This document shows positions 1-64,000 of a stretch of DNA of 64,000 nt, one piece after another (positions within the stretch are counted from its first letter, which is position 1; every line of letters begins with the position of its first letter). The notes beneath the pieces are model-generated. The model searched no databases and had not been told where the DNA came from. It saw only the letters and a program-made list of their open reading frames with translations. The DNA comes from Fimbriosthenelais zetlandica. Taxonomy: Eukaryota. The DNA lies in contig OZ365117.1 in the NCBI GenBank assembly GCA_977030845.1, positions 3,410,001-3,474,000 of the forward strand. Reading direction: 5' to 3'. Made by a program: the position numbers and the translations under genes.

Positions 1-3000
1 ATTTGGGCTCTTTGAAATGGTTAAAAATTAAAAAAAAAAAAAGGCAATTCAGGATCTTCCACAATCCTGAAGGAATGTCCCCCAACCCTGGGCAGATTTT
101 TTAGCGGGTGTGACTTGAGACACCATCTGCAGTAACTTCTACAGAGCTTGTATTACCACAGTTCCAGGTCTTGTCCCTATGAGAACACACCATTGTCCCC
201 CACCCTATCTATGTTTCATTATGAGTACTCACTGAGGGAGGAATAACATGCCACTGGCCATCCCTGGTTGCTGGTATCCACACACACAATGCACCTCCAC
301 CAGCCCCAGGTTTCAAACCAATTTTAACCTTCAATTATGCAGGTTTTCCCCAAGTTTTCCCTTCATTTTATTTGAGTACCATCTGTAATGACAAAACTCT
401 TGAAACTTTCCTGTTTTTGGCAGACTTTTTAGAAGGAACGGCAGGGGACTTTCGGGATGCCCTTAGGGAACTGTTCAAATGTCTTGGTGTTTCGTCCGGC
501 ACATTCAAAAACAAACCTCCTCATCCATGCCACAGCCAGCCCCATGTCAAATAATGATTTGGAAAAATGAAACTGCAGGCTGGCGTTTTTGGTCTGGTTT
601 CCACCTCTTGTGTTATTTATGGGGTATCTCTACTGAGGTTTGTTGCCATGGGACTTCAGCAATTCCCCTGCATGCGCAAGAGTCGCACATGATTGTAGCT
701 CTATAGAACATTATCATTTTCCAAGACTCATACACATTCCTGTAAGATCATTGGAGAACAATTTGTTACCCAGAGGCCCCTTCCTATTTCATCCTGTTTT
801 AGTTTAAATACCCTGGGAGTATGATTAGCAAGCGGGGCTGGTTGTCTTTGACAACAGAAACCAGACCTTCACTCGCTTCACATACACTTGTATAAACCGC
901 TTAGGCCTTCATTTAAAATGCAGACTTTGGAGCTACAAAGACTCATTAAAAGTGAAAGACATAAACCTCTGATACTTTCTCCTGTTTCGTTGCATTTTGC
1001 ATCACATATCAACGGTGACAATAAAGCTTTACCAAACTCTAACCAACAGTGGTATTAACTTTCTGATCACAACCTCAGCACTTATCTGGGAACAGACGTG
1101 CATACGGTAATATATATTTCAGAGCACGGCTCGGAAAAACAAAACTGTCTCGACAAAAGCTGTCGCAATGCAAATCTCAACTCCTGGCTTGCCCTGTTCA
1201 AGTCTCCAGCAGCAGGCCACATGATTCTGTTCAGGGACCTCGCCTTGACAGAGGAGGTGGTATAAATATTCGTGCCCACCCACTGTCTGGTGGTTGTGAG
1301 AACACATAGCTACAACACAGCACATGGTTGTCATACTATACCAAACTCTATTAAAGACTCCACGCCTGTCACCGTGTGGCTGCATACACTGCATACACCC
1401 CACCTTCACATCATTCACGTTGACCAGCAATGCTGGTCTTTACTTCAAACACTTATTACTTTTGTGGAATACTGTGAAGTGGAGTCACGACAATATTTTT
1501 GTTTTGGATATGTTAATGAAGTTCACATTTTATCTGCTGCACATCCACATGTATGCAAAATAGAAGATCGGGGCGGGGGGGGGGGGGGGGGTGCTGTTTC
1601 AGCGGAAAAATTTCCCATCAACTTAGCATTGCTAACGGTCGTTCTGAAATAGGCCCCTAGCCTCCCAAAAAATATTTCGAATGAATGAATTAATGGAGAA
1701 TAACGCCTTGCCTTGTGACTTTTTTTTCAATTTGTGTTGAGTTTGGCTCCAAACTTTTGGAAAAAAGCGGGTTACAGACATTGCATTTACCAGGTCTATA
1801 GCTTACATCCATCTCACCTAATGTACAGTTTATGTCAATCCCTCTAACACTGATGTATGGAATATCAAGAGGCCACAGAAATATTCAATACAAAATCATG
1901 ATTTATTTATATCCGGACCATGTCATTTTCCCTGCTACATTTGCTTCCACCAATACCATAAACTACATGAAAGGCCAACCATCGGATCTATGCCTATCAT
2001 ATCCTATGTCATCCATCCTACTCAGGCCCAAGTAGGCAAGGCATGGTCTTTCAATAGGTACATGTATATATATGTCCCTAGTGGCTTGGATGTTATTCAG
2101 GATCGGGTCGTCCTAATCCATGGCCAGCTGGCCATATATATGTTAATCTAGGTAGTGTGTTTGCTGATCAGGCTCGGGTGATTGTGTTAGGGATGTATAG
2201 GCCTACAGGAGATGGGTAATGTCCATACCCCTCACTCAACCACTGCCCACCCATTAAACCATCCTATATCCATCACCATCCACAGGTAAGATCATAAAAT
2301 CACTTTTTGGTCAACTTACTGAGCCACTGACTTCCAAATATGAACCATTTTCATCACATTTCATCATAGGCATATTTCAGGGGCATTGTTATGAAACAAG
2401 CCCCTGAATTGTATTATAATCTAATCTATCAATGCTTCGATCGCATCTTCATTACTTGTATTGTATTCTGACCTTGGTGTTGCATAACACACCAGAGGTC
2501 ATTTTCGTAACAAATAAGATCAAAGAAAATTATGCAAGAGTCGACAGGAATCATCAGAATGCCGAGATCTTGGCTTCTAGACCCAGTAGACCTCTGATGG
2601 CTTGTTCCTGCTAAAATGAACATTGCAACTTCTGGCAGAGATTGGACAATTAATGTAAAAGGACTAACTGACAATTTGTTGGTCCTAGTTGCAGTACTTT
2701 ATTTGGGAAAAACATTTACTTTACTATAAATCAAATAGGTATGCCCTTAGGTTTCTCCAGTGGCAACATCTCCATGTCATTTAAGTGTTCTGAGACAAAT
2801 GAGAAGGGCACTCAAGTGACACTCGAGTTTCAGGACTTGACAACTGATACGGCAGATGAAAACACTTCATATTTCGCGACCACATCCCCCCGACAGGAAA
2901 ACACGCCTTTTCAGGTCTCTTCACATCAACTCTTCCCCTGATCTGTATTCATATCGGCGTGAGGTAAAAAATGGCAGGGTTCCAATAAATCAAATTAATT

Positions 3001-5546
3001 TTCAAAAGCTTCAGTGATTGCTAAAGGCATGTAAAAACGGGAGGCAGGATGTTAGGGAGAGGTCATTGAAATTTAACACGGCTGATAAACATAAAAACAT
3101 GGTCATTTTCAGATTTGCGGAGAAAACATTTCCATGGCCATGCATCAGGGTAATGTGAAATGGACTTGTGCCACTTGATGAGTCGCAGATGTTTGCAAAC
3201 GAATCAAAATTTTAAAATTACATTTGCCAGTCTGATGCTCAAATGTGTCATAAATAGGTACATAATATGTTTACTTGCCTCTGCAGTAGTCGCAAGTGAA
3301 ATCACTTACAAAAAAATGCTAAAAGAGATACTGAATATGTATCTAGCGATATACTGCAGGCTGAATCCAGCAAGTGGATACTGATCGATTGGTAACAGTT
3401 GGAAAATCATCAGACTTTAAACTCATACCAGTGGTTTGGCTAATACAAAACACAAACAACCTAATCCTTCCTGAGTGCACCACTAAGTCCCACATGACTC
3501 GAAAGTGGAAATCTAATTTACGGCATCAATCTTCAGGCCGATAGGAAATCTATTTCATTTTCCACCGAAATCTGTTCCGCTTGTGATTGCCCTAGTTTTT
3601 AGATCAATCAAGATGCTTTCCTACAAACAGCTTTATCTGGGAAAGGAGTGGAAGAGGCACCGGAATGGGTGGCAACTAACTATGTTTGTACATCCGTATA
3701 CTATCAACACAAATACCTTTCTTCATGGAAGTAGATTATCTGGAGTCATCTAGACTTGCTAACAACGTTTCTGTGTGGAGTATTCTACGACTGTTCTCTT
3801 GTTATTTCACAAGGTGGGAAGTTGACATCAGAATGTCATTCCGTTGTTTCCCAGACTTGAGAACTACATCCATAACAGCCATTTTGAAAATGGTTTTACA
3901 GCTATAACCATGGGAAATTCACAAGTGAAATCAATAGAGTGGCAGACTAGTGAATGTGGGAGGCTGTGTTAATCAGGAACATCAAGTGCCCCATCAACAC
4001 AAAGACTAATCAATTAATGGCCCCAAGCCCAGGCCATCTCACCTGCAATGACTGGCAAACTGGCACCCAATGAATTAAGCACTTCCCAAACTCTCGGTTC
4101 AGGGGCCTTCGCCATTCTTTAATTTAAACCAGCGGATGTCATTATTTGCTCCTATAAGCGAGGATTTCCTTTTGGCTTGTCAAATATTGCTATGAAGAAA
4201 TGGGCGAGGTGAGGATGGGATGATGGCTAGCCTGAAGGGTTATGATATATGTCAGTGAGTGACTCTGACCTGGCTGGAGCTGGAGGTGTTCTCACCAGCT
4301 CCAGTAAATGTCAGTCATGGCCTCCAGGTGCTGCTCAACGGAGACCAACAGGTGTCAACTGACATATACTGACTCTACCAAAGGGCTGAGAGACAAGCCT
4401 CCACTGTGCGGCAAAATAATTGACATAGATACATAAAAAAACAGCAAACAAGTAAAATATTCAGTACAAATACTCACTATTGTAAGTATGTAAAAAAACT
4501 ATCAAATCCTTTCTTTAAAATACCTTGACAAATACTTTGACAAATTTTCACGACTTATAATTTGTAAGAACATACCTTTATACACTAGCAAATACGGTAC
4601 ACCTCACTTTCTGGTCAGGTGTGTGCCTCTACCTTCCTCCCACTAGCGCACAATATCCCAGCTTTATCCCCATTCTTGCCCCTTTAGCCATAGAGTGTAT
4701 GGCACCCTTGACCAATCCCTACTCCCTATACACCACTCAGGTTGTGTGAATAATCCCTGAGACTTGTTTAATTATTCCCAGTAAGATGCTAGTAATCCGT
4801 ACATGAATTATTCACAAAGAACTGCCATGACAAACTATAGGACGCTGATCTATCCTGGAGGGGTTGCGCCGGACGCCTGTCATAAAATAAGATAATCACA
4901 CAAAGATTAATCTTTATAATGGGAACTTGAGTGATCCATACGTATAGAACTTGGTGTACCCTTGTACCATAAGGTTACTGATGTCCTTACAAGACATTCA
5001 GGAGAATTATGTAGAATTTCCCAGATTATGGACCGTGCTGGACCACCCAAGCCCACCAATCATTGACAGAGTTGTCAACTGGCGTTGATCTGTCATCAGA
5101 AGATAGTAAAGAAACAGTGGTGGTAAACCTCGAACCATCCATCACCCAGCTGTCATCACAGTCTCTATACACGTGTATCTGTATCCAACATAAGGTACGG
5201 GAATACCGATACTAGGCCTTTATACATGGCTCTCACAAATACGACAACCTTTGGGAAGGTACTAGATCCCCCATGTCAAGGAGACCATGCCTACCATGGG
5301 TTCAGCAACATAGTTCCCACCAAAACGCGGAAGACACGCCGGGTTCAGGCCTGTAATGGTCGATATGTTGTCACTAGATTCATAAGCATTCTTCACCGTC
5401 TAAGATATGAGCAAGGAAGCCCAGGAACAGGCTTTGTTGGGTGAGTCTTCCTACACCAGCAACACTGCCATGAGTGTCCGTTAGACCCTCGCCAAAGTTG
5501 TTTTTTTTTTACAGGGATGTCAAACACTTGGTATAAAGTTATTTTT

Positions 5547-5616
5547 CTAGGTAGTTCTGACCTTAGATAGTTGATTTCACTACAAATTATATCTGGCTGA
5601 TGTCTCAGTAGAGAAA
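5547..5616 (+). repeat. Dispersed repeat, copy 1 (inverted relative to 32230-32299)
   Basis: A 38-nt identical core, ctaggtagttctgaccttagatagttgatttcactaca, plus flanking similarity. It explains the shared peptide LLRHQPxxICSEINYLRSELPR in ORFs 5393..5791 and 32085..32315. Confidence 0.85.
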
Positions 5617-7204
5617 AATTAATGGGTAAACATGATAAGTCCCACAAGTCAAAGAGCAGCCCTCGTTTAGCAGGTATGATGACGTCACAGGATGTCACGT
5701 GGTTTTGACATCCTGTGGCGTCATACTTGTTAAAGATGGCTGACTTGCATGAATCTATTGGTCTGGGGCACCTTATCTTAGATGACATCACTCATGGTAG
5801 AACATCCGGTGGAGCAGTACCCCATTAACACTGTAACACCAGCTCTTGTAATGGCGGGACAGGACCATGCATATATGGTAAATGTGCAGCAAGACCCTGC
5901 TAACATATACAATGGACTGTACATCCCGATACCGGAGTGAACATAGCATGACCAGGAGCAATAAGAATATCTGACACTCCATGTTTCATATATTTATCAC
6001 CCGGCAACGAATATCCGACTATCGACCACGAACCACTTCATCGTATAACTCAACTAGAGGAAGGAAGTGGACATTCCCTCTGTTATGTTGGACGGGGGAT
6101 CAGGAGATCTTCTCCTAGATTATATTTCCTTTTATTGGCTCAATTCAGTGAGAGCATATATCGATTCACATTGAGCCTTGGTCTTTAGGCATGGCACACG
6201 ACTGCTCAGACCTACGTCTGCATGGGCTTAGCACGGGAATATTTTATAATCCCATATCAGCAGAAATTTAATCAGATTTTTAGGCTGACCTATATTGGAC
6301 ATAAGGGGAATTTCGGAGAAGAAAATCTGTAACACAGGCAACAAATAGCATAACATGTGAGCATATGATTGTCATATTTATGGATCCAGGAATGTATTCA
6401 TTTCCATTATAGTGTGGATAAAATATCTTTGAGTGAGAGGTAAAAGGGAATAGGGAGGGTCTGTATGAAGGGACTGCATTCTCTGATGCTCAATTAGTTC
6501 AGCCATCAGCTGCTGGCGCCGGACCTACTTTGTACTTCATAAAAATGTTGTTTTACATCTTCGCCTTTAATTAAATGTGGCAGAAAATGTTAAGATCAGC
6601 AGGTGAAGTAAGCCAGGATAACTCCATGTGAAATTTATTAATGCGTGTATATATAATCTATATATTACCATCTATAATCCATACAAACCTGATACAGATC
6701 TCAGATATGACAACATAATGCTACTTTATGGGCTTCTCCTAAACGAAGCCCAAAGAAATCAGTCATATCTTAATGGAGTTGAAACGTTAAATCCCCAGAA
6801 GTGAATTTATTTGCTATTCTTGTTTTTGTAATAGCTGAGATGAATAGAGTCATTTCACGGGTCTCAATCATGCTACATTGGCGGCTACAATCTCACAGAT
6901 GATGGATTAATGCAGGTATTAAGAAGAAAATTGATTTCCCAAAAGAAGGGGAAGTGATCTTTATGATTAGAATACTTAAGACTGGAATCATAAGTCTTGA
7001 GAGTTAAAGACCTCCTACTAAATATTTTTTTAAAGTTGGCTTGGCAACGAGCAGCCAATAGATCCCAGAGGACTTGGAACTACTTTTTACTACCTTCTAA
7101 ACGGATATAAAAAACAGAAGTGGAGCAGGAATGATTTTTCTTTTTAAGAGATGGAATGGTGTATACATAATGCAACGAAATATGAGGAATCGTTACTCGG
7201 GGCT

Positions 7205-7348
7205 TATACATGCCTTCCACTGCAGTCAGCAGAAGATATGGCTGCTCTTTTACATGCCTCTCACCACAGACAGTGGAAGACATGACTGATCTTTTACATG
7301 CCTCTCACCACAGACAGCAGAGACATGGCTGGCCTTTCACATGCCTCT
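7205..7348. repeat. Minisatellite, 43-44 bp x about 3.3
   Basis: Recurrent ttttacatgcctctcaccacagacag..agacatg.ctg unit. Confidence 0.8.
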
Positions 7349-7461
7349 GTTCAGGGGCTGCACCATGTGTTGGATCCGGGTTTGAACCATGGGTTGGAGG
7401 GACTGAACCATGAGTTAGAGGGACTGAGGGTTCGGCCAGTAACAACATACCAGCTGCTAAA

Positions 7462-7853
7462 GCCTGCACTCCACTGCTGCTATTTTACATGCGACACTAC
7501 TGCGATAAAGGTGACACCTGTGTGATCCAAGTGTTCAAAGCTTTAAGGCCGTCCTCCACTGGAATTTTTATCTTTGAGACAAGTATCACCTTTGTTGCAG
7601 AAATGTCGCAAGTAAATCGCAGCAGTGGAGTCCTCGCTTAAGCCGGGACTCCACTGCTGCGATTTTGCTTGCGACACTACTGCGACAAAGATAATGCTTG
7701 TGAAGTTGTGTAAGAATAAATTTTATAAATTGTGGGTCAAGTGTCCAAGGCCTTAAGGCCGTCCTCCAATGGTAAATTTATCATTGAAACACAAGCATCA
7801 CCTTTGTTGCAGAGATGTCGCAAGTAAAATGGCAGCAGTGGAGTCCCGACTTA
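7462..7853. mobile_element. Tandem pair of TIR MITEs joined at a TTAA (superfamily unassigned)
   Basis: Copy 1 spans about 7462-7637 and copy 2 7642-7850. TIR GCCGGGACTCCACTGCTGC...GCAGCAGTGGAGTCCCGAC, with subterminal GCGACACTACTGCGACAAAG/CTTTGTTGCAGAGATGTCGC. TTAA at 7638-7641. Each copy contains ttaaggccgtcctcca(c/a)tgg internally. Confidence 0.7.
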
Positions 7854-7874
7854 GGGATGATGGCGACGACTCAC

Positions 7875-8040
7875 CTATAGTATATCTACAGCCATCCAGG
7901 CGGACTACGCAGGTACGGCGCTTGTAGGGTGCCGTATCGTTACACGTATACACCTCATCGTCTTCATCACCCTCCATCTCCTCACCTTCCTCCTCCTCAC
8001 TCACAATATCCGGCGGTGATAGCGACTCTGGGGTCTCCAT
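7875..8040 (-). CDS. PDE1C: Alternative first coding exon of the same PDE1-like gene: METPESLSPPDIVSEEEEGEEMEGDEDDEVYTCNDTAPYKRRTCVVRLDGCRYTI(G)
   Basis: 55 codons + 1 nt with in-frame stops upstream of the ATG and donor ATAG|GTGAGT (phase 1). Acidic, protein-like composition. The C-terminal LDGxxYTIG motif and junction are shared with the 36026-35933 exon. Corresponds to the first part of ORF 7798..8040. Confidence 0.7.
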
Positions 8041-11000
8041 ATCTTTAATTCCTCCGCTGTCACAACTCTCTAATGATGTTAGTCATTAACAAGGCTTGTT
8101 CCTACTCCAGCCTCTTACCTCATTAAACACTATCAACTATTCTCATCCCATGAACTTCACTTTAAAGTCTGAGATTTCTATCTTTAGATTTTTCAAAACT
8201 TTTCACTTAAATCCTTTAGCAGTAGTTTTCCCGTCACGGAGAAGCCTTGTAAAGTCCACTGGTGTTGGCCTTTCTTCAGTATTCCTTATCTGATGTGGAC
8301 GTTCTGCTTTGAATGCTCGATTGGGACGATAGGAGATAGGTTATTGATTCCACACAGCAAACGGTTTACCGGACTTCAACAGATGGAACTTACGTAGATG
8401 GACTTTATACTGAAGGTCAGCAGTTTATATTATACTAATATGTCACACTACAGGCTTCCTAATTGCTTCAGGATATATTGGCATATAGTTGGATCCTAAT
8501 TTACGGGTACGGATTATATTTCCAAGCAAATACGGCAACCAATGACATCAATAGCTTCTGGAACTTAATATCTGGACCATATAGTGAATATATGTGCCTA
8601 GTGGAATTATTACTATGTATAGGACACTACCGGTTATAAGTAGCATGGATAAATGGAGAATATGGTAGTTAAGGTTTCTATACTTGTGGTTAGATATGAG
8701 TAGATGTGAAGTCATGTGAAGTCTACTAAGTCTCCATCATCCTTGGCATTTGGCTGACCTTTCTAGTATTGTAGCTTTTGTCCACATTGTCTACATGCTT
8801 CACCCAATGGTCCCTTCCATAACAATGAATCACTTGGCACTGAGGTAATATTTTTTTTTAATTTAAAGTTCCTCAACCCTTATCAATCTTCATCCGATAC
8901 CATCCATCAAACCAGTAGACAGGGGAATCCTAATTTAGATGAACTTGATGATAGATAGTTGACCAAGTGTGAAATTTCAATGAATAAGATACTTTGCCTT
9001 CACCAAGATAAAAGTAGTACATGTTGTTGTTTGTGCATATTGTTGCAGACCAGTTTTCGAAGACACACTTCTGAAAGTTCCTTCCACTGTTTTCAATCAT
9101 TCTGCACTATGGTATTTGCTGAGATTAAATCCACAAGGACAAAGTTTAAGGATACCATAGAAATAACGGAATGACTCAGCACATTTGAAGCTTTCTGCAG
9201 CTGCTACTTTTCATTCTTCAGTGGTGATCCGATTTAGATGCAGAAAATGGTGGACATGCTCAGCAAATAAGTGGAACTAGTGCTCGACTGGCATCTCCTA
9301 TCTCATACCACTGTCTTACCAGTCTGCTTGTCTTTCCATTTAATTATCTCCTGTCAAATTAATATCCTTCTTCTTAGCTACTCAATCAAAGTGATCTGAT
9401 GCAAACTTCTCATATGAACACGAGGATGTATAAAGGTGAATCAGATGTTGTCGATTCATCAGTAAGGTAATAGGGACTGTCACCTTGTGTTTTGTATGAT
9501 ATATATTTGATTTCTAACCACCTTTATGGCTCTGGGCTATAGTGACAGATCTGGCGGTGAATGGCAGGCCATCTTGGTGGGGACTGTGATAGCCGGACGT
9601 ATCTAGTTATTTCTCCAGGCGGTAAGGATACTTGGTTGATAGGTGTAGACCAGTTGTGTGATTACCTTGCCCGGGTCATTTGACTTTCTGGTCTGTAGGG
9701 CTTTAACCTGTGTCACTTGTATGGCTAAAAGCCTTGTATACTACTACCGAGTGAATCGTGCCAGACTGACTGCACTAATGTGTTGAGTAAAGTCTATATG
9801 ACCACTTTCCCTGGCTTTTTGCCGCTGTGCGTTTTCTGTTGGGTTACATTAAAAGCCAACACGGTGAAATTGTAGCACAGAGGGCCATCAATTCACAGCT
9901 CATTTCCCTGGGTTGACTTGAGCAGACAGCACATTTACTACAGCTACAATTCAATATACAGCTGTGTCACCAGGATAAATCAGACGCCTTTCAAATGAAG
10001 TTCAGTTATCAAGAGCTACAACTGATGACTTCTGTCCTCATCGGGTTACATTGTGGCGCCGAAGAGAAGCATGTTTAATGGAATCTACACTCACATATAG
10101 TCTACCAAATGAGGCGCTCCACCCGTCAACATCTATGGACATTTTATGGCAGATTGGCTCAGCATCCGTGCCGAATTAGTCACATTCCATTTTCCAGGTT
10201 CATTTAGGTTGGTCCAAGGTCAAAATCAATGTCATGTAGGACAAGTAAATGATTATATTCACCAGTCATGGTGTACTAGGCTTACAGCCTGAGATATTGA
10301 GGACATTAGCTTGGACAGATCCAGGCTGCTTAATGTCTACTTTCTCTTAATAATCGGAAGCCTGACGTTTAATCATTAGTCAGTCACTAATATTTTAGAT
10401 TATTTCAGGGGATCAGGGAATAAGAGAAAGGAAGAAAGGTGCATCTACTGAGCTGCATACAAGTGCGAAGAATCAATAAGTCAGATGGTATGGGATTCAG
10501 GATACAGACTGGCCAAGATAGAGACAATTTGAGATGAGTCATGGTATCCTCCTGTCATAGACCATTGTCTTCTATGGTGTCTGTGATAACTGTATCCACA
10601 CTTATTTATATATCCCATGATACTATGTGTCAACTCCAGTCATGTAAAATATCCCGCTGCTATGTTTGTGGCGTTAGATACTACTTGGATATTGAGTTTG
10701 CGTTTTTTTAGGTTCAGGTTATACAGTATTTAAAGACTGTTTGATATAGGAATCCTACATAGCAAAGCTCACTAGGACAAAATGATGCTAAGAAATGACC
10801 AATCTGAACCGTAAAAAGATTTGTTTGGAAAATTCAAGAAATGTCTGACAACTAAGCTCATTTATCCTGATGATCTTTTGAGTTCAGGCCCTCTGTGCTG
10901 TGTTTAGCACACTTTTATGGCAGTAGATGAGACGATACCAATATCAGGACCTATAGATGCTCTATATACTTTGACACCACATACATAATGAGACAAAGGC

Positions 11001-13207
11001 TAATATAAAACACTTTTATATGGGTCCATCATGTTATTTCCTGTCCCTGGAGCCTTAAAAGCATGTGCTTATTGATATAGCGAGTGCCTATCAAACAATG
11101 TAGCTGTCGCTTCCACAAACATACTTAAGCCACCTCCGTCGTGCTTTCCACCTCAACCTCTCTCATTTATACATTAATATTAGCCTCGTTGTCATCGACA
11201 TTAATCACAATGTCCCATACTAAAAGCTTGTGATCAAACTACAAATTCATAAAAAATGCAAAATGCACATTTCGGAAAAATTAAGTGGTGGAAAATGAAG
11301 ATATGAGGGTTTTGTTTGCATTCTAGTATAGATAATCTTGTTGAATTCTAGTATAGTTAATCTTGTTGAAGGCTACGTTTTGTTGTTATCTTTGATACTG
11401 TTACAGTAGCAATGTGATGAAGGTTACAGAAGTAGACCTTGTAGAATGATACTGTAGACAAGGGTTCCAGGCATCGCATTCCCACGCTTTGCTTACATGT
11501 CAAACATAGGTCCAAACAATGCTCGCTCTGTCTCTCCACTCCCCATACAGATAATCCTACACAGATACCATGGCTAATCCTACACCCTATCTCCTACAGT
11601 CCCTTAATCTGGTAATCTGGCGGCCATCCACTATCCTCACATCTACCACAGAGCGCGATGCAATAATCCCACTGATCATCCATGCTTCCGGGAAATCATG
11701 GTGATCAACTCCGCAAAGTAACTGATCCAAAAGTGGGTTATAAGTGTAAGAAAGTACTTTGAGAGTGGAATCTCAGTCCAGGTGGAGGCTGGTGTGGATG
11801 AGGAGAGGCTGGTTTGCCCATCTGAGGGCTGGTGGTCTGAGAATGTTAACTGGTGCTACTCCTCACAGCACCATCGACCCTCCTACTCTTCCTCCTCACT
11901 CTGTGCAGCAGGATGGCGCCTCCTCCTCCTCCTCCTGCTACAATGTCCTCCAGTGTAGGAAAGAGAGCAAGAAACCAGCCACATATCCCCAGATCTCCCC
12001 CCAGGCCAGGCAATGCTGGCACCACACCATGACATCAACCCCTGTGACAATTGGGGGCAACTAAACAATAAGTTCAAAGGAAGGGACTGATGGGTTTCCG
12101 AATGGCACTTTGAAATGAACCAGCAAGGGCGAACTGAGACGAGTTCTTAAAGAACATAGTATGAGGAGTAGGGTTGGACAGTATTCTGGAGAAAAGGGTT
12201 ATTCCAAAATAGGTTGGAAACATGAATGACATCTAAAAGGGTCCCGAACGTGTGAAAATATGACAAAATTTAGCTGCAAATGACGAATTACAAACTAAGC
12301 AGAACAAAATTTTCATTATGAGAGTGACGTTATTTGTGACTGTGCAGGTAGAATTATAATTATATAGAATCACATGACATGCATTGCTAGAATGTCAGCT
12401 GTCAGGTGGAATGATATGTGTCAGCCAGTCTTCATATTCCTCTACTAATATGACTGAATCAGAATCAGTGTCCGCTAACAAGACACACACAATATTATAA
12501 TCTCCCAACTACAGCCTTACTGAAGCCATCAGCCATACTTCAGCTCCAGTTCTCCCCTTACTTTTGTAGCGAGGACTGTTCCTGCATCTAATAAATTGAA
12601 GGCAGAGACTTCTATATGATCTTCTAAGCTTACAGAAGGATCATATTATACTTAAATTTGCATAAATTGGACTCGGAGCATCTTCACAACACCTGACCCT
12701 ACAGACTGGGAGCGTATTAGAATGGATTCTGAAATCATCAATCTGAGCCTGTGGATCTACCCTTTCAAATGAACACTATCCTTATGTATACGAATTAAAG
12801 GATTATATAATATTTAGATGAAATAATCAGTGAACTCTTGGCAGTGTCCTCATTGTACTTGTGAAATTTTCCTTCCGTCGTGAGGCGCATCAGTTCTTAT
12901 TGGTCGATATCGCCAGCAATCTCACCAAATCTAACATTTATATTTCCTATCTAATTTCGATTCGAGAAAATGTCATAGACACGTCGTTTGTAGGTAGAAG
13001 TTGTGATATAAATATGGAATACAACGCATGTATCCTTGGTAACATCAACACAAGCTCTCATTGAAATGAGTCTTCCATATATTACCAACAAAATGATGCA
13101 AGAAATCTGACTACAATTCAGACTTAAAACAAAATAAATCCAAATGCCATTAAATAGTAATACTCACGATGTTATACGTCAATATGAATTACCAGGAAGG
13201 GACGAAA

Positions 13208-13240
13208 ACTCACCTGAAAGGACAAGACATATAGGATGAG
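13208..13240 (-). other. Second candidate recursive splice site (AG|GT at 13214/13213)
   Basis: Minus strand reads tcctatatgtcttgtcctttcag|gtgagt: pyrimidine tract plus CAG abutting a consensus donor. No phase-1 ATG-initiated frame leads into it. Confidence 0.4.
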
Positions 13241-15348
13241 CATATGACGTAAATTAAATCATGAATTCTGATCAGAAATTAATCAGTCATCAATAGGAGC
13301 ATCTGTCAAGGCGTTAATACCGGTGTATAGTGATGAGGCTATATGAGTGTGGGCGAGCATTATGTAAGTCAGGCTGGGTGGAGACGAGTCGACTCTAATC
13401 GTGTTACCTTTCGCCGCTTCAGTCTACCATGGCTTCTTTTATTAAGGATCTCCAGGATATGTTCGAGACATGTATTTATATACTGTATACTGATCTAGAT
13501 TCACTGAGAAAAATAATTATATTATTTAGCTACTAAAGTTTCAGTTCCATATTGTCATGAGGACAGTTAGATTCATTTCTATAGGGACATCAGGAATCTG
13601 TTTCAGAACAACCATTAACAATGCTAAGTTTTGGGAAATTTCTACGCTGAAATTTCCAACGAAAATACTCTCTTATAAATGGCTTACAAGGAACACATAT
13701 ATTGAAGAAAAAGACCTAAGGTTGAGCAGAAATGGAAGTGTTTCGGGGTTCAGTTACTTGTAACTATCGGCGCAACAAAATGTGCAACCTTTCTGGAATG
13801 GCTGGATTTCACACGTCAAGTTGGCTGATGGTGATGCAGACCCATGTCCAGATTGAATCCGTTCATTCCGTTTTATTACTATAGTGGGACATATTATATC
13901 ATCTACATCAGGATCCAAATCATACCAGGCGACAAGCGACAATGGTCTAACACCCATCACACAGGCTATAGTTGTCTCATACAACTACAACTCTAATCCT
14001 CCAGGGACATGTACAGTAATCAGTCTGAAAATTGCTTTGTCATTGGTTCACGTATAGACTGAAAATGGATCCACAGCATTAAGTCCAAAACACCCACCAT
14101 CTTCATGACAAAACTGACAAAAATTGAAATTCGTTCGGCGAAAAAATGATAGATATGCCAGTCCGTCACACCCACTGCAGAAAAAAAAGTTAATTTAGAT
14201 TCATGAGTGGACTTGAATGGTTTCTATGCCAGGCGAAAAAAATGATGTGGTTGGGAGCATGGTTCAGCATAAGAAGCGTGTTAATATTGGTCATGTAGCC
14301 ATGTCATTACACGGCCGTCTTCAATATGCACCACAAGGCATGCCGCACCAAAACAATTTCCCCCGATGTTAGTTTTTGTTGAGGGTGGAATGGATGGACG
14401 TATGAAGACATTACTGTGGGTGGTATGGTGGGGGCAGGTTATAATAGAGGTAAATAGTCTTACAGGGACTGGGAGCTGGGGGCCGGGGGCTGGTTTATGT
14501 ACAGTTATTAGACATGGATCAAGGCAAGTCTGAGCTGTACAATAGCTGGAACAAGACGAGGTAAAGATGATACTATTACCTCCCACATACAAGCTTCATC
14601 TCTCTAAGAAATAAGATAATGGCTTTTACATGACAACTGCATCCGCTATAATTAACCTTGGACATGGCCCTCATGTTTGGCACAACTTTCCAGCGAAACA
14701 CATTAGATAAAAAAAAAATTAGAAAAAAATTCTAGCGAGGACATCTTTGCAGCACAAAACAGCATTATGAACTATTTTGTAAGTTGTCAACAATGGGGTC
14801 AGCATGAATAAGACAGTATCTCTGTTCCTAATGCAATACCTCAGAAAAATTTAGAAGGGTTCTTGTGGGGGTAAATTTGGAATTTGATGCCTATGATTAG
14901 TACCAGAGGGGAATGAGACATGGATGGGTTTGGGTGATGACTTGGTGAGAACATTATCAGAGGGCAGCCGATCAGAGACATGAAATGTGAACTAGAGTGG
15001 CGATGTGGAAGGGTTGTAAAGTGGTTGTAGGTTGTCTGCTTGTTGTCAGACTGCCTGGTGTGACATTGTATGACTGGATCCAATATCTACATCCATATTT
15101 GATGGTTCACACACAGTGGGAGGACCCTGCTTGTTCCCTGCAGGCCACCACCACAACTAACCTCACCAGGGACTCTTCTCCTCCACTTCCCTGGCCATCT
15201 AATGCTGACCATTTAGTTCAGAAATTGTTATGTTAAAACATGTGATCCACTGATGATACGAAGGTCGCAATTCTCCCTTATGAGGGGGAAATACAGACTT
15301 GGTGAGGGCACAACAAATTTAAGCTCCATGTTTAGCTAGGTCAGTAAC

Positions 15349-15520
15349 CAACTAAACCTGGTCGATCAGTGTCTGGATAAGATTCCTTATGTTTCCACTG
15401 GATCCAAGACAATTAGACATAGGATACCTTGACACCAGACAATTAGGCAACAAACAATTAGACACCAGACAATTTGACACCAGACAATTAGGCCCCAGGC
15501 AATTGGGCACCAGGATAATT
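15349..15520 (+). mobile_element. End of a non-autonomous DNA transposon with (GACAATTAGACACC)n subterminal repeats, MULE-like (tentative), copy A
   Basis: About 9 degenerate 12-14 bp units follow GGATCC (15400-15405). The upstream leader gtgtctggata.attccttatgtttc.actggatcc is shared with the copy at 40889. Confidence 0.5.
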
Positions 15521-17193
15521 CAACTTCAACACCCCAAGTGTTTAAAAAAACATTTTTTTACAGCATACATCGGGACATCGTCACTCTGTGGCTTCAGTTT
15601 TTTTCAAAATGAATTCAGGTCAGGAAAACAAGAAGCCATTGTGAAGCGGAGAAGACAAGTTGACTGTAGTCAGCAGAAACAGTGCAGATGTAACAATAGG
15701 GAGCCAGCTGGCATCGAACTGAATGCACTTTCCACAAACTGGTTTTTTTATTACAGGAATGAAAAACAGAACAATGCATCAATCCCTCATTGCATAAGAT
15801 ATACGAGCAGTCAAAAGCCAATTTTCCCACGAAATCTTAGGGAATTTTTTCCACTATTGCGCCTCCAATGACAGAAAACGCTACTGAACAATTTTGGCAG
15901 TGGGGTCCAACAACAAGTAATATTATGCAAGCGGACGTTCGTTGGATTGCTCGACGATATTTTTCCCTACGGAAATTGGCCAAAGAGCCTCGTAGACTTT
16001 ATGCAACGCGGGGAATGCCCAGGAGATTACTACTATATATGGTGTTGACTTCCAACAGTTGACCTGTGCTTGCTCTGTAGTTGCAGTGTGAATAAAATAT
16101 CACAAGGCCTTATTTATTGTAAATGGATGCAAAAATTTGGGGTCTGGAAATGCCTGGCATAATGTAAAGAGATGGCTGTGAGGAAGTGGTAGGACATGAG
16201 CCATTGTTGTCCACCAGATGGTGTGACTGTGCTCATGCATGTATAACACTGCATCTGGAACTCATCACCCTACAGTCCCTCTCTCACTCTGCTGAGGATT
16301 TATAGAATAAGGACATTGTTAATACATGGCCATGTGGGGTGGAGTGTAGCCTAATGATAACAGATGACATAACAATCACACACTTCTTGCTGCTAACTAT
16401 TTTGTAAAACACACAGGAAGGCAGCATCTCCCTAAAGAAGCACAAATGATGGACGATTTTTGCATGGGTGAGTAGGCTGTGCTCCATAACTTTCTTGCAA
16501 TGGATCAAAATCAGCGATGAATCTCATATAAAGACAATGTGAGCGGTGGACAGTAAAAACTGTATCCCCGGATTAATGAGTGTACTTGTCCTCACACACA
16601 CACACAAAAACCTCCAGTATTGATGAGGATGTAAAAGATTTGTTTGCTGAACAAAACGAGTTTGAATGACAACTAAGAGGCCTGCGGTAAATGAAAAGCA
16701 ATGAACATAGCGGATGAATAATTTACTTTACATCCACATTTGATTATGCCGTAAGACCATATGCTGCTGTAAATTCACTATCTCTCTTTTTCCCACACTC
16801 CATATGAATACTTAATGAACGTAAATATCAGTAGGATATTTCCCTCCAGGATTTCACTTGCTGAGAATACCTATTTGAAATCACCCAATAAAAATCTTCA
16901 GAAAACAAGGTTCATTTCAAAATCAGTTCGAGGAGCTATTAAAACTTTCCTAATACCGTCTTTCAACTTGTTGTTTACATGTGATTATTAAGAGTCTCGG
17001 GGCATGGTAAGGATGATTAATCACCTGTATCTAAGCCTACCATCCCATGATGGATTAAGTCTCATTTCCTGCATTTCCCTGCTATAATCAACGTGGCACT
17101 CATTTGCTTGGCAGTTCGTACTACAATGACATTGAGATACAAGCCTGATATCCGGCGTCCTATCAGTCAGCCAAGCTTGTCACCATCCCAATG

Positions 17194-17328
17194 CTTCACT
17201 CCTAATACTAAATTACCTTCACTCCTAATACTAGAGTTCCTTCACTCCTAATACTAAAGTTCCTTCACTCCTAATACTAAAGTTCCTTCACTCCTAATAC
17301 TATAGTTCCTTCACTCCTCACACTAAAG
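17194..17328. repeat. Minisatellite, 23 bp x about 6
   Basis: Unit cttcactcctaatactaaagttc. Confidence 0.95.
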
Positions 17329-17369
17329 CTGGAACCAGGTTAATATTCACCTATACAATAGCTGGGATA

Positions 17370-17471
17370 AGTGGGTATAGTCTTTAGTATACAGTATCTC
17401 ACATAGTAAGTGGGTACAGTCTTCACTATACAGTAGCTCATATGACTGAGTACAGCCTTCACTATGCAGTA
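17370..17471. repeat. Degenerate tandem repeat, 36-39 bp x about 3
   Basis: Unit approximately agtgggtacagtcttcactatacagtagctcatatg. Confidence 0.65.
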
Positions 17472-18398
17472 CAATATAGCTCATTCTGTGACACTGGGCA
17501 CAGTATATGTAGTCCTACCAAAGTATGAATTGGTCGCAAAACAAGATGAGAATTTTTGAAGAATGTACGAGTGCAACCTCACAGCTGAGAAGTTCTTACA
17601 CATGTTCCCTTTATCTCATGGCCCTTCCTGTTCCATCCAGAATGGCCAACTCATTCCACTTCCTGCATTATTCAGAGGTTGACATGCACATTGACATACA
17701 GGGGACCAGGACAGAGGCTTGCTCAACAGGGTACCAGACAGCTACTGTAGACAGTTGTCATAGTGACAAAGACGCCAGGGTAGCGGGTCTTAACACCGGA
17801 AGTCGTATAAGCCAGGGACCCGAGGAGTCCTCAAGATTTTCAAAGGGACGAATGTGGTAATGGATGCCTGGAACATTCTCTACACAAACATACAATATTA
17901 TAACACTGAAGAATAAATCCTACTGAAATATTGAGTCCTTTCACCTTTTGTTTAGCAGCAATCTGGTTGCGACTCCTATGGGCATTGGCAAGTCTAGACC
18001 CTCAGAAACAAAACCAGAAATAGCTGTGGCCATCGGCTAGTCTCAACTTTAAATATTAACTTCATAAAGTAGGAAATTGGACTTGGGCTCTCTGGGGCAT
18101 GATCTGTTATCAGCATTTACACGCTTTATCTACAGGGGGAACCTGCTGGATGCCCTCTACCTCTGGTAGTACCACCAATACTAGGCCTACTACTGTAAAT
18201 ATGGCCGTTGTTACAAGACAAACTTAATTAATTCCAGTGCTGTGATAAGAAGAGTATTCATCGGTATTTATTCCCAAGGTTATCAGGCTCATCCACGAGT
18301 TTAAAGGCTCACATGGACCGACACATGACAAAAGGCCTTACATTCATGAACCCGTGTAACACAGACAGACACCTGGTGGCCGGGGACAAAAGCCCTGA

Positions 18399-18490
18399 TC
18401 ACGTGATACTGGTGATCCTATTCCCGGCACACCAGACGGACCAATCAGGATGCATCACTGTGAGGGGTCACGTGCCGTGGTCTGACCAAT
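18399..18490. promoter_or_regulatory. E-box/CCAAT cluster (promoter- or enhancer-like)
   Basis: TCACGTGA 18399-18406, CCAAT 18441-18445, CACGTG 18469-18474 and CCAAT 18486-18490 within a locally GC/CpG-richer patch. Confidence 0.4.
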
Positions 18491-21177
18491 GGGAGCTCAT
18501 CAAGCAACAAGTTCCAGATCAGACACGGGCGATAATGTGGGAGGAGTGCATCCTGGGTGATAATAGGGGAATTGGTGCTTTGGTTGCCATGGGGAGACTA
18601 GAGTGACAAGGCAGGGGCAAGATAATCACACCACAAGGGGCAGATATCCTGCAGACAAGCATAGGACAATAAAGCTGTGCCGTTTATTGACATCCCCTCC
18701 TCCCTTCCCCACGTTCATCCTGATACCGAGGTCTTAATGATAAAGGAAATAAAAGATTAAAAACTTGCTTCTTGAACAGTACCCAATCGCACTTTTAGAA
18801 CATGTAATCAACTTCTTTAATGTAAAAGTTTGGGTGTCATTATTTCAGAATGCACTCGGTTTATAGGCACATTATAAGATAATAGTCCTACTGCCCTTTA
18901 AATTTTGGTCCCCAAGACTGGCTACCAACTCTCAGCATCTAATGGAGAACCTGGAGCATTGTACTGCAGAAATGTCAAATATTTGATTCTATGTGGCCCA
19001 ATGAGGAATCCAAGTGAATATAGTCTAACTTTGCTCATATATGTAGGACAGCGACAACTCTAAGGTCATTAGCATACATTGACTACCAGTATTTACAGGG
19101 TTTTGGTGGAACCCATGGAGAACCCTCCCAGTGGACAACACCCCATGTTTCTGTGACAGCCAAAAATGCTGCAAAGTCGGGAGCAACAAATATGTGTCAG
19201 AGGCTCTGATGGTGGGGACGTGTTTGCATTAGCTGTGATTGGCTGCGAATGGCAGAGAAGGGCAAATTCACTTAGTATTACTACACTGCCTCTCAATGTC
19301 TCTCCCCACACACGGCCTGTTATACTTGGCTCCAAGTGAAATCAGCCTGTGGTCATGAAAAAGGTCAATCTTAAAGCTATTCTCCATGAAATTTGAGATC
19401 TTTTTTTTCATTTTTTTTTAATTTGATACTATCACATAGTGTTATATCCTGTTGCTAATATCACGTTCTAATTATTCTAATCCACCATATTAATTCAGGA
19501 ATTGATTGATAGGTGATGAATAGCCAGTGATGCATGAAATGGTCGGATCGCACATAATTATCATCGAGGAATTTATTAATTAGCAGAAAATCAATGATGA
19601 GGAAATACTCCATAAAGCATACACTACAAGCATTACTCACTCTAAGATTCTCATGTCTTCAATAAACTTAAAGGCCATTAATTGTATATGCATGAATTTC
19701 ATAAACTCATCCACTCTCAGACTATCATAGATTCCATCAAATATTAACAAGTTAGTTTCATAAACAATACTGTGGGATTGATTTAATGGCTAAATGTCCG
19801 ATATGAAATTTGAGAGCAGTCATTTAGATTCTAATGGTACATACTAGGGATATTATGAACAGATGGGTGTTCCTTTAGTAGCAATAAAGATACTACAAAC
19901 AGCTGTTTTACTTCTTTAAAGGCCTTAATGTAACAAAGAATGGACATGGACGGATGCCGTGATTGCGGATTGAATCACCTTCATGAATTCAAAATTAGAA
20001 TTTCATGCAAATAAAACAATAGTACATGTTCAGGTATCTGTGAGCTGTGGATTGGTTTCTTTTGCTCCTGAATATTGATTTGAGAAAATGACGCAGTCAG
20101 GGTCACAAGTAAGCAGTTCTATCTGAAAGACCAGAACTAATGCCATGAATTCTCAATGTGTCAGTTGTGTCCATCAGCTCGCCTCACCTATGAGGCAGAC
20201 ACATTTCGGTTGATTTCTTGTTTCCGGGCAAATCCCATATAACAATCGACCAACTATATATCTCTCTAATGGCACCCACGTGACCATGAATGTGATCCCT
20301 GATTGGCTGCAGCTGTGCTCTATCAAACCCTATAGGTTGGGGTGGGGCAGCAGGTCGAGGAGTAGAATGAAATGAAGCATCTGATTCGGGAGGTACTGCA
20401 TTTTGTGACTTATAGAGTGAAACAGTTACAGACTGGGACATGATGGAAATTTGTTTTTACAAAAATCATCATTAACACTAGAAGTGTGCACTCAATTATT
20501 TGAGCTACTCTATAGTAAAAGATGCATGTACTCATGTTGGGAATCATCCTGTATGTGACCTACTCTATAGTGAAGGAGATACTCACTGCTGTGAGCTACC
20601 ATACCCTATTAGAGGACAGAGGAGAACTTATACCGCCAAAGGCTGTTAACTCTTTGAACAACATATGCTGTTGTTTGCGTGAGCAACCTCTGCTCTCTCC
20701 CTTCATCAGACTACCACTAATGACATCCGGGAACTCTGAGTATCCGTTTAAAACACCAGGTGGCAGCCTGGAGCGTCATGGAATCATGGCAGCAACACAG
20801 CGCAGTGAGGGAAGCATACATACATGTGCAGGTACATGTTTGCAGTCAGACAATTAGACACCATGAACATGGCATTATACCCACTGTGACTGATGAATAT
20901 AGGCCTATATTCATCACTGAAATGTAATAATTGACTTCTATGTTACTGTAAACACTCTTGTACTATAGCTACAAACTTAGCTTGAGTATTTTAATACCAA
21001 CAACTATATGGCTTTACTCACCGCTTACATAAAGATAATGAATTAAAATTTACAACCTGTGAGTCAACCGTTCTACAAGGTCTCAGAACTTTAAGATACA
21101 TGTCGATCGACTCCTATCCACAAATAATAAATTAACAGTAGTATAAACGCCATACAGGTGAATGGACTGAGACCCAC

Positions 21178-21280
21178 CTCTTGCCCTGATGGGCGGAAGA
21201 GCAGGAGATTTCCTGCGTCTTAACTCCGGTAGTGTTTTAGACCTGTGTAGGGGCACAGTGACAACATATTTCCGATACAT
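21178..21280 (-). CDS. Candidate alternative first coding exon: MYRKYVVTVPLHRSKTLPELRRRKSPALPPIRAR(G)
   Basis: ATG with an in-frame TAA 15 nt upstream, 34 codons + 1 nt, donor AGAG|GTGGGT (phase 1, compatible with the PDE1-like exons). Basic, protein-like peptide with an RRKS PKA-type site. No homology recognised. Confidence 0.5.
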
Positions 21281-24200
21281 CCTGAACGTCTTTTAGTAAA
21301 CCATGAAAAAAATCTTATTTAGTGAGCATTTCTCCCATGTGCCTTGTGTTATAGTCCAGTATTAGGCCCATGCCGCATAATGTGACCGTGTGTGCTTTCA
21401 GTCAAACACATTTTCAGTCTGTAGTACATATTAAACCTGAGCATTTTCAGCTGAATGTATAGATCTGAGCATTAAACCGACAATCAAGGGATTTTACTGT
21501 TCTGATCTCAGTAGCCCTGAAAGGAGGCTTTGTTATATCCCTGGCTTCTGGATTAGATTCAAATTATGTAGGATTTATTGGCGATGATATTGGAGAAGAC
21601 CTCATTAAAATGTCAATGTCTTAGTCTGGATTATATAAAGTCGTCCAAAGAGGTCAAGGATTCCCTAATGAGTAAAAATAGTACATGCTGCCTTTTTTGC
21701 ACTAAACATAAATCTCAGGAAGAATTATAGAGCTGTCCTTCTTAACCACAATCCAACAGTCGAGTATGGCACAGTTCTGACAGTAATGAGACATTGACAA
21801 ATAAAGAAAGATATGCAAGTTGTTTTCTCGGCTTTTAGTGTAGTTCCAATAGTTCCTTTACAAATACAAACGTTGAAGATTTGAAGCACAAGAATAAGAA
21901 GGATTGGAGTCCATATAGCAATGTCTAATACCGAGCTCTCTCTCAATCAATCTGATCCTTACTTGTCTAAACAGGGTGAAGTGAAGTGAACCGTACTATC
22001 TATATTTTGAGCTGGACAGTCATTGTTTCTTGTTGACATGTTAAATAATTTATAACTAACGTCAGATAGTGATGAGGGGGCTGTTACATGGGTATCAAGG
22101 CCTCAGACTGCCACCCATGCATCATGAGACTAGTATTGCCATTAGTTAGAACCGTACATTTTTTGAAACATGCCTCAGATTGCTTATGTTGTATTGTACT
22201 CCCCAATGCTTGTGCTTCACCATGAGTGTCTCATACTGATGAATGGAGGATAAGAGCAGACATTACATTGATTTATTATGTCCAGCAGGTCATTAGCGAC
22301 CCATAATCTCAGAGGTAATCTAACATTACTGACACATCCATTCTTCTGTGAATTTATATGAACAATTTTCAGGAGGAATTAACTGTAAGCAGAGGTACTA
22401 CTCAAATGGCAAACTGTACATGTCTGTGATCGGAGAATACCAGCAGAACAGAAACTGGCTGGACATCTGGAGGCAAAACCTGCAACTATACTCTATAAAC
22501 CATAGCTCCAAGCACCTCCGTCTCTCCCAGTATGAACCGAGGTCCTTTATTTTTGCATCGGTTGATTACAACTTCTTTTAGGAACTCAAATCGAGAGATG
22601 AGCATAGACCCAAGACTGTTGAGGTCAATGAGAACTTCGTGTCATTTTTTACTGGCTGACTCGTGATTGTTTATTAGCATCACATATTCTGATGACGGAG
22701 GTCTTAGACACTTCATTATGTCATTCATTAATGAGGCTGTGCTTTAATTAATCTCTCGAGTCTCAGGTCCACATGAGCGGACATGGGTGAAGGGTAGGGT
22801 AAGTGGATCATGCACCATAGTCCCCCCACCCCGCCCCTCACCCCAAGACATTTTAAAGAGCATTGAAGAAGTGCAGAGTAAGTCAGGAACTCTTAGAAAG
22901 ACAGGATAATTAGGTCTTGTGCGTCAGACAATGAGATAGAATGTTCAAAGTAACAAGGTAAAGGATGGGATCTATTTTGGGCTCCATCCATCGTGCCTTA
23001 CTACTGAGGAAGGGTCACGGGCGATAAAGAGCAATGGTGGGGGGTCAGACTCTGATCTTCCAACTCTGCCTCAAGCCCCATGTACAGGGGTAGACCCAGG
23101 AGTTTCAAAAGGGAAGGTGTCCACAATGTTCTTGTGGGTTAAGGAATGTGTTTATACTAATATAAAATGTATTAAGAGAAAAAAAAATTTCTAAAATATA
23201 TTAAGGCCCCTGAGAAGCAGTGATTTGAATATGGCAATCCATATGTTCTGTGAGCCTATATTTCACTCTAGATGCTGTATAAATATGTTGAATAAAAACA
23301 ATATCGCTCCTCCCTACCCCTACAGATCTTAACTGCCATGTTTTGCAGGCATTTTGTTGTCTCATCAGCTGGTAATATTGCCGGCCATTAAAACAATGAA
23401 AACCGGCGATAAACATTAAATGCGTGACACTCATGCCCCATTAAGACAAGCTTTTTCTGCCTCCACGAGTGGAGAGTGCAGAGAGCAGTGTTTATGGGCA
23501 GTAGAAGTAAATGAAGGATATTATTACCCGTCAGTACCGGTTAACTCTGTCTTGCAAATCTCCCATCTTCGATATATATCGAGTCAACCACCTGCTTGTA
23601 ATTTAAAGTAGTTTGTTCAAGTTCAAACAGTATGAATGGTAATTGCCTTTAGGAGTAATATGTACTCTTATGTACTATGGATCCCTGTCATCCGAAATAA
23701 AGTCTTGAATTGAATTGAATTAAGTTAAGCCAAAGTATTGTAGGTTGCTGTTACTTCATTCCAGGGTGCCCAATGATTCTCTACACAACTGGAAACATCT
23801 ATATATAGGCAGGGAACTCCTGATTCTTGTCATTCATACAGAGAACATCTCGCTGTTGGTATGTTAGATTTTGGGAGTGTTATTGCCGACACTTGTGAGT
23901 GACAGTCAGAGGTGGACTGTCAAGTCCCATTATCAGCCCCTATAGACAAGTGACAGCACCCGTCTACCCATTGACACTAGGCTTAGATGTGATTGCATTA
24001 TCAGAAACTGCTGATTCATCATTTTACTGACTATATTCGCCTTTCATGAATCGCGATCACAGACTGGGAGAAGTCATGGTGTGGAGGAGGATTGACTGGC
24101 ATGCCCTCTACTGTCAAATGAACGAGACTTGAAATTGGTGAAAACGATGTGCGAGATTCTAACCTGCCTTCAAACTTGTTGGCCAGGCTTCTAAACGGAA

Positions 24201-24598
24201 TTTTGTTTAAAAAAAAGACTAAAATGGGATAGTATGACTTATGTGGATCTATTCCACGAAAAGGCCAAGACCGTGTGATTTGTTGAAGTGCTAGAGATGA
24301 CAACCATTACCACGAAGATGATACAAGACGTGTGGTGTACAGGAGACCTCATATTAATCATAGACCAGCAAGACCAGCAGATAATGCTACTGAAGCAGCC
24401 AGACATAGCAGCCTCACTATTACTGTGAGTGATCAATTGCTCCACAGACTCTGTTCCTCTTGGGTCCTTCCGTAATAGATACACCTGCCATTTTATATCA
24501 TTTCATGTCATTTTCTGTCTCCACCTCTTTTTGTGCCTCAGCCCTTCTATACCACATACAACTCTGCAGCATCTTCTGTATTTCAAACAAATGAATTA

Positions 24599-24765
24599 GC
24601 GACCACCTCTCTAAATTAGCAAACCACCCGGCTAAGACGACCGCTTTTTCCCGGTCCCGAATGCTTTCCTCTATAAGTGATAGACCATTATAAGGCGACC
24701 ACCTGTCTAAAGCGACCACTTTCATTGGGTCCCAAGGGTGGTCGTTTTATACAGGTTTGACTGTA
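24599..24765 (-). mobile_element. Tc1/mariner (pogo/Tigger-like) MITE, one end retained
   Basis: Minus strand TA-CAGTCAAACCTGTATAAAACGACCACC... with repeated (g)cgaccacc subterminal motifs. The other end is degraded or missing. Confidence 0.6.
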
Positions 24766-26136
24766 GTACAGTTGCTATGGTGGTAAATCCTGCCAAGGGT
24801 CAAGATGTGCAATGTGAGTTATCAGGCCTTATGGTCCATAGATGCGACCAAGGTGAGGATTGGGGAGTAATGCGGTACAGTAGGCCTAACAAGCTTTACC
24901 TCTCAGTCTCCATCTACGTCACCATGACGTCACATCCGGTCCCCCAGGTTACACCAACATCAAATATTCAACACTGCTGCCCCCTGGTAGGTTGCACTAC
25001 AAGCAGATCCTCCCCGCACTCTGACCAATCAGGGCCTCCCCTTCTGACATGCCCTTTGATATAAATAATAACCCACCGGATATACACAATGTCCAAGATG
25101 GACCCTCCTCTGTCCAATGAAAATCTCTTAAAATTTGTCTTTATATTCCTTAAGGTTTACTGGTACCTGGTATATGCAACGGTTCCCAAACGTTTCTATT
25201 TCATTTGATTTCATTTCAATCTTTGTTTAACGTCGGTACATGGATCGAATGCTGAAAACATTAGCTTGAAGCTATTCAACCGACAAGGTAACAAGTAACA
25301 GCCTGACATCAAGATAGGATCCATCTAATATATGACTAAACAGACTCCAACTACATGTAAGGATTGCAAAAATAATTGCTTTAAGTGCAACTGTAGTTAG
25401 GGGACGAGGTATGGATTGTCCAGGGTTCATTTAGTTCTTTTCTCTGTCCTTGTCAATATAGACTTGTCTAGAGATCTACAAGCAGGCACCTTGTTTGATT
25501 TTTGTGTTGCCTACCTTGGACAAAAGAAGATGAGGACAACTGTTGTTTTCAGATTTATGGGTGGCTTCAGCTAAACGAAGATGTTCGGTCGGCATTAAAT
25601 TGTCCCCTAGTGCTTAAATATTCAATAAATTTAAATGAGAGGTAACCGAACTTGAATCCTTGCATGACTAGGACTTTTACAATCTCAAACTACAGCAATG
25701 AATCAGAGAAGTGTGAAAAGATGCATTGTTCATACCAGGTCAGACAGACACGGACATCTCCACTTGGTCTTTCATCAGTTCACACAAACATAGAACAAAA
25801 TCAAGTCATAAATAGAAGATAAAGTGGCCCAACATTAGAAAGTATCTCATCAGGGTGCACCAAAGACTCAATATAAGGAAGCTGAAACACCAAGGACCAA
25901 TAAAGGAAATCAGATAGTAAACACGATATCCAATATGTGATTTAACTGAATTTCCAGAACCAATATGTTGCTGCTCGCTAGCTGGAGTCACATTTATCAT
26001 CCTATTCCCCACTGTATTAGGTTTTACTCGACATGAGTACATCAAGCAGCTGTCAATGCTTGTCAAGCAGGGTTCAACACCTTGAGGATTCACATCCAGT
26101 GCCAAAGGTCAAAGGTCATAGTTTATGGATCAAAAG

Positions 26137-26329
26137 TTAAGCCTGGAACACACAAATCCGATTCTCCAATCCGCCATCCGATCCCCCATTTCAAATGACA
26201 TCCAGTGGTTAGCCTTACCTAGGTGTAAGGATGGTTAAGATTACAAGAATTTGGCGTGAATAGAGATATAGTTTCAGACAGCTATCAGATGTAGCGATAG
26301 AGAATCGGATTAGTGTGTGGGAATCTTAA
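26137..26329. mobile_element. TTAA-flanked MITE (about 185 bp)
   Basis: TTAA-gcctggaacacacaaatccgattctc ... gagaatcggattagtgtgtgggaatc-TTAA: imperfect TIRs with TTAA at 26137-26140 and 26326-26329. Confidence 0.55.
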
Positions 26330-28309
26330 GGTGGAATCGATGAATAATCAATGAATATTCATCAGGGTTTTCTTCACTTTGTCTACTTGTATATGCCAAG
26401 CAAGTGTGGCACATGATTTCTTTATGCAACAAACCTTGTGTGAACTTGTACGATTCTTTCTCACTTTATATGGACATTTTTCATGAGGTGTTGAAAGGTA
26501 AAGCAGTTTTGTACACCAAATGTTATGTGACCTCCGGAAGAGACGCCGAATGTTGGTGATGATAAATAAAAGCGTCTCAAACTTAAAGGGTGGATCTTCA
26601 TTTAAGAGTGCCGAGGAATTATTAAGGCAGTGAAAGCCCGGAGTCCTGCTTGGCCAAAAATAGATGCGGCTGGCTCAAGATGCGGTTTTCCCAGACCGCA
26701 TCTATCAGAGGTGCTACGCTAAGTGGCTATTACCGGGCAAGATCAGCAGATTAAGGACAGGATTTACCAAAATGGTGGCTCTCCTCTAGAGAGCCATTGA
26801 CCAAGGGTGAAGAGATGTGGGACGGGCAAGATTTAATGGTAGTTGGCTTCAAATAACCCAGAAGAAATCTCTATAATACGGTATTGTAAACCTGGAAGGA
26901 TCAATCGCTGGGTGGACGGACTTTCCTCTTGAGGCATATAATGTTGAAATACTTGATAGGAAAAGTCAATCCCTTTAGGATTTTAAAGACATCATGATCA
27001 ATTTTTATGAATGAATTCAGATAAATAGCCTTATGAGAGAAATGGCCTATGGTAGCAGATAAATAAATATGTTTATGCTTATATGGTATTTGAATCCCTT
27101 GACATTTCTGGATTGAATCCCCTATTGCAAGATCTCTATGTTACCTAAATACCACAAATTTTATTCTGCAAGTTCAGCAGATATTGGATATGGGTTATTC
27201 AGTTGGAAGTGACTGTGTGATATATTGAAATCATCTCAGAATAGCTCACATCAAAAACAATTTCTCGGTAAGGCATTGAAATGTAATACTTCTGGTCGAT
27301 GCCACCTCAAGCAGACCACACCCACTTTTAACCAGCTATCTTTGGGAAACTTCAAGGACTTGTGTTTTATCTATTATAGTTAAAATAAAGCACTGTGAAA
27401 TTTTAAAAACCTATTACGGAGAAAGCGCTGGGTAATAGCTATGTCAATGGAGTTAATTGCTTTGCTATTATCTCCAGTTTTTTCTGGCATAAATCACAGG
27501 CATACTGAGCAAAGTTGGTGGCAAGATTCTGCAATGAAACTGTAACGCCTAAATTAAGTTAATAAAGTGTTGAGGTGACATTAGGTAGATTAAACTTCAC
27601 TGCTTTAATACAGTTTTATACGTAGGGGCAGCCTTTTTACTTGTTTAGTGGAAGTATTGTTAAATAAATAACCTGTCTGTGTGATAAATTAATACACAGC
27701 TTGAGGCGTTCATTATCATACAAAACGGAAGCCAGCCTGGGGCGATACATGGTGCATCTCACCTCACTCAGGGTTCACTGACTTTTTAATACATATAATG
27801 ATCATGTTTCAACTTTACCTGAATACACAATGACCACCACCCACTAAGATGATCATAGATCATCATATATAACTCATTAATACCACTCAGGTGGTCAAGT
27901 AGACTGGACATCAGGTGTGTGTATGATAATCACTCATTGTCCAGGTGAAGTGACCAACCTAAGACCGGTTATTTAATACTGGGTGGGACCATACTCCAAT
28001 GTATTTTGACATAAACACCCGAGGCAAATTGATACATTGAGATGCTATTGTATGCAGTTCCTCCGACATGTCTACTGTCTTAACACCCATCACCCATGAT
28101 GCCTGGGGGTAACCCATGATAAGCATATCTTAACCTCGATAATCTGATATTACATCATGATTAACTTAGTCCTTTAAAAAGTAATATCATTACTAAGGTT
28201 GACAGTATGGCTCCTAGCATGGATTAGGAAATGCGAGGTGATCAAGATGACATAAGCATGCCTGTTATTTTTCGACATATAAATGCCCTAGTACTTGTTA
28301 AAACATTCA

Positions 28310-28353
28310 CCTGGGGCCTGTTTCATAACCATTTTTATGAAACAAGTCCCTGG
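28310..28353. mobile_element. Collapsed MITE (TIRs only)
   Basis: CCTGGGGCCTGTTTCATAA-ccattt-TTATGAAACAAGTCCCTGG, 16/19 complementary. A related remnant, ttcaggggc...ttatgaaacaagcccctgaa, lies at 2376-2408. Confidence 0.45.
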
Positions 28354-30381
28354 GGCAACCAGCTCTCACCAGCCCACCCGACCCATCTCAACAAGATATC
28401 AGGGTTATCATGTACTCCAGGGATGAGCATGTATGGTAAGCCTCAACCCGCCTTATCTCCTGCCCACAACCTGCCCTCAGTTACCTATCACCTACTATCA
28501 ATCTAGGTTCATTGCCTCTCACTATTACATCACCCCGGGTGCATTTTTTTTTAGTTTCTGTAAAAAGATCTCGTTTTTTTTTGTCATATGTAAGGCCTTT
28601 ATTTTGGTTATATATAATAAACATTTTATTTTTGTCATATAATTAATAAAATAATTTAATTTTGGTTATATATTAATCAAATTAATTTAATTTTGGTCAT
28701 ATACATATCTATCAAGATTAATTATTTTCGGGGAGAAGAATTGTGAATTGAGGAGTAAGACAGTGACGACATGGTGAATATTGATCATGATAATTAAAGA
28801 CCATTATAACTCGGTCTACATACGTCTTCATCAAACCACCAAATGTAGCCATATTCCACCTGCCAGAGAGTCCAGAGATGGAAAACAATTTTTTCCTCCT
28901 TAGTCTGAGTTGAGAAGCGGGAGGATGAGTGGGGGATTAGAGACATGGGAGTCAGGCACATCATATATCATTAGCATGCTGTGTTGGTCATCCCAGTGAC
29001 CGGAGTAAAGGCCGGGGGATAGAGGGGATAGACGGGGATACTCCGCCAGATCGACATTTCCCAATCTCTTAATCACCGCTGAGCCTTCCAGCAGGCCCCA
29101 ATAAGCCCGCTTTACTTTTATCTGAAATACGAGCCAGGTTCAGGACCTCTTCTAGATTCCCAAAACACACCAGCAATGCCTCCTCCTATATAGTTCATCC
29201 TATTGTTGCTGCACCGTGCAACCCTTAAATAATTTAGAATTTATGTACTCATATAAAAATAGTATTATTCTTATAGAGAAGAGCCAAACAGAGCTAACCT
29301 TCTGAATGAATCTACAAACGAACGAACCAACAAACATCTAATATGGGCCATATCTCATATTACAAATGACATGATAAGTTCATTTATTAATCCCCCCGAG
29401 TCCCCCTGAACATGGCTAACCTTCTGCAGTAAATGTGGCTGATCTTTCCTCTTTGTCTAAGCTGTCATTTGATACTGGCACTGTGATTTGAGACCTATCA
29501 CAGGAGCTTTTATTTCACCTTTTATTTGTGGCCAACATCCATCTGGCTCCGGTCTGGGATTTAGTTCTGTCTCAAAAGGATCAGTCTCCGAACTTCATGA
29601 ATATTTAACTATTGTCAGAGGAGGGAAGTTCAGCTTTCACTAGCTGATTCTATAGGTCCATATATACTCAATGATCACATCACTGACGAAGTTCAGTTAC
29701 AGGCGGTTGGGATGTAACGGTTCATGTCTGCCCCTTGTTAAGGCGTCTGACTTCGTGTTGACCATCCACATTGAGATATCATCGTGTATACCTGCGGCAT
29801 CCCTTTCACATATCAATATTCGTATTTATGTTGTCAAAATGTTCCATAAAAAATTTATGCTTGGCGAAAGGCGGATTGAATAAAAGCTAATGATACATGC
29901 CTATATAAAAATCGAGATGTATAACAAATAATACGAGCCAAAGCACACCTCAAGTCTGTGGATTCTTTGGTCTTACATTTGATGATGATCACTCATAATA
30001 CTATGATCTGGATCTTATTCTGGTCTCAGTAGACCTCGCCTGCAGACGTCAGCAAGCGGATGACAGATGGGGAATCAGATTATGATTATCAAATCAAAGA
30101 TGACTGAAGTATGCCACTGAGCCATCAAGGTGAACCAAGCGAAGACATGCAGAGACGGTCAAACATACAGGGAAGGTATATTCCCATTCAAGCCGAATTG
30201 TAGGCAAGGTAGAGGAAGGAATTTGCTACAGTTTGGTAAAACAATCTTTTGAAAATTCCCAATTCAAAATTTTGGAGCTAGGAGCTATGGTACATAGCGA
30301 CGTCATCAGTTCCATAATTTGAATGCCCAGCTATATAGGGCATCAATGGTCATATGGGCAACAGCAGGAAGAAAATCCATT

Positions 30382-30424
30382 TTCTAGGTGTTGGGGTGTC
30401 TAATGTGCACCCCAACACCTAGAA
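30382..30424. repeat. Perfect 17-bp inverted repeat with a 9-nt loop
   Basis: TTCTAGGTGTTGGGGTG-tctaatgtg-CACCCCAACACCTAGAA. Confidence 0.9.
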
Positions 30425-32229
30425 CACTCCTGTTTCAATCATAATATGATGGAATATAATGTTCCCAAGTCATTGACATAGGATTGATGCCACAGGACTG
30501 AAGATTAATTCAATTACTTAAGGGGAAATTATCTGGAGTTCCCAGGGGAGATGGAGTACATGAATCAAGCAATGATTAAACAATGCTGTGAGAGACGGGG
30601 ACTGCTCAGTAAGTCAACTTCAAAGTGAATTCTCCTTCACTTCTCCTATGTAAGTACGAGGTACTGAGTGATTACCGCCTAGCCTCAATGCTGTAAGGTA
30701 AAAACCTTATGTTATGGATGGGAAAAATCATTAATCTTCCAGTTGATGATGAAAGACGGCTGAGGATCATATACTCGGGACCTTTAGCAATGCCAACAAA
30801 CATGTTTCTATTTACATACACTGCATTAGGCCTAGTGCTCCTAAGGGAAAGAAGGGAAGTCCTTATGAAAACTGTTGAAGCTATAGACTGGGGTTGGCCG
30901 CTGATGTTTAAGAAATAAACAAGATGCAGACAAAACAGTAAACTTAAAACTTTGACATTTCCCTTTGCAGGAACACTTGACTCTAGGCAAAGTGGTGTTC
31001 CTCAGCTTCACGCAATGCAACAAACAGGGCGTTCCCATGGTAGACAGAGCCAAAAGTCCTGATATCCCTGTATGTGGGTGAAGCAAGGTCCACCAGCCCT
31101 CTATTCAAGCCTCATCCATTGGTTCTCAGTCAACACAAGCTTCTCTTTTGTGCCTGGAATAGTTGACATCCTTTTACTGAGGAAGCTAAAGCGGTTTGGT
31201 ATCTCTCCACTGTTTAAAGACATCCATTTCCCAAATCAGCAACAAATGGGAAACTCTTACAGGGTCTTGTACGACAAATTCCCTATACATGAATCATGGA
31301 TGTCTCCTAATTGTGTTTGGGCTTTGGAAGTCGCGGATTCTTTCTACAGACTGGAGCAGGCCATGAATAATCTAGTTTGCTGATATTTTAGTGACAATTG
31401 GTGTGAAAGTAGCGAATAAAATCAAGAACATAACTATATACTTTCAAGTATAGCAGTATGAAAGTCGGTAGGCTCTTACTATTAAAATATTCAAATACAG
31501 TCCCAAGTGACCCAAGTGATACATGTACAAATAAAGAAATGACTAGAATCGAGCAAGTATCATGTTTTGAGGATGCATTAAAAACTGAATGGTAGTATGG
31601 CCATATATAGAGTAGGCATGTTGAGAACCAGATTCATTTTATTGTAGATGTGAGAGGGTCCTTTTGAGGAGAGTGGCTTCATCCACAGTCTTTGAAGGGA
31701 GAAATCGATGCTGTGTGTGGGATCCATGCCAAGTGTTGACTGGCATTTCCCTTTCATACCGAGATACTGGGTCCACTTCTCAAATACTATAAAACCTTCT
31801 CTGAGAAGATAAATTTCATGTTGGGGCCACAGGACATTAATTGTATCTCTTTTAAGTCAGTCGATCCTTCACCAATGTTTATGATATTAAATAAAGACCA
31901 AGTTCCCTGCATTGTCTCGAGGCATATTAGTCATGAGAGGCTTTGAATATGAAGGCCACAAAAATAGAGGGAGTGAGATATCGTGTGAGGTAAATGAATA
32001 GCTCTGCTTCCATGCTTCCATCGACAACATAAAAATCACATTCTTTTAGATTCATATTTCCCCGCTGATGCTCAGAAGAGTTAATTGAATAGAGCTATAT
32101 CAAAGCACAGCATGCAATGCCATGTCGTTGTTCTTTTCATTGGAGTTCAACATTGTTGCAACAGGCAATGTCTTATTGCAAAGATGAGCAATCTCGCTAT
32201 GAGTTCTATGGAATGTTTAGAAATTGATA

Positions 32230-32299
32230 TTTCGCTATTGAGACATCAGCCAGCTGTCATATGTAGTGAAATCAACTATCTAAGGTCAGAACTACCTAG
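32230..32299 (-). repeat. Dispersed repeat, copy 2
   Basis: Reverse complement of 5547-5616. Confidence 0.85.
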
Positions 32300-33247
32300 G
32301 ACAATAAGGCCCTAAACCAACAACGGGGACTGACACCAAGTGTTTTTGCCATAAATGACCAAACTAAAAGACACCCCGATCTCAGGTGGTTCTTGGTCCA
32401 TGTTGAAGTTCACCAGCTGTGGTCACAAAGATAAAAGAACATACATTGGACAGGTAGATTGAAGCATGTTATACCTCATGCTCACATGCGATTCACCTAA
32501 CATGGTGACTTTCATGTGAGTAACCCCATCCTAGTTACCTGATGGCAGGTATGTTTTATAAAGGTGGGTTTATATAAGTTACCTGTACCAGTGGCAAATA
32601 GGTTAATATAGTGACTAAAGGATTCACTTTAATAGGTGAACATATTCAACTGGTGCTTATACAGGCCACCATTGACCACTGTGAAGCAACCATAAGCCAT
32701 CAGCCCTAAAAGAAGTCTTGGGTGAAATTATCAAATGTGATATCAAAGTCATACAAATGATAAGTAAGACTGAACCTGAGTGAACAGTGATGAATTTACT
32801 GGTATATTCATGTCATATCTGGTGTGGGACTGTATCTAGGGCGATGAACGCCACCATGGTGCTTCGTTTTGTATGCTGTTTTCATGTAAACAAACACAAT
32901 TTCGCCCAACTTTTATCAGTCAATTCAGTGGGTTTTAAAGTCACTTTCAACAATAGAGGCCAATGTGCTCCAACAGTCGTGACCCGGTCATATATCGTTT
33001 TTGTATTCGGCCGAAACAATATTTGATGAATAAATTGGCTCAAATGATAACAATTCAATGATGAAGGTAAATCTAATGGGACGGAGAAAGCCCAGGAGGC
33101 ATAATACTGGTAGTATTAGCTACCTAGATCAACACTAATTCAATTCAGACAGCGACGTACATCATCAAAGCCAATCTAAATATGTTATACTATAGTAAAC
33201 AATTACTGTACATGTAATATTATTATTTTATCATATAGGAAGTTTAC

Positions 33248-33327
33248 CTGTAGGCGATGTACTGCATGTTCCCTCCTATAACTTAACATGGATTTACTCA
33301 CCTAAAAACAAAGAAAATAGGCATTAG
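33248..33327 (-). other. Candidate recursive splice site (AG|GT at 33302/33301) with a 54-nt RS-exon (33301-33248)
   Basis: Minus strand reads cactaat-gcctattttctttgtttttag|gtgagt: branch-point-like CTAAT, polypyrimidine tract, TAG, then immediately a consensus donor. A second donor CAG|GTAAAC follows 54 nt later. Confidence 0.55.
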
Positions 33328-35892
33328 TGAAAATAGTTAAAATTCAGACATATCTCAGTTTAAAAGATGACATTTTGAGGGGCATACATATTTTTGGATC
33401 TAGTGAGTTGTTAATACTGTTGGTTCTAGTTCTGTATTTATATTACTGCCTATGGTGCTTTGTATAAATGGAGTCAACCTTAAACTTGCTGGGGGCAAAG
33501 GGCTACACTAAAGCTGTATATGTAAGCATTGCGGGTAGAATTTAGTGTTGTACATATAGAATGTGATAATAATGGGTGATAGGCAGGCAGGGGAGCTCAT
33601 TTTCTACCTCAATTATTCATCATCACATACAATGTTAAGTTTCATTACAGCAGGCTTTGTTTGAGACTGATTGGAAGCAGCTGCTTCGTTGTTTCTTACA
33701 TGAAGCCCATCTTTTCAATTCACTTTTTTATCCATTACAATATATTCGCGGCTTCTGCTGAAGTCATAAATAAATCAAGTACTATACTATCGGGGAGTAT
33801 GTTTACGATAAAGTAAAAGTATCATCGAAGACCTTAAAAAAATTACAAAAAAAACGCAGCTCACTGCCGGGGTGTATTGGACCATCCAGACCCTCCACAA
33901 GGCTCATTGTGGTTTTCTGAACCAAGTCATCACGGCTAATATTTATCCACCAGTATCCTGAAACTATTATTATTATTAGCCTAAGGGTTACTTGAATTAT
34001 AAATGAATTGTGGCGTCTTCAAGATGGGTCATTTGTAACTGAAGATCTTGGTGGTACAGAGCCGTGAAACAACAAGGCCATGGGAAGAGACTATTACGGC
34101 AAAATATGCCATTAGAGCAAGTATTACCTGGGTACAATTGCCACTAGTCCATCTACAACAAGCTTTTAATGGTAATAGATCTCACTGCTTATTAGCTACT
34201 GTCACTTAGGTCAGCTTTAGGTGGACGTGACCTTTAAAACTCGGTTCCGACTACACAAACATTAAAATTGTCACTAAATTCTCCGGGAAATTTGAGAGTG
34301 ACAATTCTTCTTTGGTGAAATCAATGATTGTTTATATTATAGAATGACAGAAGGTTATGAGCTTGTCGTTGTAGATGACAATCTGACCAGTTGACAGGTT
34401 GTATGACAATCTGACCAGCTGACAGGTTGTGAGGACTGGGCAGTGATGGCCATTTACAGCATCATAAATCAGTATGTAGCCACATTGTAGGTGGACGCTG
34501 TCTCTGATGCAATATAGGCAATAACCATACTATTACTGACATTCTGTCAGGCTCCAGGCATCCCAACCACTGCAATATTATTTTATATTACATACCACAG
34601 GATTTACTAGAGATATAACCTTTATTTATGAACGACCTGACAGCAAATTTCTTGCGGGGATTTGTTGTAGGAGGCTTGTAGGTCTCGGTAAGGGTGAGGT
34701 AGCCCCAATCTGGATCCTTGTCACAGCCAAAACTGAAACTCATGTGTCTCTAATGCTTAATGTGCTGTCAAGATGGCCTAAAATGAAACAAATATATGCA
34801 TGATGCATATATCCACATTTGAATGGTCAAATCTCTTTGATCAAATCATTTTGATATTTCACAGGGGGGCCTAAATGTACCTACACATGTGCTAGTGTTC
34901 TGGCAAGGGCGTCCCTAATCAAAATCCCATACAACAGGGTGATTATGTCCACAGATATTGTAAAGAGGAGATGGCGGTTGCTACACGGCCGGGTTTTTCT
35001 ATTTGTAATGCTCAGTCTGCTGCATGGATGTGAATAAATCAGTGATTAGTGAGCACCAGCTGTATGGTTATATTGGATCCTGACTTACACTGTCACTCAC
35101 TACTTCCAACAAAGCACTTGAACAAATATTGAGATTGATATATACCAAGCATCGAACTAGCACAGTGGCACACATGTATTCAACAACCTACTCCAGGTTG
35201 TCTTAAAACTGTCAATAAATCAACGACAATACAATGCTTGGTTCTCATAAATTATCATAACAGAATAGTCGGTACATCAACCTCAAAGTATACAGTGTGG
35301 ATGTTATGATTAATAAACAAATATTTAGAAAGGTTACTCTGAGAGGCTAATTAGCCGGTCAAAGCCTCCGCTAAGGTGATGTTGAAATTTCACTCTGGCG
35401 ATATTTACAAATATTGGATGGTACATGTTAAAACCATGGCTTGTGACAATATAATTAACTTCAATTATCAGTAAATATCCTAATTAGTTTCATAAATAGT
35501 CCCTCTTCATTTCATCAAAGGCTTCCTGTTTCAAAGATGTGTAACAGTAGTCAATAGTAATGTAGTGCATCGATGATAAGTCCTTCTTTGCACCCACAAT
35601 GTCAATGATTTCTGACTTAATTACCATTTCTCATCTGTCCTTTGAGTTGATATTTTTACTGTTAATAGCAGGAGTTGAAAGGAAGCAGATAGTCCCTTAA
35701 TAAACTCATTAAGACCCTAGTTGAAGTGCTTGGCAGGAATAACCTCTACTGGCCATCATTAAGCTTGATGACGATCGACTTCTGATTATGTCAAATGCAA
35801 AAAATTACTTAGCTACAGAAGAAGTGATAGCTGAGTGGAAGGTGACGCTCCTTCACCTTATCACACGCTGTAACAACACAATTTATGTACAA

Positions 35893-35921
35893 GTAACCGT
35901 AGCAACAGTTGACATGGAAAC
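35893..35921. promoter_or_regulatory. Tandem RFX X-box pair in the intron 12-40 nt behind the PDE1C2-like exon
   Basis: GTAACC-GT-AGCAAC (35893-35906) fits GTNRCC(N0-3)RGYAAC exactly. GTTGACATGGAAAC (35908-35921) is one mismatch from GTTGCCATGGAAAC. The two are 1 nt apart. Confidence 0.55.
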
Positions 35922-35932
35922 AGTGCACTCAC

Positions 35933-36026
35933 CTATAGTGTAAGATGTTCCATCGAGTGTAAATGTGGCACTCTTACACTTCTTAAACTGTTTAATCTGT
36001 CTACCAAATGGTCTTACTCCCGCCAT
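35933..36026 (-). CDS. PDE1C: First coding exon of a Ca2+/calmodulin-dependent cyclic nucleotide phosphodiesterase (PDE1, PDE1C2-type N-terminus): MAGVRPFGSRLKQFKKCKSATFTLDGTSYTI(G)
   Basis: Read manually on the minus strand. Start context caagATGGCG, 31 codons + 1 nt, then a strong donor ATAG|GTGAGT (phase 1). FKKCKSATFTLDGTSYTI aligns with vertebrate PDE1C2 FKKCRSATFSIDGYSFTI as recalled from memory (not database-checked). Too short to appear in the ORF track. Confidence 0.75.
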
Positions 36027-37893
36027 CTTGTGTGTGTTTTTTTTTTAATCTATCAAGCTTTCCCTTCCCGCTCCTCTTGCCTTGTCAGGTGTGGTACACT
36101 TTCCAAGTCAGGTGTTGGTTTCCTAATCCCAGAGTAATTAAGCCCAGAGATTAATTAGTTCTTCATTATCTCACTAGGAATTAGTGTTCACTACCTCTCC
36201 ACTGCCCAGCTTCTGATTCAACAATATTCTATCATGTGCAGCAACACAGATGCTACTTGTTCAAAGTCCTTAACTTTATATTTTTTTTTGTCTTTTAATT
36301 AAAAACAAATCTCCGCTTTTCCTGATAATTTTTCGTCAAGTTACTTCTCTTATTCAATCTTTGTTCGTCAATCTGAGCGGAGATGTCTGTCATTTACACC
36401 AGGTTTATGATATCACGAGTATAGTTTCTTCTCACGTCTTCATCTTCCTTTTTCTTCTTCTTCTTCGTCTTAGTTTGATTACAATGGTTTAAATTGAACG
36501 AATCGATTATCTTTCTTAAAGTTTCTGTCAGTATTTCAGTAGACATTCAAATTAAGCTGTCACTTTCATATGTTATCCAGTACTTCTTACTCTGAACAGT
36601 GGTAGCTTTTAATCCAGTGTGTTCAGATTATCCTTGTCCTTTCCTTTTCTTGTCATGATGAACCTAACTCTTAGAACTTCATCCACTGCTGATATCAGCG
36701 TGTTAAACATCAAACAATATTTCAACTAATTTCCATAGGTTTCAAATGATAGTCCTGTTAGATGTCTGATGTAATCTCAACAGTGACAGAGATTCATCAC
36801 AATACTGGTCGAAAAGTTGGTCCTAGAAAGTCCCAGAAAAAACAGCAGCTGAAGATTACAGCAAGCAGCAAGCAAGTCCAGCACGGAGTGTATGAGTCCA
36901 AGTATAGGAGGGCTTATAGTCCTCACATCAAAAGTTCACCATGAGACTGGTGTGAACTACGTCATATTGCGCCCTGTACTCCTCAACATGTGTTTTGGTA
37001 TACACTCATCTATGTAGGCAGACGTTTGAACTATTTTTACCCATTAACCATGCTGGGGGGTAATGAATTCTTGATGTTTACCTGGACGCAGGTAAGAGAA
37101 AGACTGGGGGAGAGTTGAGTTGAATGCTGTAGTATGCTCCACCACCTACTCACTCACCTTCACCCGTGTCCATGAGGGCTAGACTTGTGGCTTCAGATTA
37201 ACTCAATGGTTTAATATTCATATTAAATGATGTATAGGACCCAGATGGTGTTTACCGGTACACCTGTTGACAGGTTCAGGTATCAGATCATCTAGAGTAT
37301 GGCAAATTATTCACTCAATCCACGGACTATTGATTAATAATAAATAGGATCACTATGTCCCACCTGTGCTTCTGATAATCCACCAGGGGTTATGATGACC
37401 CTGGGGGGTATTGAAGCTCAATGTCCAGCTCTACTCCACAGATACAGGGTCAGAAGATGGGTCATTTAAAGGGTCAGTGAAGTCCGAGAGAGGTAGTGAG
37501 AAATCCAGAAGGTAACAAGAGTTGAGTAGTTGGGGGCATTAGTGTGTATAGTTAATCATACATACACCCATCATGGATATGTAAACAAGGTTAGCGGTGA
37601 TGGGAGTATAGGCTGTGGTACTGGTGGGTGGGTGGGGCATATAGGTACAGAGACTAATAACTTACAACTCACTAAGTCTGACGGAGGTCAGTGTTATGGA
37701 GACAGAGTGAGCTGCTCGTGAGTTTAGATATAGAGCCATTAAGAGTGATTGAGAGAGCTGGTCGTTATAGATTGAGTTGTGTCAATGGCTCAGTGTGGAG
37801 GTGACACAGGTGAGGTGGAGTAGTGGAAGCTACAGGTGTTAGTAGATGTGTGTGGATTATCATAGGGTGTGTGCTAGCAGCATCATGACCAGG

Positions 37894-38067
37894 CAGTCAG
37901 GCACCAGGCCATTCAGTCAGGCACCAGGTCATTCAGTCAGGCACCAGGTCATTCAGTCAGGCACCAGGTCATTCAGTCAGGCACCAGGCCATTCAGTCAG
38001 GCACCAGGTCATTCAGTCAGGCACCAGGCCATTCAGTCAGGCACCAGGCCACTCACTGAGGCACCAG
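37894..38067. repeat. Minisatellite, 20 bp x about 8.5
   Basis: Unit gcaccagg(c/t)cattcagtcag. It accounts for ORF 37846..38070. Confidence 0.95.
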
Positions 38068-38358
38068 TAGCATGATTTATAGACAATTGATTTTGATTAA
38101 AGATTAGGCTTGTTTTGACGACTGGAAAAACTCCATTTGAGTTTGTCGGGGTGCTGGGATTCACTTACATGATCTGGAAGCGTCAGGATTATAAAACAGA
38201 CACAGTAAACCAAAAACTGAGTGAATGGCGTGAGTATGAGCAAAATGAGGGAGTGGTGGAGCGTCAGGAGCGAGTAACTGCAGACTCTGTGGCGGTAAAT
38301 GTGATTGAGGTAGTTAGTGAGTCCAGACTGATGAGCGATTCACTGCGTGTGTGAATGA

Positions 38359-38430
38359 ATGAGTAATATAAAGGAGAGGTAGTGAATTTAATGAGTAATA
38401 TAAAGGAGAGGTAGTGAATTTAATGAGTAA
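38359..38430. repeat. Perfect 32-bp tandem duplication
   Basis: atgagtaatataaaggagaggtagtgaattta x2.2. Confidence 0.95.
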
Positions 38431-40875
38431 ACGAACTAGGAATGAAGTTGCACGTCTCTAGCTAAGTCACTTTGATGCTCGGTAATCCAATAAGTCAGGT
38501 ATGTAGGATATAAGTCCAATATAAGTCAGGTATATATGATATAAGTCCAGTGCGCCTACTTTTCCCTTCTTTGACTCCTCAGGGACAGCTACCTCCCTCT
38601 CCCCCTCCTACTCCTTGCTGGGGGAGGTCAGCTGTAGGAATAGCTGGTGTAGCAGACAAGAGTGCCTCATCCCTCCTCCCCATCCCCTCCTCCTCCTCCC
38701 CTCCCTGCTGCTCCACCTACAAGGCCAGTACCACACTACCAACTTTTCACCGAAAACAGCAACACATCTCACCTCATCATCATTTAGCACTTAATGTATG
38801 GACGCTATGCTGGTCGAGTGGTCTAGACTGGGATTTTAATGGGTTCTATATTATAGTCCAGTTTGTAATCATGTTATAATGCTATATGTAGATCGTTCCA
38901 GTCAAAAGATATGGATACAGATTCATTATAAAAGCAAATAACTTACAATGTATCTTGCATCTCCCATAAACATACTGACCTTCAACAAAAATACTGAATA
39001 ATATATGTGAGAGACGAGGCATAAAAAGTCCACACTCACCAATACCAAAAAAAAATTTTTTTCATGTTAAACCAACATCCAATTTAGGGTGGTCTGGTAT
39101 AATATTGAATGGAATTTTGATACCCAAAAATACTGAATAAGACAAATAAAGATGTCCATATCAGGGGCAGAGATAGATGTAGAGCAGTTCTCTAGCCTCA
39201 AATACAATCTCTGCCCTATGAATCAGCACTGCGTCCTAATGGAATAAAGGTTCCGAGCAAGGGTTGGGTCGAACCTTAAAAGCCCCATTGACAATGGAGA
39301 TGCCTTCATCTGCGAGTATTGACAAGTTAATGCCAGTTTGGGGACTCAAGAGGGCAGTGCTGTCAATGATGTAAAGACACAGTCATCCTATGACTGACAT
39401 GGTGAAGCTCCAATCACGTTAAAAGCAATGTGACCATCTCCTGTATTTGCGAGCATTCTAAGAGTGATACACCAACATTTAGCCTCAGGAAGCTCTTGTA
39501 TAACCTCTCATCATGTGCTTACATGAAGGCTCATATAATACATTGACTGGGCTAATTCTAACCACAAATCTTTTTTAGCAAAAAGTGCTAAAGACACCAA
39601 ATTTCTTTTAGCAATTTGCAGTTGGCGTAAGCAGATGTCAATTAGAAGGAATGTGTGATTTTCATTTCGCAAAATTAGCGAATAACAGTCATTTTCTTTT
39701 AGCAAGTAGCATTTTTATTCGCAAATTGCGACAGTGCGATCGGGTAGAGCGAGCCCAGATTGAACAATAGTGTATAATGTAAAGCAATGTAAACACTGAA
39801 TGAAGGGAGGAACGATCGCTCACTGGACGTAACCACCTCGTCTGCTACAGATTAGATAATTAGCAGAGAGTAATCAAGTGTTGCCAGGAGACGTTTAGAG
39901 AGCGCTAATTACAAAGTGTTAAGGGTCTCTTCTACTCCTTAGCAAGAACCAGACCAGTGTATTAGTGCGCAGGTTCAGGAGTATGAAGACAATAGGCGCT
40001 CCATCATGACATTAAATTTCAAAATTAAACTTTGTAGATCTTCGATGCCATCCGATGCAGCAGGGGAAAAATGTTTCAACAATTTTAGATTCTTGCCACT
40101 CTTTTGGAACTTTTGCGACTGAGGGATTAGCGCTGCTAGAGTCGCATGCACATAGAGGTGCGACTATATACCATGGATGCATACCATACTAAATGATGCT
40201 TGCGATCTCCAGAACAGATCCAGAAAAGTTGCAACGAAAATCACTGAAGACCCAGTGGAATCACTGAATCAGTGGAGCTACCCTATAATAAACAGGCGTA
40301 ATATAGCAGGGTATATACAAATAAAGATTCACATTAAAGACACCTAACATTGCCTTAACACGAGACGAGCATGAAGCTGGAGTCAACGACATGTCGCCCT
40401 GTCCCACAGGCATTATACCAATCATTTGTACAAGAGTCATGCATTATTCAAACCCTATTTGTCCCAGTTCAACTTCTATTCATTGTAACTGGTAGACTCC
40501 CAACACAAGCCTGCCGTCATGATGTCCCACCTCCCACAGTCCACCTCCCACAGTCAGCATGGAAATGGAGATTGATTGGACTCCAACAAAAAAAAATATA
40601 TTGTCACTCTACCCTCGACAATTCGCAATCCTGACAGGATTTCTTGGAGGGAAAAGATGAATTGCAACCACTATGAATCTATGATTGGACAGGAGGAACA
40701 TATGCTGTGAAATATAAAAGATGATATTGCTCCCGATGATCTGAGAGCTTTTTTTCTGGTTATGAATGATTTAGAAGTTGGAATGCACGCAATTAGCATA
40801 AATCTAGCTGTTATTGGTGGAACAGAAGGTAAGACTAGCTGGTCTCTCCACCAGATAGATAGGATGTCCCTTGTT

Positions 40876-41141
40876 CCAACTTAACCCGGTGTCTGGATAC
40901 CATTCCTTATGTTTCTACTGGATCCTTGACGATTGGACACCAGAAAAACTAGACGCCAAACAATTAGACACCAGACTATTACCCGGAAGAGCAACCAGTG
41001 CACTTCCCACAGTGCTTACCTCATACAATTAGACGCAGTATACCTAGACACCGGACAATTAGACACCTAGACACCCCGGCAATTAGACATCAGACAATTG
41101 GACACCAAAAAAAAAATTGACCAAACAATTGGACATCCGGG
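40876..41141 (+). mobile_element. Same GACAATTAGACACC-repeat family, copy B
   Basis: Shared leader, GGATCC at 40920-40925, and two blocks of gacaatt(a/g)gacacc units. Confidence 0.5.
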
Positions 41142-42084
41142 TATCATCAGTTAAAATTAAATAATAGTTTTTTCTATAGTAGGAAAAATAGTAAGACAAC
41201 TATGAGGAGTGGACGGTATAGGTTGTAGAGTTGTATTCCACACACATCTAAGTTTACATTGGGAGGACCAGTCCATCAGCTGTCCAAACCCCTAGTGCTT
41301 TCCCATGGCCTCAGAAACGACCATCACGCTAATGTGAGCCGTGTTCTCAGTCAACTGGGGGCAATATTAGCACCGTTTCCTCACTGGTCAATGGTGGGAT
41401 GGACCTCACCAATATTGACCCACACAAATTTGGGGCCTGACAGTGACACTTAGTCGCTATAGGTCTTATAGACGGAGAGAAGGCAAGCCAGGGTAGAGAT
41501 TTGTATTGTCTACAGAGTATCAAGTACAAGGATAACAGTCTGAAAGGTGGCCCGGAATGACATTATTACTTATCATTATAAATGCCCCTGGGGCTTTAAT
41601 TATAAGAATGCTTTAGTCTATGGTTATCAAACAGGTCTTTTATAGGATGGTTGCATTAGTGACTTTCGCCTGAATGTGAGACAGCATCCTGCAAAGCTGA
41701 TACCTGCTTCTTTGTTAAACTTTCCAATAGACTTTAACATTGAAAAAAAGAAGAAACAAGTCCCGGGTTTAGTAAGCGACACGGTCATTAAGTGAGGTTA
41801 CATTTTATAAAGTAATGATTCAGTAAGGCATTTCTCAAAGTCTTGTCACTGAATTTAAGAGTGAAAGTAAAGTCAGCCCCGAGCTGGGCAAGAAAAAGAT
41901 GGCATCAAGAAATATGACCCAAACTAATTACTAGCAATCAAGTGGAGGTTTTGACATGCAGCAATCAGGCCAAGAGACATGATCCCAGAGTGATCAGTGA
42001 AACGCTTCAGGTGAAGGCCGTGAGGGGTGCAGCACACGTTCACATTACATCTCACATTGCTGAGGCCTTTAACGTCAATGCCAT

Positions 42085-42432
42085 ATTAACCTCCATGAAG
42101 GTGCAGGTCATGTTCTCAGCACCGTCGGTTTGTGTGTCTGTTAGCAAGATAATTTTAAAACTTATAGGCGGATCTCGATGAAATTTTCAAGACATGTCCA
42201 ACAGGTGATAAGGAACAACCGATTAATTTTTCGGGAAAATTTGACCAGGAGTTTATAGAGTAAACGTAACTTGAAAATCAGCTTAAAATTTATGTCTACA
42301 ATCGCAGACAACGCCATGATGACGAAACAGGAAGTGACGTGATCATGTGGGAGGGGATTCCATCAGGGCTCCCAATGGGGGATCCCCCTCAGATTGACAG
42401 AGGTCTGTGTCCTTAGAGTGCTGCTTATATTT
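42085..42432 (+). mobile_element. Non-autonomous Helentron-associated element (HINE/DINE-1-like)
   Basis: 5' end attaacctccatgaaggtgcaggtcatgttctc...gtgtgtctgttagcaagat; core cggatctcgatgaaattttc...aaggaacaaccgattaattttt; 3' end gacagaggtctgtgtccttagagtgc followed by a T-run. This matches the remembered layout of attacctccgccaaggaggttatgtttt...ggcggaggtctgcgctctcygagtgc elements. Confidence 0.6.
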
Positions 42433-44787
42433 TTTTTATTTGTTTCATTGGCGTTAAATTTCGCAGCAGCCAGGATCATGTATACAGCAGTGAGGCCACC
42501 TTTTCACAATGTTTCAAGAGGCACGACCCAAAATAAATTTCAAATGATGGGATGCCTTCAAGTAAGAACTGTATGGTAGCATCATTAGAGAGGATCTCAC
42601 ATTTCTTTGACGTGAGATGGTTTCAAATTGATTCAAAAGAAGGTATAGGTTCAATCTGACTGATTAGACACGCCTTCTGTGTCATCTCTGTCTTATTGAT
42701 AATATAAGGAAATAGGGAATGTATGGTATTTTTAATACTTGTAGAAAGCCACAGTAAGGCAGGAACCTGATGCCACTGATGGCTCTCTCCACCTTCAGGC
42801 TCATTTTACACATCCTCATGAAGTCATTAGTTGCCAGGTCCCACCTGCTATTCTGTCAAATGAAAAAAAACGAGATCTAAAAACTCTTCATTATACTCTA
42901 GAGGTTGTAGCTTCCACCATTGAATATAATTGTGAAATTATAATTATCAATTATTTCTTACTCATGAATACAACTGCCAATTGACCAGGCACAATCTGGT
43001 ACTGGCATAAATACAGCTGAGTGTATAGAACAATACTAAATACAAGAAATATCACCAGTTTACTATCTAGAGGATTACCTTCCACTGTCTTATCTGAGTT
43101 TGTGTAAACAGAAAAACTGGGTTGCAGCGAGCAGGTTCAAAAACCGACCCCTGAAGACCTGGCGGTCATATTGGCAGCCGTTACGGCGTTTTTGTGATTT
43201 ATTAAGCAGTATACCTTATCAAGGAAACATTTATGACATTCAATCTAGTTACCAACAAGATTTATGACATCTCCTGAGGCTAAGTCCCAAACTCGGACTT
43301 CACTTGCAAGGAAAACCATTACCTTAAACCCAAGCCTTATCAGCATATCCCAGAAAGCATTTGTTAAACCGGAATTTGGCGGAGTTCAGATGGCACGACT
43401 GGACGCGTTGACGTGGCAATCTCTCGTCCTAAACGAGATAGTACGAGACTTTGGAGAAGGATTGAGGAATGAGTCCAGAGGGTATTTAGCTAGGGACTGA
43501 TATTTAGTGAAATGTATGAAGGCCTTGTATTTCTCTCACTGATATGCCTATCATGGAGTGAGATCTTCCGAATATTGGTCTTTGGAATATCGGTCGCTGA
43601 ACTCAGGATTTATTTCAATCAAGTTTTCAGTTCAGCCTCAGAGATTTGTATTTGAATGACGGTATCAATAACCCTATCACTCTACTACTATCTCCTGTCC
43701 TGAATAAGAAGACCCCGATTGCTGCAACATTAAATACCAATCAAAATCCCCAGCATTACAATTCTGACAGTCTGCATAGCACATGGAATCAAACAAGCGT
43801 TCCACCATCCAGTGGCTAGCTACCATATGCTACTGTGACTCGCTGCGTCAGGTCTGCCAACATTTAACACTTAAACAGGTCCAGTGGTAGTAGTACAACC
43901 TTTAGAATGGTCACAGTTAAGACTAACAGTGAATAATACATGAAGTTTGATGAGAAGCCGGGACATTTGTATGGTAAAGCTGTAGCCAGGCCTGGGGCCG
44001 GCTGCTTCATGCCACTCCCACCCATCCCAGTTACACTGATATAAAAATGGTCCGGGTGGGACCAAGAATAGAAGACCCTTAAATCCTGATAAAAGTTAGC
44101 CTCGGGAGATAGATTTTACAACTGGAAATGGAAAAGTCCTCGCACAATTAAAGGATAGAGAAACTTTGGGAAATTTTTGACCAGATTAAAAATACAACAC
44201 ACGTTAAAAATACAGCGCATAGAAGGAGAATATATAAGAAACATCTCCAATTATTAGTGGGAATATTATAAAAGATTATGGTGATGTTAATGATTGTTAT
44301 TTGGTTCTCATCCCGAAATGAGGACAATAATATATATGAGAGCTTCTCATTTTACGTTTTGATGTAGGAGCTAATTTACTCAGTACATCACACAGTGAGA
44401 AGACTTCTCTCCCCAGCTTGTGAAGTAAGGGAGAAAAAGGCAGGTGGTGCGGGAGGAAGATCACAGCCCAGTCTGGTTTTCTCCGCCTGTGCTTTACTCT
44501 CAGTGTAAGCTCCAGTGTAATGGGTTTTACCCTCATTCTCTCCCCACCACCTGCTGCTCCTCTACAGCTACATTTCATCACTTCTATTCCCCTCAGTTCA
44601 GTCTACATTCTCTTACATGATTATGTTGTGAATCGCAATGATTTCTTGATGCCAAGAGTGAAAAGGTAAATCTGTATGTCAAAACTTTCAAATGTGATTT
44701 CAAGTGAGGAGAGGCTGAGGACAAGATGCTTGTGGAGGGAACCAGCACCATGAATGGATTGTACAGCTTTACCAAGCAACATCAACA

Positions 44788-44817
44788 GTTGCCATGGTAA
44801 CTGCTGCCCTCTGGTGG
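44788..44817. promoter_or_regulatory. Perfect X-box abutting a CTCF-type motif
   Basis: GTTGCCATGGTAAC at 44788-44801 and CCACCAGAGGGCAG on the minus strand at 44804-44817. Motif match only. Confidence 0.45.
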
Positions 44818-45431
44818 TTAGATCCGAAAGAAGACTTTCCCCATGATGGGATAGAAACACCAAGGAAGACTTTCCAAATTAAGAGTTTAGTCCAATTTCG
44901 GGGTCTAACTGCCAATCCCTACAGGATCTATACCAGATTTTAGAAAGCCCTCTTTCATCTGACTCAAAAATGTACATTAGGTAAAGTATATTCTTGAAGA
45001 TAGGACACTTTGGTAGGAATGGAAAAGGACCAAAATACAAATGCCAAGCAAAATTTGTTTCACAATACATGAATAAAACAAAGGGAAGTTACTATAAAGT
45101 AACATGGGGACCATGCTTCATATTGTGTTGGCGATAGTATGGATCGTACTAAATTCACTCCCAGTCTCCCAGACATAGGAATAGATTGTTGCAATCATCA
45201 AGGCAGGGAAAGGGAGGCCCAAAATGCCCCACGTGTGGGAAGGAATCACACAGCCAGTGCCCGACTCTGGCTCCCAGTCAGACACAAATTGGGCGAGAAA
45301 TGCAATACACAGCAGTGGAACATACCAATCAATGAAACTGCCAATCAGGATTGGATTTTGATCTCACGTGCCGACAAAAACTTCCATCAAATGGATTTTG
45401 GCGAGGAGAGCCTTAAGCAGCGCTCATTGGT

Positions 45432-45448
45432 GTCTCCCCCTAGTGGCA
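45432..45448 (-). promoter_or_regulatory. CTCF-type motif
   Basis: Minus strand TGCCACTAGGGGGAGAC, close to the CCACTAGGGGGCG core. Confidence 0.35.
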
Positions 45449-46699
45449 GTCATGGGAACATGAGTGATTTCTCAGGCAATGCTGCCCCCGGGTGGTACAG
45501 GATGAAACTAGTTTAGAGTCCAGAAGGAAAGGTTGTAAATGAGATTAAAGAGACGTTAGTCGGACTTGAGTGAACGAGGAGGGTTTCCACAGAACAACAA
45601 ATGTTTCCTCATCTCGTTACAGGTTCAATATGAGTCGAAGGGTCGGCTGTAAAGAGGAAATGCTTCCCATGACCGCCCAGAGTTGGCTCTACCCGCTCGT
45701 CATTTCACTATGGGGAATGATAACTTTGTGGTCATCAGGCAGCCAGTGGCTCATACATAACATGGTTAAAACATTCTTTAAAAATTCCATTTAAAAGCTG
45801 AGATATTGGCTCTCAAAGTTGGTTGACTAATGTAGTCCAAAAATGATAAATGCTATTCCATTTCCCCTCATAATCATTTGGAAAATCAAATGCATTCTGG
45901 GTGAAATATTCTGTTGGGCTCCCTCTAACCTTGACCTAGATGTCTTCAATAAGAATCACATTTGTTTCAATAAACAGTCTGAAAGGGCAACATTTGGCGT
46001 GCTTCCAAGAGAAACCCCAAAGGAAGAACATTTGAACCGGAATCTTCTCAAATCATGAAACCTGTCATGGCCATTGAGGGGACTATTGTAAATCCTCTCA
46101 ATGAAAGGAACCCTGCTCCATGATGGCCGAGTCACACTGTGCCAAATCTGACAGCCGATGATCACAACAATAAAGCATCGTGTAAACATTGGGCCACTTG
46201 TGAGGGCATATTAAATGGGTCCCAAACACCAGGCCCCGTTGTTGGTTTGGGGCTCTTATTTTCCCAGGTAGTCGGTCCTATTTCTTACCTGCCACACCCA
46301 CATTTCCAGAGTATTTTAACATATTGTCAAGTCGGGGAGGGGTAATGCAACACCGACAAGCTGCCTGTGGACCTAGCACTGAAACAGGAGGCTAGGGTCT
46401 CATCACATCTTCAGCCCGAAGGACAATTCATGCTTGACACCGGAAGCTTCTTTATGGCGCACTTCCGGCTTGGCAGACGCCAGGGCCACCTGTCTGTCAG
46501 CGGTGAAACCAAAGCTGTGTCCCCGGAACCTAACACAGGGCAGTCACGTGACTTAAGATGGGAAAAAACGAGCTTCCGTCATTGAGGTGTTTCAACCTCT
46601 AAGTGGCCCCTGCTCCACCAACCTTGTGTTTTCAAGAGCGCGGTAGAAATAGAAAAGCCCGCTACTTGGTTGCCAAGGCCAGGTGGATTCAATGTAAAG

Positions 46700-46842
46700 G
46701 AAATTTGAAGGGCATCTCAGTTTAAATGTGAACATTCGAGGGACATCTTGTTATAAAAGTGGAAATTTGATCAACATCATAGTTTAAAAGCAGAAAATTG
46801 GTCAACATCACAGATTAAATGTGGAGTATTGAGAGGCATTTC
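46700..46842. repeat. Degenerate minisatellite, 31 bp x about 4.5
   Basis: Units such as gaaatttgaagggcatctcagtttaaatgtg and gaaatttgatcaacatcatagtttaaaagca, with the 31-nt period conserved. Confidence 0.75.
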
Positions 46843-47220
46843 AACCAGCTTATTATCATTATTTTAATTTTCTTTTTAAGTAGCTACCATTCAATAGCCT
46901 TAATTGCATTTGGGCCCCGAGTCAAATAAGTCTGCTTGGGTAGATCCATCTGTCTGCTTTCCCAGGGATCTCACTTGGCGCAGAAGATAAAAGACAAATA
47001 ACACTAGAGCTGGCAGAGACTGTCTTCTTGTCACACCTCATTGACGGATGTAGCAGCGCCATCTACCAGCAGCGTGAACGCTCATTATCTAACATTCTCA
47101 GGGGATGTCTACGTAACAGTGTGAAGCTCTAAAGACGAGAGAAATAACCTGGCAAGTGATACATCCCTCAACCATCCACTACCTTCACATTGGAACCGTT
47201 TGTTAGTTTGTTCAACGAGA

Positions 47221-47276
47221 TTGGTTTGTTTAATGGCGTTTAAAGTCAGTTTCAACAATTTTCCAGTTATATCATA
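47221..47276 (+). repeat. SINE-tail-like dispersed repeat fragment
   Basis: ttggtttgtttaat..tttaaagtcagtttcaacaattttccagttatatcat. A similar copy lies on the minus strand at 49363-49413 and a shorter piece at about 32930-32950. Resembles mollusc tRNA-SINE 3' ends as remembered. Confidence 0.45.
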
Positions 47277-49362
47277 ACAGTGCCTTCTAATGACACTGAG
47301 CCTATGCTCTTTCATATATTTTGCGACTGGTTTCCAGGAAAAAATATGACGATTATAAATAAAAATTGTTCAGTCATTTGGATGATAACTGTAACAGGAC
47401 AACACAATCTAGGATACATTTTCTGGCTATCAGACGGGGGCAGATCTGGGAGCGGGGATATTTTTGCTCACATTTGTAATGAAGGCAGTGTAAGGCAGGA
47501 TTATATGATTAACTGGTATTAGCCGGCGGTTTTGTTTGATGGATGAGGTTCTTATCTCATGTGATCACATTCCCAGCTTTAATGTTGTCACTAGCGGCAA
47601 CACACTCATGTCCGTAAACGAGGCTACAATCCAGCAACAGTCTTTAAAGTAACTTTAAAAATGACTTCAAAGATGTGGTGTAAATACTCAAACCATTTCC
47701 TTCCAATGTTAAATCCAAAGAGCATTCCTCTGAACTAGGAAATGTTTGGAGTTGAAATTAATATGTTATTTAATAAAAGGAAATGTCTTAAACTTCCAAA
47801 TGGCATGACAGTTGCACACTGACTGCATGCAGAACTGTCAGCTGCAAGTTGAAAAAGACGTTTAGCAGGAAATTGGCTGAATCTGTTCAGTTAACTGGTA
47901 ATAAAAGTTCAAATATCTTTCTTGGTTTCAAGTCCCAACATTAATTCTGTAGGGAAACTTTTACTAATTCGCTGTTGACATTTTATAAGTCAGCGAGAAA
48001 GATGTGGCATACAGAAGTAAAATTAAATTCTTCAGATAAAAACTTATAGAAGTCCATCAAGGGCTCTTTGATTTGGCGGGATTGTTTTAGCCAGGAGAGT
48101 AGAATTACGCCTACCAATGTTTAGAATAGCACTCAAGTCATCAATGTATTGTAGCTCAGTGATTACTACGAACACATGTCACCACATATTTGTTGCTCAT
48201 GTGAAATGACTAATAGTATTTGACATGGAAATGGTCTGAGAACGAGACAAAAGCCTCCACTATCTGCAATGAACATACCCTATATGTGAGACACCATATA
48301 TGAGAAGAATGATGATAGCGCAACAGCAATGGCGTCCAAAAAGCGCTATCAATTCTAATGATCCTCATCTGAAAAAGCCTTAGGCCTGTCCTAACACTCG
48401 AGCTTGGTCCATATAAAATATAGAGTGTAAACATTGTCAGTGATCTGTTTGCTGTGATAGATAGTGCCAGTCTGTACAGTGCATGTTTCACCATCACAGT
48501 GTCAAGGGCCCAGGTGTGCCATTATTGATCTTATTGTTGGCCATCCTACACTTGCTTCCCACAGTACATGTTGTCTATTAATTACCAGCTCCCGCCCCAC
48601 ACTTACTATACCTGGCCATTGCATGTCACTCTTCATTTTCATTTCGTATTGAGTGGGGATACTTAGAAGGCTGAGGCCCGTGCACTGACCAGGCGCCTTT
48701 GATGTGAAGATTATGATGTGAGACAGACGAGGCTACTGATGTTGTCAGAGTGGCCAAGACGTGGAAAATTCTAGGCCAATCTTTCGCACCATGCTGCAAC
48801 ATGTTATGGTAATTAATAATAAAGAACCTTGATCTCTCAACCAAAAGTGTTGCTTTCACCGTAACAGTATTCCAAAAATATAAGGTCCTGACAAAGTGTT
48901 GTCAGTGAAAAATGGGATGAAAACAGACATTTTAGCCATCAGTTTGGTGAAAATTGAAGGTCATTTGTATAAAAGCAACGGTAAAATAATGGTGTACATG
49001 GTTTTTCACATACACTGTAACATAATCAACATCATTCACATGGCCATATATTTTGTGAGCAGCCAACACCACCATATATGGTTACTATGTGCATATTCAT
49101 CAAATAGAAGCATTCATTATGGTTGTCTGAGTAGAGACATGAAAGATAAAAAGTTATATTCATGAGGAAGACTCAGACAATGATGAATCTACACCGATGC
49201 ATATTCATAAAAGATAAGTTATCTTTTCTAAAGCCGTGGCATTAAGATACTTTGCTGAATCAGTAATCATATTTTTGTAGGTAGGCAATTCATCATTACT
49301 CTCATATATATAGCATTCAATAGATCGGTCAAAAGGATAGAGCTCACTGTACCAAGTATTAT

Positions 49363-49413
49363 CATGATATAACTGAAAGATTGTTGAGAGTGATATTAAA
49401 TTAAACAAACCAA
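49363..49413 (-). repeat. SINE-tail-like fragment just downstream of the ORF1-like remnant
   Basis: Minus strand ttggtttgtttaatttaatatcactctcaacaatctttcagttatatcatg aligns with 47221-47276. Confidence 0.45.
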
Positions 49414-49584
49414 TTCGAGTTTCGGCATAGTGGAGTCCCTGTATGGAGATGTGGATGAAGCTCTAAGCTGGATGTGTGGGAGAGTGATAAGGGATCTACT
49501 GTCTACAATACGGGGATCAGTAAATTCACACAGAGTTTATCCAACACCTCGTGGATCCCAACCATCTCTCATTCCTTCCCACAT

Positions 49585-50192
49585 TCATTTTATCCATTTA
49601 TTTCCAACTACTTTCGCAGAAACATTCTCCGTGGCTAGAAATTTGGATAGTGACCATAGGTCAGCCCTCCTCTGTCGCAGTTCGGGGGGTAGGTCCTACC
49701 GTTAAAACTTTGTCCTAATCTTGTTACAAAGTCAATGTCCAGTATATCAATTTCAGGCACAAGTTGGGTCAGAATATCATAGACTGCAGAGAGCAGGTCT
49801 TGATTGTTTTCATTTTCATGTTCATATAATCCATTTAACACCAAGTGTTTCTCCCTCCTACTCCGGTCAATGACCAAGCAATAATCCTCTAAATCCCTTA
49901 TTCCAGACTGGAGTTTTGTGTTTTAAAGCTTTAGGTTTTTGACTTCGCATTCTAGTTGGTGGATTACTTTGTCCTGCTTTTTAACCTGCTTTGCCATTTC
50001 AGTAATAGTGTCAGAAGCAAAATTAAAACTTTGAATGAATTCTTTATCTGTGGAAGTGAGATCATACCGTTCTGAGAATGTGGGTTTCTTTGAAAGGTCA
50101 ATTTTTAACTCACTGTGCATTGGGATTTGCGTACATTGTTCCTCATCTGCAACCAATATAGAGAAGTCACCTGGTATGCTCCCCTCTGCCAT
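49585..50192 (-). pseudogene. Decayed LINE ORF1-like (coiled coil + RRM + CTD; Transposase_22/L1-ORF1-type) coding sequence
   Basis: ORFs 49923..50192 and 49635..49877 are in one frame separated by a single TAA. The translation shows a coiled coil (AKQVKKQDKVIHQLECEVKNLKL*NTKLQSGIRDLED), then RSRREKHLVLNGLYEHENENNQDLLSAVYDIL..IDILDIDFVTRLG, and after a frameshift *DLPPELRQRRADLWSLSKFLATENVSAKVVGNKW. This is the usual ORF1 motif order, with the RPIxVKF..YIN segment apparently deleted. Confidence 0.65.
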
Positions 50193-50400
50193 ATTATATG
50201 TTCGTTAGAGGGAAAATATGGAGAAGAAAATTCACATGAATCACAGTAAATCACAGTAAATCCTTCACATCAGAGTAATCCAGACGTGTGACTAGGTAGA
50301 ATCCAGTACCGTTTCTTGATGTTTTGGTGTTATTATCCACAAAAAGAAGTAAAAAAACACTGAAAATGTCAGACCTGGGCAAAAGTGTGTGTCACATACC

Positions 50401-50412
50401 CGCGCATGCGCA
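50401..50412 (-). promoter_or_regulatory. NRF1/EWG-type motif upstream of the LINE-ORF1-like frame
   Basis: Minus strand TGCGCATGCGCG fits YGCGCAYGCGCR and lies about 210 nt upstream of the ATG at 50192. Confidence 0.35.
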
Positions 50413-53400
50413 ACTATAATGAATATGCTCAAGAAATGAACAAATTGCTTGATATAAATAGGCTGTAACCAGATCTGATATAAGTGATTCAGATTGCGGT
50501 CAAGAAATGCAATACAGGGGGTATTTCCATCGAGGTGTGATAAATATAGACGCATATAAACAGCAACACTGAAAAGCTGTAAAATATGTTGAATAAAACA
50601 AAGTTAAGAAATAGTTAATCACTAATAGTGCAGTGTATTGAGAGTTATATGAATGTGATGTAGATACTATGACATCTCATTATTTCAACTAGTCTACAGT
50701 CTAAACCTCTCATTTTCCATCTACTTTCCTCTTCATCAGAAATAATCCCCATATGAAGCTTGTCTCTACCATGACACCATCTGCTGCCTGATAAATCCCT
50801 ATTTTACCCCCGACTTTAAGACCTGCCCGCCCCTCCCGAGCAGACCGTTGATAGAATAATCGATTCAGCAAACTTCTACTTGCGTCGTCTGTTTGGATTG
50901 ATTTCCTGCCATAATCTTTCTAAAGATGGAAGTTGTTCTGACAAATATTCACTTGTCCCATAGCCAAGCTTACACCCAGCCATTGGGGGGATCCATTTCC
51001 CCTCCACACGTTCCGCTATTTGCCAAGATCATGACGGTAGACTGCAGCGCCCTTAAGTCAATAGTGGCAGATATTGGCAACAAAATACGCCGGAAGTAGG
51101 TCCGGGCTTTAAAAAAGGTCACCTGCTCATTGGCTGAACAAGGAGACGGGTCTGGAAAGGTCTCCAGCAATTCAAGCAGTCATGGCGAGAGTTAAGGAAT
51201 GAAAAAATCATCCATGCGTGGCGATCACTGGGTGGAAGTAGCCACTAGGCCATTCTCAGAATGAGCTGGATGCCTTTAGCAACTTGCCGTTAATGGAGGT
51301 CGAAGGGCAAACTATTTATCATGGAGCTGGGGTGGGAATCAGTGGAACGTGGGCTTATTGATGTGAATATGGCCTGTCTCTAACACATTATAGGTGCTCT
51401 CAGCATGACCTGCTAAAAATAAAACCATTGTGGCCAGCGACATTGACAGGAAATTTTCTCCAGATAGGAGACGTGTCTGAGGAAATTTCTTCTCGCTGGC
51501 AATATCAATCTTTATCAATGAGGAAAGTTGCTCTCAATTTGTCTGATGAATCTGAGCTCGACTCGAGTCAACAATGATGGAGAGGAATTAACATGACCTT
51601 AATACGAGGACAGCGAAAAGGTCGATTAGTTTTGAAAGGGAGAAATACAATGACTGTTTATAGGCAATATTATCTGTTTTAAACAGAGAAATAATTTATT
51701 AGGATTAATAACTTTCCATATGTCAGGCCAATTTTAGGCACGCGATTGCTTTGTTTGTTATTGCCTGATACCTCAGTGATTCAGGTATTCTAATAGTCGA
51801 GAATTTACCTAATGATATTCAACTTCATTCCAAGCAAGATTTTGCTCGCCAATCATGAATTTTGCTATTTTGAGCAGGAGCAGCAGTGAGAAAGGCGAAT
51901 CCAGACGCTTGGCACATTGAGGGCCTAACAAATGAAAATATTTCAATCAACATTCTACTGGCTTTATAGCGAGGTAAAAATGAACAATGTTTGGTTGCGT
52001 AGGAAGTCATAAAAATGGACAGGAAGCAAGGTGGGTGGCGGAGCAGCGAAGGCCATGAGAAGAAGGGAATAAATGTCAATACAATCACTATGAGCTATTA
52101 GGTCTTAAGACCTTCAGGGGAAGGCAATCAATGACTTTAACATATGAGCGTGTTGTGATATATTTAGGACTGTGATATGAGAGTCAGTGTCAGTCTAACC
52201 TGTCCCACATTCAGCCTTGGGGAGAGTGTTGAGGCCAGCTTAGCTCACACTGTCTATAGTAATACCTCCCGTGTCTTGGGTTTCGTCTCTTGGCACGTTC
52301 AGCACTTAACCAATACATAAATGTATGATCAGGGTCTTGCTTGACGCCTGTGTCCCCGCGGGAGAATAGCCTAAAATAGGTGCACATAGAGAATAGCCTA
52401 AAATAGGCCCACATAGAGAGAAGGCAGCCAGGACACAGGATCTCAACGTGAACTCTTCACGGCTCTAGGGTTTGACTGTTAGTTTGATATACTTATGGGC
52501 TGTCATGCCTCCCAAACATGGGCTGTCATGCCTCCCAAACAGACAAAAGACCAGATATACGGACATTAAAACATTGCAATGATCTGCAGTCTATGCGCTG
52601 TGCTAGCATTACATGCTCTAAAGTATGGACTGTATGCATGTGGTTCTGCAGCATGCTAGCCTAGCAGTATGCTCTGCAAGCATCTTCTAAAGTATAGGAT
52701 TTAACTTTTGCTTCATCAGCATTTAAGAAAGTTTCATCAACATTTAGGAAAGTAAGGCTTGGCTTTTGTACAACATCCTCGAGTAGTGACTTTCTCTCCA
52801 GCTTTGCCGGATCAGACATCAAAGATTCAGCGTCTTCTCCCAGCGTCTTCCAGCCTTGGTAGAATGGAGTAAGTATCAGAAACCCCAGACTAGCACCCAG
52901 TCTGAGCAATCCCTCTGGGGAAGGGCCTACTTGGCCAACCATTAGCAATTCCTTTTCTTCTCCGCCACCTTCTCCGGTGCCACACAGCACCTTGTCCGTG
53001 GCATCGCCTCTTGTGAGCCCCTCTTGTGAGAGTGTTCACAGGCCAGGAGCAGTTGAGGGCGATTCACGACCTAATTTCTCATCTCCCGCATGTTCTGCAT
53101 TAATCGCTTCCCTGGTTTTAATCCCACAAAAAATGATGACACTATTTAAATCCTGCTTGTCTGATTTTCTGTGGCTTCAGTTTCTTTCAATTGCTCCATC
53201 CTTTAGCCCCGCGTCTTTTTTTTTCTCAACCGTCGAAGGTATTGAATTATTAATGATCTTGCGAAAGAAGTGGGAGAATGGAAAAAATTTACATATATTA
53301 TGATTGGTAATTCGACACCAATAAATTATTGGTTGTGGCAAGAACAATATCTCTATAACCTGGCGAAGGTAAATAATGTATTGCATCTTTCAAGCTACAT

Positions 53401-55904
53401 TTAAAGAGAATATTCAGAAGTCTGTTCACAGACTGTTTCCAAGCATGTCTTCACGGGATTTCATGCAAAATACACAGAAGCTTGTGAAGTGCCCATCATG
53501 CTTATTAGAATTAATATCGCTGGATTCCCAATATTCACGACAAAGATTGCCTATAATAGATTTGTAAATTTGTCAGAGACAACTTGGAATCTTTTTCATG
53601 GCCTTATGCCAATGAATTTGAAGGCAAGCCTTGTCCTTCAATTCAGTATTCATAAAAGAATAAATGAATAAATAAGTAGGTATTGCCTCTGAGCCACACT
53701 CCGTCTCTCGGCCAGCAGCCGTTGGGCGTGCTTGTAAAACATGCTTTAGAACAGACCTTCATTCTGATATTCAATTAAGCCCATTCATCATTAAGGACAA
53801 TAATACTTTATAATCCATCAAAGAAAAAAACCAGCTCCTCCTAACTGGCATTAGAACAATTCATAATATGCTAGCTGGATCTCATTTGTCTGTTTTTATC
53901 GTGGAATATCTGTTTTCCTTCAGCAGGGACATAGATTCCACTTACCCCTCAACTAAACATAGATTATAATTGATATTAATTCCAACTCAATGGCATATTA
54001 TCCACATTTGTTGTGAGTTTTTTTTCGTGTAGGATGGGGACGGGTGGCTTAATGAAGGCTGATTAGGTGATTGATTGTAGGTAATGAATGTCGTTTCAGT
54101 GAGACTTTATTGCTACAGGCAATGAATGTGCTATTTAATCTCAGTTGAAATGAGAAAGTATGGAACAGCGATTCCCATATTGGAAGGGAAGCTGTGGGAA
54201 TAGTGTTGCTGCCCGGGTTGAGGCATCGCATACTCAGATCTGTATTTAAACCGTTTGTGAAGGAAGACAAGACGGCTTTATTCTGATTGAAACCAGCGGA
54301 TTCAAACGGTGTTAGTTCTTCCTGGGGGTCATGAAAAATGGTTGTTGATTTGGGGCTCTCCAGGACGGATGAATCTTCATACGACCTGTCATGGTCATAT
54401 TCCCTTCTACCAACACGACATGGGCCGCACATTGTTTTAGATCGATAGTAAATCCATACACACATGGCAGTTTTTCTTGACCCAAATATTTCAGATAAAC
54501 TGATATATCGGAGAAAAGTTAATTCACAGAAGTAAAGAATGGCTGGGAGAATTGTAAGAGAACATGCAAGCCTGTCTTTTGTTGTGATTAGGCAGACAGC
54601 TCACATATAAGTGGACTGAGGGGGGTTCGTTTTTGAAATATGGTCCATAAATAGACGTTCTCCTTCCCAAGTCGCATATGTAGCAAGATGAATTATAGTG
54701 ATTGCTCCTGGACCCAAGTCCTAAACTAAACACTCATACTGCTTCTCATTATCTCTTGGGAAATCATCTTTTCAAGTTCTTTAATTAAAGTCGATTTCAA
54801 AAAGACATAATATATACATTTGGAACTCTGTTGTGTCAACCAGATATCCCCATCGTGTGGGAAGCTAATCTACACACTAAATCACTACTTCAGTCATGAA
54901 TATTTCCAAAGTTTGTTCTGTTAAAAGCAGAAATCTGTACATCAGTCACTGAAAGCAGGATTAAGATTCTCTTTCATCTTTGAAGCAGAAGGGAAAAGTC
55001 TGTTGAATACAATGAACAACGCCTCAAATGGCCATCCCTTTAAATCAGAGCTCGGCAATACTGAGAGATGGAGTTATAATATAAAATATATGCCTGCATG
55101 GTAGACAAGTGTCAATATATGGATTATTAGAAGGCTTGGAATCTACAATGGCCATCTGTAGTGAGATCAGAATATCATCCGGGGCTTTGAGGTAATGCTG
55201 GACCACCAGGAAGCCCTCGGCCATAGTCAATACAGAACAGTCCAGCTTCCCTTTTACTCCACATATCTGTTTTCATTTCCCAAAAGCAGGATGAGTGGGT
55301 TGAAAGGGAGAGTCAATATATGAGGCAAGGCTCTGTTGATACAAAGACTTCGGTTAGAGGTCTACAGTTAACCATTAAAAGCAATCAACTTCGATTTTTA
55401 CATGCGTTTCTCAAAGCCCGGAATATCCACTATTCTATAGTGGATTTGAAATATTGGAAAACCCTTACTGATTCTGTACTAGGTCAGCTATTCCCTATAC
55501 TACTATTCTCTAATAAAGACTACATTTGGTACTTAATATTTTACAAAATATAGGGTGGGCTCCATTTTTGGTTGCCAGGTGGTTCAATGCTTCTTCTTCG
55601 ACCTGCCGAATATTTTTAGACAATAACATGAAATTATTCAGGAGGTGATCCTACTGTCAGAATGTTCAGCCTCGAGAAGACTGATAAAGTCTTTTGGTAT
55701 TAAGTGAGTCCATGTCCAACCTTCATAATATACTCCTCATCTCATAGAGAGCCTGTCACCAGCCTGCTAGTCAAAGCTCGCACCCACTTCTGACCACAAA
55801 CATGTCTGTGGACTTCCATTGTTGATCCTGTTCCCAGTGGAGAGCGGCTAGGGACAGTGGCTACTGACACTGTCAATAACATCCATCATAGCTAGGCCAG
55901 GTTG

Positions 55905-55982
55905 GGAGAGTTGGGGGCTGGTAGGAGACTGAGGGGGCTGGTAGGAGAGTCAGGGGTCTGGAGGAGACTCGGGGGTTGCTAG
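55905..55982. repeat. G-rich degenerate repeat, 19-20 bp x 4
   Basis: Unit approximately ggaga(g/c)t..gggg(g/t)ctgg(t)a. Confidence 0.75.
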
Positions 55983-57272
55983 GATATAAGGGACATCCAT
56001 CCTGCCTACCTTATAGCCCTCCTCCACTGATGTCACTCTGTTTTTGTCAATGTTACATAACAATATAAGACCTATATATTGTGGTAGAAGTTATCAAAGG
56101 CCAATGGTCCAATTGTCCTTTCTTGGGACGGGTCCATAAATAAATTAGGCCATCCTGGGGAAGGATTAAATGGCGTGGGTATCAATGATCAGTCTTTGGC
56201 AGTAGGAAAAGGGAGACTAAATTTCCTTCATCTTAAGTAAACCCAGCATAAACCAATCGATAGGATCTAACCTGCTTATAAACTTGGCTAATTAGCATAG
56301 TACTATATCACGTTAGTTGTATGCCTTGACAGGAGATCAGGGAGAATGGAGGGACTAATCTGATCTGCTATGGTGTCTGTAAGGCTGTGATTATATATAC
56401 TTAATCTTATCAACCCATCGTTCAGATCCCACCATCCAAGATTGAAGGTTTCCCGACCAACCGAACAGTCCTAAAGAAGATAGGCTTTACGGGAGACAAA
56501 GCGAACAGGCATGTAGTCATTACTGGAACCTCCATGGATGGAAGCATCCAATTATAGCACCCAGACACCCTCGGGGACTTGGAACTGATGTCACCTTAAA
56601 GATTCAGGTGATGTTTCTCCAGTTCCTCCAGACAACCATTGGGCTCTTAAGCTCCAGACCCACTAATGACTAATTACAGTTCAACCCAAGGTTCTTCTCT
56701 ATAACTTCAACAACCTTGGGAAACATTTGAGAAACTTAGAAGCACTTGGAGGCGATCCGTTGTGATCCTTGGTGGTCCTTGGAAGTCCACAAATGTTTTG
56801 AACTGTTCAAAACATTTGTAGACATCTTTACCAGGTTTTAAAACCATGGGAAATCATAGTAAAACCGTAGGGATATGGTGAATACATTTGTGAACATTCT
56901 CCGCTTTCCTCAGTGAAACTTTGAACATTTTTTCGGTCTAATGTACCATGATGTACTACGAATTTTTTTTTTTTCAACAATGGTGAATCGTATAGCTAGA
57001 TCTTGAGCCTTTACACCTGCCTGTTAGCCAACACACAGATGGGAATTGAACATGACGTTGTATAAAACACACCTCTCAGGTAACCTGGGGAATCACCGGG
57101 TAATATTCAGCAATAACATGGAGTGGAAGGCGCTGTTATTCTACCTGTAAATGACCGTGTAATAGGTCTCTTGCCACTTCAGGTCAGAATGCAATGTTGG
57201 CAGGAGACATGGGGGAATTAGAGAAAGTGCCATCCACTGAACCTCTCACCCCGAGACAGCCCCAAACACCTT

Positions 57273-57307
57273 GTTACTTAGCAACGGCTGTGAACATAAT
57301 GACGTCA
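57273..57307. promoter_or_regulatory. X-box-like site plus full CRE
   Basis: GTTACT-T-AGCAAC at 57273-57285 and TGACGTCA at 57300-57307. Confidence 0.35.
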
Positions 57308-58924
57308 CAGTAATGTGATGAATATAAGATGGCCCTGGGAGTCATAAGACGGTCTAGTTCGTCTAGATGGAAATCAGCGCCAAATATAGGTAAACAAGTC
57401 AATGTCTTCCCCAGACACTCTCAAACTCAGGTATAATCATGAGTTTTACACGGAGTCAATCCACTAAGAGCATCCGTGAGGCTTCGACAAAGGATGAGTG
57501 CAACTACTTTGAATTATCTGAAAGCTGAAGGATATAAATTAGATTAGGTGAGCTCGATTAGGTAAATCAGCTAAGTCAATAATAGGAATGAGATTAATTA
57601 CTAACGAGTGAAGGGAAGCCTTGATGTTTGGTATCTGAGCTGATTTCATTTTTCTCTCTCCCAATCACACCAATGGAGGCCTTGTGGCCGGGACACCATC
57701 CTAATACCGGGGCAGGTTTTATTGTTGAGGAGCTGCATGTCCTTTACCTTTATGGCCCTGACTGTAATTCCAGGTCCTCTTATTGCTGGTTCACGACTCC
57801 GCTACCAGACACCCTCCCCTTCACCATTTATACCAGCGTTTGTTTTCCCAATCAAAACGCACCGAGAGAAAAACCTCAAGTAAACGTGGGTTTTTAGATG
57901 TAATCTCAACAGGAGATTAAATAATTAATGAAGGAACTGAGACGATTCTTCTACCGGCAGATAATTTTATTAGAGAATCTGTTTGATCATATAAAACATG
58001 ATCGGTAGTATCATATGTGATAATAGGCTTGCAGTGAGAGAGCTCATTGGAGGATTTTTTGTCATTTCTGTTAAGCTCCATTACTATACTACATCAGACT
58101 GCTGCATGTTCATTACTATAAGTGAAGACATTGTATTTATCTCTCAGACCCAATAAGCTGCCGTAACAATGAAGGAAAAACCAAGCATGGAAATAATGCG
58201 AGCTCAGGTCTCATAGAGATAACCCATACTATGGAAGTATTCCATTCTACTCAGTCACCAATCCGCTTATTCCCATGGGCTATATAGGATTGGCTCTATT
58301 GGCATCTGCTTGATGGGCCCTCCTATATCAACCTCACTGGCCTTTTACAGACAAATGACGCAGTCTTAGCCAACTGCCAAGGGTCAAACATTCCAGACGG
58401 ACAATATTATCTTCTCATATATTACACACTTTTAGTCTGCAGTCTTAAAAGTTGATTCAATGAGTCCTCAATGGTTCACTCAGAATATTGTTAAGTTCAT
58501 GACTCCATCGCTGGCGAGGGCCTGCTCAAAGTGCAAAAGACTTAAAATAAAGCTGACAAAATCAAAAAGATGCCTGGCCCAGAGAGATAATTTCATCTTC
58601 TAAATTTGGGAATTCAAATCATTTCAGACTTGATGACAAAAGGCAGTCCATGTAGAAGTAAAACAAATGTGATGAATCTAAGCTCACGGACAAATGATCG
58701 AAGTAGTGGAAGTGTGTAGGAGAGATGGAGGGCTATAGCTGATGTTATCCAGGTTGATATGATAACCACTGAGTAGCATAATAATGATAGTAAGTGGTAC
58801 AGCTGGTTTATACAAGACCTGTACATCAGTGGCCACCTGACTCTCAATCAGGTCGACAAGTCTGCTCATCACAGCATAGTGTAACACATAATAGTGGCAG
58901 AGCCAGCTAAAGGTTCGGTTATCT

Positions 58925-58968
58925 GACAATTAGACACCGACCTATAAGACACCGGACATTTAGACACC
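58925..58968 (+). repeat. Fragment of the GACAATTAGACACC-repeat family (3 units)
   Basis: gacaattagacacc-gacctataagacacc-ggacatttagacacc. A single unit also occurs at about 20850. Confidence 0.5.
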
Positions 58969-59004
58969 GATTGAGACTCTTAAAAGGTCCAAATGTTCAG
59001 GTGT

Positions 59005-59041
59005 GTGCCCCCTCCATCAGAAATTACTGGCTACGGGCCTG
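59005..59041 (+). mobile_element. Isolated right end of a CAGGCCCGTAGCCAG-type MITE
   Basis: gccccctcc...aaattactggctacgggcctg matches a common invertebrate MITE terminus as remembered. No left end found. Confidence 0.35.
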
Positions 59042-59650
59042 CTTGCGGCAGTTATGGTAGAAAATCCAGTGTAGCTACCGTATTTGAAGCAACGTAAGAA
59101 AAGTAAATTATGTTAGTTGAGATGTTTAGAATCTCCACCTGTTTCACCCTGACTGTTGGAGATTATGTATACATGAAGAGCCGAGTTACATAGATGTTGA
59201 ATACATGTCTGGATGACCGAGCCTCAATACCCATAGAAAATGCCATATTCATGGCTCCCAATGTAGAATAGAATTTGTCTGTCGCAGGAACATGGGGGAA
59301 TGCCGTCCTATAGATATTGAATGGACCACAATCACCATGCATTGAATCTATACCTATAGTTCCCACAAGACCCTGCTCTGTTCTCCCAAGACTTTCTGAT
59401 CAAGATTTGATCATTAGACCTTCTGTATTGATTTATTACATTGTAAGCACTCAATGTGCCAATCTGACCAATTTACCCTAAGAAAGTGGCTGCATTTTAG
59501 AGCAGAGGAAATCAATCTTCGGTAAAAACAGAGTACATGTATAGATTACTTATATAGGATTAGTAAAGCGGTACATTGGTATATAAAGGCACAATGAAAT
59601 GCTGAGATTCAAATATTAAATTTGATTAAATATTAAAACAGTGTGTTTAC

Positions 59651-59693
59651 CTTTGATGATGTACTTGTGGCGCAACTTCTTCCGGTCAGACAT
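59651..59693 (-). CDS. Candidate distal alternative first coding exon: MSDRKKLRHKYIIK(G)
   Basis: Start context aaacaaaATGT with an in-frame TAA 18 nt upstream, 14 codons + 1 nt, donor AAAG|GTAAAC (phase 1). Preceded by a CpG-containing, 5'UTR-like stretch (about 59700-59950). No homology recognised. Confidence 0.5.
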
Positions 59694-62570
59694 TTTGTTT
59701 TTCCTGATTTAACGTGACCGAAAAAAACACTCTAAATTCAACACTTCCCTCGGTGAATTTCCTTGGCTAAATTTGACTCAATAAGAAGCACTTGGTTCTC
59801 GTCAATTTTCTCGTCAGTTGACACCAAACGATGAATGCAGACGAATAGTTGATGAGGACATGAGGCGCAGGCAATTAGTGTTCACCGTGAACTCAGGTGA
59901 CGTTATCAACTTAAATGACAGCTCTGGAGGTGAATTAACACCGGTGTGAGGTGATGTCCTCAATGTGGATGATCTTTCTCATTGGGAGCAGATTAATTCA
60001 TAAACATGGGTATTTGATAATCCAAGTAAGGAGAGATGAACTTGGAATAAATGCCGACCCCATGTACTGAAATATTGATGTGGATGTCTCACCACTGTCC
60101 GGTCTGGTGTCGAGGATGGATATGTCTGGTGATAACTTATAGATTCGGGTTAGTTGTAAGTCAATGCTTTCTGATGTGTGAGAACAATAAGTATGTCCGA
60201 ATCTGCCCACATAAACCAGTATGAGAAAGTCCACAAGAACAGCTATATTTGCCTCCACAGTCCATCAATAGGGGTTCATTTTTGTCTGTTGTCAAACAGT
60301 TCGATTCAATTCGTACGATCTTGGCAGCAAATATCCATGACTTTTCTTCTCCGATACTTCAGGAATTCCTGATGATTGGCCACGTATAGATGTATAAAGT
60401 GGGATGACCTTTGAGTTGACCTCAAACGTCCCAAGTTTAGCTCAGATTTTCTCGTAGATCAGCCTTTCAGGTTTGTGGATCGATGTCCAGCAAAGCTCAG
60501 TGACAGAGCATGGTGCAATCAATACCTCTCAGCCTATCACAACACCAAGCTGAAAGCTTTGTTTTCAATGTTTTAATTTTAACTTTGTGCGTCAGTATTA
60601 AATCCAGTTTCAGGTTCTCTGATTTATTTGTAATGCTGGTTTCTGTTCCTTGGTCTCATTAAAAAAGATCAATTCGTTTTGCAGATAATATTGCTCATGA
60701 CACTGAGCATTAGGTTATCACTGGATTTCCTGTAGTCAGGGGTTAATATGTGATAATATCCAGTCTCATCAGGTTCTCTCAGGGGGAGGTATATTTATTA
60801 TATGTATATTAAAGTTCAAATCCAAGCCATATCAATGTACAGCTTATCATGCTGTAAACACAGTTTCAATTTCAAGAAGTATGATTTGAATCTACAGACC
60901 TGGCTGAAATGTCCTCGGTCGGATACAATTTAATGATTTCCTTTTAGGCAAAAAAAACTGTGTTTTTGAATGTCAGTAACGAACAGAAATACACCAATTC
61001 AAGCATTAAAAAGGGACAGGATGGCTTTAGCAGTTCATATGACAGGACCTGAAGTCTGATTCACTTTTTCTGTTGACTCTAGAAGGATGCATTACATATT
61101 GAGAGTCAGGATGGCAGACTGTCTTTCACTCAGTTTTTTTTTCAGAAGGTGTAAGATGGTACTCTAATCATATGTTCATCTGTGCAGGAGGGAATGTAGA
61201 AAGGTCATGTGGTTTGGAATGTCGAGTTAAACAGGGATATAGTGTCTATATAATGATGAAATTATAATGATAATGAAACAAGAGGACAATGAAAATAGTA
61301 GTAATGAAATTATAGCAAAAGGCAGAGGAAAAATAGACAAAGGCAGATGAATTAAAAGAGGTAGCGAATGAAATAAAGTAGGGAAATTTTCACACCTTCT
61401 TTCTGTTTCAATGTGTAAAATATTCTTCAATTATTTTACGATGCGGAGAACTTAGTTTTATCTATCGCATTATTGCCGCGATTTAATCTTCAGGATGCTC
61501 AGGACGTCCTCTTTTGTAAAAATTATGAAAGGAAAGAATGAGATTTTGTTTTTAAGAGGAATCTGGTACTAATTGACAGGGCACTGACATTTTCAATGTC
61601 GATCGGAAGCTGCTTTCAAATGAATATTCCGATTTATAACCTCACTAAGCCAGATAATGAAATGACAGGAAACAAAATTCACCAAAATCAGAAGATTTTG
61701 TAAATAATTTAACGAAATCCTAAAGGTATAGGTTTAAGTAAATATATCCAAAACTCCATATATAGGTGTTTCAACAGAGGGGTACAACAAATTATATAAA
61801 TACAAAAAAAATGTAGAAAAGTCCCCACAGACGAGCCCTAGTTGGCCAGAATGTCCTAGTGAGCCTCAGATAGTGAATATGATGAGTGGTGAGGAGGAAT
61901 TGCTCAAAAGTGCTCTTCTATCCACTCCCAGCTGCTCCTGAATGTGATTGCATTTGCTGCAGGAAAGGTAAGCCAGTTTCCCTGCTATGTACCTGTCCCG
62001 TTCAGGAGGTGATTGCTCTGAGATATTGCTTGCACCACCGAGAGCTGCTCGTCCCTTCAATATGAGCTGCTCCGTCAGAGAGAGTGTATGTCCCTATCCA
62101 GGGTCTGAACCAGGCGTAGCACGCTTTAAGAGGGCATCTCCAGGACCTAGTTCTCCACTGATCCAGCAGGGCGTTATTCGGCGCCAGGCGTACTGCTGGT
62201 GCAGCCTTGTAGGTTAATGTCCCTATACTACATGTATAGGTAATTGTGATGAAGGTGTCATTCTGTCGTATAGATATGAAGGGTTAGAGAATGACTCAGC
62301 AATATATTATACAGAAGATGTGGCAAGTAAGAGCTGAATAATGTCCTATAGTACAGGCTTCGGCAACCGGATTTATTTTGGATACAGCAATGTACACAGC
62401 AATGTTACTCCGTGGCTCAAAAAAATATGGAGCAATTTTTGCAATTTTTGCAGCGAGACTTCTATGCTGATTGACCAATAAAATAAAGTCCAAATAGCCC
62501 CAAAGAACTAGGCTTTAGGCGACTTCTTTCTATCCCTGTCAGTATATGTGAATTTGGTCTCTACTCTGAA

Positions 62571-62577
<7 letters not shown>

Positions 62578-62645
<68 letters not shown>
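62578..62645. repeat. (AT)n microsatellite
   Basis: About 34 uninterrupted AT units. Confidence 0.99.
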
Positions 62646-62652
<7 letters not shown>

Positions 62653-64000
62653 TATAGAGTGCGCCAGGGGTTCAACAGCTCATGGAATGATGAGAAAGAA
62701 TGGAGAGAGTAATCAGTTCTTATTGCCACAGGTCAACTCTCATCACTGGTTATTGCTAGAAGGGATGTGAGAGTCAGTCGACTCACTCCCTTCACCTGAT
62801 ACAAGTGACAGGCGAATTGCTAGCGGCAGGTAACTCTACGACAAGCTTCTTCATATCGCGGGGCATGACGACGACCAGAGTGATCGCATTCCTGTAAGCA
62901 TTCCCTAAAGCAATCCGGGGAGAGTACGCAAACCGGGGCTCTTATTGCATGAAATAAATAACAATCATCATATGGCAATACTTCCTGTCAGTCTCCCCAT
63001 GCCATGAATGCTTCATAAACGCTATGCAAGAAACTCTTTATATACACTTATATTCATTTATAAATCCCTTATGCTTCAATGCAGTTTGGAGGTTGCAATC
63101 ATACAAAACATTGATTGAGAGTAAATGGGATATTACAATGCTTCAGTGAGCGCATTGGAAAACTGTCTGAGGACAGAATACAAGTGTCTTCCAGGCGTGT
63201 GGTACTACGTCTCTGTCATGCAGGGGTTCATCGATTTTTGTTTTCGTCAGGGGAAGGGTTCCCCGAGAGGAAGGATGTCCTCAGGAGGACATTCTGCTAG
63301 TTCACACTCAGCCTCATACTCTAATAACGGTTGATGTATTGAGTATTGGTTGACCAGTATATACATCCCTTCATTGATGATAGGTCTAGGTCTGATCTGA
63401 CGTGACCAGATCACCTCGCATTGTGTGATGACAATCCCTTCGATTCTGGGATATAGCTCATCAAAATGATCACCTATTGTCAGGCAATATTGATATCATT
63501 CATAAGGGATCATTGATTTAACCATGATATGACTGCAGATGTGAATCCTAAATAAAATATTCACACAAGAAACATGAGTATAGGCATATATGAACTCCCC
63601 AAACAATGTATGATTAGAACATGTAGAAAAAAGCCTGCCATGTGATTAATGCATTTCAGGTGAACAGGAAATTGATTTTCTATAATAAAGAAGGATCTTT
63701 TGGAGCTCAGGGTTGACTTTGAGCTCATGTCCTAATAGGGTCTGCTTCCTCACTTAGTGACAAGCTTTTCAGTATTTTAACTCAGTTATATCTGAATATG
63801 ACAAAAACACTTCAGTATGACCAAGTGTACACGTCTACAGAGCAAGTTCAATGAAGGTAAATGTGCTATTCTCAGCAGCTCAGACCTATATGAACAAGAA
63901 GTAGGGGCCATTGTGTGCCTTGGCAATGTAGATTGAGAGCGAGGCAGGCACATAATCCTTCCTATAGACATCGTCTCCCCAACCGAGGGACATGAACTAA

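Follow-up and report, generated by a model that had tools for sequence, protein, structure and literature searches.

Directly after one of the alternative first coding exons of a PDE1 gene comes a 41-nt island that we read as a cis-element of RFX type, with a paralogous copy, close to an alternative promoter of the gene. We give this reading, which is drawn from the sequence, a probability of roughly 45%. The island occupies 35890-35930 on the minus strand of the window, by which we mean the whole 64-kb stretch of DNA analysed here (C29:3410001-3474000 in genome coordinates). It takes in positions +3 to +9 of the donor region, a variant X-box (site B), the palindrome CAACTGTTG and two direct GTTRCT half-sites, and it has a sister copy 8.9 kb upstream. 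A sequence-only reading of this DNA had proposed that RFX factors control the exon through two tandem X-boxes, that the resulting PDE1 isoform is cilia-associated, and that the link may predate the protostome-deuterostome split. The idea of an RFX-type element is supported by the approximately 9-fold enrichment of the motif class to which site B belongs and by the paralogous island, but the ciliary and ancient parts of the proposal found no support. Should the element prove genuine, it is a concrete cis-element, open to testing, by which one of several PDE1 promoters is chosen, and it would connect Ca2+/cyclic-nucleotide signalling with an RFX programme in a spiralian.

Placement of the window at the 5' end of a PDE1 gene

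We found an exon encoding the PDEase_I_N domain (PF08499, 111 bits) at C29:3320180-3320362 and exons encoding the PDEase_I domain (PF00233) at C29:3293802-3298760. All of these lie on the same strand as the exon under study and downstream of the window, which would therefore cover the 5' portion of a PDE1 gene that extends over more than 150 kb. The exon in question, at 36026-35933 (-), opens with an ATG, preceded by an in-frame stop, and it consists of 31 codons plus one nucleotide (phase 1). It encodes MAGVRPFGRQIKQFKKCKSATFTLDGTSYTI plus one base, with the peptide ending in KKCKSATFTLDGTSYTIG, and its last nucleotides, ...ACTATAG, are followed directly by a GTGAGT donor. A paralogous alternative first coding exon at 8040-7875 (-) ends in VVRLDGCRYTIG (peptide ...LDGCRYTIG), and is likewise in phase 1 with a GTGAGT donor. 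A third, shorter one at 59693-59651 (-), MSDRKKLRHKYIIK, is also in phase 1, with a GTAAAC donor. Altogether, the shared PDE1 exons are preceded by no fewer than three first coding exons in phase 1 (59693-59651, 36026-35933 and 8040-7875). Judging from its strand and phase, from the paralogous exon at 8040-7875, and from first-exon ORFs in relatives, the 36026-35933 exon probably joins the PDE1 domains.

This exon also appears to be a first exon with its own promoter, as suggested by the upstream in-frame stop, the lack of a polypyrimidine acceptor, and a local peak in the CpG observed/expected ratio (CpG o/e). The CpG o/e averages 0.44 across the window and reaches 0.62-0.79 both immediately 5' of the 36026 exon and in the surroundings of the 8040 exon, as would be expected if each had a separate promoter. 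The putative promoter region of the 36026 exon, at 36001-36750 (-), contains a TATAAAG at 36280-36274. We also observed a motif, GTGAACACTAATT followed by (G)CCT, at 36175-36191 (-) and 59869-59885 (-), which places it upstream of two first exons, 165 nt from the ATG of the 36026 exon and 192 nt from that of the 59693 exon. It has a TAATT core, matches the window twice against 0.08 matches expected, and could be a promoter element that the duplicated modules share.

Two unequal X-box-like sites behind the first exon

Reading the sequence confirmed the positions of the two motifs claimed for the intron behind the 36026-35933 exon, as well as their 1-nt spacing. Site B, an X-box variant, lies at 35921-35908 (-) and reads GTTTCCATGTCAAC on the gene strand. 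Site A lies at 35893-35906 (+), where it reads GTAACCGTAGCAAC, an exact match to the consensus GTNRCCNNRGYAAC; its gene-strand sequence is GTTGCTACGGTTAC. A single T at 35907 separates the two. The sites together cover intron positions +12 to +40 of this minus-strand PDE1 gene, and the ATG of the exon is 106-134 nt upstream of them. Because functional human X-boxes are mostly located within -500 to +500 of the transcription start site (PMC5838959), a position behind this first exon is compatible with function.

Site B differs from the strict consensus at two positions on either strand, and it can be derived from the palindromic form of the consensus by a single G-to-T change. Site A, when read on the gene strand, resolves into two direct half-sites, GTTGCT and GTTACT, with ACG between them. 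Within the window, exact consensus matches amount to three strand hits at two sites against 0.15 expected from shuffles, which is ordinary for a genome with a density of about 1.4 per 64 kb, and matches with up to two mismatches occur at the level of chance (60 against 58.3 in shuffles).

Pattern counts across the 447-Mb genome, in which the control for the full consensus was the reversed pattern, separate the two sites clearly. The full consensus GTNRCCNNRGYAAC gave 9692 strand hits against 1261 for its control, a 7.7-fold excess. The subclass with a GT spacer had 121 matches against 63, and the form taken by site A, with GT and then A, had 25 against 37 and showed no excess even when CpG depletion was allowed for. 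The wider class GTTNCCATRTYAAC was enriched 3-fold (179 against 60), and the form taken by site B, GTTNCCATGTCAAC, was enriched 8.75-fold (105 against 12). Since the class of site B is enriched while the subclass of site A is at background, the variant site B is the credible one of the two. Both of the X-boxes that had been proposed are thus present as motifs, but they are unequal. There is a caution in this result, in that consensus matching ranked the sites wrongly: the exact match belongs to a form at background, and the variant to an enriched class.

The X-box as a genome-wide motif

Most occurrences of the consensus take the form GTTRCCATGGYAAC and are found in unique sequence (e.g. C1:417236, C1:5085486 and C1:6528201). 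When 20 strong sites were sampled, 19 had unique flanks, which rules out a repeat family as the source of the X-boxes. One pair shares 202 nt: X-box sites in C1:5408000-5408399 and C1:6691000-6691399 lie within a shared repeat of that length (88.6% identity, opposite orientation), so that a minority of X-boxes are carried by a dispersed repeat. RFX DNA-binding domains are also encoded in this genome, at six loci or more. Taken together, the 7.7-fold excess, the mostly unique flanks, and the presence of RFX genes indicate that the X-box is a real, selected motif in this genome. Strong X-boxes showed no association with CpG-rich promoters or regions.

Two candidate features of X-boxes in general were rejected. 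An extension by CTGTTG had six exact matches in the genome, about the number estimated from the count of core sites, and a second site within 40 nt was found at only one of the 20 strong sites, so tandem neighbours are not typical. Among the RFX loci, we observed two DNA-binding-domain matches back to back in one open frame of 168 aa at C10:26411535-26411966, which suggests either that the exon for this domain has been duplicated in tandem or that a single RFX gene carries two such domains. Near the X-boxes sampled on C1, we also observed kilobase stretches that are open in up to five frames; these, together with spurious Pfam matches (pentapeptide, SepQ, PAS_4), point to low-complexity or tandem-repeat DNA.

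A 41-nt island with a sister copy upstream

Apart from site A, the window contains one exact X-box, at 44788-44801. It is a perfectly palindromic one, GTTACCATGGCAAC, and it lies in a sister island at 44773-44811 (-), 8.9 kb upstream. Local alignment of 35930-35890 with 44811-44773 extends over about 42 columns with a score of 32, compared to 18.9 +/- 2.5 for shuffles, the highest of which reached 29. Two non-overlapping sub-patterns of the island, one consisting of the 5' flank and the X-box and the other of the CAACTGTTG palindrome and the half-sites that follow it, each match only these two loci in the 447 Mb, with no matches for the controls. The 140-nt flanks of the two islands are unalignable on both sides (z = 1.1 and -0.3). 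The alignment score, the confinement of the sub-patterns to two loci, and the unalignable flanks argue that the islands are paralogues, and that they represent neither a repeat family nor a general composite motif.

Both islands have the same anatomy, in which a single X-box is followed by a T and then by two direct GTTRCT half-sites, and in both the X-box has a 2-nt AT spacer. The reading of site A as an X-box is lost in the sister copy through a 3-nt indel; the "tandem X-boxes" are therefore not the conserved anatomy. A 9-nt palindrome, CAACTGTTG, straddles the end of the X-box in each island (35903-35911 and 44783-44791). The CAACTG within it may resemble a Myb-type site. Beside the sister copy there is no recognisable exon or GT donor, the ORFs around 44788 have no Pfam matches, and the CpG o/e around it is low (0.14-0.21). 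This orphan island may be a distal element, or it may be all that is left of a first-exon module that has since disappeared. No X-box is found beside the 8040-7875 exon, where the nearest X-box-like site is at 7035-7048 with one mismatch, and the start of its intron is unrelated to that of the 36026-35933 exon.

The alternative that survives best, which we consider a serious though less probable rival, is that the motifs are neutral sequence, with site A a chance match and site B and its flanks the remnant of a short-patch copy or of an older local duplication. Identity along the island is even, without a peak on the X-box, and even identity between unrelated flanks could also result from a neutral short-patch copy. 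The background frequency of the site A subclass, the chance-level matches and ordinary exact count in the window, and the lack of conservation in the relatives examined (see below) fit this explanation as well. It accounts poorly, however, for the roughly 9-fold enrichment of the class of site B and for the retention of a perfect palindromic X-box in the sister copy amid surroundings that can no longer be aligned. A position 12 nt from the donor of a first exon is also improbable by chance, as we estimate that roughly 2-3% of the window lies so near a known first exon.

Conservation of the exon and of the sites in relatives

The core peptide KKCKSATFTLDGTSYTIG opens short ORFs in several other spiralian assemblies and is found in Magallana gigas K1PIC6. 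Because the peptide starts ORFs in several relatives, the exon appears to be conserved among spiralians. The animal studied here is itself suggested by a B9D2 search to be a worm-like spiralian. Length-filtered searches with the exon peptide returned only short, exon-sized spiralian ORFs, and a phmmer search of 1.84 billion representatives with the 31-aa exon returned one relative's ORF along with bacterial WD40 repeats, which we treated as noise. The label "PDE1C2-type" that the exon had been given is a tentative one. A long vertebrate PDE1C isoform has an FKKC-SATF-DG N-terminus to which the exon may be similar.

The sites themselves had been expected to be conserved, and this was not borne out in the spiralians examined. 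In two contigs of an oyster-like bivalve, no X-box-like site was found from about -1.35 to +0.85 kb of the orthologous exon. Reading through into the intron from the ORFs of two to three other spiralian lineages (33-111 nt) revealed no X-box either. These relatives may be distant ones. With no X-box at the orthologous exon in other spiralians, the proposal of a link older than the protostome-deuterostome split is without support among the relatives examined.

X-boxes and ciliary genes

The proposal at the outset was that RFX drives the exon in ciliated cells, producing a cilia-associated PDE1 isoform that is ancient and homologous in its logic to mammalian PDE1C2. An RFX-type element is plausible here, the exon peptide has been kept across spiralians, and enrichment of PDE1C2 in olfactory cilia has been published (PMC2151529). 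The step from X-box to cilia, when checked against core ciliary genes of this genome, found no support. We located 15 core ciliary genes by Pfam family (IFT20, IFT46, IFT57, IFT81, CLUAP1, BBS1, BBS2, BBS5, a second BBS2_N-family locus, three B9-domain genes, CFAP20, PACRG and RSPH3) and for each scanned the 4 kb or so that precede its N-terminal-most exon. The promoters were thus placed from the N-terminal-most Pfam exon and not from transcription start site data. None of the 15 had an exact X-box in this interval, and when spacers of 0-3 nt were allowed, no well-scoring X-box was found upstream of any of them. Because scans for full X-boxes misled an earlier study of choanoflagellates (PMC10530576), we also checked half-sites. 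GTTRCCA was not enriched from -1000 to +200 of the ciliary exons, at 0.06 per kb compared to 0.11 per kb further away; its density in the PDE1 window is 0.23 per kb.

Given that 0 of 15 ciliary genes have one, an X-box match is no safe sign of a ciliary gene in this genome, as far as promoters placed from exons can tell. The genes near strong X-boxes point in the same direction. Few genes could be named there, and Pfam gave no matches for ORFs next to the sites, but those identifiable near 20 strong X-boxes are non-ciliary, belonging to the p66/GATAD2, Utp12, PCI and IntS14 families. An SV2-like match near one strong X-box lies in repetitive sequence. In the literature searched, we found no link of RFX or X-boxes to PDE1C or pde-1. 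Together with the lack of an X-box beside the corresponding exon of the relatives examined, these results leave the reading of an ancient ciliary isoform unsupported and improbable.

A different possibility, which we also regard as improbable on the sequence evidence, is that the island is an RFX target within a rewired and largely non-ciliary regulon, in which the X-box has expanded (approximately 9,700 hits against approximately 1,300) and is missing from core ciliary genes. If this were true, RFX would run other programmes in this organism, for example neuronal signalling genes like the PDE1 promoter array, by way of paralogous composite elements.

A role at the RNA level, as an intronic splicing regulator or a structure controlling donor use, is the least probable of the explanations and is unlikely: the island does start at intron +3 and so overlaps the donor region, but its predicted RNA fold is weaker than that of shuffles (z = +1.68), the 64-kb window has no Rfam match, the sister copy has no adjoining GT donor or exon, and the paralogous exon at 8040-7875 has an unrelated intron start.

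A possible mode of action

If the island is a paralogous RFX-type element, it would be a 41-nt composite of an X-box (site B), a T and two direct GTTRCT half-sites that begins inside the 5' splice-site region. The two islands would be old paralogues that arose by local duplication within an array of alternative 5' modules. In the most likely mechanism, an RFX dimer would bind the X-box, and additional RFX monomers might occupy the half-sites; the RFX monomer site has been given as GTTRCY (PMC10530576). The element at 35890-35930 would then be promoter-proximal and downstream of the start site, where it might tune the use of the alternative promoter, and the copy at 44773-44811 would serve as a second, more distal site. 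A ciliary role would be only one possibility for such an element.

Comparison with known systems

The island resembles the RFX X-box (GTNRCC N0-3 RGYAAC) in being a palindromic inverted repeat near a probable transcription start. It differs in that it is intronic, 12 nt past the donor of a first exon, and in that it is flanked by two direct half-sites and duplicated 8.9 kb away. Unlike the X-box of ciliary RFX targets, the motif here was not found at the 15 core ciliary genes. With mammalian PDE1C2, which is enriched in olfactory cilia (PMC2151529), the gene shares its enzyme family and the production of isoforms through alternative 5' exons, whereas RFX control of PDE1C was not found in the literature searched. 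The last comparison is with arrays of alternative first exons that each have their own promoter. Although the X-box island accompanies only one module here, and the second island stands alone without an exon, the PDE1 region resembles such arrays in having at least three phase-1 first exons and short islands common to modules.
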